Positions 1 through 64,000 of a DNA stretch of 64,000 bases are shown here, piece after piece. The DNA comes from Gemmatimonadota bacterium. Lineage in GTDB: Bacteria; Gemmatimonadota; Gemmatimonadetes; Palauibacterales; Palauibacteraceae. The position numbers were made by a program, and so were the translations under genes. Each line of letters starts with the position of its first letter. The first letter of the stretch is position 1. The stretch is taken from assembly GCA_039588275.1 (NCBI GenBank), contig JBDHAC010000028.1, forward strand, positions 10,007 through 74,006, in the 5' to 3' direction. The notes beneath the pieces are model-generated. The model saw only the letters and a list, made by a program, of their open reading frames with translations, had not been told where the DNA came from and ran no database searches.

Positions 1-2700
1 TCCCCGCACCACGTACGAGTAGGGAAGTCCGGTCTGCCGGAAGTAAGTCGGCGTGACCTGCAGATACGCCTTCTCTCCCAAATCCCACTGCGCGGTGGCG
101 CCGAGCACGATCTTGTGCTCAACCTCGTAGTTCGAGTCGGCTTTCTCGGGGTTGTTCGGATCCCCTCGAATCGGGTTCCGGCCGAAGTTCGAGGTCGCCT
201 GGCTCGACTGCTGGACCTGTAGGTCCTGAACATCCGCATACGTATAAGAGCCGCGGAAGCGGAGCCACTCGCTGAACTGGCGCTGGAGCTCGAACGTGAG
301 CAACAGCGCCGAGCTCTCGCTCCGGTTGGTCAGGTTGACCACGTTGCGGAAGTCGTCGTCCATCAGGTTGTTGTCGAAGCAGCCGCCGCGGCTTCCGCAC
401 CCGCTGGCCGTCGGCGTCCCGAAGTACGGGCGACCCTCGACCGGGTCGATGCCCGTCGGCTCGACGAGGTTCAGCTCCTCGAAGAACACCTCCTCGATCG
501 CCTTGCTGTACAGCACTTCGACGGTCACATCGAAGCCGCCGGGTAGCTCGCGGTCGATGCCGGCCGAGAGCTTGAGATCCAGCGGGAAGTTGAAGTTCTC
601 GTCGACGACGTTGATGACCGGTCGCGCGGCAGCACCCGCTCCACCACCACCCGCACACGTTGTCGGAGCGGGGGAGTTGGGATCGAAGGCCGGTGCGTCG
701 GTGCCCTCGCACGTCAGGTCGACCGACTGGATGCCCGTGTTGCCGTACGCGTTCGAGATCCACACGAACGGCGAGCGCCCGGCGAACAGCCCGGCTCCAC
801 CACGGAATTGGGTGCGGTACTCGTCGCCGGTCTGGTAATTGAACCCGAAGCGCGGCTGCCACAGGATGTTGCCCGATGGCACGATGCTGTTGGCGAACCC
901 GAACGAGTTCGAGAAGTCCGAGTTCAGGCGAGGGTCGTCGGGCAGGAGCGGGATCTCCGCCCGGAGCCCGAAGTTGAGCGTCAGGTTGTCGCTCACCGTC
1001 CACTCATCCTGCACGTAGAACGCCAGCTGGAAGACGTCGAACGTGGCCGGCAGCTGATCCTCGGTCACCCCCGGAGCCGGGACGCGCTTCACATACTCGG
1101 ACGGGGTGTTGGCCTGCAGGTCCGCGATGCTTCCGAAGGTCCACAGGCCGAGCAGTCCGGGCTCGAACAGGTTCTTGAAGCTGTAGAACTCGTTGTGCGT
1201 CCCGAACGTGATCCGGTGATCGCCGAACCGACCGGTCAGGTTGTCGGTGATCTGGAAGATCGTCTGGTCGAGCGAGTTCGCCTGCGAGAACCGCTCTGCA
1301 CCCACGAGGAAGTCGAAGCTGGCTTCGACCGTCACCTGGCCGAAGCCGACCGCCGGGTCTCGCTCGTCGTTGATGAACTCGAGGTTCAGGAGCACCTCGT
1401 TCTCCCACCGGTCTCCGAGCTGCGTGAACAGCTGTGCCACGGTGGAGTTCGTGATGGTGAGGAACGGCGCCAGGTTCGAGGTGAAGCAGTACTCCCCGAA
1501 GCCCCCGCGATTGCAGGAGAGCTCGTTCCGGGCGCGCGAGTAATTGTGCCGCACCACGAGCCGGTTGTCCTCACCGAGCTGGAAGTCCAGGCGTCCGAAG
1601 ACGTTGGTGCGCGGGTTCTTGACCGACAGCGCCCCCGTCGTCCCCGGGTCGACCCCGTACGTGTTCTGGAAGACGTCGCGGATCGCGACCGCATCGGCCG
1701 CATCGATGCCCAGCCCGTCGGAGAAGTCGTTCCCCACCCCGGGCTCGAAGCCCTCGAACGGGTTGTCGAAGATCTGGGCCTCGAACGCGCCGAAAAAGAA
1801 GACCTTTTCGCGCACGAGCGGCCCACCGAGCGTCCCGCCGAACTGGGTGTCGTTGAACTCGCCGAACTCGCGGTCTTCCAGCTTGCTCACGAGACCCTCG
1901 TTCGTGAACGTGCCGAAGCCGGAGAACTGCCACTCGTTGGTGCCGGCTTTCGTGACGGCGTTGACCAGCCCGCCGCTGAAGTTGGAGTGCCGGACGTCGA
2001 ACGGGGCCACGAGGACCTGGAACTCCTGGATCGCCTCGAGCGTGATCGGCTTCGCGTTCCCCTGGCCGCCGGGCGTCCCGCTCTCGCCGACGCCGAACAC
2101 GTCGTTATTGACGGCCCCGTCGATCTGGATGTTGTTGAGGCGGTTCGCCTTACCGGCGATCGACGGCGCGTTCTCGAACTGGTTCGCGTACGGCGACAGG
2201 AGCGTCAGCTCCATCAAACTCCGGTTGATCGTCGGGAATGTCTCGATCTCGGTCTCGCCGATGGTCGTCGACTGACCGGTCTTCCCGGCGCTGAACACCG
2301 CATCATCGCCCACCACGGAGACCGTCAGCTCCTCCACCTGCACGGCGGTCTGCTGAATCTGGAAGTTGACGGTCTCGGCTTGACTGAGCGTGATGTTGAC
2401 CCCGGTACGGCTTTGCGGGCCGTACCCGATGATCTGGACCCGGACGGTGAACGGCCCGCCCGGCTGGAGCTGGGCGACGAAGTACCGCCCATTCTCGTTC
2501 GTGAGCGCGCCGCGCGTCACGTTGGTCCGCGTATCGGTAACCGAAACCTGAGCGCCGGAGACCGGCTGCCCGTTCTGATCGATCACCGTTCCGCGGATTT
2601 CGGAGGTCACGACCTGGGCTTGTAGGATCGGAGCGAAGATCAGGATCGCCACGAGCCCGAGCGCGCCTCCTAGGGTGGTCCTAGACAAGAGTTTCTGCAT
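1..2700 (-). CDS. TonB-dependent receptor, Oar-like, with N-terminal carboxypeptidase-regulatory-like domain; C-terminus runs off the left edge
   Basis: Not in the ORF track because it has no stop in the window. Translated by hand from ATG at 2700: MQKLLSRTTLGGALGLVAILIFAPILQAQ (signal peptide), then EIRGTVIDQNGQPVSGAQV...TNENGRY, and plug motifs NNIQIDGAVNND and EAIQEFQVLVAPFDVRHSNFSGGLVNAVTKAGTN. Confidence 0.9.
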   Translation of the reverse strand, partial: MQKLLSRTTLGGALGLVAILIFAPILQAQVVTSEIRGTVIDQNGQPVSGAQVSVTDTRTNVTRGALTNENGRYFVAQLQPGGPFTVRVQIIGYGPQSRTGVNITLSQAETVNFQIQQTAVQVEELTVSVVGDDAVFSAGKTGQSTTIGETEIETFPTINRSLMELTLLSPYANQFENAPSIAGKANRLNNIQIDGAVNNDVFGVGESGTPGGQGNAKPITLEAIQEFQVLVAPFDVRHSNFSGGLVNAVTKAGTNEWQFSGFGTFTNEGLVSKLEDREFGEFNDTQFGGTLGGPLVREKVFFFGAFEAQIFDNPFEGFEPGVGNDFSDGLGIDAADAVAIRDVFQNTYGVDPGTTGALSVKNPRTNVFGRLDFQLGEDNRLVVRHNYSRARNELSCNRGGFGEYCFTSNLAPFLTITNSTVAQLFTQLGDRWENEVLLNLEFINDERDPAVGFGQVTVEASFDFLVGAERFSQANSLDQTIFQITDNLTGRFGDHRITFGTHNEFYSFKNLFEPGLLGLWTFGSIADLQANTPSEYVKRVPAPGVTEDQLPATFDVFQLAFYVQDEWTVSDNLTLNFGLRAEIPLLPDDPRLNSDFSNSFGFANSIVPSGNILWQPRFGFNYQTGDEYRTQFRGGAGLFAGRSPFVWISNAYGNTGIQSVDLTCEGTDAPAFDPNSPAPTTCAGGGGAGAAARPVINVVDENFNFPLDLKLSAGIDRELPGGFDVTVEVLYSKAIEEVFFEELNLVEPTGIDPVEGRPYFGTPTASGCGSRGGCFDNNLMDDDFRNVVNLTNRSESSALLLTFELQRQFSEWLRFRGSYTYADVQDLQVQQSSQATSNFGRNPIRGDPNNPEKADSNYEVEHKIVLGATAQWDLGEKAYLQVTPTYFRQTGLPYSYVVRG

Positions 2701-3183
2701 GGTTCTCACCGTCCTTGCTTGGGAAGCGGGGTCCCGTCCGAAGAGACGGACGCACGCCTCGAGGAAGATACAGGACAATGAAACAGGCGCTGTTGGCTAC
2801 TGCGAAGCAACTTACAGAGTTGTGGCGGCGCAGGCCAACCGCCGACCTTTACTAGCGTATGAAAACGCCTCGGTTCGGCACGCGTTATGTGCTCGTGCGG
2901 ACCAGGCCTCTCACTTCAGCCGCCCGCAGCTCTTGAACCTCGCGGGCCGACCTTGCCACTCTTCGATGGCAGTGGCAAATTGCAAGGCCTATGCGAAGGT
3001 TATCTCGGGCCGAACGCCAGTTGGAGACTCCGGCCGGAGGCGGCCCACGAACCTGGGACTTCGACGTACAGCTTCGCCGTTCACACCCACACGCCGCGAT
3101 GACCCGAGCCGACCGCGATTCGCACCTTCCCCGTGCCGCTTGACGCTCGCGGGCCGCGGCCTCAGACCGACAGGAGACCTAAC

Positions 3184-4464
3184 ATGACGAGTAGAACTGG
3201 CAGCCTCATGGCCACGCTCCCGCTCGCCGCACTGGTGGCCTTTGTCAGCTGCGACAACTCGAAGGCGCCGACAGCGCCCGAAGGCCCCAGCCTGGCACGG
3301 AGCGCGGACAGGGCACCGTTCAAGAAGCAAGTCCGCTTCGCCACGTTCAACGCATCACTCAACCGCTTCAACGCGGGCGATCTCGTCAACGACCTATCCA
3401 CACTCGCCAACGCCCAGGCTCAGACGATCGCCGAGATCATCCAGCGCACCCGCCCGGACGTGCTGTTGGTCAACGAGTTCGACTTTGACGCGGGCGGCGT
3501 GGCTGCCCGGCTCTTCCAGGAGAACTACCTGTCGGTCTCGCAGAATGGGGCTGACCCGATCCTCTATCCGCATCGCTTCGTAGCTCCGTCAAACACCGGC
3601 ATCCCTTCCGGCTTCGACCTCGACAATTCAGGAGGCGTCGGAGGGCCGAACGATGCCTTCGGCTTCGGCTTCTTCCCAGGTCAGTTCGGGATGGCCGTGT
3701 ATTCCATGCATCCCATCGACCAACCGGGCGTGCGTACCTTCCAACTCTTCCTCTGGAAGGACATGCCGGGGGCCCTGCTACCCGACGATCCGACCACGCC
3801 GGCGCCCGCAGACTGGTATTCGCCCGCAGAGCTGGACGTGTTCCGCCTCTCGTCCAAGAGCCACTGGGATGTCCCGATCGAGATCGGCAACAAGACCGTG
3901 CACTTCCTGGTCAGCCACCCGACCCCTCCTGTGTTCGACGGAGCCGAGGACCGGAACGGCACGCGAAATCACGACGAGATCCGCTTCTGGGCGGACTATG
4001 TGATCCCCTCCCGGTCCGGCTATATAGTGGATGACGAGGGTGTGCCCGGAGGGCTACGGCCCGGCGCCATGTTCGTGATCGCTGGCGACCAAAACGCGGA
4101 CCCGTTCGACGGGGACAGCAGCGCGGACGCGGCGCTCCAGCTCCTCGATCATCCGCTCATCAACACGAGGATGACACCGAGCAGCGAGGGTGGCCCCGAG
4201 CAGTCAGCTTTGCAGGGCGGCGTGAACGCCGGCCACCAGGGCGACCCCGCCTTCGACACGGCGGACTTCAGCGACAGCCCCCCGTTCGGTGCGGGGAACC
4301 TGCGAGCGGACTACGTGCTGCCCAGGAAGAACCTGCGCATACTGGAAGCTGGCGTGTTCTGGCCGCTGAGCAGCGACCCTCTGTTCCCGCTCGTCGGCAC
4401 CTTCCCATTCCCCGGCTCCGATCACCGGCTGGTTTGGGTGGACGTTCGGGTGCCCGGCAACTGA
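3184..4464 (+). CDS. Secreted/lipoprotein endonuclease-exonuclease-phosphatase (EEP) family protein
   Basis: ATG at 3184 preceded by AGGAG. Lipobox-like AFVSC. EEP motifs RFATFNASL, PDVLLVNEFD, SHPTPPVFD, IAGDQNAD, RADYVLP, SDHRLVWVDV. Confidence 0.85.
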   Translation: MTSRTGSLMATLPLAALVAFVSCDNSKAPTAPEGPSLARSADRAPFKKQVRFATFNASLNRFNAGDLVNDLSTLANAQAQTIAEIIQRTRPDVLLVNEFDFDAGGVAARLFQENYLSVSQNGADPILYPHRFVAPSNTGIPSGFDLDNSGGVGGPNDAFGFGFFPGQFGMAVYSMHPIDQPGVRTFQLFLWKDMPGALLPDDPTTPAPADWYSPAELDVFRLSSKSHWDVPIEIGNKTVHFLVSHPTPPVFDGAEDRNGTRNHDEIRFWADYVIPSRSGYIVDDEGVPGGLRPGAMFVIAGDQNADPFDGDSSADAALQLLDHPLINTRMTPSSEGGPEQSALQGGVNAGHQGDPAFDTADFSDSPPFGAGNLRADYVLPRKNLRILEAGVFWPLSSDPLFPLVGTFPFPGSDHRLVWVDVRVPGN

Positions 4465-4504
4465 CCTGGACTGGCCTCGTTTCATTCGAGGCAGAACCAA
4501 AAGA

Positions 4505-4545
4505 CGAGAAGGGCCCGAGGACAAATACCCTCCGGGCCCTTCTCG
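4505..4545. terminator. Hairpin between convergent genes, probably a bidirectional terminator
   Basis: CGAGAAGGGCCCG (4505-4517) is the exact reverse complement of CGGGCCCTTCTCG (4533-4545). It lies between two convergent stop codons. Confidence 0.6.
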
Positions 4546-4578
4546 CCGTCTGGGGTAGGAACTCCGGCGGATCTCCCG

Positions 4579-5655
4579 TCAGGCGACCTCCCTGAGCGCC
4601 GTAATGACGGGCTCCACCTCCGCGAGCAGCGCCCCTTTTTCCATCCGGTGCAGGAAGGCGCTCCGAAACCCGTTCAGGATCATCTCGGCGATCTCATCGA
4701 GCGTGAAATCGAGGTGCTTCCAAGCGCGGACGTATTCCTCCGTCACCGTCGTACCGCTCATGAGCCGGTTGTCGGTGTGCAGGCTCACCATGAGCCCTTC
4801 ATTGAAGTACCGGCGCACCGGGTGGCTCTCGAAGTCGGGGACGGCGCGGGTCTGGACGTTGCTCGTGAGGCAGATCTCGAGCGGGATCTGGAAGTCGTTC
4901 ACGTACTGCATGAGGTCCGGATCTTCGTGCAGACGCGTTCCGTGACCGATCCGCTGTGCCCCGCAGTAGTGAATCGCCTGGTGAATGGACTCCGGCCCGT
5001 ACGCTTCTCCCGCATGGATGGTCGCTCCGATGTTCGCGTTGCGAACCATGTAGAACGCGTTCTTGTGCTTCTTGGCCGGATAGTTGTACTCGGCCCCTGC
5101 CAGATCGAACGCGACCACGCCGCGGTTCTTGTACGCGATCGTGAGATCGGCCAGGTCTCGGGAGACGTGCGGCTCCATGTTCCGGATCCCGCAGATGATC
5201 AGGTTGGATCGGATCCCGAACTCTTCCTCCGCCCGGCGCATCCCCCGCAGTGGAGCGTCCACGGCCCCCGGGAGAGGGAGACCGTATCGGGTCACCAGGA
5301 TCGGAGAGTAGCGGATCTCGGTGTACCGGACGTTCTCGGCAGCCGCGTCCTCGCAGAGCTCGTACGCGATCCGCTCGAGCGCGCTGGGGCGTTGCATGAC
5401 GGAGAGGGCTACGTCGAAGCGAGCGAGGTAGTCCTCGAGGTTCTGGGCGTCGCGCACAAAAAAGTACTCGGACAGCTCTCGAGGGTCGTGCGTCGGGAGG
5501 TCGACGTCATGCTCCGCCGCGAGCTCGACGATCGTCTCGGGCCTCAGCGACCCGTCCAGGTGGACGTGCAGATCCGTCTTCGGCACCGCCCGAATGCGGT
5601 CCCGGACCTCCTGTTCGGTCACGATTAGCTCCTGAGAACGAGTCGCACGATCCAC
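4579..5655 (-). CDS. add: Adenosine deaminase
   Basis: PKTDLHVHLDGSLR, AFDLAGAE, TIHAGEAYG, RIGHG, LEICLTSN, HTDNRLMS motifs. Exact start uncertain. Confidence 0.9.
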   Translation of the reverse strand: MDRATRSQELIVTEQEVRDRIRAVPKTDLHVHLDGSLRPETIVELAAEHDVDLPTHDPRELSEYFFVRDAQNLEDYLARFDVALSVMQRPSALERIAYELCEDAAAENVRYTEIRYSPILVTRYGLPLPGAVDAPLRGMRRAEEEFGIRSNLIICGIRNMEPHVSRDLADLTIAYKNRGVVAFDLAGAEYNYPAKKHKNAFYMVRNANIGATIHAGEAYGPESIHQAIHYCGAQRIGHGTRLHEDPDLMQYVNDFQIPLEICLTSNVQTRAVPDFESHPVRRYFNEGLMVSLHTDNRLMSGTTVTEEYVRAWKHLDFTLDEIAEMILNGFRSAFLHRMEKGALLAEVEPVITALREVA

Positions 5656-5685
5656 GGCCGGATCCGACCCGGCTCGCGGTACGGG

Positions 5686-6930
5686 TTACTCGTAGCGGAG
5701 CGACTCGACGGGGTCAAGCCGGGCGGCCTTTCTCGCGGGCAGAATCCCGGCGATGAGCCCGATGGAGGCCAGGATCGCCACGCAGATGGAGGCGATCGGG
5801 AGAGATAGCTTCGGATTCAGGATGTACTGCAGTCCCTGGTCATCGGTAGCGATGCTGTCAACACCGACCACGATCGCGCTTGCGAGGGCCAACCCGAAGA
5901 TCCCGCCGCCGCCCGCGATCAGGAGCGCCTCGAAGATGAACTGGGCGACGATGTGTCGCCTGCGCGCGCCCACTGCAAGCTTGATCCCGATCTCGCGCGT
6001 TCGCTCGCGCACGACGACGTACATGATGTTCGCCACCCCCACTCCCGCCACCAGGAGCGTGAACCCACCGACGAGCCCGAGGAAGATCTGGATCCCGAGT
6101 CCGATCGCGCTCGTGATCTTCTCGTCTTCGATGAAGTCCCACATGGAGAGCGCCCGCTCGTCCGCCGGGTCGAACTTGTAGCGGCCCCCGAGCACCCGGT
6201 ACAGCTCGCTCTTCACCCGTTCGGCCTCCTTCACATCGCGGGGCCTGACCAGCAAGTGACCGACGTAGCGGTTTCCGTAGATCGTCTGGAACGTCGAGGC
6301 GGGGATGATGGCACGGTCCTCATCCGGCCCGTTGTTGCTCGAGTCCTGGAACTTCTTCTGCATGACGCCGACGACGGTGAACGGCAGCCCGTCGAGCATG
6401 AGCGTTCGTCCGACCGGTTCCATGTCTCCGAACAGGCGCTCGGCGATGTCATTGCCGAGAAACAGCACGCGGCGCTTCTCGCGCATGTCACGTGCGTTGA
6501 TGAACCGGCCGCCCTGCGCCGGGAACATGCGTCGCATCTCCATGAATTCGGGCGCGACGCCCTCCATGTACGTGGTCGTCTGGTTCTCGTCGAACTTGAG
6601 GTGCGTGCCCCAACGGCCGTAGGAAGGGCTCCCCATCTCGATCTCGGGGATGGCCCGCAGCAGCAATCCGAGGTCTTCCTCGCGCAGCCGGATGCGGCGG
6701 CCTTTGGGGAGACCCTGGTACGGCAGGTTCGTCTCTCCCCCGTACACCATGAAGATTCGCTCGCCCGCGTTGAGCAGCCCCTCAGAGATCTGGCGCCGCA
6801 GCCCCTCGCCGAACGCGAGCAGCAGCACGATCGAGATCGTCCCCCACACCACGGCGAAGATCGTGAGGAAAGCCCGCGTCTTTTGAACGCGCAGATCCCC
6901 GAAGAACTCCTCGATCAGGATCTTCCACAT
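5686..6930 (-). CDS. MacB/FtsX-type ABC transporter permease
   Basis: N-terminal TM helix, periplasmic domain, GVANIMYVVVRERTREIGIKLAVGA, C-terminal PARKAARLDPVESLRYE. Confidence 0.9.
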   Translation of the reverse strand: MWKILIEEFFGDLRVQKTRAFLTIFAVVWGTISIVLLLAFGEGLRRQISEGLLNAGERIFMVYGGETNLPYQGLPKGRRIRLREEDLGLLLRAIPEIEMGSPSYGRWGTHLKFDENQTTTYMEGVAPEFMEMRRMFPAQGGRFINARDMREKRRVLFLGNDIAERLFGDMEPVGRTLMLDGLPFTVVGVMQKKFQDSSNNGPDEDRAIIPASTFQTIYGNRYVGHLLVRPRDVKEAERVKSELYRVLGGRYKFDPADERALSMWDFIEDEKITSAIGLGIQIFLGLVGGFTLLVAGVGVANIMYVVVRERTREIGIKLAVGARRRHIVAQFIFEALLIAGGGGIFGLALASAIVVGVDSIATDDQGLQYILNPKLSLPIASICVAILASIGLIAGILPARKAARLDPVESLRYE

Positions 6931-6983
6931 CAGGCGCTACCCTCCTTCACCGTCACGGACCCGTCGGCCGGCGGGAACGGACC

Positions 6984-8216
6984 TCACCAGCGCAGACATT
7001 CGACCGGATCCAAGCTCGCCGCCCGGCGGGCGGGGAAGAATCCCGCCAGCATGGCGACGAATGCGAGGAGCGACATCGTAAGGACGGCGACTTCGAGCGA
7101 GATCGTGGGGGCTCCCACGAACTCCTGCATCGGTACGTACGAGAGGAGCTTCACCAGCCCGATCGAGACGAGGACCCCGAGGATCGCCCCGATCGCGACG
7201 ATCAACACGCTCTCGGTGAGGAATTGCCACAGGATGCTGCGACGGCGTGCGCCCACGGAGCGCTTGATGCCGATCTCGCGGGTCCGCTCGCGCACCACGA
7301 TGTACATGATGTTCGCGACCCCGATTCCACCCACGCTCAGCGTGAAGCTCCCTACGATCGCGAAGAACACCTTGAACCCGAAGAACAGGTAGCCGAACAT
7401 GCGCTCCCACTCGGCTGTGTCCCAGATCTGGAGCGCATCCTCGTCCGAGGGGTCGAAACGATATTTCCTGCCCAGCAACTCGTAGATCCGCCGCTCGACC
7501 GCCTCGGTGACCTCGGGTCCGCTCGTCCGATACACCATGTTCGCCACGTACCGGTCGCCGAAGATCGCCTGGTGAGTGCTCGCCGGGATGAACACGCGGT
7601 CCTCGTCGCGTGAGTTGTACGAGGAGTTCTGCACCTTGGGCTTGAGCACCCCGATTACGGTGAACGGGACATCCCCGATCATCACGTCTCGGCCCACCGG
7701 CCGCGCGTCACCGAACAGGATCCGGGCCACCTCATCTCCCAGGAAGGTGACACGCCTGCGCTCCTCGAGGTCGAGCCGGTTGATGAACCGCCCGCCCGCC
7801 TCGGGGATGACGTTCCGCATCTCGCCGTATACGGGATAAATGCCCGTGATATTCGGGTTTACCGCGTTCTTCCCTCGTCGGACGGGTGTCTCCCGGTCGC
7901 TGTACTCGGGGCTGATCATCGTGATGTCCGGGATCTCGCGCTTCAGGATCGCCGCGTCCGCCTCGCGGATCCGGATCGTTCGCCCTTCGCGGAACCCGGC
8001 ATAGGGAACCGTGGTCCGCCCACCGAACATGATCACGATTCGATCGCCCAGCCCGTGGAAGCGCTTCAGCGTCTGGCGCTCGAGACCCACGCTGAACGCG
8101 AGCAGGACCACGACCGCGACCGTTCCCCAGGTGATCCCGAGGATCGTGAGAATCGTGCGGAGTCTCTGGGCCCGAAGATCGGCCCAAAGCTGCCGCAGTG
8201 CGTCGCTCAAACGCAT
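6984..8216 (-). CDS. MacB/FtsX-type ABC transporter permease (paralogue)
   Basis: GVANIMYIVVRERTREIGIKRSVGA and PARRAASLDPVECLRW. Same architecture as its neighbour. Confidence 0.9.
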   Translation of the reverse strand: MRLSDALRQLWADLRAQRLRTILTILGITWGTVAVVVLLAFSVGLERQTLKRFHGLGDRIVIMFGGRTTVPYAGFREGRTIRIREADAAILKREIPDITMISPEYSDRETPVRRGKNAVNPNITGIYPVYGEMRNVIPEAGGRFINRLDLEERRRVTFLGDEVARILFGDARPVGRDVMIGDVPFTVIGVLKPKVQNSSYNSRDEDRVFIPASTHQAIFGDRYVANMVYRTSGPEVTEAVERRIYELLGRKYRFDPSDEDALQIWDTAEWERMFGYLFFGFKVFFAIVGSFTLSVGGIGVANIMYIVVRERTREIGIKRSVGARRRSILWQFLTESVLIVAIGAILGVLVSIGLVKLLSYVPMQEFVGAPTISLEVAVLTMSLLAFVAMLAGFFPARRAASLDPVECLRW

Positions 8217-8271
8217 CTAGACTCCGTGGCGGACCGTGCCATCCGTGGCCGCCGGCGTCTATCAAAGATGG

Positions 8272-9366
8272 TCAAGAGATCTCGCGGGGCGGTGGTTCCA
8301 CAACCCTCTCACCCTCCTCGAGACCTGCGAGCACCTCGATGTTGATCCCGTCGCTCAGGCCGGTCTCGATCGAGCGCTCCTCGGTCTGCTCACCGGTCAG
8401 CCGAACCGTCACCGTCGCCGCATCCTCTTCGAAACGGACGAGGCGCTCGGGGATGTAGAGCACGTCCTCGTGCCGCTCGATGATGATGTCCGCGTTGGCG
8501 GAATAGCCGGCGCGCAGCACCGCGTCCTCCGAGGGCAGAACGGTGATCTCGACCGGGAAGATCGTGGCGTTCTCCTCGTCCTGGCCTTTGAGCGAGATCC
8601 TCGACAGCCGACCCTGGACCACCGCATCCGGTAGCGCTCCGATCTTGAGCTCGACCGGCATGCCCTCGCTCAGACGGCCGACGTCGATCTCATCTACCGT
8701 CCCGCGAAAGATCAGCTCGTCCATCTCGGCCATGGACATGAGGACGGTGCCTTCCTGGAAGGTGGTAAGGGGCACGACGGGGTCTCCGATCTCGACCGTC
8801 TTCTCGAGGATGAACCCGGTGATCGGCGCCTTGATCACGGTCTCGACGCTCTCGGTGCCGATCGTGACCCGGCCTTCTTGGAGCAGCGCGAGCCGCTCCC
8901 GGGCGATCTGGAACTGGAGACGGGCCTCGTTGTAGCTGCGGTCTACGGTCTCGAATTCCTCCTGCGAGACGTAATCCTGCTCGCGCAGCGCCTCCAGCCG
9001 GTCCCGTTTCTTCTGAAGCTGAGCGAGCTCGAGCTCGCGCAGTTCCATCTGTCGTCGTGCCTCGACGAGCTCTATCGGAGTCGGGTTGGGCTGAATCTCC
9101 AGTAGCGGCTCTCCGCGCCGGACATGCTCCCCGGGCTCTTTGAAAAGCCGCCGGACGACGCCCGCCAGCTGTGACTTGACGCTTACCTCGACGAGCGGCT
9201 CGATTCGGCCCACCGCGAGCGCTTTGTCGACGATCTCGCCCCGCTTCACCTCGACGGTCTGCTCGGACCCGTCCTCGCTCCCGCCGGCCGTGGAGACGAC
9301 GAAGGCGGTGCCGGAGATGCCGGCCAGGGCCACCATTCCGAATACGATCTTGGTGCGTCGCTTCAT
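8272..9366 (-). CDS. Efflux periplasmic adaptor subunit (MacA/HlyD family)
   Basis: ATG at 9366 (MKRRTKIVFG, then a TM anchor), VSVKSQLAGVV lipoyl half, coiled coil, IKAPITGFI, VDEIDVG, LRAGYSANADI, GLSDGINIEV. Confidence 0.88.
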   Translation of the reverse strand: MKRRTKIVFGMVALAGISGTAFVVSTAGGSEDGSEQTVEVKRGEIVDKALAVGRIEPLVEVSVKSQLAGVVRRLFKEPGEHVRRGEPLLEIQPNPTPIELVEARRQMELRELELAQLQKKRDRLEALREQDYVSQEEFETVDRSYNEARLQFQIARERLALLQEGRVTIGTESVETVIKAPITGFILEKTVEIGDPVVPLTTFQEGTVLMSMAEMDELIFRGTVDEIDVGRLSEGMPVELKIGALPDAVVQGRLSRISLKGQDEENATIFPVEITVLPSEDAVLRAGYSANADIIIERHEDVLYIPERLVRFEEDAATVTVRLTGEQTEERSIETGLSDGINIEVLAGLEEGERVVEPPPREIS

Positions 9367-9469
9367 GTCGCTCTCGTCCTTCTGTGGCGGCTTGAGTCCC
9401 ACCTGCCACTACGGAGCGGATGAGGGGGAAGGTTTCGAGGTGGGATCGCGAGGCGCGGCAGGTAGGGCC

Positions 9470-9763
9470 TTACTGCGGGTCCTTCGGATGGGGATATCGG
9501 GGCTCCCTCGCATGAGGCGACCCCGTGCCATCAAGGTGGAGTCGTTCGGGGTCCTCGAGATGGAGTCGCACTCCGTCCTCCAGCGCGCCGTCGAGATCGA
9601 CCGGGTGTCCCGCCGCGTCACAAACCACTTTGTGACCGGAGAGCACGTCGCGGTATGCCTCTTCGGAGTGCCAGTTGAGCGCGTGGCGCACGCGCGCCCA
9701 GGACCAGATGGTCACGGCGTCATCGTCGATGAAGACGTGGATGCGGGAGAGCACGGGGCTCAC
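9470..9763 (-). CDS. Small hypothetical protein (~97 aa) directly downstream of the 5'-nucleotidase
   Basis: Fills the gap in a co-oriented run. Protein-like composition (IHVFIDDDAVTIWSWARVRHAL...VCDAAGHPVDLDGALEDGVRL). No clear SD. Confidence 0.55.
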   Translation of the reverse strand: MSPVLSRIHVFIDDDAVTIWSWARVRHALNWHSEEAYRDVLSGHKVVCDAAGHPVDLDGALEDGVRLHLEDPERLHLDGTGSPHAREPRYPHPKDPQ

Positions 9764-9791
9764 CGGATCGACGAGGTCCGGCGCGCGGAGA

Positions 9792-11423
9792 TCACCGACC
9801 GATCGGCTGCCAGCGGTCCATGACGGGCGGCTGGATCGGCTGCGGACGTGCTTCCAGGTACCGGACGAGCGCCTCCAGGTCGACGATGCCGGTCATCGTC
9901 GCCGACGTCGCGCCCATGAGCGCCCGATATCCGCTCCCGCCCGTCGCCATGAAGTCGTTCGCGGTCACGGAGTAGCTACGGTCGGGTTGGATCTGATCAC
10001 CGCTCGCCAGGCGCGCTTCACGCACGCGACGCCCCCTGGAGGCGGCCGGATCGTACATCACGGTCATGCCGCTCAGGTGCGCATCGGGACCTTCATCGTC
10101 CAGCGCGTGCTCGAGGGTCTCGATCAACAGTTCGCCCGGCAGGTCCAGCACGACGAGGGTGTTCCCGAACGGCTGTAGCTCGAACAGATCGTTGTACGTC
10201 ACGGGCCCCGCCGGGAGGCTTCGGCGGATCCCGCCGTTGTTCATCACGGCGATCTGCGTACCGGTGGCATCGCGCTGCGCGTCGGCGATCACTCGTCCGA
10301 GCGCGAACTCTCCCTGCCGCGACGGCTTGTCGAGAGGGACCGCGAGCGTCGCGACGACGCGCTCCATCTGGGCCGCGGCGGTCTCCCGGTACTGCTCGAC
10401 GAGAGCGGTGATGTCCGCATCCGACTCGATTTTGTCCGCGTATGTCTGGCGGATCTCGATCAGCTCACCCTCGACGTTGCCCTCCGCATCCCGGCGCAGA
10501 CGGCCGATCCCGAACGCCGTGGAGTTCGCGAACGACTGAACGACGGGGGCGCCGTGAATCGTCGTCTCTACGCGGCTGTGCGTATGTCCGGTCACGGCAT
10601 AGTCGAAGCGCTCGCGAGTCGCGTTCAACTCATCCATGGCCTCGCCGTGACATACGCCGGCACTGTCGCAGAACGCGCCGGCGTGCATGACGACCACCAC
10701 GAAATCCGCTCCCTGCGCCCGCACCTCGGGGATGTACCGGTCCAGCGCATCGGCGATCGACCGGAACTCGAGCTCCGCGACATTGGCCGGCATCGTCGTC
10801 GTCGGTGTCGAGCGCGTCGTGAGCCCCACGACCCCGACCCGGACGCCGCCGCGCTCGAGGATTGCATAGGGCTGAGTCCAGTCGGGGTGTTCGTCCGTGC
10901 CGCGCTCGTAGATGTTCGCGCCGAGGAACGGGAACGCGGACTGCTCGATCCGGTCGCGGAGCACGTCGACTCCCCAATCGAACTCGTGGTTGCCGATCGC
11001 GAGGGCGTCGTACCCCAGCTCGTTCATGACCGCGATGGTGGACACGCCGTCGGTCAGATTGGAGATCAGCGTGCCCTGCATCGCATCGCCCGCGCTCACG
11101 AGGAAGGCGGGGCATTCGGACGACTCCGTCCTCGCGTCGTGCAGATATCCACCCAGGACGGCCGAGCCACCGACCAGGCGCTCACCGGAGAAGCCGTACG
11201 TCGCGGCCAGGAGACGGCCGTGTGTGTCGTTGGTCGACAGGATGGTCGCGCAGGCGGATTCCGGCGGCCCGGAAGCCGAGCCCGCACGGTTCGAGCCCGG
11301 ACACCCGATCGTGACGGCGAGGCCGAGCGCCGCGATCGACGGGAGGTAACGCCTCGCTCGAGCCGGGGGCCCCCACGGGAGCCGGACATCCCGCGCGGGC
11401 CGGAGAGGGAATCGTCGGGTCAC
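9792..11423 (-). CDS. Bifunctional metallophosphatase / 5'-nucleotidase, probable lipoprotein
   Basis: STNDTHG, AGDAMQG, IGNHEFDWG, TGHTH, NNGGIR, LQPFGN, NDFMATGGSGY motifs. Probable GTG start at 11423 overlapping the purF stop (GTGA). LAVTIGC lipobox-like segment. Confidence 0.9.
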   Translation of the reverse strand: MTRRFPLRPARDVRLPWGPPARARRYLPSIAALGLAVTIGCPGSNRAGSASGPPESACATILSTNDTHGRLLAATYGFSGERLVGGSAVLGGYLHDARTESSECPAFLVSAGDAMQGTLISNLTDGVSTIAVMNELGYDALAIGNHEFDWGVDVLRDRIEQSAFPFLGANIYERGTDEHPDWTQPYAILERGGVRVGVVGLTTRSTPTTTMPANVAELEFRSIADALDRYIPEVRAQGADFVVVVMHAGAFCDSAGVCHGEAMDELNATRERFDYAVTGHTHSRVETTIHGAPVVQSFANSTAFGIGRLRRDAEGNVEGELIEIRQTYADKIESDADITALVEQYRETAAAQMERVVATLAVPLDKPSRQGEFALGRVIADAQRDATGTQIAVMNNGGIRRSLPAGPVTYNDLFELQPFGNTLVVLDLPGELLIETLEHALDDEGPDAHLSGMTVMYDPAASRGRRVREARLASGDQIQPDRSYSVTANDFMATGGSGYRALMGATSATMTGIVDLEALVRYLEARPQPIQPPVMDRWQPIGR

Positions 11424-12871
11424 GCGCGCTGGAGCAGAGCCCCCCGCTCGAGATCCACGAGCGGGGCCACGTACTCCCCGGACCAGCATGCGTCGCAGAA
11501 CGGGCCGAACTGCTCGACGCACGCGTGCATGCCCTCCATCGAGAGATAACCGAGCGACTCCACGCCCAGGTGCGCGGCGATCTCCTCGACCGAGTGCGTC
11601 GATCCGATTAGCTCCTCCTTGGTCGGCATGTCGATGCCGTAATAGCAGGGGAACCGCACCGGAGGCGACGCCACTCGGAAGTGCACCTCGCTCGCACCCG
11701 TCTCTCGCAGGAGCGACACCAGCCCTCGGCTCGTCGTACCCCGCACGAGCGAATCATCCACGACCACGAGACGTCTGCCCTCGATCAGCTCGCGGACCGG
11801 GTTGTACTTGACGCGCACCCAGAAATCCCGCCCCGCCTGCGTCGGGTGAATGAAGGTGCGGCCGACATAGTGATTGCGGATCAGGGCCAACTCGTACGGG
11901 AGCCCGGACTCCTCGGCATAGCCGAGTGCCGCCGAGTTGGAGGAGTCGGGCACGGCGAACACGCAATCCGCCTCCACGGCATGCTCTCGCGCGAGCTGCC
12001 GTCCGAACAACCGGCGGGCGCTATCGACGCTGCACCCCCACATCTGCGAATCGGGACGGGCGAAATAGACGAGCTCGAATAGACACGAGCTGGCCGCGGC
12101 GGGTGGGAGGGGCCGGAGCTCCTCGATGTGGCCGTCCCGGATGCAGAGCACTTCGCCTGGGCGAACATCGCGGACGTACACCGCGCCGATGATATCGAGC
12201 GCACAGGTCTCCGATGCCACCACGACCGCCTCGCCCAGACGCCCGAGCACCAGGGGCCTGAAGCCCCTCGGATCCCTGGTCGCGTACAGACGGTCCCCGA
12301 GGCAGAGGACGAGCGAGAACGCGCCCGTGACCTGCGACAGCGCATCATCGACCTTCTGATCTTCCTCGCCCCTACGCGATCTCGCGATCAGGTGGATGAT
12401 CGCTTCGGAATCGCTGTCGGTCTGGAAGATCGCGCCCTCGCGCCCGAGCCGCTCTCGGAGCTCCCTCGCGTTGGTCAGGTTCCCGTTGTGCGCGAGCGCC
12501 AGCGGGCCGCGCCGATAGTCGACGAGCATCGGCTGTGCGTTCCGCAGCTGAGACCCTCCGGCGGTCGAGTAGCGGACGTGCCCGATCGCCACGGAGCCCT
12601 TCAACCCGCGGATGGTCGAGTCGTCGAAGACGTCGGCCACCAGTCCCATGCCACGGTGTGCGTGCGATCCGCCGTCCTCGTCGATGGACACGATTCCGGC
12701 CGACTCCTGACCGCGGTGCTGGAGGGCGTACAGGCCGAGGAACGTCAGCTCGGCCGCGGCCTTCGACCCGCTCACCGCGAAGATCCCGCACTCCTCGCGC
12801 GGCTTGTTGTCGGACCGCACTACGTTGCGGGCCGACACGGCGTCGTCGTTCTGGCTGATTGGCTTACTCAC
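11420..12871 (-). CDS. purF: Amidophosphoribosyltransferase
   Basis: Propeptide then EECGIF, LQHRGQESAG, GHVRYSTAG, HNGNLTN, PRT loop VVDDSLVRGTT, PCYYGID, CDAC Fe-S ligands. Confidence 0.97.
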   Translation of the reverse strand: MSKPISQNDDAVSARNVVRSDNKPREECGIFAVSGSKAAAELTFLGLYALQHRGQESAGIVSIDEDGGSHAHRGMGLVADVFDDSTIRGLKGSVAIGHVRYSTAGGSQLRNAQPMLVDYRRGPLALAHNGNLTNARELRERLGREGAIFQTDSDSEAIIHLIARSRRGEEDQKVDDALSQVTGAFSLVLCLGDRLYATRDPRGFRPLVLGRLGEAVVVASETCALDIIGAVYVRDVRPGEVLCIRDGHIEELRPLPPAAASSCLFELVYFARPDSQMWGCSVDSARRLFGRQLAREHAVEADCVFAVPDSSNSAALGYAEESGLPYELALIRNHYVGRTFIHPTQAGRDFWVRVKYNPVRELIEGRRLVVVDDSLVRGTTSRGLVSLLRETGASEVHFRVASPPVRFPCYYGIDMPTKEELIGSTHSVEEIAAHLGVESLGYLSMEGMHACVEQFGPFCDACWSGEYVAPLVDLERGALLQRA

Positions 12872-12907
12872 GACGTCGTCGGGACTCCGTCGGCAGATCT
12901 GACTGGT

Positions 12908-13846
12908 TCAGGTATAGAGCTCGCGACCGACGATGCGTCGGTACGCCTCGCGATATCGCTGTGAGGTGGCTTCCACCACCTCGGCGGGAAGCGGCGGGGC
13001 GGGCGGGTTACGGTCCCACTCCCCCTGCCGCACTCGATCGTCCAAATAGTCTCTCACCGGCTGCTTGTCCAGAGAAGGCTGTCCGCGGCCCGGGGCGTAC
13101 GTGTCGGCCGGCCAGAATCTGGAGGAGTCCGGTGTCATGGTCTCATCGATCAGAATGATGCTTCCATCCTCCGTCGTTCCGAACTCGAATTTGGTGTCGG
13201 CCAGGAGCATCCCGCGCTCTCTCAGATACTCGCGACCGAATCGGTACAGCGAGAGCGCCAGGTGGCGCAGTCGGTCGGCCGTGTCGCGACCCACGATCTC
13301 GCCCATCCGCTCGAACGTGATGTTCTCGTCGTGCCCTTCGGCGGCCTTCGTGGCCGGCGAGAAGATCGGGTCGGGGAGCTCGGATGATTCCTGCAACCCC
13401 TCCGGCAACGGCTCGCCAGCCAGTGTCCCGCTCTCTCGATACTCCTTCCACGCGGAGCCCGAGATGAAGCCCCGCACCACGCACTCGACCGGGAACGGCT
13501 TGGCTCGGCGCACGAGCATCCCCCGGTGGCTCCACTCCGGCCGCGTCGGACCCAGCTCGGGGGCCCTGGCGACGATCTCGTCGGGATCGGCCGCCAGAAG
13601 GTGGTTCTCGACGACCTCGCGCGTGCGCCCGAACCAGAAAGCGGACAGTTGGGTGAGCACGGCACCCTTGTCGGGAATCGGATCCGGAAGGATGCAGTCG
13701 AACGCGCTGATCCGGTCGGTGGCGACCAACAGCAGTCGCTCTCCGAGGTCGTACATGGACCGCACCTTCCCCTCGCGGAGGAGAGGGAAGGACAATTCGA
13801 TTCGATGACGTGCAGTCGGAACGGCCGTGGGTGTTTCCTGTGTCAT
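12908..13846 (-). CDS. purC: SAICAR synthetase
   Basis: GKVRSMY, TDRISAFD, PVECVVRGFISGS, ADTKFEFG, DETMTPDSSRFW, DKQPVRD. ATG at 13846 chosen as start. Confidence 0.96.
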   Translation of the reverse strand: MTQETPTAVPTARHRIELSFPLLREGKVRSMYDLGERLLLVATDRISAFDCILPDPIPDKGAVLTQLSAFWFGRTREVVENHLLAADPDEIVARAPELGPTRPEWSHRGMLVRRAKPFPVECVVRGFISGSAWKEYRESGTLAGEPLPEGLQESSELPDPIFSPATKAAEGHDENITFERMGEIVGRDTADRLRHLALSLYRFGREYLRERGMLLADTKFEFGTTEDGSIILIDETMTPDSSRFWPADTYAPGRGQPSLDKQPVRDYLDDRVRQGEWDRNPPAPPLPAEVVEATSQRYREAYRRIVGRELYT

Positions 13847-13922
13847 GATCCGTGTGTGGTTTCGGTTGGACAGGTGGCCGAAGGACTCCAACGCGTCGGC
13901 GATCTGCCAGAGGAACTTGGAT

Positions 13923-15353
13923 TCAAACCCGTAGCTCCAGCGCCGGCTCCCGCGCCCCGGCAGCCTCGAGTATCGGCTCGATACGGCGCTCGAGAAAGCG
14001 CTCGACTTGCTCGGCGCTCCGCCCCGTCAGTTTCGCTGGATCGGCGAGGGCCCGCACCTCGTCCTCGTTCAAGGGGAACGCTTCATCTCCGGAGATCCGA
14101 GACAGGAAATCGTTGTCGGTCGCGCCCTCGTCGAGGCGAGCGCGGGCCGCCAGCGCATGTCCCCGGACACGCTCGTGCAGCTCCTGCCGATCGCCCCCCG
14201 CGCGCACACCGGCGATAAGGATCTCCTCGGTGACCAGGAAAGGGAGGGCGTGCTCGAGCCGCTGTCGGATCATGGCGGGGTGCACGACCAGCCCGGACGC
14301 CACATCGCGCATGAGGATCAGGATCGCATCGGCCGTCAGGTGGGCCTCCGGCAGCGCGATCCGCCGGTTCGCGGAGTCATCCAACGTACGCTCGAACCAC
14401 TGCACGGCTGCGGTCCACGATCCGTCGAGCTCCAGCACGCACAGATGGCGGGCCAGGGCGCAGATCCGTTCAGATCGCATCGGGTTCCGCTTGTAGGGCA
14501 TGGCGGACGATCCGATCTGCCGCGTACCGAAAGGCTCTTCGATCTCCCCGAACGACTGGAGGAGGCGGATGTCGTGACCGAACCTGGATGCGCTCGCTCC
14601 GATGCCAGCGAGGATCCCGAGGACGCGGTGGTCCACTTTGCGCGGGTAGGTCTGCCCGACCACGTCGTAGTGGCCGCCGAACCCGAAGCGTTCCGCGAGA
14701 CGTTCGTTGAGGGCGTCCACCTTGGCGCCGTCCCCGCCGAACAGCTTGAGAAAGGTCGCCTCGGTGCCCGTCGTGCCGCGCGCCCCGCGGAGCCGGAGCT
14801 CGGCGAGGCCCGCCTCGATCTGCTCGAGGTCCATCACGAGATCCTGCAGCCACAGACAGGCGCGTTTGCCCACCGTAGTAGGCTGGGCCGGCTGCAGGTG
14901 GGTGTATCCGACGGTGGGGAGATCGCGGTATTCGCGCGCGAACTCGCCCAGCGCATCGATCGCGCCGAGGACCCGCTCGCGGACGATCCGCATCGCATCG
15001 CGGTGCTGGATCAGGCCGGCGTTGTCTCCCACGAACGCGCTCGTGGCCCCCAGGTGGATGTATCCCCTGGCCTCGGGAGCCGCCTCGCCGAAGTGGTGCA
15101 CGTGGGCCATGACATCGTGGCGCAGCTCGCGTTCGAGCTCGGCCACGCGCTCGAGGTCGATCCGCTCGCGCGCGGCCCGCATGGCGGCGATGGCAGCGTC
15201 TGGAATATCGACACCGAGATCGCGCTCCTCCTCCGCGAGCGCGATCCACAGGTCGCGCCAGATGAGCGTCTGGCCATGGGGCGAAAAGATCCCCGCTACT
15301 TCCGCCGAGGCGTAGCGGTCTATGAGGGGGTGGGGGTAACGGATCTGGGTCAG
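13923..15353 (-). CDS. purB: Adenylosuccinate lyase, apparently starting at CTG
   Basis: HDVMAH, IHLGATSAFV, THLQPAQ, GSSAMPYKRNP, QWFERTLDDS. The frame stays open 57 codons upstream of the track ATG and encodes the conserved N-terminus (YPHPLIDRYAS...WRDLWIALAE), beginning at CTG 15353 overlapping the htrA stop. Confidence 0.93.
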   Translation of the reverse strand: MTQIRYPHPLIDRYASAEVAGIFSPHGQTLIWRDLWIALAEEERDLGVDIPDAAIAAMRAARERIDLERVAELERELRHDVMAHVHHFGEAAPEARGYIHLGATSAFVGDNAGLIQHRDAMRIVRERVLGAIDALGEFAREYRDLPTVGYTHLQPAQPTTVGKRACLWLQDLVMDLEQIEAGLAELRLRGARGTTGTEATFLKLFGGDGAKVDALNERLAERFGFGGHYDVVGQTYPRKVDHRVLGILAGIGASASRFGHDIRLLQSFGEIEEPFGTRQIGSSAMPYKRNPMRSERICALARHLCVLELDGSWTAAVQWFERTLDDSANRRIALPEAHLTADAILILMRDVASGLVVHPAMIRQRLEHALPFLVTEEILIAGVRAGGDRQELHERVRGHALAARARLDEGATDNDFLSRISGDEAFPLNEDEVRALADPAKLTGRSAEQVERFLERRIEPILEAAGAREPALELRV

Positions 15354-16915
15354 CGCTGGCCTCCGATGTAGAACGGAATGACGCCGCGTCGGGCGCCACG
15401 GGCGACGTTCGCACGAACGCGGCTTCCTCCGCGTTGTTCTCCATAGTAACGGAAAAGATCGGCGGCGTCCTCGGCCGTCTGCACCTCGTTCGCGTTGATC
15501 CCGAAGATCACGTCGTTCTGGCGGAGCCCCGTGATGTTCGCCGTCCGCCCATCGATATCCACGATCCAGGCGCCGAACTCGAGGCTGAATCCTCGCTCCT
15601 GCGCGATCTGGGGCGTCACCGTCGCCAGCCTGAGACCCGCGAGTACCTCGACCGGCTGGGCCCGCTCCGAGGGAACCTCTTCGACCTGTAGACTGCTCGT
15701 CAGCAGGCGGCCGCCGCGCCGGTACTCGACCTGGACCACGCTGTTGACCCCGGCCTCCTCGAGGGCCACCTCCCAGTCCAGCTCGTGATTGACCCGCTTG
15801 CCGTTGGCCGATACGACCACGTCGCCGGGCCGGAGCCCGGCGGCTTCGCCAGGCGAGTCCTCGACCACGCGCTCGATGACGGCGACGCCGAACATGTCGC
15901 CGGTCGAGCGGCGGATTACATCAAACCCGACCCACGGCCGCCGTACCCGGCCGAACTCGACCAACTCCGCGGCGACGCGCCGCGCCCGGTCCATCGGGAT
16001 CGCGAAGCCGAGCCCCTCCGAGCCCCCCGATCGTGAAAAGATCGAAGAGTTGACACCGACGACCTCGCCATCGGCGTTGACGAGGGGACCGCCCGAATTG
16101 CCGGGGTTGATCGCCGCGTCGGTCTGGATCATGTCGGCGTACAGAACCTCGTCCCCGCTCCCGCGGATGTCGCGCCCCACGCCGCTGATCACACCGGTCG
16201 TGACCGTCGCCTCGGTGTTTTCGAGCTGGAAGCCCGAGGGGTTGCCGATCGCGATCGCCGGCTCGCCGACGAAAAGGTCCGATGAAGTCCCGAGCGGGGC
16301 GGGTGGGATCACGCCGCGCTCGACCTTGACCACCGCCAGATCCGTGAACTCGTCCGAGCCGATCAGCTCCGCGGAAAGCAGCCGACCCTCCTCGTCGATC
16401 ACGACGATGGAGTCGGCGTCCCTAATGACGTGCTGATTGGTGAGGATCGTCCCGTCCGCATCGATGGCGAACCCCGATCCCAGCCCCGGGACGGTGCGGG
16501 AACGGCCGCCGCGCTGGAAGAACTCATCGAACAGCGTACGCGGGGCCGTGACTGTCCGCGTGGTGCGGATGCTGACCACCGACGGCGCCACCCGCCTCGC
16601 CGCCGCTGCGATCGGCGTCAGCCTCGCGCTGCTGACCGAGCCCTGGCTCTGGTCGGTCGCGGGAGTCGAGGGTCGTGTCGGGGCGCTTACCGGGGACGTG
16701 GGTGGTGAGCCCCCCGTCAGGTTGAGGGTGGGCTCGGTTGCGGACGAGGCGGGGGTGGCTTCCGCGCTTCCGCGCCGGAGCGCGACGAGCGCGCCCACGC
16801 TCAGCCCCCCGACGAAGAGGACCACGAGCGTGATCGAGAGACCGAGTGTGCTGCGGGCCTGTGCGCTGGGTCCGTCCAACTGTGCTCCGTTCGAATCAAC
16901 CCGGTCCGGTGCCAC
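15350..16915 (-). CDS. HtrA/DegP-family serine protease with TM anchor and two PDZ domains
   Basis: GLGSGF, TNQHV, DLAVVK, QTDAAINPGNSGGPL catalytic triad motifs; PDZ segments. Start uncertain. Confidence 0.93.
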   Translation of the reverse strand: MAPDRVDSNGAQLDGPSAQARSTLGLSITLVVLFVGGLSVGALVALRRGSAEATPASSATEPTLNLTGGSPPTSPVSAPTRPSTPATDQSQGSVSSARLTPIAAAARRVAPSVVSIRTTRTVTAPRTLFDEFFQRGGRSRTVPGLGSGFAIDADGTILTNQHVIRDADSIVVIDEEGRLLSAELIGSDEFTDLAVVKVERGVIPPAPLGTSSDLFVGEPAIAIGNPSGFQLENTEATVTTGVISGVGRDIRGSGDEVLYADMIQTDAAINPGNSGGPLVNADGEVVGVNSSIFSRSGGSEGLGFAIPMDRARRVAAELVEFGRVRRPWVGFDVIRRSTGDMFGVAVIERVVEDSPGEAAGLRPGDVVVSANGKRVNHELDWEVALEEAGVNSVVQVEYRRGGRLLTSSLQVEEVPSERAQPVEVLAGLRLATVTPQIAQERGFSLEFGAWIVDIDGRTANITGLRQNDVIFGINANEVQTAEDAADLFRYYGEQRGGSRVRANVARGARRGVIPFYIGGQR

Positions 16916-16936
16916 GCCTCCACCCGGTCCGGTGGG

Positions 16937-17746
16937 TCACGGCCCTCCGAGCACGGGTAGTCCCGGTATGCCCGAAGGCCGATTCCATTCGTCCGCGTAT
17001 CTCACCCCGGTCAGATACAGTCCCCAGGGTGGCGCCGGTGACGGGGGCCGCGCGTCTCGCTCGGCGAGCAGCGATTCGAACTCAACGGCCTCTCGTCGTC
17101 CGGTTGCGACCTCCACCAGCGTGCCGACGAGATATCGTACCATATGATGGAGGAAGCGATCCCCTACGATTCTGAACACGTGGTCAGCGGCAGCGTTGAG
17201 CTCCCACAGGGCTTCCTCCACGCGGCACCGAGTCCCGCGCTCCGGCTGTCCGGCCTTGGCGAAGGATCCGAACGACCGCTCGCCCGGCACGAGAGCCGCG
17301 AGCCGCGAGAGTTGGTCCCCGTCGATCGGCCGGTCGACGACCCACACGCGCCGACTTCGAAGCGGCGATGCCGCCTCGGGGGCACTCGCGACCAGGTACT
17401 CGTAACGGCGCCCCGAGGCGTCGAAGCGGGGGTGAAACCCGTCCGGGGCTCCCCGCACGCGCTCGATCCACACATCATTGGGCGTCAGGGCGTTCAGCCC
17501 GCGGTCCAGATCGTCGGTTGTCCAACGGGTCGGCGCGTCGAAGGCGATCTCCTGGCCCGTCGCGTGGACTCCCGTATCCGTACGGCCTGCGGCGTCGACC
17601 CTCGTCGGCGCGTCGAGGAGCCGGCCGAGGGCGGCCTCCACGACACTCTGGACCGTACGCTGGTCCGGCTGGAGCTGCCAGCCATGGAACGACGATCCAT
17701 CGTAGTGTACGGTGGCGCGGTATCGCGCCCGCGGCTGCTCGCGCAC
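16937..17746 (-). CDS. truA: tRNA pseudouridine(38-40) synthase
   Basis: YDGSSFHGWQ, AGRTDTGVHATGQ, FHPRF, FLHHMVRYLVG, APPWGLYL. Confidence 0.96.
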   Translation of the reverse strand: MREQPRARYRATVHYDGSSFHGWQLQPDQRTVQSVVEAALGRLLDAPTRVDAAGRTDTGVHATGQEIAFDAPTRWTTDDLDRGLNALTPNDVWIERVRGAPDGFHPRFDASGRRYEYLVASAPEAASPLRSRRVWVVDRPIDGDQLSRLAALVPGERSFGSFAKAGQPERGTRCRVEEALWELNAAADHVFRIVGDRFLHHMVRYLVGTLVEVATGRREAVEFESLLAERDARPPSPAPPWGLYLTGVRYADEWNRPSGIPGLPVLGGP

Positions 17747-17830
17747 GGCGGCAAGCTACGGGCCGCGATCGACACGATCAAACGAGGCCGGAGCGCCTCG
17801 CGGCGCTGACCGCAGCGAGGGAGAAGAACG

Positions 17831-18859
17831 TTGAGCGACTCGATCCGGCGTGTGTTCGAAGCGACGCCGATGTCGGTGGAGGAGGCCGAGGCGGCGTTCG
17901 ATCGGTTCATGGATGGCTCGGCGACTCCGATCGAGATGGCGGCGCTGCTCACCGCGCTCAAGCTGCGTGGCGAGACGGCCCCCGAGATCGCCGGGGGCGT
18001 TCGCGCCCTGCGCAAAGCGATGGTGCCGGTGGAGCTCGGGACGCGGCGCGCGGTGGACACGTGCGGGACGGGCGGCGGCACGCTGACCACATTCAACATT
18101 TCGACCGCGGCGGCGTTCGTAGCGGCGGGGGGAGGTGTGCGGGTGGCGAAGCACGGCAACCGCTCTTTTACGTCGAGCTGTGGAAGCGCGGACCTCCTGG
18201 AGCAGCTCGGGATCCCCATCAAGCTCGACCCGGATGCCGCTCCTCGTGTCTTCGAGGATGCCGGCATCGTCTTCCTGTATGCCCCGGCTTTCCACCCCGC
18301 CATGCGTCACGTGGGCCCGGTCCGTCGCGAGCTGGGCGTGACGACGATCATGAATCTCCTCGGGCCGCTGGCGAACCCGGCGCGGGTGCGACGGCAGGTG
18401 ATCGGTGTGGCGAGACCGGAGTTGCTCGGTCTGGTGGGAGAGGCCCTGCACGAGCTGGGACACGAACGCGCGCTCGTCGCGCACGGAGAGCCGGGCATCG
18501 ATGAGCTGAGCCCCCTGGGTGTCACGCGCATCGTCCAGCTGGACGAGCGCGAGGTGCGGCACTACGAGCTCTCACCGTCCGAGTTCGGCTGGGCGGGCTA
18601 CCGCGCCGACGAGTTGAGCGGTGCCGACCCCCACGCGAATGTCGAGCGGGTTAGCCGCGTTCTCCGCGGGGAAGACCGGGGTGGAGCGCGAGCCGCCGTC
18701 CTCCTCAATGCGGCAGCGACGTTCTGGGTCGCGGGCGAGGTCGAGACGGTCGTGGAAGGGATTCAGCGGGCGGAGACGTCGATCGATGAAGGTGGCGCGT
18801 GGGATGCCCTGGAGCGTCTGCGCGCCGCGACCGTCGCTCATGGTGGATCGGGCGACTGA
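17831..18859 (+). CDS. trpD: Anthranilate phosphoribosyltransferase
   Basis: DTCGTGGG, FNIST, KHGNRSFTSSCGSADLLE, FHPAM, NLLGPLANP, GIDELS. TTG start with GAGGGAG upstream. Confidence 0.96.
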   Translation: MSDSIRRVFEATPMSVEEAEAAFDRFMDGSATPIEMAALLTALKLRGETAPEIAGGVRALRKAMVPVELGTRRAVDTCGTGGGTLTTFNISTAAAFVAAGGGVRVAKHGNRSFTSSCGSADLLEQLGIPIKLDPDAAPRVFEDAGIVFLYAPAFHPAMRHVGPVRRELGVTTIMNLLGPLANPARVRRQVIGVARPELLGLVGEALHELGHERALVAHGEPGIDELSPLGVTRIVQLDEREVRHYELSPSEFGWAGYRADELSGADPHANVERVSRVLRGEDRGGARAAVLLNAAATFWVAGEVETVVEGIQRAETSIDEGGAWDALERLRAATVAHGGSGD

Positions 18860-19019
18860 GCGGAGGAGACGGGAACCTCCGCCCCGACGGTTGTGGGAAA
18901 AAGGTGGGAGGTGGGTACCGTCAGGGCGGGCTCCGCTTGTGAACCTACGAGGCTCCCCGTCACCTCATCCTGATCAACCGCTCTGGCGAGCCGATTGTTT
19001 CAGGAAGACCGCTCGCTCC

Positions 19020-19628
19020 TCAGTAGCGTCGAATCACTCCGATCACGACGCCTTGAATGGTTATCCGGTCCGGATCGTAGTACATCGGTTCCAGATCCGG
19101 GTTTGCCGGCTGCAGCCGCACCCGGCCGTTGTCGCGGAAGAACTTCTTCATCGTCGCATTTTCACCGTCGATGAGCGCGATCACCATCTCGCCGCTGTGC
19201 GCCGTGTCGCGGGATTGGACGATCACGTAGTCGCCGTCTCGGATCTGCTCGTCGATCATCGAACTCCCGCGGACCCTGAGCACGTAGTGCTGGGCAACGG
19301 ATCCCGCGATCATGTCCTCGGGCACCGAGATCGACTCCTGCTCCTCGATCGCCTCGATGGGTAGACCTGCGGCGACGCTGCCCAGTAACCGCAACTCCAC
19401 CGCGGCGATGCGAATGTCCGAATCGACCAACTCGATGGAACGGCTCTCGTTGTAGTTCTTCCGGATGTACCCCTTCGACTGCAGGTTACTCAGGTGCTCG
19501 TGCACGGTAGCGAGAGATCGGTATTCGAAGTTCTCCGCGATCTCCTCGAAGCTCGGGGAATAACCGCGGAATCGGACGAATCCCTCGATGAAGTCGAGGA
19601 TCTCGCGCTGGCGCTTTGTGAGAGCCAT
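19020..19628 (-). CDS. lexA: SOS repressor LexA
   Basis: LTKRQREIL...PSFEEIA winged HTH, VAAGLP Ala-Gly cleavage site, VRGSSM Ser, ATMKKF Lys. Confidence 0.96.
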   Translation of the reverse strand: MALTKRQREILDFIEGFVRFRGYSPSFEEIAENFEYRSLATVHEHLSNLQSKGYIRKNYNESRSIELVDSDIRIAAVELRLLGSVAAGLPIEAIEEQESISVPEDMIAGSVAQHYVLRVRGSSMIDEQIRDGDYVIVQSRDTAHSGEMVIALIDGENATMKKFFRDNGRVRLQPANPDLEPMYYDPDRITIQGVVIGVIRRY

Positions 19629-19698
19629 CTCGTGCCCCCCGGAGGTCGAGCCCGCCTCGACGAGAGGCGGGAAGGGTCCATGAGGAACAGCTCATTGA

Positions 19699-19741
19699 CC
19701 GAACGGAAACCGAATATACCCGAATAAGTACCGAAGTGCAA
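19699..19741 (-). promoter_or_regulatory. Sigma70-type lexA promoter overlapped by four TTCGG direct repeats (candidate LexA operator)
   Basis: Minus strand reads TTGCAC-17 nt-TATATT (19741-19713). CCGAA occurs at 19699, 19710, 19720 and 19731. Confidence 0.7.
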
Positions 19742-21403
19742 GCCCGCAAGACGCTCGGGCGAGCGACGATCTTCATCCTTCTTACGAGCGCTCCGATCCT
19801 CTCGGCGCTCGTGTCGTCGGCGCTCGTGTCGGCGGTCGTGGGGGCGGAGGCCGACGGACGACCGCGCGAGGCGGTCGACGGCCAGCCGCTCGTTACAGCG
19901 CTGGTCGACGTGAACGTCGTCCCGCTCGACGGGGAGCGCGTGCTCGAAGGCTCCACCGTGATCGTGGAGGGAGATCGGATCGTGACGGTCGGCCCGGTGG
20001 AGACGGTCGCCGTTCCCGAGGGGGCGATCGTGGTCGAAGGAGCGGGTGGCTACCTGATCCCCGGATTGGCCGACATGCACTTCCACGCCGACGGCCGGCC
20101 CGAGGCGTTCATGCTCGCGGTCGCGCACGGCGTGACGACCGTACGCAACCTGAACGCGCGGCGGCGGGACCTCGATGTGACGCGGCGCATCGCCGACGGT
20201 GAGCTCATCGGACCGAGCGTGTACAACGGACCGAGCCTGGCTGGGGTGCCCCCCGCATACATGCCGATCGTCCGGGCCTACCAGTTCGTGCTCGCCGCGG
20301 CGCTGGGCCTGGGGGCGCTCGCGATCCTTTGGATCGGGACCCGGGCCACGCGCCGCCGCGCAGCGCCGTCGTGGCGAAGAGCTCGAGTCCCGGTCGGAGT
20401 CGGGCTCTTCCTGATCGGGGTCGCCGGGGCCGTGTTGGGGTTCCCCTCTCCGGAGCCGTTGCTTCGCGCCCTCGGCGGTGACGACGTGACGCTGTCACCC
20501 GACCGGGCGCGGGAGATCGTGCTCGACCACCGGGCGATGGGAGCCGACTTCATCAAGGTAAACCAGTTCCTGCGCCGCGACGTGTTCGATGCGATCGTCT
20601 CGGCCGCCACCAGCGCGGGGTTCCCCGTGATCGGGCACGTCTCGGGCGACGTCGGACTCGAGCACGCGCTCGCCTCGGGTGTGGAGATCCAGCACACGAC
20701 CGAGATCGCCCCGTATCTATCCCGGGACGAGAGGTACGACGACCCGCGCCAGAGGTTCGACCTGCTCGAGGCGGACGCGAAGATGGATCGCACGGTCGAG
20801 CTGATTCGAGAGGCCGGGGTGGCGTTCACACCGACCCTGAGTCTGTACGACCACATCGATACTCACCTGCAGGCCGATCTCTTCTATCAGCTCATGGGCC
20901 GGCCCGAGGTCCGCCTCATGCCTCCGAGCTACACCGACGACTGGCACGATCCAGGCCGGAATCCGGTCCTACGACGGTTCGATGCGGCCGACCGCCTGTA
21001 CGTTTCCCGTTATCTGGACGTCCAGAACCGGCTGGTCCAGGAGCTGTCGCGCGCCGGGGTCCCGATCCTCGCGGGCACCGACGTGACGGCCGTCCCGGGC
21101 GCCGTATGGGGCGAATCCCTGCACCGCGAGCTGGAGTTGCTGGTCGGCGCGGGTCTCACGCCCTACGAGGCGCTGTCTGCCGCGAGCTGGGTGGCGGCCG
21201 GGGCCCTCGGCGAGCTCGAGTATTGGGGCACGATCGGTCCGGGGATGCAGGCGGACCTCGTCCTATTGGCTGGCAATCCGCTGGAAAACGTCTCCCGCAC
21301 GCGCGATCGTGTGGGCGTCATGCTGCGCGGCAGGTGGTATCCGCAATCGGAGTTGGAGCGCGTGCTGGATCAGGTAGAGGCGTCCTACGCGGTGGAGAAT
21401 TGA
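19736..21403 (+). CDS. Amidohydrolase family protein with signal peptide and an internal two-TM insertion
   Basis: GGYLIPGLADMHFH, HGVTTVR, FIKV, IGHV, IQH, LAGTD, GTIGPGMQADLVLL motifs. Start uncertain. Confidence 0.85.
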   Translation: MQARKTLGRATIFILLTSAPILSALVSSALVSAVVGAEADGRPREAVDGQPLVTALVDVNVVPLDGERVLEGSTVIVEGDRIVTVGPVETVAVPEGAIVVEGAGGYLIPGLADMHFHADGRPEAFMLAVAHGVTTVRNLNARRRDLDVTRRIADGELIGPSVYNGPSLAGVPPAYMPIVRAYQFVLAAALGLGALAILWIGTRATRRRAAPSWRRARVPVGVGLFLIGVAGAVLGFPSPEPLLRALGGDDVTLSPDRAREIVLDHRAMGADFIKVNQFLRRDVFDAIVSAATSAGFPVIGHVSGDVGLEHALASGVEIQHTTEIAPYLSRDERYDDPRQRFDLLEADAKMDRTVELIREAGVAFTPTLSLYDHIDTHLQADLFYQLMGRPEVRLMPPSYTDDWHDPGRNPVLRRFDAADRLYVSRYLDVQNRLVQELSRAGVPILAGTDVTAVPGAVWGESLHRELELLVGAGLTPYEALSAASWVAAGALGELEYWGTIGPGMQADLVLLAGNPLENVSRTRDRVGVMLRGRWYPQSELERVLDQVEASYAVEN

Positions 21404-22251
21404 TCCTCGACGAGATCATCGAGAGCAAGCGAGCCGAGGTCGCGTGGCTCGCCGGGGCCGCCGCGGATCTCGAAGCCGCGGCCGCCGCTGCCGGCCCGCC
21501 GCGCGGATTCGACGCGGCGCTTCGCGCCCCGGGATCCGTCTCGGTGATCGCGGAATTCAAGCGGCGGTCACCTTCCGAGGGTGACATCAATCCCTACGCC
21601 GACGTCGCGGGCGTGGCCCGGGCGTACGAGCGGGGTGGAGCGGCGGCGGCCTCGGTTCTCACCGACGGTCCCTATTTCGGCGGAGAGCTCGCGGACCTGC
21701 GACGCGCCCGCGACGCGTCCGGGCTGCCGCTCCTCCGGAAAGACTTTCTCATCGATCCCCTGCAGCTATACGAGTCGAGGGCGGCGGGCGCGGATGCGGT
21801 TCTGCTCATCGTCAAGGCGCTCTCCGACGGCACCCTGCGCGAGTTGCGCGCTGGGGCCGAGGACCTCGGCATGTCCGCGCTGGTCGAGGCACACGATGCG
21901 GCTGAGATCGAGCGCGCCCTGGATGCCGGCGCCCGCATCGTGGGCGTGAACGCGCGCGACCTGCAGACGTTCGATGTGGATCTCGAAGCGTCCCTGAACT
22001 TGATCGAAGAGATCCCCGGCGACGTGATCGCGGTCGCGGAGAGCGGTGTCCGCGGTGGAGCGGACGTAGAGCGTGCGGGGCGGGCCGGAGCCGACGCCGT
22101 ACTCGTGGGAGGCTGGCTCATGAAGAGCGATCCGCGCCGTGGTGTCGAAGAGCTGGCCGGTCATCGAAGACGCCCCCGGGCAGGGTGCGAAGACCCGGCC
22201 GGGACGCCGTTCGACGGGGAAGAAGCCGGGGACACGGCGTGGTCCGGGTGA
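21400..22251 (+). CDS. trpC: Indole-3-glycerol phosphate synthase
   Basis: TTG at 21400 overlapping the upstream stop gives MILDEIIESK. IAEFKRRSPSEG, SVLTDGPYFGG, LRKDFLID, GVNARDL, AESG motifs. Confidence 0.95.
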   Translation: MILDEIIESKRAEVAWLAGAAADLEAAAAAAGPPRGFDAALRAPGSVSVIAEFKRRSPSEGDINPYADVAGVARAYERGGAAAASVLTDGPYFGGELADLRRARDASGLPLLRKDFLIDPLQLYESRAAGADAVLLIVKALSDGTLRELRAGAEDLGMSALVEAHDAAEIERALDAGARIVGVNARDLQTFDVDLEASLNLIEEIPGDVIAVAESGVRGGADVERAGRAGADAVLVGGWLMKSDPRRGVEELAGHRRRPRAGCEDPAGTPFDGEEAGDTAWSG

Positions 22252-22922
22252 AGATCTGCGGGTGTCGAAGGCCCGTGGACGCGATGGCCGCTGCGGACGC
22301 GGGAGCCGCCTACGCGGGTGTCGTGTTCGCCGAGCGCCTGCGTCGCGTCACGCCTGCCGAAGCTGCCGAGATCCTCGCGCCTGCCCGTGGCCGCCTGCGT
22401 GCCGTCGGCGTCTTCGTGGACGCCGGCGACGACGAGGTCCTTTCCATACGGGAGGTGACGGGGTTGGATATCGTGCAGCTCCACGGCCGCGAGCCGGCCG
22501 AGTCGTGCGCGGCTCTGCGAGAAGCGGGCCTCGAGGTGTGGAAGGCCCTCCGCCCCCGCACCGCCGAGGAGCTCGCCGCGGGGCTGGATCGCTACGCCGG
22601 CGCCGTGGATGCGATCCTCGTGGAGGGGTTCTCGGGGGCGGCCGCCGGTGGCACCGGCACCGGCTTTCCCATCGAGTGGATCGCGCCATTGCGGGAGCAG
22701 CTCGCCTCGGATGACGAGGCGCGGCCTGCGGATGCACCGGGAGACGGCGTCGTGCGACCACGGTTCGTGCTGGCGGGCGGACTCACGCCCGAGAATGTCC
22801 GCGACGCGATCCGGCGCGCGCGTCCTTCGATCGTCGATGTGAGCAGCGGTGTCGAGCGTGCTCCAGGCGAGAAAGACCCTACACTCATCGAGCGCTTCGT
22901 GAGCGCGGCTCGCTCCCTCTGA
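22239..22922 (+). CDS. trpF: Phosphoribosylanthranilate isomerase
   Basis: VKICG, VGVFVD, VQLHGRE, GGTG, LAGGLTPENV, VDVSSGVE. Start is GTG 22239 or 22248. Confidence 0.93.
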   Translation: MVRVKICGCRRPVDAMAAADAGAAYAGVVFAERLRRVTPAEAAEILAPARGRLRAVGVFVDAGDDEVLSIREVTGLDIVQLHGREPAESCAALREAGLEVWKALRPRTAEELAAGLDRYAGAVDAILVEGFSGAAAGGTGTGFPIEWIAPLREQLASDDEARPADAPGDGVVRPRFVLAGGLTPENVRDAIRRARPSIVDVSSGVERAPGEKDPTLIERFVSAARSL

Positions 22923-23090
22923 GACTGTTCTGCAGCCCGGGCCAAAAGCCGATCCCGGGACCGGCCCCGAGAATCCTCCGAGGGCCGTGTCAGCCGTCTT
23001 TCGCATCCCAAAAAGGCCGTCATATTGCGCGTGCGACCCGCGGCTCACGTATCGGGCCGCTCCGGAGACGGTCGGTGGGAGGAGATTCGC

Positions 23091-25790
23091 ATGATACGAT
23101 CGCTCGTTCACGAGCCTCACAAGATAAAGACGGTTCGCCCCGCGTCGTTCCCCAGCCTTCAGGAGCGCAAGAAGTACCTGGCGGAGGCGCATTTCAACGT
23201 CTTCAACCTGACTCCCTCACAGGTCGGCTTCGACATGTGCTCCCTGGGGACCAGCGCCATGACCCAGGAGCAGTTGTCGGGGCAGCTGATCGGGGATGAG
23301 GCCTACGCCGGGGCCAGAAACTTCGAGCACCTGAAGAACGCGGTCCGCGACGTATTGGGGCATACCTACGTGTGTCCCACGCACAACATTCTCGGGTGCG
23401 TCAAGCTGGTGACGGCCACCATGGTCCCGGCGGGCTCGGTGGTCCCTTCGAACGCTCGCACGCGGACCGACATTCTGGCTCCGCGCCAGGTGAGTGTCCC
23501 GGACATTCGGGATCACAGCGAAGAGATCTTCACCGGTAGCGTCGATCTCGCCCGCCTGGAGGAGACCCTCGAGGAGGGGAACGTTGCGCTCATCAGCGTG
23601 CACGCGTTCGCGGACGGGCAGCACCCGTTCAGCCTCGGGAACCTGCGAGCGGTGCGCGCGCTCGCGGACCGATACGGGGTACGGCTCGTCCTGGACGGAT
23701 CGCGGGTGATCGAGAACGCCTGGTACATCCAACATCACGAGCCCGGGGTGGCCTCGCACGGCATCGCGGCCCTCGTGAAGCAGATCGCCAAGACGGCGCA
23801 CGTGTTCCAGATCGACGGCGCACAGGACCCCAAGTGCCCCACCGGCGGATTGCTGGCCACCGACAACCCGCAGGACCACGAGCACTTCATGAACGAGGTG
23901 GTGGTCTACGAAGGTCTCCACACCTACGGCGGCATGGCCGGACGAACGATGGAGGTCCTCGCTCGCGGCCTCGAGGAGATGTGCCTGGAGGATGAGGTGC
24001 AGTGGGTGATGCAGCAGACGGAGCGCTTCAGCGAGCGTCTGCGGGGCGCGGGTGTCCCGCGCGAGCGCGGGTGTGACGGGGCGTACGTCCGCGCCGACGC
24101 CTTCTTCCCCCATCTCGAGCGATTCCAGCAGGACGCGTTTTCGGCCGCCCTATACGAGATGTCGGGCGTACGGGCGCTGGCTCACGGTCGAGTCGGCCGC
24201 GATCAGATCGTCCCGGTACAGATCCCGCGCCTGGCGATGACGAGCCGGCAACTGGACCAGGTGGCGGACGCGATCATCAGCCTGTATCGGCAGCGGGAGA
24301 TGGTTCCGCCTCTCGAGCCGGCGCGAGACGGGCGCTGGCGGGACCAGATGCGGTACCGGTGGGTGTACTCGGACCTCGAGCCATACGAGTTCGATACCTA
24401 CCCCTTCCTGATCCACACCGTAGAGCGCATCGGGCGGTTGAGTCGGCGAGAACGGCAGCAGGCCATCCGCGAGGCGGGATACAACACGTTCCTCCTCCGC
24501 TCGGCCGATGTCACGATCGACCTGCTGACCGACTCGGGCACGTCGGCGATGAGCACCGATCAGTGGGCGGCCTACGATGGGGCGCGTGCGACCCCGACCA
24601 CGTCCGACGAGTACCTGCACCTGGTGGACGTTCTGCGCGAGGCCACGGGCTACGAGCACATCATCCCCACGCACCAGGGCCGGGCGGCCGAACAAATACT
24701 CTCGGAGATCATGATTCAGCCGGGTCAGATCGTGCCCGGGAACATGTATTTCACCACTACGAAGCTCCACCAGGAGCTTGCGGGGGGGATCTTCCGGGAC
24801 GTCATCGTGGATGAGGCTCACGATCCGCAGAGCGACTTCCCGTGGAAGGGGAACATCGCTCTGCCCAAGCTCGAGGCTCTGGTCGAAGAGCACGGCGCCG
24901 AGAAGATCTCCTACATTTCGTTCGAGCACTCGGTGAACATGGCCGGGGGCGAGCCCGTGTCGATGGACAACATGCGGGAGGTGTACGCCTACTGCTCCAG
25001 CCACGACATCCCGGTGTTCTTCGACGCCACCCGCATGGTGGAGAACGCCTACATGATCCAGCAGCGGGACCCGCACTACGAGAGTACGCGCGTGCGCGAC
25101 ATCCTGCGCGAAATGCTCCTGTACGGTGACGGGTGCACGGTGTCGGGGAAGAAGGACTTCCTGATCAACATCGGTGGCCTGCTGGCGTTCAAGGACAACG
25201 CCGAGTGGCGGGAGCTCGCGGAGGAGAAGATTCGCATCTACGAGGGGAAGGTCACCGATGGAGGGCTGGCGGCCTCCGACCTGGCGGCCATCGCGGTCGG
25301 CGTGCAGGAGATGCTGGACGATCGGTACATCCGGTCTCGAGTCCGCCAGACCGAGGCGCTCGGTCAGATGCTCCTGGACGCCGGCGTACCCATCGTCACG
25401 CCGCCGGGGACCCATGCCATCTTCCTGGACGCGAAGCGCTTCCTGTCCCATATCGACCAGGATGAGTATCCGGCCCAGCGGCTGGCGGCCGAGATCTACG
25501 TGGAGACGGGGGTGCGAGCGATGGAGCGCGGAAACGTCTCGAAAGGCCGCGATCCCGAGACCGGTGACAACTATCGGCCTCCGCTTGAGCTCGTGCGGCT
25601 GACGATTCCTCGCCGGGTGTATACGCGAGACCACATGAGGGCCGTGGCGGACGGCATCATCCGGCTGTACGAGAAGCGCGACGAGATCCAGGGGCTCAGG
25701 TTCGTGTACGAGCCGGACAAGCTCCGGTTCTTCCAGGGCCGGTTCGAGCCGGTCGAAGCCGGCGAGAGCGCGATCCCGGCCGGAGCCTAG
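23091..25790 (+). CDS. Tandem two-domain tyrosine phenol-lyase/tryptophanase-family beta-eliminating lyase (899 aa)
   Basis: ATG at 23091 with GGAGGAG SD. Two ~450-aa homologous halves. The C-half has [49 protein letters not shown] and LRFF. The N-half has GDEAYAG and [13 protein letters not shown] but DGAQD in place of SGKKD. Confidence 0.92.
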
Positions 25791-25839
25791 CCCGGTCGAA
25801 CCGCAGCCGATCGAAGCACAGCCCATAGAAAGGGGTTCG

Positions 25840-27078
25840 ATGCCCGACGAGCGCGACACGCTGACCGCCCCTGGTGGAGACGGCTGGTTCGGTTCATACG
25901 GCGGGCGCTTCGTACCCGAAACGCTGATTCCGGCGCTGGATGAGTTGAGCGCCGCGTGGGCGGCGGCGTGCTCCGACCCCGAATTCCGGCGCGAGCTCGA
26001 CCAGCTGCTGCGCGAGTTCGCGGGGCGCCCCACAGCGATGTACGAAGCCCGACGACTTGGCGACGCTCTGGGCGGCGTACGCGTGTGGCTCAAGCGCGAG
26101 GACCTGTGCCACACGGGGGCCCACAAGATCAACAACACGGTGGGACAGGCGCTGCTCGCCCGGCGTATGGGGAAGGAGCGGGTCATCGCCGAAACCGGGG
26201 CGGGCCAGCACGGCGTGGCCACGGCGACCGCGTGCGCGCTGTTCGGGTTCGAGTGCGTCGTGTACATGGGCAAGGAGGACATGCGCCGTCAGGCCCTCAA
26301 CGTGGAGCGCATGCGGCTCCTCGGGGCGGAAGTGCGTCAGGTAGACAGCGGCACGCGCACGCTGAAGGACGCCACCAACGAGGCCATTCGAGACTGGGTC
26401 GAGACGGTCGAGACGACGCACTACATCATCGGCTCGGTCGTAGGGCCGGCGCCATATCCGGAGATGGTGCGCGACTTCCAGCGGGTGATCGGGGACGAGG
26501 CCTCAGAGCAAATGACGGCCCGCGGGGTCGAGCCCGCAGCCGCCTTTGCGTGCGTCGGCGGCGGGTCCAATTCGATCGGGTTGTTCACCGCTTTTCTGGG
26601 TCGGGGCGAGGTCGAGCTCGTCGGCGTCGAGGCGGCGGGCGAAGGGGTCGATACGGGCCGCCATGCCGCCTCGCTGGGCGCCGGGATCCCGGGGGTGCTG
26701 CACGGCTCGTACAGCTATCTGCTGCAGGATGAGGATGGACAGGTGAAGCCGGCACACTCGGTCTCGGCGGGGCTGGACTACCCCGGCGTCGGCCCGGAGC
26801 ACTCGCAGCTCCGCGACAGCGGCCGCGTCCGGTATGAATCGGTCACCGACGCACAGGCGCTCGAGGCCTTCGAGGCGCTGTGTCGCCACGAGGGCATCAT
26901 CCCGGCCCTCGAAAGCGCGCACGCGCTCGCGCGGCTGGCGGCGGAGAAGGAACGCTGGGCGGGCCGCGATGTGCTCGTGTGCCTGAGCGGCCGGGGCGAC
27001 AAGGACGTCGGAGAGGTGGCGGCGCTGATCGGCCGGAAGCTCCCGGCGGGTCTCCAGAGCTCCTCAGTCTCGGACTGA
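25840..27078 (+). CDS. trpB: Tryptophan synthase beta chain
   Basis: [73 protein letters not shown]. Confidence 0.98.
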
Positions 27079-27111
27079 CAGCTGAATCGTCGACCCGAGG
27101 GGGTCCACCGA

Positions 27112-27714
27112 ATGGCATTCATCGATTACGTGAACGAGGACGAGATCCCACCCGAAGACCGGGTGCCGGACCACGACAACATCGTCCGCATTCACGGCGT
27201 ACACAGCCACACCATGCGCCAGCACTACGATCTGTATCGCGAGCTGATGTACGCGAAGGGGCCACTCACTCGAATCCAGCGCGAGATGATCGCTGTCGTC
27301 GTGTCGGCGGAGAATCGGTGCAAGTACTGACTGCTGCACCACGGGGAGGGTCTCCGTCGACTGCTGGAAGCCAAGGGGATGACCCCGGAGCCGCGAGAAG
27401 CGCTTCTCACCGCGCTGGCTATCGATCGGGAGGGTGCCGACCTGACGCCGCCCGACCGCGCGATGCTGGATTACGTCGTGAAGCTGACGCTGACGCCCGG
27501 TGATATCGGAGAAGCGGACGTCGATGCCCTGCGCGCGCACGGGTTCGACGATCGCGGGATCCACGATATCTGCGCCATCACGGCGTATTACGCGTTCGTA
27601 AATCGGATGGCCGACGGTCTCGGGGTCGAGCTCGAGCCCGACAGGAGCGACACGCTCGCGCGCGGACCCGGGTTCGATGGATCAGGCGGCGGCCAACCCG
27701 ACGGCGACGCATGA
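27112..27714 (+). CDS. AhpD/CMD-like peroxidase-related protein, predicted selenoprotein (CKYU)
   Basis: The track ORFs 27112..27330 and 27379..27714 are in one frame, separated only by TGA 27328-27330 in REMIAVVVSAENRCKY*LLHH, where the family has CxxC-xxH. The C-half has KLTLTPG...YAFVNRMADGLG. A hairpin follows at 27341-27357. Confidence 0.85.
27341..27357 (+). promoter_or_regulatory. Candidate bacterial SECIS element
   Basis: ACGGGGA-GGG-TCTCCGT stem-loop with G-rich apical loop about 17 nt downstream of the in-frame UGA. Confidence 0.55.
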
Positions 27715-28478
27715 TCGAGCTTCGCCGAGACGGTCGCGCGGGATTCATCCCGTTCCTCACGCATGGGTTCCCGACGCCCGAGGCCACACCGGGACTTCTT
27801 GCCACCCTCGCGAGCGCCGGCGCCGACGTGATCGAGCTGGGCGTGCCGTTCAGCGACCCGCTCGCCGACGGACCGACGATCCAGCGAGCGAGCTGGCGGG
27901 CGCTCGAGGGAGGGATAACGCTCGAGAGCACTCTCGATCTGGTGCGTGGACTCTCCGCCGACCTGCCCCCGATCGTGATCTTCAGTTATCTGAACCCCGT
28001 CCTGCGCATGGGGGTCGAGAGGTTCCTGGAGCGAGCCGAGGCCGCCGGGGCGGCGGGCCTGTTGATCACCGACTTGCCGGTCGGGACACACCCCGACCTG
28101 GAAGGTCGACTGGCCGCCTCGAAGCTCGACCTGATTCCGCTGGTCGCCCCCACGACTCCGAGGGCGCGACTCGAGACGATCGTCGGACACGCATCGGGCT
28201 TCCTTTACTACATATCCCGTCTCGGTGTGACCGGGGCGCGCGAAAGCCTCGACGAGGGCTTGGGGAGCAAGGTCGAGGAGCTGAGACGCCTGGTCGAGCT
28301 GCCGGTCGCCGTCGGCTTCGGAATCTCGACGGCCGAGCAGGCGAGAGCCGTGGCCGCGATCGCGGATGGAGTAGTCGTGGGATCCGCCCTCATCGCCGCC
28401 CTTGAGCGGGGCGAAGATTCGTTCGCCGCTCTGGCGCACGAGCTGGCCGGGGCTGTGCACGGGGATCCCGGTGACTGA
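27711..28478 (+). CDS. trpA: Tryptophan synthase alpha chain
   Basis: IELGVPFSDPLADGPTIQ, FSYLNP, LVAPTT, YYISRLGVTG, VGFGIS, DGVVVGSA. ATGA overlap with the upstream gene. Confidence 0.97.
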   Translation: MIELRRDGRAGFIPFLTHGFPTPEATPGLLATLASAGADVIELGVPFSDPLADGPTIQRASWRALEGGITLESTLDLVRGLSADLPPIVIFSYLNPVLRMGVERFLERAEAAGAAGLLITDLPVGTHPDLEGRLAASKLDLIPLVAPTTPRARLETIVGHASGFLYYISRLGVTGARESLDEGLGSKVEELRRLVELPVAVGFGISTAEQARAVAAIADGVVVGSALIAALERGEDSFAALAHELAGAVHGDPGD

Positions 28479-29778
28479 GGAGATCCCCGACACGGGTTCC
28501 ACCCGGGCGGGGGAGGAAGACGGGCGCCTGGGGAGCCTCGCGCGCCTCTTCCTGAAGCTGGGGTTCCTGGCGTTCGGCGGACCGGCCGCCCACGTGGCCA
28601 TGATGGAGGACGAGGTCGTGGCCCGCCGCCGCTGGCTGTCGCGACCTGCCTTCTTGGACATCCTCGGCGCGACGAACCTCATCCCCGGCCCCAACTCGAC
28701 CGAGATGGCCATGCACGTCGGGTGGCGGCGAGCCGGGACGCGCGGGCTGGTGGTCGCCGGGGCGTGCTTCATCGGCCCGGCAGCCCTCATCACGGGCGTT
28801 CTGGCATGGGCGTACCTCCGGTACGGTGCCCGCCCGGAGGTCGGACCCTTCCTGTTCGGGATCAAGCCTGCGGTCCTGGCCGTGATCCTGATCGCACTCT
28901 GGCGGCTGGCGCGCGTGGCGGCGCGAACCGCGCCTCTCGCCGGGCTCGGTGCGGCCGTGGCGCTGGCCGCGCTCGCGGGCGTGAACGAGATCTTGGCTCT
29001 CCTCGCGGGCGGCCTGCTCGGCACCCTGGCGGCGCGCCCCTGGAGCCGCAGATCCGGCCCCACTGTGGGACCGCCGCCCGACCTCGCGGATGCCGGCGAA
29101 GCCGATCGCGACGAGCGTGCCGATGAGGATGAGGGTGCCGATGAGGACGGGGGTGTCGATGAGGACGAGCGTGCCGACGAGGAAGAGGGGGGGCACCCGG
29201 GTCCGGCGGCTGTCCTCCTCGCCCCTCCGGTGGCCGCCGGGTGGATGGCCGCCGGCGCTCCGCTCTGGACCCTGGGGCTGTTCTTCCTCAAGGTCGGGGC
29301 CGTGCTATACGGGAGCGGCTACGTCCTCGTCGCTTTCCTCGAGGGCGATGTGGTGGGGCGCTATGGCTGGCTGACGCGACCCGAGCTCCTCGATGCGATC
29401 GCGATCGGCCAGTTCACCCCGGGACCGGTGCTCTCGACCGCGACTTTCGTCGGCTACCTGGCGGCGGGCCCGGCGGGCGCGGTCGTCGCGACCATCGGCA
29501 TCTTCCTCCCGTCGTTCGTGTTCGTGTCGATCCTGGGTCCGCTGGTGCCCCGGCTGCGCGAGTCGGCGTGGACGGCCGCGTTTCTGGATGCCGTGAACGC
29601 CAGCGCGGTCGGGTTGATCGCCGCCGTCACCGTGAGCCTCGGCGTGGCCACGCTCGTGGATTGGCGGGCGTGGGCGATCGGTCTCGCGGCCGCCGCAGCC
29701 GGGCTGATCGGGAAAGTGGGCAGCGTCTGGCTCGTACTGGGGGGTGCGGTCATCGGCTGGGCGCTCGGGCTCTTCTGA
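28471..29778 (+). CDS. chrA: Long-chain chromate ion transporter (CHR family)
   Basis: FLKLGFLAFGGPAAH, LIPGPNSTE, second half FLKVGAVLYGSGYVL, GQFTPGPV. GTG at 28471 overlaps the trpA end. Confidence 0.93.
   Translation: MTEEIPDTGSTRAGEEDGRLGSLARLFLKLGFLAFGGPAAHVAMMEDEVVARRRWLSRPAFLDILGATNLIPGPNSTEMAMHVGWRRAGTRGLVVAGACFIGPAALITGVLAWAYLRYGARPEVGPFLFGIKPAVLAVILIALWRLARVAARTAPLAGLGAAVALAALAGVNEILALLAGGLLGTLAARPWSRRSGPTVGPPPDLADAGEADRDERADEDEGADEDGGVDEDERADEEEGGHPGPAAVLLAPPVAAGWMAAGAPLWTLGLFFLKVGAVLYGSGYVLVAFLEGDVVGRYGWLTRPELLDAIAIGQFTPGPVLSTATFVGYLAAGPAGAVVATIGIFLPSFVFVSILGPLVPRLRESAWTAAFLDAVNASAVGLIAAVTVSLGVATLVDWRAWAIGLAAAAAGLIGKVGSVWLVLGGAVIGWALGLF
29101..29190 (+). repeat. Five 18-bp tandem repeats encoding an acidic linker in ChrA
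   Basis: Units gccgatcgcgacgagcgt / gccgatgaggatgagggt / gccgatgaggacgggggt / gtcgatgaggacgagcgt / gccgacgaggaagagggg, encoding ADRDER ADEDEG ADEDGG VDEDER ADEEEG. Confidence 0.85.
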
Positions 29779-29894
29779 CCGCCTCAGACGGTTGCGCCTC
29801 GTAACCCGCGAAGGACGTACCTCCGCCACCCGGTCCGCCGCATCCGCGGCCACCTCGCCTCGACGCCGACGTCCCGCCTGCCGATAATACGGGC

Positions 29895-30194
29895 GTGAAT
29901 TCCGCACCAGAGGACAGGGACCGAGGCCCCGGCAACGTGCGGCGCTGGCTTCGTGCCGCTCGCGAGATCTACGAGGGCATGTACATCGCCCCCTACCGTT
30001 CGGCGATTCACCGGGAATACCTGCGCCAACACGATCTCTTCCTGCTCGTCGGATTCTCCGACCTTCTCGGTGTGCCCAACCCGGTCCAGTTCTATACGCT
30101 CGAGCTGTATCCGGAGCTGCTGGAGGCGTTTCACACCTGGCACCTCCGGATGGGGCTCGAGCACCCGCCGGAGGGAGGTTTCCGCTGTTGCTGA
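29895..30194 (+). CDS. Small Cys-Cys-terminated protein (cory-CC-star type) associated with CstA/ArsA
   Basis: YRSAIHREY...DLFLLVGFSDLLGVPNPVQFYTLELYP...FHTWHLRMG...GGFRCC-stop. Directly upstream of the ArsA and CstA genes. Confidence 0.8.
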   Translation: MNSAPEDRDRGPGNVRRWLRAAREIYEGMYIAPYRSAIHREYLRQHDLFLLVGFSDLLGVPNPVQFYTLELYPELLEAFHTWHLRMGLEHPPEGGFRCC

Positions 30195-31201
30195 GCCCCG
30201 ATAGCGTGCTCCCGGACCGGCCCATCCTCTTCTTCGGGGGGAAGGGGGGCGTCGGAAAGACCACGCTGGCGGCCTCGGCGGCGCTCGGCCTGGCGGCGCG
30301 GGGCCACCGTACGCTGCTCGTGTCCACCGACCCGGCTCACTCGACCGGAGACATCCTGCAGGCCGATCTCGGCGCGGAGCCCCGCCCCGTGATCGCCGAT
30401 TGCTGGGCGATGGAGCTCGATCCTGAGCGTGAGGCGGACCGGTACATCGAGGAGGTCAAAGCTCGTGTCGCTACCGCGGCGCCACCGCGCCTGGTCGCCG
30501 AGGTCGAGCGTCAGATCGACATCGCTCGCGTCTCCCCGGGAGCCGTGGAGGCTGCCCTGTTCGAGCGATTCACGCGCATCCTCGAGGAGGAAGGGAAGGA
30601 TTTCGACCGGATCGTGTTCGACACGGCGCCGACCGGTCAGACGCTCCGTTTGCTCTCGCTCCCCGAGCTCATGACGGCGTGGATGACCGGCATGATCCAA
30701 CGCCGCAAGAAAGTCGGGGCGCTCACGCGCATGTGGAGGAACGTGGCGGGGTCGGCCGCATCCGATGCCGAGCGAGAGGACCCGGTCCTCGCCGCGCTCG
30801 AGGATCGGCGCGCCCGTTTTCACCGCGCCCGTCAGACGCTGACCGCCCCGGAGCGGGCCGCGTTCATCTTCGTGGTGATCCCCGAGCGACTCCCCATCTG
30901 GGAGACCGAGAAGGCGGTGGAGACGCTCTCGCGTCACGCAATTCCGGTCGGGGCGATCATCGTAAACCAGGTACTTCCGCCTCCAGCCGTCGAAGATGGT
31001 GGCGCGGCGTTCATGGAGGCCCGAAGGGAGCGCGAGGCGCTCTACCTTGCGAGGATCTCGCGTGACCTCGGAGATTGGCCAGTCCTCTGCGTCCACCTGC
31101 AGGAGACCGATCCAGTGGGAATTGACGCCCTCAAGGAGCTGGCGGGCGGGATACGCCCGGCCCCGCCCGAGTGGGGCGACCGCATGGAGGAGGGGCGGTG
31201 A
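30188..31201 (+). CDS. Single-domain ArsA/GET3-family ATPase
   Basis: FFGGKGGVGKTT, VSTDPAHS, SPGAVE, FDTAPTGQTLRLL, PERLP, IVNQV. Confidence 0.92.
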   Translation: MLSPDSVLPDRPILFFGGKGGVGKTTLAASAALGLAARGHRTLLVSTDPAHSTGDILQADLGAEPRPVIADCWAMELDPEREADRYIEEVKARVATAAPPRLVAEVERQIDIARVSPGAVEAALFERFTRILEEEGKDFDRIVFDTAPTGQTLRLLSLPELMTAWMTGMIQRRKKVGALTRMWRNVAGSAASDAEREDPVLAALEDRRARFHRARQTLTAPERAAFIFVVIPERLPIWETEKAVETLSRHAIPVGAIIVNQVLPPPAVEDGGAAFMEARREREALYLARISRDLGDWPVLCVHLQETDPVGIDALKELAGGIRPAPPEWGDRMEEGR

Positions 31202-32988
31202 GCGCGATCGTACTCCTTGTCGTCGGTGTCTCGGCGTTCCTCACGGGATACCACGTGTACTCCCGCTTCATCGCCCGCCGCATCTATCAGCTGGATCCCG
31301 ACTTCGTCACGCCGAGCCACGAGTTCGAGGACGGGGTGGACTACGTCCCCACGAACAAGCACGTGCTGTTCGGGCACCACTTCACATCCGTGGCGGGGGC
31401 GGCGCCGATCGTCGGCCCGGCGATCGCGGTCATCTGGGGTTGGCTCCCGGCGTTCCTGTGGGTGACGATCGGGACCGTGTTCGCGGGAGCCGTGCACGAC
31501 TTCGGGACGCTGTGGATCTCGACCCGGCACAAGGGCCGCTCCATCGGCACGCTCACCGAGTCGATCGTCGGTGACCGCGCGCGGGTGCTGTTCCTCCTCT
31601 TGATCTTCTTCCTGTTGCTCATGGTGAACGCGGTGTTCGCGGTCATCATCGCCAACCTGTTCATGGGGAACCCGGGTGCCGTGCTCCCCGTGTGGGGGTC
31701 GCTCGTCGTCGCCCTCATCGTGGGTTTCCTGATCTATCGAACCGGGGCGGGGATCCTGCTGCCGTCGCTCGGGGCGCTGGCGGTCCTCTACCTGATGATC
31801 TGGTTCGGTCAATACGTACCCTTCGAGCTACCGGACCTGATCGGGTTCGGGCCCACCGAGGCACAGCTGACGGCGGCAGGTGGGGACGCGGCCGTGGCCG
31901 CGGAGGCGGCGAACGCGGACGGGCAACGCGTGGGTTGGATCATCGTCCTGTTCATCTACACCTTCTTCGCCTCGGTCTTGCCCGTGTGGCTACTCCTCCA
32001 GCCGCGCGACTACGTGAACGGCCACCAGCTGTTCGTGGCGCTCGGGATCATCGGTGCAGGGGTCATCGTGACGAACCCGGAGGTGGTCGCGCCGGCGGTG
32101 AACACGAACCTCCCCGGCGACGCGCCCAGCTGGTTCCCGTTGCTGTTCATCACGATCGCGTGTGGCGCCATCAGCGGGTTCCACGGGCTCGTGGGCTCCG
32201 GGACCTCCTCCAAGCAGTTGAACAAGGACACGGACGCGCGCTACGTCGGGTACGGTGGGGCGCTGGGGGAGGGGACGCTCGCCGTCACGTCGATCATCGC
32301 GTGCACGGCCGGCTTCGCGGTCTTCGTGGGGCTCGACGGTTGGCACACACATTACGGCAGCTGGGCCTCGGCCTCGGCCGGCGCGACGGCCGCGTTCGTG
32401 AACGGGGTGGGCGTACTGGCGGAGGGAATCGGGATCCCCAGCCGGGTCGCCACGATCTTCGCGGCGGTCGTCGTGATCAGCTTCGCTGCCACCACGCTCG
32501 ACACCAGCATCCGACTCCAGCGCTACATCATCGGGGAGCTGGGCGTCGAGTATCGGGTCAAGCTCGTCCAGAATCGCTGGGTAGCGACCCTGGTCGCGGT
32601 CGTCGCATGCGCGCTCCTCGCCCTCGGCCTGGACCGGGGCGCCGGCGGCATGCGGATCTGGCCGCTGTTCGGCACGACCAACCAGCTACTGGCGGGTCTC
32701 AGCCTCCTGATCATCACGCTGTTCCTGTTTCGCCAGAAGCGGCCCGTGTGGGTGACGATCATCCCCATGACCTTCCTGCTCATCATGACCACCTGGGCGA
32801 TGATCCTGAACTTGCGCCGGTTCGCGGGCGAGAGTCAGACGCTCCTGCTCGTGGTCGGAGGCGCGATCTTCGTGCTCGAGATCTGGCTCCTGTTCGAGGC
32901 GGTGGCCGCGATCCGGCGCGTACGCGGGTTGCGGCACTCGGAAGACGCGGCGCTGGCGACCGCGGTCGAGGACCGAGGGGCTCCCTAG
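31198..32988 (+). CDS. cstA: Carbon starvation CstA family transporter
   Basis: DGVDYVPT, GHHFTSVAGAAPIVGP, GAVHD, WLLLQPRDY, TIACGAISGFH, WPLFGTTNQLLA. GTG at 31198 overlaps the ArsA stop. Confidence 0.94.
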   Translation: MSAIVLLVVGVSAFLTGYHVYSRFIARRIYQLDPDFVTPSHEFEDGVDYVPTNKHVLFGHHFTSVAGAAPIVGPAIAVIWGWLPAFLWVTIGTVFAGAVHDFGTLWISTRHKGRSIGTLTESIVGDRARVLFLLLIFFLLLMVNAVFAVIIANLFMGNPGAVLPVWGSLVVALIVGFLIYRTGAGILLPSLGALAVLYLMIWFGQYVPFELPDLIGFGPTEAQLTAAGGDAAVAAEAANADGQRVGWIIVLFIYTFFASVLPVWLLLQPRDYVNGHQLFVALGIIGAGVIVTNPEVVAPAVNTNLPGDAPSWFPLLFITIACGAISGFHGLVGSGTSSKQLNKDTDARYVGYGGALGEGTLAVTSIIACTAGFAVFVGLDGWHTHYGSWASASAGATAAFVNGVGVLAEGIGIPSRVATIFAAVVVISFAATTLDTSIRLQRYIIGELGVEYRVKLVQNRWVATLVAVVACALLALGLDRGAGGMRIWPLFGTTNQLLAGLSLLIITLFLFRQKRPVWVTIIPMTFLLIMTTWAMILNLRRFAGESQTLLLVVGGAIFVLEIWLLFEAVAAIRRVRGLRHSEDAALATAVEDRGAP

Positions 32989-33242
32989 GTCCAGGTCACA
33001 GGATGCTCGCACGCTCTCGATCCCGGAGGCTGAACGACGGTCATCCTGCCTCTGACCCCAACGAGCGGCCCCGGCCTCGAAAGAAGGCCAAAAAGAAGGC
33101 CAATTCGTACGCCGATGGGGACATTTTATCTGAAAAGTTTCAGCTGAAATGTCTTGTCCCCGGGTCCGAGCGTTTCGGCTCACTCCCTCATCGGGGCGCC
33201 CCGGAGCGCGCCCAAGGTGAGCGACATACCCGCGACGTAAAC

Positions 33243-34841
33243 CTAGGACTCTAGCCGGAGGCGCTTGACCAGACCCTCGTCCGGCTCCACGAAGACCGTC
33301 TGCACGCGCTCCGCCACCACCCTGCCCGGCGGTGATTTGCGCGGCTTGCGGACGTATTTGCGCCGAGTCCAGTTGACCGCCGCGGTCCCGCTGTGACGGG
33401 CGCCGCTGTGCACGGCCGCGACCGTGGCCGCCTCGAGCAGATCGCGCTGCGCCGGGTTCTCCTCCTTTCGTCCCCATCGGAGGATCACGTGCGCGCCCTG
33501 CACCTGCCGCGCGTGCATCCAGATGTCCTCGGGTGACGAGTGGTGCAGCGTCAGCGCATCGTTGTCGCGCGCGCCGCGGCCGACGCGGATCTCGAGACCT
33601 CCGGTCGAGCGAAAGCGATGGTACGGAAGGCGGGGCTCGGGGCCCGCACGTCCGGGCTCGCGCCCCGAGGCGGGCGTGCGTCCCACGAGCTCCCACAACT
33701 CCTCGCTCGGCCCATCGCCTGCAAGCGTCTCGGCCCCGGCCCTGAGGGTTTCCAGCCGCCGCTCGTTCTCGGCGATCTCCGTCGGAATCCCACGCCTGAT
33801 GGACGGCTTGTGGGCGAGAATCAGCTGGCCGTTCAACCGAGGCTCCTCAGGCGACCGGGCTGCCTCTCGCTCTCGTTCGAGGGCGGCCAGCCGGCGCTCG
33901 ATGCGCTTCACGCGACTCGCAAGAGCCGCGCCCAGGTGCGCGGCCTCATCGTCCGTCTCGGGCTCTACCTCGCCGCCCGCCGCGCCGAGCGCGAGGAGAC
34001 TCCCGACGCCGCCCGCCGCCTCGGTCGACGCCTGCATCGCGTCCAGCAGGGAGGGCATGGCCACCGCACCGGGCTCCTCCAGCGACGAGGCGTACGGTTG
34101 CGACCCCAGCGTCCGCTCGAGCAGCCAGGCACCTCCCGTGGAGCACTCCTCGAGCAAGCTCTCGTATCGGGAGAACGCCTCGCGAAGCGCACTCTCGTCG
34201 GAGTCGGTCACGGCCGTCCCGAGCACCCAATCGATGTTCAGCGCGCTCAGGTAGGCCCATTCCCGGAGTGCGGCCCCCCTTCGGTCGGCGGGTTCGACGG
34301 AAGCCAGCGACGCCATCCAGGCCTCCACATCCCGCGGCCTCGCGGCGCCGCGGCGGGGGTTGGCGGGCGCTGCGTACGTAGCGCCGGGCTCCAGACGGCG
34401 CTCGCGGATGACTCGCCGCCAGAGGACGCGGTCGATTCGCCACTCGATCTGGTCTGTCCCCGGCTGGGCGTCGCCCCTTGGCGACAGGAACAACAAGTTC
34501 CACTGGTTCGTCTGGAGCTCGGCAGAGATACGGTGCCGCGGGTTGGAGGACGCGTCCGAGAGCGTGAGGAGCAGGGCTCGCTCGTCCAGCGGCGCCTCGA
34601 CGGCGCTGAGGAACAACCGCCGGAAGCGAAGACCTTCGGCGGAGAGCAGAGGCTCCACAGCCAGTAGCTGCCCCGCCTGCGGATGCAGTGTGGCGAGGAG
34701 GGCCGAGCCATCCTCGAAGCGCAGCTCCCCCACCCGCCGGGCCGGATCAAGGGCCAGCGAAGCTACGCGGACTCCCTCCCACCGGGCTCTGATCTCCTGA
34801 GCGAGGGCGGCCGTGAGGAGCGGATCGTAACGAACGGGCAT
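33243..34841 (-). CDS. NFACT/RqcH (Rqc2) ribosome quality-control protein, apparently lacking the middle segment
   Basis: ATG at 34841. NFACT-N-like LATLHPQAG...DERALL...ELQTNQWN. C-terminal NFACT-R motifs IRVGRGARDNDALT, WMHARQVQGAHVIL, YVRKPRKSPPG. Confidence 0.85.
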   Translation of the reverse strand: MPVRYDPLLTAALAQEIRARWEGVRVASLALDPARRVGELRFEDGSALLATLHPQAGQLLAVEPLLSAEGLRFRRLFLSAVEAPLDERALLLTLSDASSNPRHRISAELQTNQWNLLFLSPRGDAQPGTDQIEWRIDRVLWRRVIRERRLEPGATYAAPANPRRGAARPRDVEAWMASLASVEPADRRGAALREWAYLSALNIDWVLGTAVTDSDESALREAFSRYESLLEECSTGGAWLLERTLGSQPYASSLEEPGAVAMPSLLDAMQASTEAAGGVGSLLALGAAGGEVEPETDDEAAHLGAALASRVKRIERRLAALEREREAARSPEEPRLNGQLILAHKPSIRRGIPTEIAENERRLETLRAGAETLAGDGPSEELWELVGRTPASGREPGRAGPEPRLPYHRFRSTGGLEIRVGRGARDNDALTLHHSSPEDIWMHARQVQGAHVILRWGRKEENPAQRDLLEAATVAAVHSGARHSGTAAVNWTRRKYVRKPRKSPPGRVVAERVQTVFVEPDEGLVKRLRLES

Positions 34842-34944
34842 CGGGCGCTCGGCGAGTCGAAGTGCCGGCGATCCTGGCCTGCGGTGGCCAGGTCGACCCG
34901 GTATATTCGTGCACTTGCTTCCACCCCACAAACGGATCTGAGCG

Positions 34945-35799
34945 ATGGGCAAGCAATCCGACGCGACCGCCGGACGAGAGAGCCGCAAGGCCGTGACCGT
35001 CCGCGACTTCCAGCGCATGAAGGCGGACGGGGAGAGAATCGCCATCCTTACGTGCTACGACTACCTGTTCGCCCGCATCCTGAGCCAGACGGACATCGAC
35101 GCCGTGCTCGTCGGGGACTCGCTCGGCCAGGTCGTGCTCGGGTATCGGAGCACGCTTCCGGTCACGCTCGACGAGATGATCCACCACACGTCCGCTGTTC
35201 GGCGTGGGCTGGAAGGCCCGATGCTGATCCTCGACATGCCCTTCCTTTCGTATCAGGTGAGCGACGAAGAGGCGCTCCGAAACGCCGGGCGCGTCCTGAA
35301 GGAGACCGGGTGCGAGGCGGTCAAGATCGAGGGAGGCGACGCGGAGACCCTGAGCAGGGTCAGGACCCTCGTAACGGCCGGCATCCCCGTGATGGGCCAC
35401 ATCGGCCTCACGCCGCAGGCCGTCCACAAGCTCGGCGGCTACCGGCTCACGGGCCGCGAAGCGGACGAGGCCAAGCGCCTGGAGGAGGAGGCCCGCGCGC
35501 TGGAGGAAGCGGGGTGCTTCAGCATGGTGCTCGAGATGGTCCCGACCGACCTGGCCACGAAGATCAGCCTGGCCCTCGAGATCCCGACCATCGGGATCGG
35601 AGCCGGGAACGGCTGCGACGGTCAGGTGCTCGTGCTGCCCGACATGCTGGGTCTGAACGAAGAATTCAGCCCGAAGTTCCTTCGTCGTTTCGCGGAGCTC
35701 GGCGAGGCCGCGCGAGATGGGGTCGCGGCGTTCGTGGATGCCGTGAGGGCCGGCGAGTATCCGGACGAGAGCGAGCGCTACGACGTTGACGTCGCTTGA
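34945..35799 (+). CDS. panB: 3-methyl-2-oxobutanoate hydroxymethyltransferase
   Basis: LTCYD, LVGDSLG, DMPFLSY, VKIEGG, GHIGLTPQ, IGIGAG, DGQVLV. Confidence 0.97.
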   Translation: MGKQSDATAGRESRKAVTVRDFQRMKADGERIAILTCYDYLFARILSQTDIDAVLVGDSLGQVVLGYRSTLPVTLDEMIHHTSAVRRGLEGPMLILDMPFLSYQVSDEEALRNAGRVLKETGCEAVKIEGGDAETLSRVRTLVTAGIPVMGHIGLTPQAVHKLGGYRLTGREADEAKRLEEEARALEEAGCFSMVLEMVPTDLATKISLALEIPTIGIGAGNGCDGQVLVLPDMLGLNEEFSPKFLRRFAELGEAARDGVAAFVDAVRAGEYPDESERYDVDVA

Positions 35800-36694
35800 G
35801 CCCTCCTCCCCCGGAGCGGAATCCGGATCTCCCTCTCCAGCTCACGTCCTGCGAACCGTCGCGGACGTGCGAGCGTGGCGTGCCACGCAGAGACGCGAGG
35901 AGAAGGCGGTCGCCTTCGTACCGACAATGGGGGCGCTGCACGAAGGGCACCTGAGCCTGATCGACGTCGCGGCCGCTCACGCCGACACCGTCATCGTCTC
36001 GATCTTCGTCAACCCCACGCAATTCGGGCCTGCGGAAGACTTCGAGGAGTACCCTCGCGACCTCGACCGGGACCTCCATCTGGCGAGCGCTCGCGGCGCC
36101 GGAACGGCGTTCGTTCCCACGACCGCGGAGATGTACCCCGCGGAACAGACCGTCTGGGTCGAGCCCGGGCCGCTCGGCGACCGGCTGTGCGGGCCTGGCC
36201 GCCCGGGGCACTTCCGGGGCGTGCTCACGGTCGTGGGCAAGCTGTTCGCCATCGTGGAGCCCGACCTGGCGGTGTTCGGCCAGAAGGACTTTCAACAGTC
36301 GGTGCTCATCCGCGCCATGGTCGAGCAGCTTCACTTCCCGATCCGAATCCTGGTCGCGCCCACGGTGCGGGAACCGGACGGGCTCGCGCTGAGTTCGCGG
36401 AACGCGTACCTGAGCGCCGTCGAGCGGGAGACGGCGCTCTCGCTGTCGCGCTCGCTCCGCCGGGTGCGCGAGCGCTTCGCCGCCGGGGAACACGACCGCG
36501 CCGCCCTGGAAGCGCTCGTGCGGGCCCAGTTGGAGGACGCCGGCGCCGAGGTCGAATACGCCGACATCGTGGACCCGGATGGACTCGAGCCTCCCGAGAC
36601 CGCCGGCCCCGAGGACGTGTGTGCGATCGCGGCCCGCGTAGGGACGACCCGTCTCATCGACAACGCGTCGCTGGCGGGGCCCTCATCGCTGTGA
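35786..36694 (+). CDS. panC: Pantoate-beta-alanine ligase
   Basis: VPTMGALHEGHLSL, SIFVNPTQF, RPGHFRGV, FGQKDFQQ, REPDGLALSSRN, RLIDN. Confidence 0.97.
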   Translation: MTSLEPSSPGAESGSPSPAHVLRTVADVRAWRATQRREEKAVAFVPTMGALHEGHLSLIDVAAAHADTVIVSIFVNPTQFGPAEDFEEYPRDLDRDLHLASARGAGTAFVPTTAEMYPAEQTVWVEPGPLGDRLCGPGRPGHFRGVLTVVGKLFAIVEPDLAVFGQKDFQQSVLIRAMVEQLHFPIRILVAPTVREPDGLALSSRNAYLSAVERETALSLSRSLRRVRERFAAGEHDRAALEALVRAQLEDAGAEVEYADIVDPDGLEPPETAGPEDVCAIAARVGTTRLIDNASLAGPSSL

Positions 36695-37168
36695 CATACC
36701 GGCCAGGAAGAGGCGACACCGTAAGCCCACTGATGGTGGCGCGCCGCAGGGCACCTGCACGATGCGCTCAAGCATGCCGACCCCGCGGAGCTGCGCGACC
36801 TCCTGGAGCCCGGGGAGGCCTGGCCGGATCCGGTGCTGCACGGGCCGGCGTGCGCCGCTCGCCTGCGGCGCGAGGGCGTACGGGACGAGTCCGTGTTGAC
36901 CGCGATCGCCTACCATTCCACCGGACACGCCGATCTGGATCTGCTCGGAGAGCTTCTCTACCTGGCGGACTACCTCGAACCCGGCAGGAAGCGCGACTCC
37001 GATTGGGCGGCGGCGCTTCGTGACCGCCTGCCGAAACACCGGGGCCCGGTCTTGCGGGAGGTCGTCACGGGCCGAATCGGACACTTGTTGGACCAGAGCT
37101 TGCCGATCCTCCAGACGACGATAGAGTTCTGGAACAGGTTGGCGCGGGAAGGGCGCGCCGAGGAATAG
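36691..37168 (+). pseudogene. HD-domain (YqeK-like) phosphohydrolase, disrupted near the 5' end
   Basis: The frame encoding WRAAGHLHDALK...LHGPA...AIAYHSTG...LYLADYLEPGR has in-frame stops at 36722 and 36731 just upstream. The coupled GTG at 36691 is in another frame, and the first His helix is absent. Confidence 0.7.
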
Positions 37169-37229
37169 CGCTACGGCGACCGGCGAACCATTGCCGGCTC
37201 CTGGGGGACGGCACGGGAGGCCAGCGGGG

Positions 37230-37706
37230 ATGAAGCGGCGGAAGACACGAAGAGTCACTCGACGCAAGCGTCGGATCGCTGATCGGTTCGAGGTGGCGCT
37301 GGTGAGCCTGGTCCTGATCGGCGTCGGCACGCTCATCGGCTCATTCTGGATTGAGTGGAGGGGAACGCGGCTGGATGGAGCCCCGGCGGCGGACACGGCG
37401 CCGGCATCGCTCGATGCACGGCTCAAGGTCGAGGTCCTCAACGGGTCGGGCGACAAGGGTGCGGCGGCCCTCGTGCGGGACCACCTCCGGGCGCGGGGCT
37501 TCGATGTCGTCTCAGCCGAGAACGCCGATCACTTCGACTACACCATCACATACGTCCTCAATCGGTCGGGCCACCCGGGCGCCGCGCGACAGGTGGCGTC
37601 CCAGCTCGGCGTCGACAGCGTCGCGAACGCGATCGACCCGGACCTGTTCCTCGATGCGACGGTGATCCTGGGGGCGGACTGGCGCGAGCGGTTCCCACCG
37701 GAATAA
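37230..37706 (+). CDS. LytR C-terminal domain-containing membrane protein
   Basis: Basic N-terminus, one TM helix, KVEVLNGSGDKGAA, GFDVVSAENAD, ATVILGADW. Confidence 0.85.
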   Translation: MKRRKTRRVTRRKRRIADRFEVALVSLVLIGVGTLIGSFWIEWRGTRLDGAPAADTAPASLDARLKVEVLNGSGDKGAAALVRDHLRARGFDVVSAENADHFDYTITYVLNRSGHPGAARQVASQLGVDSVANAIDPDLFLDATVILGADWRERFPPE

Positions 37707-37711
37707 CGAGA

Positions 37712-37920
37712 GCCGACGACACCACCTCGTGCTCGACGCGGAAGCCGCGCGGCGCAACCTCACCGTTTCTCGACACGCTCGCCTGCGCATCGATGCGTGC
37801 ACGTGCATCCAGCGCGCGCCTACGGTCGCTGGCGAGGGGGCGCCCGCCGGCCCTTCTGAGTGGGAGGGGCGCGCTCACGGTCGTTTCGCGAGAGACCCCG
37901 CGGTCCTCTCTTGACGGGTC
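37712..37920 (+). repeat. Dispersed intergenic repeat family, copy 1
   Basis: Shares GCTCGACGCGGAAGCCGCGCGGCGC and GCATCCAGCGCGCGCCTACGGTCGCT with copies 2 and 3. Confidence 0.85.
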
Positions 37921-38034
37921 GCCGAACTCGATTCGCCGGGGGAACCTCCGGTTCAAGCGCGACCGATGCACGGCGAGGAATAGCACGGCAAACAGCGTGG
38001 CAATGAAGAAGCGCTCGAGAACGGTGGATTCAAC

Positions 38035-38649
38035 TCACCTTCGTGAGTTGCATAATCGACGGTAGTCCTCGACGCGCTGGGCCGTCTCCTGGACCTTCCT
38101 CAACAACGACGGCCCGATCATTCTCAGCAACCAATTCACTTGACGCAGGTTGTCCTCGAGGGCCGCTTCGAACTCCTCGGCGTCACAATCCCGGTACGGC
38201 TCGTAAAGATACGCGGAACACCCGGTCTTCAGGATTCGATGGATCTCTTCGATACCATCCCGCGGTGCGTCCCACAGGTATAGGCTGCCCGTACAGGTCA
38301 CGAGGTGGAAGTAGTCGCTCTGGTAGTCCGTGGTCGCGATGCTGCCCACGCGCAAATCCACGTCGATACCCTCCAGGTTCCGCCGCGCCACGCGGATCAT
38401 CGAGGATGATACATCGATGCCGAACAACTCCATGGTCGGGTTCAGCCGGTGGATCTCGAGCAACAATCTCCCGGGCCCGGTTCCCGCATCCAACAATCGG
38501 CCCCCGGAAAGCGTCGCGGTCAGCTCTTCGGCAACGTGATTGTAGAGCGATTGAATGGGTCTTATCCGCATGAGCGCGTCGTACAGCCACGCTCCGGGAC
38601 TCGGGAGCCGCTCAAATCTGTTTTCGCCGATCCGGAACGTGGTGGCCAT
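38035..38649 (-). CDS. Class I SAM-dependent methyltransferase
   Basis: LLDAGTGPG, GIDVSSSMI, FHLVTCTGSLY, EIHRILKTG. Visibly lower GC than its neighbours; the C-terminus may be truncated. Confidence 0.8.
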   Translation of the reverse strand: MATTFRIGENRFERLPSPGAWLYDALMRIRPIQSLYNHVAEELTATLSGGRLLDAGTGPGRLLLEIHRLNPTMELFGIDVSSSMIRVARRNLEGIDVDLRVGSIATTDYQSDYFHLVTCTGSLYLWDAPRDGIEEIHRILKTGCSAYLYEPYRDCDAEEFEAALEDNLRQVNWLLRMIGPSLLRKVQETAQRVEDYRRLCNSRR

Positions 38650-38748
38650 ACCCGAGTGTTGACCTCGCGGTATCAAGGACGCGTCACAGGGCGTGCCCAA
38701 CTTGTTACGGCCCGCCCGAAGGCGGCTTTTCCAGGTTGAACGTAGGCG

Positions 38749-39888
38749 CTAGCCGGCCGACCGAGCTAACCTTAGTTGGCCGCAGGCCGCCGCGATGTCT
38801 CTGCCGCGCGGTGTGCGAACGGCGTTCTCGACACCCCGGCGCTTGAGGGTCTTCGCGAACGCTCGGATCTTGGATGGCGGACTCGGACTCCAGTCGGGTC
38901 GGTAGGGAATCGGGTTGAACGGGATCAGGTTCACGAAGGACGTGAGCCCGTACGTGAGATCCGCCAGCGCCTCGGCCAGCTCGGCGTCATCGTTGACGCC
39001 GTTGATCAACGTGTACTCAAAGCTGATCCGCCGTTTCTTCAGCACCTGATACTCGCGTAGGGCCCCGAACAGCTCGGGAAGCGGATAGCGCCGCTCGATC
39101 GGCATCAACTCGAGCCGCAGGTCGTGCAGAGGGGCGTGCAACGAGACGGCCAGCTCGTAGGACTCCGGTTGCCGGGCCAACTCCATGATTCCGGGAATCA
39201 GCCCGACCGTGGAAACCGTAATCCGTCTCGCACCGAGCCCGAAGCCACGATTCAACACCTCGAGCGAGGCGAGGACCTCATCCAGGTTGGCGAGGGGCTC
39301 TCCCATCCCCATGTAGACCACGTTCGAGATGCTGTGTTGTCCCGGCTTCGGTCCTGCCCGCGGTGCGAGCTCGGTCGCTGCGAAGCGGGCCGCATCTCTG
39401 TACTGGCCGACGATCTCTGCCGCCCGTAGCTGGCGCCGGAACCCGAAGTGACCGGTCGCGCAGAACTCGCAGGCGAGCGCACAGCCCGCCTGGGAGGACA
39501 GACACAGCGTGGTTCGGCCACCGGCGGGGATGAGAACGGATTCCACCTGCTCGCCGTCCTCCAGACGCCACAGGTGCTTGACGGTCCCGTCCCGCGAGCG
39601 GGTGACGTACGCGGGCTCCAGCGCGGTCAGCGTGAAGGAGGCGTCGAGTCGCTCTCGCAGCGCCGCCGGGAGGGTCGTGATCTCCTCGAACGAGCGAGCA
39701 CGGTGAGCGAAGATCCACTCCTCGATCTGGCTAGATCGGTACGCGGGCTCGCCCTCGCGGGCCATGAAGTCCGCGAGCAGCGCATGGCGCTCCGGGGCGG
39801 GGAGACCGAGGAGCTCGGCCCGCTGGCTCGCGGCCGACGCGGCTCTCCCGAGACCGGTGTGCGTAGGATCGAGGGCGCGATCGGACAT
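38749..39888 (-). CDS. rlmN: 23S rRNA m2A2503 / tRNA m2A37 radical-SAM methyltransferase
   Basis: SRDGTVK, CLSSQAGCALACEFCATG, MGMGEPL, SLHAP, NLIPFNP, RGRDIAAACGQL. ATG at 39888. Confidence 0.96.
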   Translation of the reverse strand: MSDRALDPTHTGLGRAASAASQRAELLGLPAPERHALLADFMAREGEPAYRSSQIEEWIFAHRARSFEEITTLPAALRERLDASFTLTALEPAYVTRSRDGTVKHLWRLEDGEQVESVLIPAGGRTTLCLSSQAGCALACEFCATGHFGFRRQLRAAEIVGQYRDAARFAATELAPRAGPKPGQHSISNVVYMGMGEPLANLDEVLASLEVLNRGFGLGARRITVSTVGLIPGIMELARQPESYELAVSLHAPLHDLRLELMPIERRYPLPELFGALREYQVLKKRRISFEYTLINGVNDDAELAEALADLTYGLTSFVNLIPFNPIPYRPDWSPSPPSKIRAFAKTLKRRGVENAVRTPRGRDIAAACGQLRLARSAG

Positions 39889-39996
39889 GTGTTTTCCTTG
39901 CTGGCACCGCCGCGGGCGGTGTACTTTCGGGCCTGTTCTACGCCCCGGATATGCGCTCCGTTCCGAGCCCGGGGCGCCGCCGAACTCCAATAGGAG

Positions 39997-40482
39997 ATGT
40001 TCCGTTCTCTCGTGTCGCAGCCCCTGCTTGCCGATCTGCTCTCACCTGATCGGGTGAAGATCCCGCTCGAATCCACCGACAAGCATGGCGTGATCGTGGA
40101 GCTGTGCGCGCTGCTCGCGGCCGTGAGCGGCGTGTCCGAGGATGAGGAGGAGATCCGCAAGTCCATTCTGGACCGCGAGGCGGTGTTGAGCACCGGGATC
40201 GGCGGTGGCGTGGCGATCCCACACGGAAAGAGCGAGTCCGTCGATGATCTCCTCCTCGTCGCGGGCACGACGACGGAGCCGATCGATTTCGAGTCGCTCG
40301 ACGCGAGGCCCGTCAGCCTCGTGTTGATGCTCGTCGGTCCCGAGTCGGCAGCGAGTCTTCATGTGAAGATACTCTCTCGGATCAGTCGGGTCCTGCGGAG
40401 CGCGAAGCTACGGAACAGGCTCGTCGCGGCGGACTCCGCTCGAGAATTCCTCTCGGCCCTTCGAGATGCGGAGTCCCGTTGA
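39997..40482 (+). CDS. PTS IIA-like protein (PtsN/fructose-mannitol IIA family)
   Basis: DREAVLSTGIGGGVAIPHG, DFESLDARPV, HVKILSRISR. Start may be slightly downstream. Confidence 0.9.
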   Translation: MFRSLVSQPLLADLLSPDRVKIPLESTDKHGVIVELCALLAAVSGVSEDEEEIRKSILDREAVLSTGIGGGVAIPHGKSESVDDLLLVAGTTTEPIDFESLDARPVSLVLMLVGPESAASLHVKILSRISRVLRSAKLRNRLVAADSAREFLSALRDAESR

Positions 40483-40919
40483 GCCGCGTCGCGCGCGCCT
40501 GGTGGCCGGTTATCGCCTGGATGGGCGTCATCGTGTTCCTCACGAGCGTACGACTTCCGGTGGGTGGCCTGGCCCGCACGGGACTTCCGCTCGACAAGGC
40601 AGCCCACGTCCTGCTCTACGGCGGGTTGGGGTGGACGCTGGGTCGCGCGATGTGGGTATCGGGGTACCGTGCCGCGCTCGCCGTGTGGCTGTGCCTGCTG
40701 GCCGGTCTGTTGTTCGGCGCCGCGGACGAATGGCACCAGGGTACCCTTCGGTTCCGCGAGGCCTCGTTCTCGGACTGGCTCGCGGACGCAGCCGGGGTAT
40801 CGCTGGGGCTGGCGGCGTTCCTGTGGCCGCGCTGGCTGGGGATGAAGCACGCCATGCGAGGCGAGGTACTGACCGGCGAGGCATCGGGGAGCGTATATCG
40901 CTCCAGCCCGCGGCTGTGA
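40479..40919 (+). CDS. VanZ family membrane protein
   Basis: DKAAHVLLYGGLG, GAADEWHQ, DWLADAAG. Confidence 0.85.
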   Translation: MSRVARAWWPVIAWMGVIVFLTSVRLPVGGLARTGLPLDKAAHVLLYGGLGWTLGRAMWVSGYRAALAVWLCLLAGLLFGAADEWHQGTLRFREASFSDWLADAAGVSLGLAAFLWPRWLGMKHAMRGEVLTGEASGSVYRSSPRL

Positions 40920-40938
40920 AGCTACGGATGGCAGGCCA

Positions 40939-42750
40939 ATGAGCTCGCCCGAGCGACCGATCTCCTTCAGCACTGGCTACCGCGACACTGGGTGTGGTCT
41001 TCTCGACTCGGAGTGGGCGGGTCGCGAGGTGACGCTGTCCGGCTGGGTGCATCGCAGACGCGATCTGGGGGGACTGTTCTTCATCCAGCTGAGAGATCGA
41101 ACCGGGGTCGTTCAGCTCTCGTTCGGACCGGATTGGACCGAGGACGACTGCCTCGCGCTCGCCGGGGAGCTGGGTCCTGAAGACGTCGTTCAGGCGCGTG
41201 GCCAGGTGAACCGGCGCCCCGATGATGCGGTAAACCCCGATATGGCCACCGGCGAGGTGGAGGTGCACGTGCGGCAGCTGGAGCGGCTCTCGCCCTCCGC
41301 GCCGCTCCCGATACTCGTGGCCGTCCCCCCCGAGGAGGACCTGCCGGCCGAGGAGCTCCGTCTTCGGCACCGGGTGCTCGACCTTCGCCGCCCCGAGATG
41401 CTGCATCACTTCGTGGTGCGGCACCGCGCTACGGCCGCCGTGCGCGCGGCGCTGGACGAGGAGGGGTTTCTCGAGGTCGAGACGCCGCTTCTGACACGAC
41501 AGACACCGGAGGGGGCACGCGACTTCATCGTGCCGAGTCGGGTGCAGCGAGGCCACTTCTACGCCCTCCCCCAGTCGCCGCAGCTGTACAAGCAGCTCCT
41601 GATGGTCGCGGGCTTCGATCGCTACTTCCAGATCGCCCGCTGCCTGCGCGACGAGGATCTGCGCGCGGACCGCCAGCCGGAGTTCACGCAGATCGATGCC
41701 GAGATGGCATTCGTCGAGCAGGACGACGTGTTCGGTGTGGCGGAGCGCATGTTTGCGCGCATGTGGAGGGACACGCTCGGCGTCGAGCTCGAGACACCGT
41801 TCACGCGCCTCACTCACGCGGACGCGGTCGAGATGTACGGCACCGACAAGCCGGATCTCAGAATCCCCTGGAAGCTGCACGACTTCACACCCGTGCTCGT
41901 CGGGATCGGGTTCGGGATCTTCGACGCCGCGGCTAAGAGCGGGGGTCGCGTGCGCGGGTTCGTCGCCAAGGGTGGCACCGCGTTGTCACGCGCTCGTCTC
42001 GACCACTACAACGAGCGCGCGGGGGAGTACGGGGCCAAAGGCGCGCTGTGGCTCAAGCGGACCGAGGACGGCTGGTCCGGGGCCCCGGCCCGCTTCATCG
42101 GGGAGAAGACGGCTCCCGAGTTGGAACGGCAATTCGACATAGAGCCGGGCGATCTGGTGGCGCTGGTCGCCGGCCCCGATGCCGAGACGTCTTCCGCTCT
42201 GGACGTGCTCCGCCGCGAGATTGCAGCGGAGCTCGGCGCGACGCGGCTGACCGAGTCGCACTGGCTGTGGGTCGTCGAGTTCCCGCTCTTCGAGGCGGAT
42301 CCGGAGACGGGCCGCCCCGTACCGGCGCATCACCCGTTCACGATGCCTGCGGAGACCGATCCGGACCGGCTGCGCGAAGAACCGCTGAGCATCCTCGCGC
42401 ACGCGTACGATGTCGTCTACAACGGCATGGAGTTCGCGAGCGGGAGCATCCGTTGTCACAAGCCCGATCTGCAGCGTGCGATCCTGGAGACGCTCGGGCT
42501 CCCGGCCGACGAGGTCGAGCGCCGCTTTGGGTTCCTGCTGGAGGCGTTCAAGTACGGCGTGCCTCCGCACGGGGGATTCGCCGTAGGGCTCGACCGCGTG
42601 ATCGCCACGATGGTCGGGATGGAGTCGATCCGCGAGGTGATCGCGTTTCCGAAGACGGCCGCGGGGCGCGGCTTGATGGAGGGTTCGCCCTCGACCGTTT
42701 CGTCCGAGGAGCTGGCCGAGCTGGGAATCCAGCTCTCGCCTGAGGGGTAA
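40939..42750 (+). CDS. aspS: Aspartate-tRNA ligase
   Basis: GWVHRRRDLGGLFF, TPEGARDF, YALPQSPQLYKQ, RDEDLRADRQPEFTQID, HHPFT, PPHGGFAVGLDR, IAFPKT. Confidence 0.98.
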   Translation: MSSPERPISFSTGYRDTGCGLLDSEWAGREVTLSGWVHRRRDLGGLFFIQLRDRTGVVQLSFGPDWTEDDCLALAGELGPEDVVQARGQVNRRPDDAVNPDMATGEVEVHVRQLERLSPSAPLPILVAVPPEEDLPAEELRLRHRVLDLRRPEMLHHFVVRHRATAAVRAALDEEGFLEVETPLLTRQTPEGARDFIVPSRVQRGHFYALPQSPQLYKQLLMVAGFDRYFQIARCLRDEDLRADRQPEFTQIDAEMAFVEQDDVFGVAERMFARMWRDTLGVELETPFTRLTHADAVEMYGTDKPDLRIPWKLHDFTPVLVGIGFGIFDAAAKSGGRVRGFVAKGGTALSRARLDHYNERAGEYGAKGALWLKRTEDGWSGAPARFIGEKTAPELERQFDIEPGDLVALVAGPDAETSSALDVLRREIAAELGATRLTESHWLWVVEFPLFEADPETGRPVPAHHPFTMPAETDPDRLREEPLSILAHAYDVVYNGMEFASGSIRCHKPDLQRAILETLGLPADEVERRFGFLLEAFKYGVPPHGGFAVGLDRVIATMVGMESIREVIAFPKTAAGRGLMEGSPSTVSSEELAELGIQLSPEG

Positions 42751-42871
42751 AGAGCCGGGCGCCAACGCGGCGTGGGAACCCATCGGCTCGTCTTGCACAG
42801 TGACGTAACCGTATGATGGGAAGCACCTTGCAGCGTTAGGTGACCGAACGGCAAAGGGGTTCAGGATAAGC

Positions 42872-43921
42872 GTGAAGCCGAACGAGGTCGGACTTTCCGA
42901 CCTCATCGAACACCGATTCTCGATCACCGGGGCCGACCAGCTTCTGCTGGCCGGCGTAAACGACGCGCATCTGACGGCCCTGGCACAGCGATGCGAATGT
43001 CGGGTCGTGCTTCGTCGGGACGAGCTCATCCTCTCCGGGCACCCCGACGCGGTCGGGCGCGCGGCGCCCGCCGCCGAGCGGATGATCCGGCTGGCCAAGA
43101 TGGAGCGGTCGTTCGATGTGGCGGATGTCGAGCGCTTCGTGCGCGACGGCGGTCCGGTGGGTCAGATCATCAACGGAGCCAAGGAGACCGAGCAGGAGAT
43201 CGCGCTGGCCGGCGCCCGACGAGTCATCCGCGCTCGATCTCCGGGCCAGGAGCGATACGTAGCCGCGATGCGGACCAACGACATCGCGGTCGGGATCGGT
43301 CCGGCGGGAACAGGAAAGACCTACCTTGCCGTCGCCGCCGCCGTCGAGGCGCTCAACCAGAAACGCGTTCGGAGGATCATCCTCACCCGGCCCGCCGTGG
43401 AGGCCGGCGAGGCGCTCGGTTTCCTGCCGGGCGACATCCGCGAGAAGGTAGACCCGTATCTGCGGCCCCTGTACGACGCGCTCCAGGACATGATGCCAGC
43501 GGAACGAGTGCGTCGAGCCATCCAGGACCTGACGATCGAGATCGCACCACTCGCCTACATGCGCGGCCGTACCCTGTCCGACGCGTTCCTCATCCTGGAC
43601 GAGGCACAGAACGCGACGGCGGCCCAGATGAAGATGTTCCTCACCCGGCTAGGGCTGAACTCCAAGACCGTAATCACGGGCGACAAGACCCAGGTCGACC
43701 TGCGCCCGCGCGGCGATTCGGGGCTCCTCGAGATCGAGCGGGTGTTGCGCGACATCGAGGGAATTGGGTTCATTTACCTGGATGAGACCGACGTCGTTCG
43801 CCACGCGCTCGTGAAGGATATCATCCGGGCATACGAGGAGCGGACGGCAGCAGGGCGAGAGCAGGCGGCCGGGCCGGCACGCGACGACGAGCCCGCCGAA
43901 GACCCGGAGGGTGGATCATGA
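42872..43921 (+). CDS. PhoH family ATPase (YbeZ-like)
   Basis: [55 protein letters not shown]. Confidence 0.95.
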
Positions 43922-46392
43922 ACCTCTGGACGCGCCTACGCGACGGCCTGCGAGCCGTCAACCGGCCTCCGAGCGCGGGCTGGCGGGACGACTATGTCCA
44001 CCACGGGTTCCGTGCCATGCTCGCGCTGGGTATCGCGCTCCTGCTTCCGTGGCTCTTCGCCAGGCCGACGCTCCCCGAGTTCGCGGGGCTCGAGGAAGGA
44101 GAGGTGGCGAATCGGGACGTGATCGCCGGCACCTCCTTCACGGTGTACAAGTCCGAGACCCAGCTACAGGCCGAGCGGCGTGATGCGGAGGCGGGGATCT
44201 ACTCGATCTTTGCCCGGACCCCGGCCGCTGCCGACACCGCGATCGCGAGATCCAACGCGCTGTTCGCCAGCCTCGACTCGGTCGTGAGCCTCATTGAGGA
44301 GCGGGGCGTGGAGGGGCTGGAGACTGAGGACCCCGAGGCGCTCCCGGAGGCGATCAGCGCCGGGATCGCCGAGGTCTTGACTCGCCAGGGAGTCGCGTTC
44401 CCGACGGAGGACCAGCTCGCGGTGCTGGCCGACGCGCGTCGGCGCGAGCGTCTGCGGGTAGCAGTCGCATCGGCATTCGACGGACTACTCCGCCCCGGAG
44501 TGGCTCACTCGGTCGATGTCCAGGACGTGGCCTCGACGACCGTCGTGATCCGCGAAGGGGACCGTGACCGGTTCATGGCGCGCGACTCGATCGTGACGAT
44601 GGACCAGTTCTTCGCACGATCGATCGACCGGGATCCGGGGTTCGCCGCGGGGTCGAACCTCTACCACACTCTGCTCGTCCTGTTCAGCGAGCCGACCCTG
44701 ACGCTCGATCGCAACGCGACCCGTGACGCCCGCTTGCAGGCGCGCGCAGCCGTGGACCGAAACCGAACAGCAGGGTTCGTTCGAGAAGGCGAACGGATCA
44801 TCACGGAGCACGAGCCGATCGGCCGCGTCGAGATGGAGAAGCTGCGGGCGTATCGGGCGCACCTGGTCGAGGAGGGACTCACCGACTCCGGCGCCGCACG
44901 CTTCTGGCGCGATCTGGGCGTCGTCCTGTTCAGCGGTGCACTCCTCGGGATCCTCGTCCTGGCCATCCACTCGTTCCGTCGCGAAGTGTACGAAGATGCG
45001 CGCAGCGTTTCGGTGATCTTCTTCCTCATCGCGCTCGTGCTCGTGGTCGCCGGCATCATCGCCGCCGCCGAGAGCCCGTCGGCTCTGATTCCCATCGCGT
45101 TCGCCTCGCTGCTCGTCGGAGCGTTGTTCGACGGATTCCTCGCACTTCTCGTCGTGGCCACGATCGCAGGGATCCTGCTGGGTCAGCCGGCGTTCGAAGG
45201 ACTGCCCGTGCCGTTCATCATGGCGGCCGCTGGTGCCGCGGGCGCGCTCGGGGTACGCGAGATCCGGCGTCGGTCGCAGAGCTGGATCCTGATCGCCCTG
45301 ATCACCGGCGGGTACGTGTTCGCCGGCCTGGCTCTGCTTCTGATGGGCCATTTCGACTGGCGGGAGCTCGCGACCACGTCCCTGTGGGGATTCGGTACGG
45401 CGACGGCGTGCACGGCGCTCGCGATGGGTGCGGCGCTCCCGGCGCTCGAGGCGCTGACGGGGCGTACCACCGACCAGACCCTGCTCGAGCTCGCCGACAT
45501 GAACCGCCCGCTGCTGCGGCGATTGGCGCGAGAGGCCCCGGGCACGTACGCGCATTCGATCAACGTGGCCAATCTGGCCGAGGCGGCGAGCCTGGCGATC
45601 GGGGCGAGGGCGCGGCTCACCCGGGTCGGCGTCTACTACCACGACATCGGCAAGCTCGAGCGACCCCAGTACTTCATCGAGAACCAGCCGAAGGGACTCA
45701 ACCCGCACGACCGGATCCGTCCTCTACAGAGCGCCGAGATCCTGCGCGACCACGTGCGCGAAGGCCTCGCGCTCGCCGATGAGGCGAAGCTGCCGGCGGT
45801 GCTCAAGGACTTCATACGAGAGCACCACGGGACCCAGCAGATTCGCTACTTCCTCGCGAAAGCACGGGAGGACGAGGGGAGCCTCGACTTCGACCCCAAC
45901 GATTTCTGCTATCCCGGTCCGAAGCCGCAGAGCAAGGAGACGGCGATCGTCATGCTGGCGGACGCGGTCGAGTCGGCCTCGCGGACGCTGTCCGAACCGA
46001 GCCCCGAGCGGATCCGCGCGCTGATCGACGAGCTCGTGAGCGCCCGTGTGGAAGAAGGGCAGTTGGATGAGTGCGGCCTCACGTTCCGCGATCTGGACCG
46101 CGTAAAGACGGAGTTCGCGCACGTCCTCACCGGTCTGTACCACCACCGCATCGACTACCCGCAGGCCGGCGCGACGGCCGCCACCGAGGCCGCATCGGGT
46201 CCCGCGGACGCCGAGGGCGTGCGGAGCGTCATGAAGGTCGATGAGGTCGCCCGCTCTCGGACCGAGGGAGGAGCGACGGAGTCGGTGGCGCCCGGACGGA
46301 CGGGGCGCCGCCTCGCATCCGGCTCGCGCGCTCCGGGGGTGGTGACCCAGTCCGAGAGCGAGTGGGAAACCGGACGTCCCGGAGAGCAGTAA
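43918..46392 (+). CDS. 7TM-HD (HDIG) membrane phosphohydrolase, PgpH-like
   Basis: Extracellular domain, about seven TM helices, [43 protein letters not shown]. Confidence 0.93.
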
Positions 46393-46397
46393 GCGGA

Positions 46398-46841
46398 TTG
46401 ACCGCTCCCCACCTTCACATCAACCGGCTGGAGGAGTGGCCAGCGCTCGCCGATCTGGGATCGCAGGTACGCCGGGCCGCCGGGACCGCCCTCGGCACCG
46501 CCGAGTTGAACGGTGCCGAGCTCTCGATCAGCTTCATTCCCGAAGGAGAAATCCGGGCGCTGAACCGCGTCTACCACGGCATCGACGCGGCCACCGACGT
46601 GCTCGCATTCGATCTCGGTGAGCTGGAAGAGCGACCCGGCTCGCTTCTCGCCGACATCTACGTTTGCCCCGACGTGGCGCGGCAGTCGGCCGAGATCGAG
46701 GCGGTCGCATGGTCGCAGGAAGTACTGCGGCTAGTGATCCATGCCGTCCTGCACCTTCTGGGGCACGACCACCCGAATGGTGAGGAGCGCTACGAGTCGG
46801 AGATGTTCCGCCTGCAGGAGGAGCTGCTCCGCTCGCTGTAG
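46398..46841 (+). CDS. ybeY: rRNA maturation RNase YbeY
   Basis: LNRVYHG, TDVLAF, HAVLHLLGHDH zinc motif. TTG at 46398 chosen as start. Confidence 0.92.
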   Translation: MTAPHLHINRLEEWPALADLGSQVRRAAGTALGTAELNGAELSISFIPEGEIRALNRVYHGIDAATDVLAFDLGELEERPGSLLADIYVCPDVARQSAEIEAVAWSQEVLRLVIHAVLHLLGHDHPNGEERYESEMFRLQEELLRSL

Positions 46842-46860
46842 AGCCGCCAGCCGGGGTGAG

Positions 46861-47295
46861 GCCGACGGCACCCTCTCGCGCTCGACGCGGAAGCCGCGCG
46901 GCGCCGCACTTCGTCACTCCAACACGATCGCATGCGCCTCGAGGCCGTTCGCGGCGCATCCAGCGCGCGCCTACGGTCGCTTGCGAGAGGGTGCTCGCCG
47001 GCCTCAAGAGGGGAGCGCGCCTACGGTCGTTCGCGAGGGGGCGCTCGCCGGCTCTCTGGAAGGGGAGACGCGTTGACGGCCCTTCAGGGCACATCGACTG
47101 ACGAGAGAGGGGATTACCGACCAGGAGGACTAACGGGGAGGGTGACTGCCGTCTCCTCCTCATCAGGAGAGGGTCGTGGGGTCTCTCGGGAGCGACCGTA
47201 GATGCGCGGTCGACCGGGCCGCATGTCCACCGCGGACGAGGGCAAGGGAGGCGCACCTACGGACCGCCGCGCGCAGCTTCCGCGTCGCGAGTGAG
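46861..47295 (+). repeat. Dispersed intergenic repeat family, copy 2, bounded by inverted terminal motifs
   Basis: Left CTCGCGCTCGACGCGGAAGCCGCGCGGCG (~46875). Right CGCCGCGCGCAGCTTCCGCGTCGCGAG (~47265-47291). Tandem internal GCGCGCCTACGGTCG..GCGAG.GGG.GCTCGCCGGC units. Confidence 0.85.
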
Positions 47296-47395
47296 ACGAT
47301 TCCACGACCCTCTCTCCCTGTCGGGTTTCGCCTCGCGGTCACCACCTTAGTTTTAGCGACTGGCTCACCTGCACCCGGCACACCACGGAGGTCGA

Positions 47396-48757
47396 ATGTC
47401 CGAGACCGCAGACCGTCTCCCCGAGACGATCCGCGCGATCCAACGCCTGCTCGAGCGCGAGGCCGCGCAGGAGTTGCTGAAGTTCGTCGAAGACCTCCAT
47501 CCGAGCGACCTGGCGGACGTCCTCGAGCACATCGAGGGAGAGGAAGCCCGCCTCCGCCTCCTGGAGATCCTGCCGGCACCGCTCGCCTCGGACACACTCG
47601 CCGAGATGGAGGAGGAGGAGCACCCGGCCGAGCTCCTGGCGCAGATGGAGCCGGAGCGGATCGCAGAGCTTGTCGAGGAGCTCGCGGACGACGATGCCGC
47701 GGACCTGATCGGCGAGCTGGAGCCGGAGGAGCAGGAGCGCGTCCTCGACTCGGTCTCCGATCCGGAAGCCGAGGAGATTCGGGAACTGCTCGAGTACCCG
47801 GAGGACTCCGCCGGCGGGATCATGACCCTCGACCTGGTCGCCGTCTCGTCGGAGGCGACCGCGGCGGAGGCCATCGCAGAGCTGCGTGAGCGCGCTTCGG
47901 AGCGCGAGGATTTCTACACGATCTTCGTCGTCGACCCCGACCAACACCTGCGGGGCATCGTGACCCTGCGAAGGCTGGCTCTCGCGCCTCCCTCCCTCCC
48001 GATCCTCGATCTGTTGGAAGAACCCCCGGCGGTCGTGCCCGTGGACATGGATCAGGAGGAGGTCGGCCGCATCCTCTCCCGCTACAACCTCCCGGCGATC
48101 GGCGTGGTCGATCCGCAGGGCCGTCTGGTGGGTCGCGTCACGTTCGACGACGTCATCGATGTGGTCGAGGCGGAGACGACGGAGGATATCCTCCGCTTCG
48201 CGTCGACGTCGGAAGAGGAGAAGCTCCGGGGTTCGACCACCGACGCGGTCCGCAGCCGTCTGCCGTGGCTCACGATCAACTTCGTGACGCTCTCCGCCGC
48301 GGCGTTCATCGTATGGCTGTACCGGGAGACGATCGAGCAGGCCGTCATCCTCGCGGTCGTCATGCCGGTGATCGCCGGATTGGGAGGCAACGCGGGCACG
48401 CAGGCCCTGGCCGTTACGATTCGCCGCATCGCGACTACCGACGAGACCCTGGGGGAGCGCTGGCCGGTGGTGGGGAAGGAGCTGTTGGTCGGGGTGATCA
48501 ACGGGCTGGCGATCGGAATCATCGCCGCCGCGTTCGGCGTGCTGGTCGGACAGGGCGACCCACGCCTCGGACTCGTGATCATGATCGCGATGTGGGGCAA
48601 CCTGATCATCGCATCCACCGGTGGTGCGTTCTTCCCGATCTTGCTCGAGAGCCTGGGGATCGATCCCGCGGTCGCGTCATCCATCTTCGTCACCACGTTC
48701 ACGGACCTGTTCGGATTCCTCCTGCTCCTCGCACTCGCGCGAGGGCTCCTGATCTGA
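47396..48757 (+). CDS. mgtE: Magnesium transporter MgtE
   Basis: Acidic N domain (LHPSDLAD), YPEDSAGGIMT CBS pair, RLPWL, GGNAGTQ, DPAVAS, TTFTD. Confidence 0.96.
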   Translation: MSETADRLPETIRAIQRLLEREAAQELLKFVEDLHPSDLADVLEHIEGEEARLRLLEILPAPLASDTLAEMEEEEHPAELLAQMEPERIAELVEELADDDAADLIGELEPEEQERVLDSVSDPEAEEIRELLEYPEDSAGGIMTLDLVAVSSEATAAEAIAELRERASEREDFYTIFVVDPDQHLRGIVTLRRLALAPPSLPILDLLEEPPAVVPVDMDQEEVGRILSRYNLPAIGVVDPQGRLVGRVTFDDVIDVVEAETTEDILRFASTSEEEKLRGSTTDAVRSRLPWLTINFVTLSAAAFIVWLYRETIEQAVILAVVMPVIAGLGGNAGTQALAVTIRRIATTDETLGERWPVVGKELLVGVINGLAIGIIAAAFGVLVGQGDPRLGLVIMIAMWGNLIIASTGGAFFPILLESLGIDPAVASSIFVTTFTDLFGFLLLLALARGLLI

Positions 48758-48770
48758 CGCGGATCGCGCC

Positions 48771-49838
48771 GTGAGCGGAGCCACCGAGCTGGCAGCGAGG
48801 ATCATCTCCGCGGAGCCCCGTGCCCTGGCGCGAGGGATCTCGTGGGTGGAGGACGAGGCGACCGGCTTCGAAGCGCTCCTCGACGCCGTCCATTCCCACG
48901 TAGGACGGGCGCGACGGATCGGCATCACGGGACCGCCGGGCGCCGGGAAGTCCACGCTGACCGCCGAGCTGGCAGGTCTCTACCTGCAAACCGGCCTCAC
49001 GGTGGGCATCATCGCAGTGGATCCCACCAGCCCGTTCACCGGCGGGGCGCTGCTGGGTGACCGGATCAGAATGTCGGAGCTGGCGACAACGCCGGGAGTC
49101 TTCATCCGTTCGATGGCGTCCCGCGGCTCGCTCGGCGGTCTCGCGACGGCGACGCGCGAAGCAGCGGATCTGATGGACGCGGCGGGCTTCGACCGCGTGA
49201 TTCTGGAGACGCTCGGTGTGGGACAATCGGAGCTGGATATCGCGGCCTCCGCCGACACCACGGCGGTGGTGCTGGTGCCCGAATCGGGCGATGGGATCCA
49301 GGCCATGAAGGCGGGCCTGATGGAGGTCGCTGACCTGTTCGTCGTCAACAAGGCGGATCGCCCGGGCGCCGACCGGCTCGAGAAGGAGATCCGGGTGATG
49401 ATGTCGATTCGGCGCGGTAACGCCCTCCGGGACATCCCCTCACACCACGGGGCTCGCATCGAGGTGGAGTCCGTCGAGCCCGCGGAAGGGTGGGAGGCTC
49501 CCGTTCTGCAGACCGTCGCCTCGAGCGGCGAAGGGGTCCAGGAGCTGCTGGAAGCGCTCGATCACCACGCCGCCTGGCTCGCCGGCGAGGGTGAGCTGGA
49601 TCGCCGCCGCTCCGAGCAGCGGATGCGCCGGGCACGTGACGTGCTCGTGCGCAGGGTCCAGCGCGATGCGGAGAAGGTGTGGGACGGGGCCCGACCGCAG
49701 ACCAAAGAGCGGCTGACGACGGACGGAACCTCGCCTTACGCCATAGCCGCGGACCTGCACGAGCGCGTGTTCGCGGCTCACGACGCGGCGGAGGCTGCGC
49801 CCGAAGGCCAGGAACGGCCCGACAAGGAAGAGGTATGA
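48771..49838 (+). CDS. meaB: MeaB/ArgK G-protein chaperone for B12-dependent mutases
   Basis: GITGPPGAGKST, AVDPTSPFTGGALLGDRIRM, ETLGVGQSE, GDGIQAMKAG, VNKAD. Confidence 0.95.
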   Translation: MSGATELAARIISAEPRALARGISWVEDEATGFEALLDAVHSHVGRARRIGITGPPGAGKSTLTAELAGLYLQTGLTVGIIAVDPTSPFTGGALLGDRIRMSELATTPGVFIRSMASRGSLGGLATATREAADLMDAAGFDRVILETLGVGQSELDIAASADTTAVVLVPESGDGIQAMKAGLMEVADLFVVNKADRPGADRLEKEIRVMMSIRRGNALRDIPSHHGARIEVESVEPAEGWEAPVLQTVASSGEGVQELLEALDHHAAWLAGEGELDRRRSEQRMRRARDVLVRRVQRDAEKVWDGARPQTKERLTTDGTSPYAIAADLHERVFAAHDAAEAAPEGQERPDKEEV

Positions 49839-49894
49839 GGACCCCGTGCGCGTCGCGTAGCGGCGACGGATCGCACTGAAGGGAGTCATCGCCG

Positions 49895-51607
49895 ATGAGT
49901 ACAGTGCTGGATGACGGATCGCTCCGAGAGGTGACGGACCGGAGCCGGGGCACGGCGGAGGGACGGCTCGCCGAGCAGCTCGCCCTGTGGGACGAGGCGT
50001 TCGGCTCGAGACGGACCCGCGCGGACGGCAACTTCAGCAGCATCTCGGGCCGCCCCGTGAAGGCCGTCTACACGCCGCTGGACGTCGCCGACGTCGACTA
50101 TCTGCGCGATATCGGTCTTCCGGGTGAATACCCGTACACCCGGGGCCCCTACCACAGCATGTACCGGACCCGGCTGTGGACGATGCGCCTGTTCTCGGGC
50201 TTCGCCACCGCCGAGGAGACCAACGAGCGCTACAAATATCTCCTCGAGCACGGACAGACGGGGCTCTCGGTGGCCTTCGACTTTCCGACGCTGATGGGAT
50301 ACGACTCCGACGACCCCCGCTCCGAGGGAGAGGTGGGGAAGTGCGGCGTGGCGATCACCAGCCTCGCCGACATGGAGACGCTGTTCGACGGAATCCCGCT
50401 CGACGAAGTATCGGTTTCCATGACCATCAACGGGCCGGCCATCATGCTGTACTGCTTCCTGCTGGTCACGGCCGAGAAGCAGGGGGTGCCGTTCGAAAAG
50501 GTCCGCGGGACAATCCAGAACGACATCCTCAAGGAGTACATGGCGCAGCATGCCTGGATCTACCCACCCGAGCCCGCGCTCAAGATCATCACCGACATCT
50601 TCGAGTGGTCGACGGAGCACGCGCCGCTGTTCCACACGGTGTCCATCTCGGGCTATCACATCCGCGAAGCGGGCGCGACCGCCGTGCAAGAGCTCGCCTA
50701 CACGCTCAAGAACGGGTTCACGTATGTGGAGAAGGGGATCGAGAGGGGGCTCGATGTGGACGCCTTCGCGCCGCGGCTCTCCTTCTTCTGGGACGTCCAC
50801 AACGACTTCTTCGAGGAGATCGCCAAGTTCCGCGCCGGACGTCGGATCTGGGCGCGCCACATGTGCGATGTGTACGGGGCGAAGAACCCGCGCAGCCTCC
50901 AGCTCAGGACGCACGCCCAGACCGCCGGCGTGTCGCTCACGGCGCAGCAGCCGCAAAACAACATCGTGAGGGTCGCATACCAGGGGCTCGCCGCCGCCCT
51001 GGGCGGCACGCAGTCTCTGCACACGAACGCGATGGACGAGACGCTGGCGCTCCCCACCGCGGAGGCGGCGAAGATCGCGCTCCGGACCCAACAGATCCTC
51101 GCCTACGAGACGGGAGTCCCGAACACGATCGATCCGCTCGCGGGCTCCTACTACATGGAGACGCTGACCAACGAGATGGAATTGGAGGCGGAGGAGATCT
51201 TCGCCGAGATCGATGCGATCGGAGGGGTCGTGGCCGGCATCGAGTCGGGCTACTTCCAGGCGCAGATCGCCACCTCATCGCGCCGGTTCCAGGACGAGGT
51301 CGAGCGTCGGGCGCGCACCATCGTGGGCGTCAACCGGTTCGTCGAGTCCGACGAGCCTCCCATCGAGATCCTGAAGATCGGGGAGGAAGCGGCCGAGAAG
51401 CAGGAGCGGCGTCTGGAGGAGCTGCGCGCTCGTCGGGACGAAAAGGCGGTGCAGCGCGCACTGGACGCGCTCGAGGCGGCGGCACGGAACGACGAGAACG
51501 TGATGCCGCCGATGCTGGACGCGGTGCGCGAATACGCGACGCTGGGCGAGATCCGCATCGCCCTGGAGCGCGTGTACGAACGCTTCAAGGAGCCGGTCGC
51601 CTTCTAA
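49895..51607 (+). CDS. Acyl-CoA mutase large (substrate-binding) subunit, isobutyryl-CoA mutase-like
   Basis: PGEYPYTRG, WTMRLFSGF, GLSVAFD, GTIQNDILKEYMAQ, SISGYHIREAG, GGTQSLHTN. No B12-binding DxHxxG domain. Confidence 0.92.
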   Translation: MSTVLDDGSLREVTDRSRGTAEGRLAEQLALWDEAFGSRRTRADGNFSSISGRPVKAVYTPLDVADVDYLRDIGLPGEYPYTRGPYHSMYRTRLWTMRLFSGFATAEETNERYKYLLEHGQTGLSVAFDFPTLMGYDSDDPRSEGEVGKCGVAITSLADMETLFDGIPLDEVSVSMTINGPAIMLYCFLLVTAEKQGVPFEKVRGTIQNDILKEYMAQHAWIYPPEPALKIITDIFEWSTEHAPLFHTVSISGYHIREAGATAVQELAYTLKNGFTYVEKGIERGLDVDAFAPRLSFFWDVHNDFFEEIAKFRAGRRIWARHMCDVYGAKNPRSLQLRTHAQTAGVSLTAQQPQNNIVRVAYQGLAAALGGTQSLHTNAMDETLALPTAEAAKIALRTQQILAYETGVPNTIDPLAGSYYMETLTNEMELEAEEIFAEIDAIGGVVAGIESGYFQAQIATSSRRFQDEVERRARTIVGVNRFVESDEPPIEILKIGEEAAEKQERRLEELRARRDEKAVQRALDALEAAARNDENVMPPMLDAVREYATLGEIRIALERVYERFKEPVAF

Positions 51608-51639
51608 CCGCTGCGCCGCCGGGAAGGGCCGCGGGGTTA

Positions 51640-52022
51640 CCCCCCTCGCGACGCGGGAGTCGCGCGGCGCGACTCCGACGGCCGCTAGGACTGCCCCGTC
51701 AACCCTCACCCTGATCTAGCCACCCAGCATCCACCTCTGTCTCGCGTCTTACGTCGCGCACCCCCCCCTTTGAAGAGAGGAGTCGGCCGGCCGGCTTGAG
51801 CGACCGAAGTTGCGCCTCCCCATCAGGAGAGGGTCGCGGTGATCTTTCGTGAAGCGACGGTTCCTCCGGCTCCTCCCCCCTGAGGCCGGCGAGCGCCCCT
51901 CGCGAGCGACCGTAGGCGCGCGCTGGATGCGTGCGAACGGCAACGACGCGCACGCGATCTCGCGTGACCTGACGAGGTGCTGCGCCGCGCGGCTTCCGCG
52001 TCGAGCGCGAGGGGGTGCCGGC
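51640..52022 (-). repeat. Dispersed intergenic repeat family, copy 3 (inverted)
   Basis: The reverse complement of ~51880-52020 matches copies 1 and 2. The opposite end CTCGCGACGCGGGAGTCGCGCGGCG (~51646) matches the distal end of copy 2. CATCAGGAGAGGGTCG is shared (47161, 51821). Confidence 0.85.
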
Positions 52023-52063
52023 GGTCCCTGCCTGCGGGATGGCGTCGTCGCGCGGTCACCGCA

Positions 52064-52113
52064 ACCACCCCATCGGGTAGTGTTCGACGCCCACGCCCAC
52101 CCTCTGGGGTGGG
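52064..52113. promoter_or_regulatory. Two CACCC-N4-GGGT(G/A) palindromes upstream of the DUF2892/two-component unit
   Basis: ACCACCC-catc-GGGTAGT (52064-52081) and CCCACCC-tctg-GGGTGGG (52096-52113), centres 32 bp apart. Confidence 0.55.
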
Positions 52114-52291
52114 TGCAACGACCGCCCACAGGGTCGTGGCGAGAATCGGGCTTTCTGAGCATTAGTGAATCACCTGAATCCATCGCCGGCGTGTGCGGCT
52201 CCGCATCGGTGTGCGGTTCGACCGACCCAAGGCGATCGGCCGCAAGGCGGCTGCTCGCGCACGTCGGCGTCCCAGCCAGTGAGCTTGCGCT

Positions 52292-52510
52292 ATGCGATCC
52301 GTCAATCTGGCCAGCTGGGATCGCCTCCTCCGCATCCTCGTGGGCCTGGGCATGATTAGCATCGGCTGGCTCGCGCCGAGCGCCGGAGTGTGGAGCGCCG
52401 CGCTCAAGGTGCTCGGTTTCTTCCCCCTGATCACAGGCCTCTGGGGTTGGTACCCCGTCTACGCGGTGCTCGAGTTCAGCAGTCGCAGGATCTGGCCCCG
52501 CACGGACTGA
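52292..52510 (+). CDS. DUF2892 (YgaP-like) small membrane protein
   Basis: NLASWDRLLRILVG, two TM helices, LITGLWGWYPVY matching the family TG..G.CP.Y pattern. Confidence 0.8.
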   Translation: MRSVNLASWDRLLRILVGLGMISIGWLAPSAGVWSAALKVLGFFPLITGLWGWYPVYAVLEFSSRRIWPRTD

Positions 52511-52577
52511 GGAGCAGGCGGCCGCGGGCCGTGTGCGGGCTATATCTGCCGAGCGAATCACTATAGTTTTCTGTTGA

Positions 52578-53966
52578 TTGACGAGTGCGTCGTCACGAGC
52601 CGGGACCCGCCTCCTGAGTGGTGTGGATCCAGGGTCGGTCCGATTGGCTGGAGGGCCAGTGTTACCTGCGAGAGCCAGCCCCGAGCGGATCCTGACGCGT
52701 TACCGGTGGTGGTTCGTCGCCACCCTGGTCGTGCTCTTCCTTTTCGTCGAGTTCGGCCGCTATCAGCTATTCCCGTATCTGGACAGCTGGACCGGGCGGT
52801 TGGCCATGGACCTGGTCATTCTCGCCGGCGCGATCTTCTACTTCGGGCTCGTGTTCGATGCCCTCGCGGAGAGCCAGCACCGCGTCGAACGGACGAACCG
52901 CGAGCTCATCGCGCTCCACGAGGGTGTGATCGATATCCATCGGCAGCTCTCGCTCGAGGCGACGCTGCAGCGCGTGGTCGAGCGCGCCGCGCAGCTCCTC
53001 AATGCGCGAACGGCCGCCCTCGCGCTCAGAGACGGGAACGGCGATATCACGAGAATCGTGACGAGGGGCTCGATCTCGGCCGCCGAGCTGGAGCAGGAGT
53101 TGGGGATCTCTCGCGGGAACGGGGATTCGCCGCCGACCGAGCTCGCCGCCGCTCGTCCCGAGGGACTCAGATCGATCAGCGTTCCGGTCGAGTGCAAGGG
53201 ACCGACGTGCGCGGATCTGTACGTCGCTGACAGGGTGACGGGGCGCGAGTTCACCGACCAGTCGAGGGAGCGGCTCGCGCGATTCGCCACGGCAGTGTCG
53301 ATCGCGATCGACAACGCGCGCTTGCAGGAGCAGTTGCGCTCGCTCGCCGTCTCGAAGGAGCGCGTGCGAATCGGGGGAGAGCTACACGACGGGATGGCGC
53401 AGATACTCGCGTATGTGAACACCAAGGCACAGGCCGTGCGCGGCTACCTGGAGAGGGGCCACTCGGAGCAAGCGCTAGGGCAGCTCGAGCAGCTCGCCAC
53501 GGCCTCCCGCACGGCCTACACGGATGCGAGAGAAGCGATACTGGCCCTGCGCACGGAGTTGGGGCCCAGACGTCCACTGGACGAAGCCCTGTCGGAGTTC
53601 GTCGAGAGCTGGGAGGAGCAGAGCGGCATTCGGACGCAGTTGACCATCGAGGACCGCCCGAGCCTCGAGCCGATCGCCGAGCTCCAGCTTCTGCGGATCA
53701 TCCAGGAGGCACTCTCCAACGCCCGTAAGCACTCCGGAGCGGAGAGCGTCAGAGTCGGCATGCGTCGGGTGGCGGATCGCCTGCAGGTCACCGTGGCAGA
53801 CGATGGATCGGGCTTCGACCCCTACGCTCTCCAGCGCAGCGACTTTCCGCGCTTCGGGCTCGCGATCATGCGCGAGCGGGCCGAGAGCGTGGGTGGCTCC
53901 ATGACGGTCTATTCGCGGCCCGGCGCCGGGACCCGGGTCATCGTCCACGTTCCTCTGGAAGCCTGA
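52578..53966 (+). CDS. Membrane sensor histidine kinase with GAF domain, HisKA_3 (NarX-like)
   Basis: Two TM helices, GAF, ERVRIGGELHDGMAQ, RIIQEALSNARKHS, DDGSGFD, FGLAIMRERA. Start uncertain. Confidence 0.92.
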   Translation: MTSASSRAGTRLLSGVDPGSVRLAGGPVLPARASPERILTRYRWWFVATLVVLFLFVEFGRYQLFPYLDSWTGRLAMDLVILAGAIFYFGLVFDALAESQHRVERTNRELIALHEGVIDIHRQLSLEATLQRVVERAAQLLNARTAALALRDGNGDITRIVTRGSISAAELEQELGISRGNGDSPPTELAAARPEGLRSISVPVECKGPTCADLYVADRVTGREFTDQSRERLARFATAVSIAIDNARLQEQLRSLAVSKERVRIGGELHDGMAQILAYVNTKAQAVRGYLERGHSEQALGQLEQLATASRTAYTDAREAILALRTELGPRRPLDEALSEFVESWEEQSGIRTQLTIEDRPSLEPIAELQLLRIIQEALSNARKHSGAESVRVGMRRVADRLQVTVADDGSGFDPYALQRSDFPRFGLAIMRERAESVGGSMTVYSRPGAGTRVIVHVPLEA

Positions 53967-53981
53967 GGGCCAGGAGCGAAC

Positions 53982-54641
53982 ATGCGCATTCTCATTGCCG
54001 ACGATCACGCGCTCTTCCGGGATGGGCTCAGGAGCCTGCTAGAATCGCACGATATGGAGGTGGTCGGCGAGGCGAGCAACGGCCGTGAAGCCGTCGCCCT
54101 GACGTGGGCGCTGAAGCCCGACATGGTCCTCATGGATCTGCTCATGCCGGAGATGGACGGGCTCGAGGCGACGAAACGCCTCACCGCCGAGCTTCCGGAC
54201 GTGAAGGTCCTCATCCTCACGGCCGCCGATGACGACGGGAAGCTGTTCGAGGCCATCCGGTCGGGGGCGAAAGGCTACCTGTTGAAAGACCTCGAGTCGC
54301 AGGACTTCTTCACGCTCCTGGACGGTGTGGCGCGTGGCGAGCCGGCGCTGACCCCGGCGGTCGCCCGCAAGCTGTTGGACGAGTTCGCGAAGCCTCCGCA
54401 GGAGCCGAAGGAGCCATCAGATCCGCTCGGGCTAACCGAGCGGGAACGCGATGTGCTGGAGCAGCTCGTCCAGGGGACGACGTCGAACCGCGAGCTGGCC
54501 GAGACCCTGGGCGTCACCGAGAACACGGTGAAGTTCCACATGCGAAACATCCTCGACAAGCTGCACCTGCACAGCCGTGCCGAAGTCGTCGCGTATGCGC
54601 TCCGGCACCGCCTGGTCAGCGCCGAGCCCGACGACGAGTAG
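53982..54641 (+). CDS. NarL/LuxR-family response regulator
   Basis: ILIADDH, LMDLLMPEMDG, GYLLKD, LTERERDVL...TVKFHMRNILDKL. Confidence 0.95.
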   Translation: MRILIADDHALFRDGLRSLLESHDMEVVGEASNGREAVALTWALKPDMVLMDLLMPEMDGLEATKRLTAELPDVKVLILTAADDDGKLFEAIRSGAKGYLLKDLESQDFFTLLDGVARGEPALTPAVARKLLDEFAKPPQEPKEPSDPLGLTERERDVLEQLVQGTTSNRELAETLGVTENTVKFHMRNILDKLHLHSRAEVVAYALRHRLVSAEPDDE

Positions 54642-54677
54642 CCTCACCGGTCGCCTACACCTCCCCACGGACTGAGC

Positions 54678-57149
54678 ATGCATACCGCCCGGCGATTACG
54701 GCTCGAGATTCAGGGAGCGGTACAGGGCGTGGGGTTCCGTCCGCTGGTCTACCGGCTGGCAACCGAGCTGGGTCTTCGAGGTTGGGTGCTGAACGACGCA
54801 CGCGGCGTCGTGATCGAGGTGGAAGGGGTAGACGGTCGCCTCGAGGAGTTCCGCCACCGCGTGGAAGCGGAGCCTCCGGTCCGCGCGGTCGTCGACCTCG
54901 TGCGAGGGACCTGGCTGGATGCGGCAGACTTCCCGGACTTCCGCATCCGGCACAGCGATCGCGGCGGATCGAAGGAGGCGGTCGTTCTCCCGGATGTCGC
55001 CATGTGTTCGCTCTGTCGAGCCGACGTCGACGACCACGCCGACCGCCGCCATCGGTATGCATTCACGAACTGCACCGACTGCGGGCCGCGATTCACGATC
55101 ATCGAGGCGCTCCCCTACGATCGGCCGAACACGACCATGCGTCGGTTCGACATGTGCGAACCATGTCGGCGTGAGTACGAGGATCCGTCCAACCGCCGGT
55201 TCCACGCGCAGCCGAACGCCTGCGCGTCCTGCGGGCCGCAGCTCGAGCTTTGGGACGGCGGCGGGAGACCGGCGGGTGCCGGTGATGAAGCTTTGCAGCT
55301 CGCGATGGCAGCCTTGCACAGGGGGCAGATCCTGGCCGTCAAAGGCCTCGGAGGCTTCCACCTCATGGTCGATGCGCGCGACCCCGCCGCGGTCACCCGG
55401 CTCCGCGAGCGCAAGGCCAGGTACGAGAAGCCGCTGGCCCTCATGGTCGGCGCCGTCGAGGACGCCGAGCGGCTGTGTGAGGTGCCCCCCGACGCGGATG
55501 CGCTGCTCTCCTCACCGGAGGCGCCCATCGTTTTGCTTCGCCGCCTGCCCGGGAGCCCGGTCGCCGACGAGGTGGCGCCGGACAACCCGTATCTGGGCGT
55601 GATGCTGCCGTACACGCCGCTGCACCACCTGCTGGTGTCGGAGCTCGGCTTCCCGGTCGTCGCGACCAGCGGCAACCTGAGTGACGAGCCCATCTGCATC
55701 GAGAGCGACGAGGCACGGACTCGGCTGGACGGGATCGCCGACCTCTACCTGGTGCACGACCGACCCATCGCGCGTCACGCGGACGACAGCGTCGTGTGTC
55801 TGATGGCGGGCGACGCTCAACCGATCCGAAGGGCACGGGGGTATGCCCCGCTGCCCGTGATCCTGGATGCGCACCCGAAGGCGGCCCCCTCCATTCTGGC
55901 TGTCGGGGCGCACCTGAAGAACACGGTGGCCCTTTCCGTCGGCCGCCGCGTCTTCATCAGCCAGCACATCGGCGACATGGAGACCCCCCAGGCGGTGGCG
56001 GTCTTCGAGCGGGTCATCCGCGATTTCCTCGAGATGTACGAAGCTGCGCCGGTTGCCGTTGCGAGGGACCTGCACCCGGATTACGCCTCGACCCAGTGGA
56101 TCGAGCGGCTGGCCGACGGGGCCGCGGCCGGGCAGCAGGATCGTGTGGCCGATGGGTCCGCGGCCGGGAAGGGGGATCGTGTGGCCGACGGGTCAACGGG
56201 CGCGAAGCAGGATGTGGTGTGGTGGGCGCGCGCGCTGAGAGGATTGCCGCGGATCACCGTGCAACACCACCACGCACACCTCGCCTCGTGTCTGGCGGAC
56301 AACGACTCGCGGGAGCGGGCCCTGGGCGTCATTTGGGATGGGACCGGCTATGGGCCGGACGGGACCGTATGGGGTGGCGAGTTTCTGCTCGGAGACGCTG
56401 CCGGTTTCGAGCGCGTAGCCTGGCTGCGTCCCTTCAGACTGTTGGGTGGCGAAGCGGCGGTGCGCGAGCCGCGCCGCGCCGCGACCGCGGTCCTGGCGGA
56501 ATCGCTCGAGCGAGGCCACGGCGAGCGCGAGGTGTGGGGGCGGGAGGATCTGCCGCCGATCGCGACCCTGACACACGCGGAGCGCAGAACCTTCGAGCGC
56601 ATGCTGGACACGGGCTTCCGCTCCCCGATCACGACGAGCGTCGGACGGTTGTTCGACGCCATCGCGTCGCTCCTGGATATCCGGCAGCGCGCCTCGTTCG
56701 AGGGACAGGCCGCCATGCAACTGGAGTATGTCGCGGACCCGGACGTACGCGATGCATACCCGGTCGAGGTGACGGATTCGTCGTCTGCCCTGGTGCTGGA
56801 TTGGCGTCCGATCGTCCGTGCGGCTCTGGAGGACTCCGGTCGAGGCGTCGACCGCGGCGTCATCTCGGCGCGATTCCACAACGGCCTCGTGGGGGCGATC
56901 GTGGAGGTGGCCGGGGCCATCGCCGAGCCCACGGTGGCGCTTTCGGGGGGCTGTTTTCAGAATCGATTGTTGACCGAGCGAGCTCGAGAGCGGCTCATGG
57001 ATGCGGGCTTTCGGGTTCTCGTCCACAGACGCGTACCCGCCAACGACGGCGGCATCAGCCTCGGCCAGGTGGCGGTGGCCGCCGCGCGACGCGCCTCCGG
57101 CGACGACGGAGCGACGGCACACGACGACGGAGCAGGGGGGAGCGAGTAG
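54678..57149 (+). CDS. hypF: Hydrogenase maturation carbamoyltransferase
   Basis: GAVQGVGFRP acylphosphatase domain, CxxC zinc fingers, KGLGGFHL, TSGNLS, QHHHAH, GGCFQN, NDGGISLGQ. Confidence 0.96.
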   Translation: MHTARRLRLEIQGAVQGVGFRPLVYRLATELGLRGWVLNDARGVVIEVEGVDGRLEEFRHRVEAEPPVRAVVDLVRGTWLDAADFPDFRIRHSDRGGSKEAVVLPDVAMCSLCRADVDDHADRRHRYAFTNCTDCGPRFTIIEALPYDRPNTTMRRFDMCEPCRREYEDPSNRRFHAQPNACASCGPQLELWDGGGRPAGAGDEALQLAMAALHRGQILAVKGLGGFHLMVDARDPAAVTRLRERKARYEKPLALMVGAVEDAERLCEVPPDADALLSSPEAPIVLLRRLPGSPVADEVAPDNPYLGVMLPYTPLHHLLVSELGFPVVATSGNLSDEPICIESDEARTRLDGIADLYLVHDRPIARHADDSVVCLMAGDAQPIRRARGYAPLPVILDAHPKAAPSILAVGAHLKNTVALSVGRRVFISQHIGDMETPQAVAVFERVIRDFLEMYEAAPVAVARDLHPDYASTQWIERLADGAAAGQQDRVADGSAAGKGDRVADGSTGAKQDVVWWARALRGLPRITVQHHHAHLASCLADNDSRERALGVIWDGTGYGPDGTVWGGEFLLGDAAGFERVAWLRPFRLLGGEAAVREPRRAATAVLAESLERGHGEREVWGREDLPPIATLTHAERRTFERMLDTGFRSPITTSVGRLFDAIASLLDIRQRASFEGQAAMQLEYVADPDVRDAYPVEVTDSSSALVLDWRPIVRAALEDSGRGVDRGVISARFHNGLVGAIVEVAGAIAEPTVALSGGCFQNRLLTERARERLMDAGFRVLVHRRVPANDGGISLGQVAVAAARRASGDDGATAHDDGAGGSE
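56110..56217 (+). repeat. Three 36-bp tandem repeats inserted in hypF
   Basis: Encodes ADGAAAGQQDRV / ADGSAAGKGDRV / ADGSTGAKQDVV. Confidence 0.85.
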
Positions 57150-57153
57150 GCAC

Positions 57154-57423
57154 ATGTGTCTCGGAGTTCCAGGCCAGGTGGTGGAGGTTCGCGAGGATCC
57201 GCTGGGGATGACGATGGGGGTGGTCAGCTTCGCGGGGATCACGAAGGAGGTCTGTCTCGCCTACACTCCCGATGTCCAGGTAGGTGAATACGTGATCGTC
57301 CACGTGGGCTTCGCGATCAGCAAGGTCGACGAAGACGAGGCGCGTCGGGTGTTCGAGCTGCTCGAGTCGATGGACGACCTCGGGGAGCTCGACGTCCCTC
57401 AGCCCGCCTCCGAGGAGGGCTAG
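57154..57423 (+). CDS. hypC: Hydrogenase chaperone HypC
   Basis: MCLGVPG N-terminus, VGEYVIVHVGFAI. Confidence 0.95.
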   Translation: MCLGVPGQVVEVREDPLGMTMGVVSFAGITKEVCLAYTPDVQVGEYVIVHVGFAISKVDEDEARRVFELLESMDDLGELDVPQPASEEG

Positions 57424-57429
57424 CCGCTC

Positions 57430-58554
57430 GTGAAGTTCGTCGATGAGTATCGGGGTGAAGCGGAGGCACGGAAGCTGGTGGCCGCGATCGGCGATCTCGT
57501 CACGCAGCCGTGGACGCTGATGGAGATCTGCGGCGGCCAGACTCACACGCTGATCAAGTCGGGCATCGACCGCCTGCTCCCCCCCGAGTTGACGATGGTC
57601 CACGGCCCGGGTTGTCCGGTGTGCGTGACGCCCATCGAGCTCATCGATCGCGCGATCGAGATCGCCCGCCGTCCGGGCGTGACGTTCACCTCGTTCGGCG
57701 ACATGCTGCGCGTACCGGGTTCGTCCACGGATCTGCTCGGGGTCAAATCGGAGGGGGGTGACGTACGGATCGTCTACTCGCCCCTGGATGCGCTGGCGCT
57801 GGCTCGAAAGCACCCGGATCGCGAGGTGGTGTTCTTCGCGGTCGGCTTCGAAACCACCGCGCCCGCGAACGCCATGGCCGTATGGCAGGCGGAGCAGCTG
57901 GAAGTGGAGAACTTCTCCATCCTGTGCTCGCACGTGCTCGTACCCCCCGCCATGGAGGCGATCCTCGGCGCGCCCGACAACCAGGTACAGGGGTTCCTGG
58001 CGGCGGGCCACGTGTGCACGGTCATGGGCTACTGGGAATACGAGCCGATCGCGGAACGCTACCGCGTACCCATCGTCGTCACCGGGTTCGAGCCGCTGGA
58101 CCTGCTGCACGGGACGTACATGGCCCTCCGCGCGCTGGAGGAGGGCCGCTGGGGCGTCGAAAACCAATACGCCCGGTCCGTCTCACGCGACGGAAACACG
58201 CCCGCGCAGGACCTTCTCAAGGACGTCTTTCGGGTTACGGACCGCCCGTGGCGTGGGATCGGATCGATTCCACACAGCGGCTTCGAGCTCAGCCCTCGGT
58301 TCGCCGGCTTCGACGCCGCCCACCGGTTCGACGTCGATACCATTACGGCGCAGGAGTCGCCCGAGTGTATCGCGGGGGAGATCCTGAAAGGGCGGACGAA
58401 GCCTCACGAGTGCCCCGCATTCGGTACCCGATGCACGCCCGATCATCCCCTGGGCGCGCCGATGGTGTCCTCCGAGGGAGCCTGCGCGGCGTACTACGCA
58501 TACGGACGGTACGAGGAGTCCGTGCCGGTCGATATCGAGCCCGTCCGGGACTGA
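57430..58554 (+). CDS. hypD: Hydrogenase maturation protein HypD
   Basis: [29 protein letters not shown]. Confidence 0.97.
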
Positions 58555-58557
58555 TCG

Positions 58558-59637
58558 ATGGGAGACGAGCGGAGTAACGAATTGGGTCGACGCCTTACCG
58601 GCCTTTCGTGCCCCATCTCGCTGACCGATTACCCGTCGGTACAGTTGGCGCACGGCGGCGGCGGGCGGATGTCCCAGATGCTCATAGATGCGATGTTCGT
58701 CCCGGCGTTCGACAACCCCGTGCTCGAGTTGCTACACGACGGCGCCATCCTGGGTGTGGAGGGCGCGCGGCTGGCGTTCTCCACGGACTCGTTCGTGGTT
58801 CACCCGCTCTTCTTCCCGGGAGGAGACATCGGATCTCTCGCCATCCACGGCACGGTGAACGACGTCGCGATGTGCGGGGCCAGGCCGATCGCGATCTCGG
58901 CAGGCCTGATCCTCGAAGAGGGCTTCCCGATGGAGGACCTGTGGCGCGTGACCCGCTCGATGGAGGACGCCGCCCGCGCGGCGGGAGTTCCGGTCGTCAC
59001 GGGCGATACCAAGGTCGTGGACCGCGGCAAGGCGGACGGGGTGTTCGTGAACACGACGGGTCTGGGCCTGATCCCGGATGGGATCGAGATCTCGCCGAAG
59101 CGTGCCGAGCCCGGCGATGTCGTGCTGGTTAGCGGCGCCGTCGCCGTCCACGGGATCGCGATCATGTCGGTGCGGGAGGGGCTGGAATTCGAGACCCGCA
59201 TCGAGTCGGACACGGCCTGCCTTTACCCGCTGGTCGCCGCCGCCCTGGAGGCGGGAGGCGAAGCGGTGCACGTCCTGAGGGATCCCACGCGGGGCGGCGT
59301 CGCGAGCGCGCTGAACGAGATCGCACGGAGTGCGAGCGTCGGTATCCGCGTCGACCAGCGTCGGATCCCGGTGTGGGAAGAGGTCCGGGGCGCGTGTGAG
59401 ATCCTCGGCCTGGACCCCCTGTACGTGGCGAACGAAGGGAAGTGCATCGCGGTCGTCGAGAAACGGATCGCGGACGCGGTGCTGGACGCCATGCGCTCCG
59501 ATCCGCTCGGAGCCGAGGCCGCGGTGATCGGAGAAGTGGTGGAGGACCACCCAGGCACCGTCCTTCTCCGAAGCGAGATCGGCGGAACGCGCGTGGTGGA
59601 AATGCTCAGTGGCGAGCAGCTGCCACGAATCTGTTGA
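58558..59637 (+). CDS. hypE: Hydrogenase maturation protein HypE
   Basis: AHGGGG, TDSFVV, GTVNDVAM, TGDTKVV, RDPTRGG, C-terminal LPRIC. Confidence 0.97.
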   Translation: MGDERSNELGRRLTGLSCPISLTDYPSVQLAHGGGGRMSQMLIDAMFVPAFDNPVLELLHDGAILGVEGARLAFSTDSFVVHPLFFPGGDIGSLAIHGTVNDVAMCGARPIAISAGLILEEGFPMEDLWRVTRSMEDAARAAGVPVVTGDTKVVDRGKADGVFVNTTGLGLIPDGIEISPKRAEPGDVVLVSGAVAVHGIAIMSVREGLEFETRIESDTACLYPLVAAALEAGGEAVHVLRDPTRGGVASALNEIARSASVGIRVDQRRIPVWEEVRGACEILGLDPLYVANEGKCIAVVEKRIADAVLDAMRSDPLGAEAAVIGEVVEDHPGTVLLRSEIGGTRVVEMLSGEQLPRIC

Positions 59638-59692
59638 GCGCTAGCACGCCCTGCGCCACAGGAAAGCCGCGCTGGAGTCTTTCAGCGGCCCG

Positions 59693-60457
59693 CTAGAGTC
59701 CGAACGTGACCGCCGCGCCGCAGACGACCAGGGCCAGACCGGCCATCGCGTGCCCGTAGCGCTCGACCCTGCCGAACGGAATCCGGGAGAGCCCGAGAGC
59801 CCCCACCGTTACCATCCCTGCCATCGCGACGAGCGTGGTGAGGCCGAACACCAGCGTCACCAGACCGACCGCCACCCAGCTCTGCTGCGCCGCCGGATAC
59901 ATCAAGATCGGGATCAGCGGCTCACAGGGACCGAAGAGGAAGATCGTGAACAAGAGCCACGGCGTGAGGCCACCGCGCTTGGGGGCCAGTGGCTCTCGAT
60001 CACGGCTGGTTCGAGTAGCCGGGTTGCCGTCTTCCCGCGGTGTGTGCACGTGTACGTGAGACCCATCGTGGGTGTGTGTATGCCGATGGACCGTTCCATC
60101 CGTGTGCGCATGCCAGTGTGAATGCGGTCGATGACGGACGGCCTGCCGGAGCCCCCATGCCGCGTAGGCCAGCCCGAGTCCCAACAGGAGCCATCCCGCC
60201 ACGTCGCCTCTCGCGGTCTCCACGCGCTCGAGGTTGCCGACGGTGACTCCCAAACCGATCCCGAGGAGTCCGAGGACGATCGACCCGCACACGTGACCGA
60301 CGCCACACGCCAGCGTGACCCCCAGAGTCCGGGCCAACGTCCAGCTTCGAGCCTTCGCCATGGCGAGGAAAGGGACGTAATGGTCGGGCCCGATCAGCGT
60401 GTGAACGAGTCCGATCGACGCCGCGGTCCCAAGCAGCACGGCGAGCTCGGCGTCCAC
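59693..60457 (-). CDS. His-rich nickel/cobalt permease (NiCoT/UreH/RcnA-like)
   Basis: HTLIGPDHYVPF, GVGHV, His-rich loop HSHWHAHTDGTVHRHTHTHDGSHVHVH, GPCEPL, about six TM helices. Confidence 0.82.
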   Translation of the reverse strand: MDAELAVLLGTAASIGLVHTLIGPDHYVPFLAMAKARSWTLARTLGVTLACGVGHVCGSIVLGLLGIGLGVTVGNLERVETARGDVAGWLLLGLGLAYAAWGLRQAVRHRPHSHWHAHTDGTVHRHTHTHDGSHVHVHTPREDGNPATRTSRDREPLAPKRGGLTPWLLFTIFLFGPCEPLIPILMYPAAQQSWVAVGLVTLVFGLTTLVAMAGMVTVGALGLSRIPFGRVERYGHAMAGLALVVCGAAVTFGL

Positions 60458-60460
60458 GGG

Positions 60461-61162
60461 TCAGTCTCCGACGGCGGCGAGTACCTTCGTCCGGGCGTCG
60501 AGCCACTCGATCCAGCGGTCGACCCCCTCGCCCGTGACCGCGGAGACCGGGATCAGATCGGGCTCGGGCATCGTCTGAGCCAGCGCGCGCTCGATGACCT
60601 CTATACGAATGCCGGGCAGGTGAGGAAGAAGGTCGACCTTGGTGAGGAGCACCAGATCGGCCTTCAGGAACATCACGGGATACTTGAGCGGTTTGTCCTC
60701 GCCCTCGGTCACCGAGAGCACGACGACGTTCACGTCCTGACCGAGGTCGTAGACCGCGGGACACACCAGGTTACCGACGTTCTCGATGAACAGGAGCTGC
60801 AGCTCGCGCCACGGGAATTGGTGGAGCGCGTCGTGCACGAGACGTGCGTCTAGATGGCACGCGGAGCCCGTAGTGATGGACTTCGAGCGGATGCCCACCG
60901 CCGTCAGCCGCGACGCATCGTTGTCCGTCGCGAGGTCGCCGCTGAGGGCCCCCAGCGCCCGCTCGGGAACCGCCCGGGCGGTGGCCTCGAGGATCGCCGT
61001 CTTCCCCGAACCCGGCGAGCCCATGAGGTTCACGGCCAGAACGCCCTGCTGCGCGAAGTGCACGCGGTTGTGTCGGGCGACCCGATCGTTGTCCGCGAGC
61101 AGGTTCTCCTGGATCTCGACCGGCACGATGCCGGGATCTCCGCACCCACACGTCTCGCAGAT
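60461..61162 (-). CDS. hypB: Hydrogenase nickel incorporation GTPase HypB, apparent ATC start
   Basis: CETCGC, GSPGSGKT, ACHLDA, ENVGNLVCP, EGEDKPLKYP, TKVD. The codon before CETCGC is ATC, overlapping the hypA stop (TAATC), 7 nt after GGAGG. Confidence 0.93.
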   Translation of the reverse strand: MCETCGCGDPGIVPVEIQENLLADNDRVARHNRVHFAQQGVLAVNLMGSPGSGKTAILEATARAVPERALGALSGDLATDNDASRLTAVGIRSKSITTGSACHLDARLVHDALHQFPWRELQLLFIENVGNLVCPAVYDLGQDVNVVVLSVTEGEDKPLKYPVMFLKADLVLLTKVDLLPHLPGIRIEVIERALAQTMPEPDLIPVSAVTGEGVDRWIEWLDARTKVLAAVGD

Positions 61163-61503
61163 TAGGGCACCTCCAGTTCCACTCGCTCGAGCACCAGCTC
61201 GTCCCCCTCGGTCAGCTGCGCGGGGATGCCGCAGCGGTCGCACCTGAGCTCGCCGCCGATGGCAATCACCCGTCGGCACAGTGGGCAGGTCCACCGTGTC
61301 TTAACGCGCACGATCTCCAGGTCGGCCTCCTCACAGGGGGTGTGTATCCGGCACAACTGCCACGCCGACTCCAGGAGATCGATCTCCACGCCCGCCAACG
61401 GTCCTATCCGGAGCTGGACCCGGTTGACGGCCGTGGCCCCGCGGGCCTCCGCCTCCGCATCAACGCGCTCGAGTAACGCCTGAACGACCGAATACTCGTG
61501 CAT
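61162..61503 (-). CDS. hypA: Hydrogenase nickel metallochaperone HypA
   Basis: MHEYS N-terminus, CPLC...CDRC zinc site, GDELVLERVE. Confidence 0.95.
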   Translation of the reverse strand: MHEYSVVQALLERVDAEAEARGATAVNRVQLRIGPLAGVEIDLLESAWQLCRIHTPCEEADLEIVRVKTRWTCPLCRRVIAIGGELRCDRCGIPAQLTEGDELVLERVELEVP

Positions 61504-61553
61504 ACGCAAGCCCCTCTCGTCCAACAACATCATAAGCGACGGGTCCCGTTCTG

Positions 61554-61575
61554 GCCCCACCCGGATGGGTGGGGC
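61554..61575. promoter_or_regulatory. Perfect CACCC-N4-GGGTG palindrome in the divergent hypA/hybO intergenic region
   Basis: GCCCCACCC-ggat-GGGTGGGGC. A weaker copy GCCACCC-acac-GGGCGTT lies at 61606-61623. Confidence 0.55.
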
Positions 61576-61664
61576 TTTTCACCGCCCTCCAAAGGGGCTC
61601 AGGAAGCCACCCACACGGGCGTTTCAGCGGCAGTTCAAAGGATGTAGCTCTTCATTGGAGAAGT

Positions 61665-61682
61665 TTGTGAAAAAGAGCACAA
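61665..61682. promoter_or_regulatory. Rex-like operator upstream of the hydrogenase small subunit
   Basis: TTGTGAA-AAAG-AGCACAA versus Rex consensus TTGTGAA-N4-TTCACAA (two mismatches), AT-rich in a GC-rich context. Confidence 0.55.
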
Positions 61683-61727
61683 GCAGCGAGGGAGTGGTCT
61701 CGACCGCACCGGAGTTGGAGAGACAAA

Positions 61728-62876
61728 ATGATCCTCCCGATACTGGAGTCGCCGGACGGGTTGCTCGATCGCCCCGTGAGTCGAAGGGGCTTCGTGAAGG
61801 CCTGTTCTCTGGCCGCGGCCGCGGTCGGATTGCCGGCGTCGGCAGCCGCGAAGATGTCCGATGCTCTCGCGGCGGGGAAGAAGCCATCCGTCATCTGGCT
61901 CTCATTTCAGGAGTGCACCGGCTGCACCGAATCCCTGCTTCGGACCACCGCGCCGGGTCTGGATGAGCTGATCCTCGACCTGATCTCGCTCGACTATCAC
62001 GAGGCGCTCATGGCTCCCTCGGGCCACCAGGCGGAGGCCGCGCGGCACGAGGCCATGGAGAGGCACGCGGGCGAGTTCATCCTCGTGACGGAGGGTGCCA
62101 TCCCGACCAAGGACGGAGGCATCTACTGCATAGTCGGAGGGCAGCCCGCCATCGACATCGTGACGGAAGCCGCCGAAGCGGCGGGCGCCATCATCGCCAT
62201 CGGCTCGTGCGCCTCGTTCGGCGGGATCGCGGCCGCCGAGCCAAACCCGACGGGTGCCAAAGGCATCCCGCAGGTCCTGGCCGGGAAGAGCGTCGTCACG
62301 ATTCCGGGGTGTCCCCCGAACCCGTACAACTTCCTCGGCACGGCGCTCCAGTTCGCGACTTTCGGGACCCTCCCGGAGCTCGATGAGCTTGGCCGCCCGA
62401 TGTTCGCCTACGGCAAAACGATCCACGAGGACTGTCCACGCAGGTCGCACTTCGATGCCGGTGAGTTCGCCGAGTCCTTCGGTGACGACGGCCACCGGGC
62501 GGGCTGGTGCCTCTACAAGCTGGGGTGCAAGGGCCCGCAAACGTACGCCAACTGCGCCACGCAACACTTCTGCGAGATGGTCGGCTCGTGGCCGGTCGGG
62601 ATCGGACACCCCTGTTTTGGCTGTACCGAGCAGGAGATCGCGTTCCGCGTCCCGCTGTTCGAGACCGTCGACCTGGAGAGGTTGGGACCGCCGGACTTCT
62701 ATCCCCCCATCGATGCACCACATGGAAGGGTGAGTCCGTGGGCGACCGGTCTCGCGGGGGTCGCGGTCGGCGCAGCTGCGAGCGCGGCCTACATGGCGTC
62801 GAAGAAGCTGGAATCGGTACCACCCGGTGACGAGGGGCCGCCCGAGTCGAGCGGGCCGGCAGGAGAGAAGGGGTAG
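61728..62876 (+). CDS. hybO: [NiFe]-hydrogenase small subunit, Hyd-2 type, Tat-exported with C-terminal TM anchor
   Basis: SRRGFVK Tat motif, QECTGCTES, GSCASFGG, PGCPP, HEDCPRR, CLYKLGCKGP, GHPCFGC. Confidence 0.93.
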   Translation: MILPILESPDGLLDRPVSRRGFVKACSLAAAAVGLPASAAAKMSDALAAGKKPSVIWLSFQECTGCTESLLRTTAPGLDELILDLISLDYHEALMAPSGHQAEAARHEAMERHAGEFILVTEGAIPTKDGGIYCIVGGQPAIDIVTEAAEAAGAIIAIGSCASFGGIAAAEPNPTGAKGIPQVLAGKSVVTIPGCPPNPYNFLGTALQFATFGTLPELDELGRPMFAYGKTIHEDCPRRSHFDAGEFAESFGDDGHRAGWCLYKLGCKGPQTYANCATQHFCEMVGSWPVGIGHPCFGCTEQEIAFRVPLFETVDLERLGPPDFYPPIDAPHGRVSPWATGLAGVAVGAAASAAYMASKKLESVPPGDEGPPESSGPAGEKG

Positions 62877-62881
62877 TCGTC

Positions 62882-63820
62882 ATGTCCATCACACGTCGAA
62901 GGATGCTGACGAGCGTGGTGGCCGCAGGGGCGGCCACCCTGGCGAAAGCTTCCCCGGCCCGGGCGCGGGAGAAGCAGAAGGCGCCCGATGACGCAGTCGG
63001 GATGCTGTACGATACGACCCGCTGCATCGGGTGTAAGGCGTGCGTGTCGGCGTGCAAGGAGGCGAACAAGAACCACGCGGACAACCGCAACCCCGGCCTG
63101 GAAATCTACGATGCGCCCACCGATCTGAACGATCGGACCCGGAACATCGTCAAGCTCTACAGAGACGGCGATGACTGGGCCTTCGTGAAGAACCAGTGCA
63201 TGCACTGCGTCGATGCCGCATGCGTGGGCGCGTGCATGATCGGTGCGCTCCAGAAACGCGAGTTCGGGATCGTGTCGTGGGATCCCGACCTGTGCGTAGG
63301 CTGCCGCTACTGCCAGATCGCCTGCCCGTTCAACGTCCCCAAGTTCGAGTGGGACAGCGCACTGCCTCGCATCACCAAGTGCGAGATGTGCCGACATCGA
63401 CTCGTCGAGGGGAAGGAGCCGGCGTGCTGCGAGGTGTGCCCGCGGGAAGCGGTGGTGTTCGGGAGGTATACGGACCTGCTCGCCGAGGCGAAGCGGCGGA
63501 TCGCCGAACACCCGGATCGATACGTCCCGCACGTATACGGTGAGACGGAGCTCGGCGGCACCCAGGTGCTGTATCTGTCCCACGTGCCGTTCGAGAAGCT
63601 CGGCTTCGAGCTGGATCACGAGGAGCCCGTACCACACCTGCAGCAGACCGTCCAGCACGGGATCTACAAGGGCTTCATGGCGCCCGCGGCACTGTACGCG
63701 GTGTTGGGCGGAGTGATGCTGAGACACCGGCGCATCAACGGCAGGGCCCTGGATACGGCCTTTCCCGAGGGTGCCGGGAAGCCCGAAGACGGCGGTGACG
63801 GGGGAGAAGTGGGGTCATGA
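62882..63820 (+). CDS. hybA: Hydrogenase-2 four-cluster ferredoxin subunit
   Basis: TRRRML Tat motif, CIGCKACVSAC, CMHCVDAACVGAC, CVGCRYCQIACP, KCEMC, YGETELGGT, QHGIYKG. Confidence 0.93.
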   Translation: MSITRRRMLTSVVAAGAATLAKASPARAREKQKAPDDAVGMLYDTTRCIGCKACVSACKEANKNHADNRNPGLEIYDAPTDLNDRTRNIVKLYRDGDDWAFVKNQCMHCVDAACVGACMIGALQKREFGIVSWDPDLCVGCRYCQIACPFNVPKFEWDSALPRITKCEMCRHRLVEGKEPACCEVCPREAVVFGRYTDLLAEAKRRIAEHPDRYVPHVYGETELGGTQVLYLSHVPFEKLGFELDHEEPVPHLQQTVQHGIYKGFMAPAALYAVLGGVMLRHRRINGRALDTAFPEGAGKPEDGGDGGEVGS

Positions 63821-64000
63821 GTACGCATTCACCCGCCGTACCCGTCGGTGGTCCGATACTCACCCGGCCGTACAAGGTCCTCATCGCCCTGTTCGCGGTC
63901 GGCGCGATCCTGATCGGGTGGCGGTTCCTCGTCGGGCTCGGGCCCTCGACGGCCATGAACGATGGCTATCCGTTCGGGCTGTGGATCGCGTTCGATGTGG
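63817..64000 (+). CDS. hybB: Hydrogenase-2 membrane subunit (NrfD family), partial at the right edge
   Basis: ATGA overlap with hybA. MSTHSPAVPVGGPILTRPY...RFLVGLGPSTAMNDGYPFGLWIAFDV. Confidence 0.88.
   Translation, partial: MSTHSPAVPVGGPILTRPYKVLIALFAVGAILIGWRFLVGLGPSTAMNDGYPFGLWIAFDV

Follow-up and report, generated by a model that had tools for sequence, protein, structure and literature searches.

The locus and its two-unit gene

A gene for a tandem protein resembling tyrosine phenol-lyase (TPL) lies at 23091..25790 on the forward (+) strand of the window, the 64,000-nucleotide stretch of DNA analyzed here, based on its ORF translation, profile matches and relatives. The 899-aa frame has no internal stops, and a ribosome-binding-site-like AGGAG (23080..23084, +) is followed by the ATG 6 nt downstream. 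An upstream TTG at 23025 would extend the frame to 921 aa, whereas close homologues measure ~890 aa. The profile search assigned the protein to the Beta_elim_lyase family (PF01212; 323.9 bits over two stretches, cut-off 27). Among solved structures, TPL 1C7G was the best match type for both parts, with residues 8-406 (front) matching TPL 6-435 (E = 1e-58) and residues 435-886 (back) matching TPL 4-454 (E = 2e-162). The translation and these matches bear out the description made earlier from the letters alone (hereafter, the sequence-only reading) of an 899-aa ORF composed of two TPL-like halves; all the motifs it cited are present, and it correctly placed Tyr72 (codon 23304) and Lys688 (codon 25152), which align with TPL Tyr71 and Lys257, respectively. 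The front and back units share 28% identity. Against the TPL equivalog profile TIGR02618 (cut-off 720.7), the back unit alone scored 630.5 bits and the front unit alone 240.3 bits, and the whole 899-aa protein reached 865.7 bits, above 720.7 only as the sum of its two units. The score against the tryptophanase profile TIGR02617 (596.5 bits) fell below the cut-off of 825.8. For TPL residue numbers we used the annotated Pantoea TPL as the ruler, which gave the standard numbering at 22/22 checked positions.

The back unit (residues 432-888; 24384..25754, +) is, judged by its alignments, the half that would bind PLP and the substrate; its identity is 55% with Pantoea TPL and 39% with E. coli TnaA. 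Its SGKKD motif (25143..25157, +) holds Lys688, by alignment the Schiff-base lysine (PMC10170061). The specificity motifs FTTT (Phe123, Thr124; 24750..24761, +; alignment) and MERG (Met379, Arg381; 25521..25532, +; alignment and PMC9262865) are of the TPL type, as is the lid motif LRFF (Phe448, Phe449; 25722..25733, +; alignment and PMC10170061). The donor motifs are lost: ARATPTTS (24582..24605, +) has Pro502 in place of Tyr71 and Arg499 in place of Asp68, and the loop YEGKVTDGG (25239..25265, +) has Asp723 in place of Tyr291. The earlier claim that this half keeps its own-subunit motifs and has lost the partner motifs is thus confirmed by alignment.

The front unit (residues 1-425; 23091..24365, +), the donor half without the PLP lysine (alignments; dN/dS 0.05-0.27), is 33% identical to Pantoea TPL and 28% to E. 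coli TnaA. Its GDEAYAG motif (23292..23312, +) holds Asp69, Glu70 (TPL Glu69) and Tyr72, the predicted partner-donated acid catalyst, and the loop YEGLHTYGG (23907..23933, +) holds Tyr279 (codon 23925), which aligns with TPL Tyr291 and E. coli TnaA Tyr307. This loop reads LHT versus MPS in characterized TPLs, and LHT is common to one single-unit subfamily. In TPL, Glu69 ligates K+ from the partner subunit and Met288 lines the pocket of the partner subunit. The residues at the positions that we take to have a cation role are present here, with Gly52, Lys256 and Asn262 in the back unit and Glu69 in the front unit. The front PLP-lysine motif is dead, reading DGAQD (23814..23828, +), with Ser254 replaced by Asp242 and Lys257 by Gln245, and the unit has a counterpart of TPL's last strand. 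The sequence-only reading had the front unit losing the PLP lysine, HQGR and TDSGT, all of which are indeed gone, but the loss does not extend to Asp214 (D202) and Arg217 (R205), which are retained in 179/184 and 184/184 close homologues. This retention in the front units of the close family is unexplained by a pure donor function.

A trpF-like gene upstream (22185..22922, +; PF00697) and a trpB-like gene downstream (25840..27078, +; PF00291; named from its sequence and a trpA neighbor) are given as context only. A trp-operon function as a family trait was rejected, the arrangement being seen at 2/80 loci, 0/5 further loci and in 3/41 family genomes. These three genomes, all of this genus, are the ones with the trpF-tandem-trpB order; six of the 41 have the tandem gene elsewhere and 17 have trpF adjoining trpB without it, as counted by hand from the matches listed, with 46 further matches beyond them. 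The placement of the tandem gene between trpF and trpB is an insertion seen only in this genus and says little about function. Among 134 flanking ORFs, many of them probably spurious frames, there were no conserved neighbors. A divergent gene read from its sequence as Lrp/AsnC-like was seen in seven related loci. A promoter and terminator scan returned no promoter-like and one terminator-like site, which is at chance level.

Division of active-site residues between the units

In TPL, PLP is bound on Lys257 and elimination proceeds with Tyr71 as the acid plus Arg381 and Thr124 (PMC10170061, PMC9262865), the latter two binding the substrate hydroxyl (PMC9262865). In the catalytic dimer, the equivalent of Tyr71, Tyr72*, is contributed by the opposite chain (PMC11301627), and in E. 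coli TnaA, Tyr74 and Tyr307 bind the PLP phosphate of the neighbor (PMC2770544); our alignment maps these two onto TPL 71 and 291.

We profiled these positions in 189 close tandems, comprising 118 of 120 search hits (two partial ones were dropped) and 71 genome loci, of which 184 were distinct. Tyr71, Asp68 and Tyr291 were found in the front unit of all 184 and in no back unit, and the reverse held for Lys257, Lys256, Thr49, Arg100, Asn185 and Arg404 (each 0/184 front, 184/184 back). Ser51, Asp214, Arg217 and Ser254 were likewise kept in 184/184 back units. Four positions gave other front and back counts: Arg381 (3 and 184), Glu69 (184 and 2), Asp214 (179 and 184) and Arg217 (184 in both). The same pattern (49/0 and 0/49) was seen in 49 more close proteins that partly overlap the earlier ones. 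As a control, 65/65 single-unit TPL-type proteins had both residue sets on one chain.

The distant set comprised 54 tandems of the main lineage with back units 50-65% identical. Tyr71 and Tyr291 were again confined to the front unit (54 front, 0 back), Lys257 was found in 1 front and 54 back units, Phe123, Asn185 and Arg404 in none of the front and all 54 back units, and Arg381 in 5 and 54. The donor tyrosines were thus present in 238/238 front units of the main lineage (184 close and 54 distant). Glu69 (53 front, 51 back) and Arg100 (50 front, 54 back) were mostly kept by both units of these proteins, leaving as the core of the split, by sequence, the two tyrosines on one side and the lysine plus substrate pocket on the other. 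The loss of Glu69 from the back unit and of Arg100 from the front unit is clade-specific in these alignments; the loss of Glu69 claimed by the sequence-only reading holds in the close family (kept in 2/184), but not in distant members (kept in 51/54).

Single-unit TPL-type proteins (n = 70) have 176 invariant positions, of which 75 survive in the back unit only and 15 in the front unit only, and 11 of these 15 lie within TPL 67-73 and 283-300. The two partner segments named in the sequence-only reading contained front-only invariants at 6/13 positions versus 9/163 outside (Fisher p = 1.6e-4) and back-only invariants at 0/13 versus 75/163 (Fisher p = 7e-4), in tests whose positions are not fully independent. 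The decay it had predicted, complementary instead of random, is therefore what the ~900-aa homologues show (184 close and 54 distant). As in a one-site pseudo-heterodimer, the lysine-less unit keeps the partner-donated residues, and Tyr71 and Tyr291, which TPL has on the same subunit as Lys257, are split from it between units in 184/184. The covariation signal (MI-APC; 289 sequences, effective number 81) mainly reflected phylogeny, and no inter-unit contacts could be derived from it. The residue pattern very strongly suggests a composite active site formed from a front and a back unit.

Predicted assembly, substrate and second pocket

The protein is most plausibly a fusion of two TPL-type enzyme copies, each incomplete without the other, likely with one shared site per chain, and is predicted to convert L-tyrosine to phenol, pyruvate and ammonia. 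The duplication and fusion proposed earlier are supported, as is an expected stoichiometry of one PLP site per chain. By sequence, the back unit has Lys688 together with the full own-subunit set of residues for the cofactor, the carboxylate and the phenol. In the proposed mechanism, the catalytic interface would lie between a front and a back unit, and there Tyr72 would protonate the leaving ring and Tyr279 would hold the PLP phosphate. The mirror pocket, without the lysine and without the tyrosines, would be dead. The tetramer of the family is two catalytic dimers connected through N-terminal strands (PMC11512013). Both units here have arm-like N-terminal strands, and because these are kept, two chains would form a four-unit assembly shaped like TPL, in which two pockets would be live and two dead.

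The junction (residues 426-437; 24366..24401, +; hand alignment) comprises ~6 added residues and the start of the back-unit arm. By hand alignment, ~11 residues lead from the front unit's last-strand counterpart to TPL residue 6 of the back unit, and the spacing is fixed, with 19 residues from WRD to P-F-x-I-H in 46/47 scorable sequences (of 72). In tryptophanase, the non-catalytic A-C interface is where the N-terminal strand pairs (PMC2770544), and residues 12-17 of this arm strand align with TPL 9-14. We infer from this that the N-terminus nearest to a C-terminus is on the non-catalytic neighbor. The junction would then connect a front unit with its non-catalytic back-unit neighbor, and the live sites would form between chains, an arrangement that we favor by a modest measure and infer more weakly, its geometry coming from text descriptions, not coordinates. 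Unit lengths are more variable in distant members (388-471), so the inter-chain arrangement may not hold family-wide.

Alternatively, the chain could fold on itself so that Tyr72 serves its own back unit, the single-chain pseudo-heterodimer pictured in the sequence-only reading. This is a serious though less probable option: the evidence for a composite site fits it equally well, and fused partners have a precedent in the viral single-chain serine palmitoyltransferase (PMC6148460), but the junction adds only ~6 residues at a length fixed in the close family, and the N-terminal strand at the A-C interface (PMC2770544) would place the nearest N-terminus on the non-catalytic neighbor. The C-terminal lid of TPL, with Phe448/Phe449, closes on the substrate (PMC10170061). 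Tethering the front lid, which must make this movement, would disable the front pocket before anything else, which would account for the constant polarity, with the front unit as donor and the back unit as host.

Tyrosine or a close analogue is the probable substrate as predicted from the residues present. The preference of the sequence-only reading for TPL over tryptophanase was well founded, as Thr124, Arg381 and Phe448 stand where E. coli TnaA has Asp137, Ile396 and His463, and the Asp133/His458 pair of tryptophanases (FDTT, LRHF) with Ile at 381 gives way to FTTT, LRFF and MERG. In quick trees, the back units formed one clade (support 98), placed beside named TPLs with supports of 87 and 92 (subsets of 33 and 52 rows), and a third quick tree put them within a 97-supported group including named TPLs without fixing their exact placement. 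Among 301 genomes of the phylum (including the unpublished G057, which is in neither group), eight had a tandem gene (identity at least 74%, open frame at least 900 aa), 33 others had a single-unit match of the TPL tier and none had both, although 0/8 is a weak result with ~0.9 expected. FTTT and LRFF were found in all six checked of the 33 single-unit matches. All eight tandem-bearing genomes also have a separate tryptophanase with FDTT/LRHF, and the source genome has a separate canonical one (L001). No conserved neighbor such as an aromatic amino-acid transporter was found at the tandem loci.

It is unlikely that the composite site acts physiologically on a substrate other than L-tyrosine, for example a ring-substituted tyrosine, DOPA, or a cysteine or serine derivative. 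The LHT donor loop and a Ser12 to Thr change do differ from named TPLs, the back unit taken as a single unit is below the TPL cut-off (630.5 vs 720.7), and TPL activity extends to DOPA, serine and cysteine derivatives (PMC10170061). Yet Thr124, Met379, Arg381, Phe448 and Phe449 are kept in 183-184/184 close back units, Thr124, Arg381, Phe448 and Phe449 are kept in 54/54 distant ones, and the invariance of Tyr71 agrees with a reaction that expels a poor carbon leaving group.

The dead pocket is fixed in the close family, with Asn99, Leu101, Asp175, Asp202, Arg205, Asp242 and Gln245 (179-184/184) faced by Asp723 (179/184) and Arg499 (153/184). Bulky and acidic residues have replaced the phosphate cup, so PLP binding there is unlikely judging from these residues. 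Distant members have a different pocket (Glu at 257 in 42/54, Arg217 in 8/54, Arg100 in 50/54). The residue set fixed in the close family could be taken as a ligand-binding regulatory site rebuilt from the old pocket, which would make the enzyme allosteric. We consider this doubtful, since distant members use other residues, leaving no single ligand site common to all, and fixed salt bridges plugging the pocket account for the data equally. The regulatory role offered by the sequence-only reading is thus unsupported by a pocket that is fixed in this clade and differs among distant members; a plug of structural function would explain the pocket more simply, with regulation an unlikely alternative.

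A back unit that works as a self-sufficient lyase for good leaving groups by pairing with other back units, with the front unit as a mere scaffold, is highly improbable. Family members embedded in polyketide synthases (PKS) lack Tyr71 and Arg381, and Tyr71 replacement affects substrates differently (PMC3870968), but a scaffold would not need the exact donor residues kept in 238/238 main-lineage front units, and the loss of interface residues is reciprocal.

Family spread, known systems and significance

Of 8000 candidates (494-1574 aa) scored in the protein search, 1164 were matches, with at least 119 relatives at 73-89% identity among those listed. In the species-genome scan, 180/197 candidate stretches were confirmed and 80 loci were kept, 71 of them full length, spanning at least eight named phyla or classes. 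By their record titles, the scanned hosts were Gemmatimonadota, Acidobacteriota, Planctomycetota, Myxococcales/Deltaproteobacteria, Eisenbacteria, Desulfobulbaceae, Bacteroidetes and Gammaproteobacteria. A search of 50% clusters gave at least 11 diverged full-length tandems among 150 matches listed, and a search from one diverged tandem gave at least 108 further proteins among 120 matches listed. Nitrospira, Thermomonas and one Bathyarchaeia member appear among the cluster names. Both units are under purifying selection in 19/19 disjoint pairs (dN/dS 0.05-0.27 for the front and 0.04-0.15 for the back unit). Although identity between the front unit and TPL is as low as 33%, a decaying duplicate or assembly artefact has a negligible chance of being correct and is refuted by the 71 full-length copies among 80 loci and by dN/dS of 0.05-0.27.

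Database labels for the tandem proteins are TPL or, often, "tryptophanase", and in one genome the back unit alone was annotated. Among the matches listed from the ESM Atlas, there were only single-unit TPL/tryptophanase clusters of ~460 aa. The sequencing runs listed included no RNA run with the gene, which says nothing about its expression. The shorter-protein search showed no free-standing front-unit gene among the 120 of 2921 matches listed; the front-unit-like matches among these look partial, and several are named "partial". No description of the tandem TPL form was found in the literature searched, with most subscription journals outside its reach. The form is real, conserved and apparently undescribed, and the split design is widespread in uncultured microbes.

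In a second tandem lineage (n = 17), Lys257 is present in both units (17/17) and the front unit has both tyrosines, 71 and 291 (17/17); its back units have Tyr71 in 9/17 and Tyr291 in 0/17, and Arg381 is absent from both units. In quick trees these back units fall outside the TPL group, and they are not TPL-like. The AU test did not reject a single clade for all back units (p = 0.161), and front units have long branches in the trees, leaving a separate origin of this lineage as a possibility. Its members could represent intermediates, or enzymes that have two sites and other substrates.

Among known systems, TPL (EC 4.1.99.2; Citrobacter freundii, Erwinia/Pantoea; 1C7G, 2EZ1, 1TPL) shares its own-subunit catalytic and specificity residues with the back unit, and the residues that its partner subunit gives are supplied here by the front unit. 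TPL is a homotetramer of ~456-aa subunits with four PLP sites (PMC10170061), one per subunit, whereas two unequal units with one lysine are found here in one 899-aa chain, with one predicted PLP per chain; the tandem, predicted to work like TPL but lacking this homo-oligomer design, is a variant and not a plain member. Pantoea and Phytobacter TPL genes also adjoin a tyrosine transporter, unlike the tandem gene. Tryptophanase (EC 4.1.99.1; E. coli TnaA, 1AX4) has the same fold family and shared-site design, and the tandem differs from it by Thr124 and Phe448 in place of the Asp/His pair and by Arg381. The closest analogue is the LCB1/LCB2 pair of eukaryotic serine palmitoyltransferase, a fold-type I PLP enzyme with one lysine-less unit and a natural fusion: LCB1 lacks the lysine and the pair is presumably single-site (PMC6148460, PMC5371807), and a coccolithovirus fuses both units in one chain (PMC6148460). 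That enzyme is of another family and reaction, its lysine unit is N-terminal in the viral fusion and C-terminal here, and the lysine-less unit of the tandem carries a residue that is the catalytic acid in relatives. The PKS-embedded Beta_elim_lyase domains (LnmJ type; PDB 9CEN) likewise lack Tyr71 but, unlike the tandem, they are without Arg381 and a donor unit, the tandem having Arg381 and carrying Tyr71 on its front unit.

At the far end of what the data allow, these proteins would be self-asymmetric PLP lyases of bacteria and archaea whose polarity, with the front unit donating and the back unit catalyzing, was fixed by fusion, possibly twice independently, with live sites only between chains and, in this clade, a pocket sensing a ligand allosterically; we hold this full combination to be improbable. 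The tandem amounts to a naturally occurring complementation experiment on a shared active site, within an enzyme family used industrially for L-DOPA synthesis, and hundreds of sequences have the acid catalyst on one unit and the lysine for the cofactor on the other. Together with the two-lysine lineage, the graded intermediates provide a testable series for the loss of symmetry after duplication and fusion. The two halves, donor and host, lend themselves to separate engineering, and what it costs the enzyme to have half the sites is measurable. The TPL and tryptophanase labels, and annotation of the back unit alone, conceal a pathway that probably releases phenol from tyrosine in soils and sediments.

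Genes of the source genome and neighbours of the tandem gene

The source genome also carries a canonical tryptophanase gene, distinct from the tandem tyrosine phenol-lyase (TPL)-like gene (window 23091..25790, plus strand), on the minus strand of contig C56 (L001:1393-2883), and its product has the tryptophanase signatures FDTT and LRHF as well as VEIGS. Downstream of the tandem gene, trpB and trpA are separated by a small gene (window 27379-27714) that is also kept at two other loci (L009, L010). This small gene had no match in the Pfam scan, and its product looks carboxymuconolactone-decarboxylase-like. The Pfam scan further showed a small ORF, an ArsA-type ATPase gene and a CstA carbon-starvation transporter gene in consecutive order (window 29895-32988), with a chromate transporter gene upstream of them.

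At seven loci of Thermoanaerobaculia/Holophagales type (L070, L077, L084-L088), the tandem gene adjoins a divergent gene on the minus strand, near 5350-5870 (1346-1852 in L087), whose sequence reads as that of a putative Lrp/AsnC-like regulator. In one Eisenbacteria genome, a single-unit beta-eliminating lyase with 43% identity is encoded immediately 5' of the tandem gene (L064:4575-5975).

Single-unit and partial relatives

The EGLHTYGG loop together with Val or Met at position 12 (TPL numbering) marks a large single-unit TPL-type subfamily (P0319-P0385; L102-L107), and was present in 65 of the 65 proteins compared.

In two further proteins, P0155 (706 aa) and P0175 (625 aa), a short degenerate remnant precedes a complete lyase unit and resembles that fold's arm and small domain.

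Nitrospira calida, which we take to be perhaps a cultured host of the tandem gene, is represented in RefSeq by a 465-aa back unit only, the PLP-lysine-bearing half, and a 923-aa form is recorded for a contig of equal length (P0509, P0510). The shorter entry is likely a start-site mis-annotation. A 467-aa protein labelled Bathyarchaeia (P0502, in the cluster of P0394) likewise comprises the back unit alone, and may reflect truncation, a split gene or mis-annotation.

A second tandem lineage

A second lineage of beta-eliminating lyase tandems, with sources including the names Pantanalinema, Stenomitos and Sericytochromatia, has the lysine in both front and back units and lacks Arg381 (P0133, P0135-P0137, P0386-P0393, P0397-P0399, P0401, P0402). 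A single chain of these tandems possibly carries two PLP sites that differ from each other.
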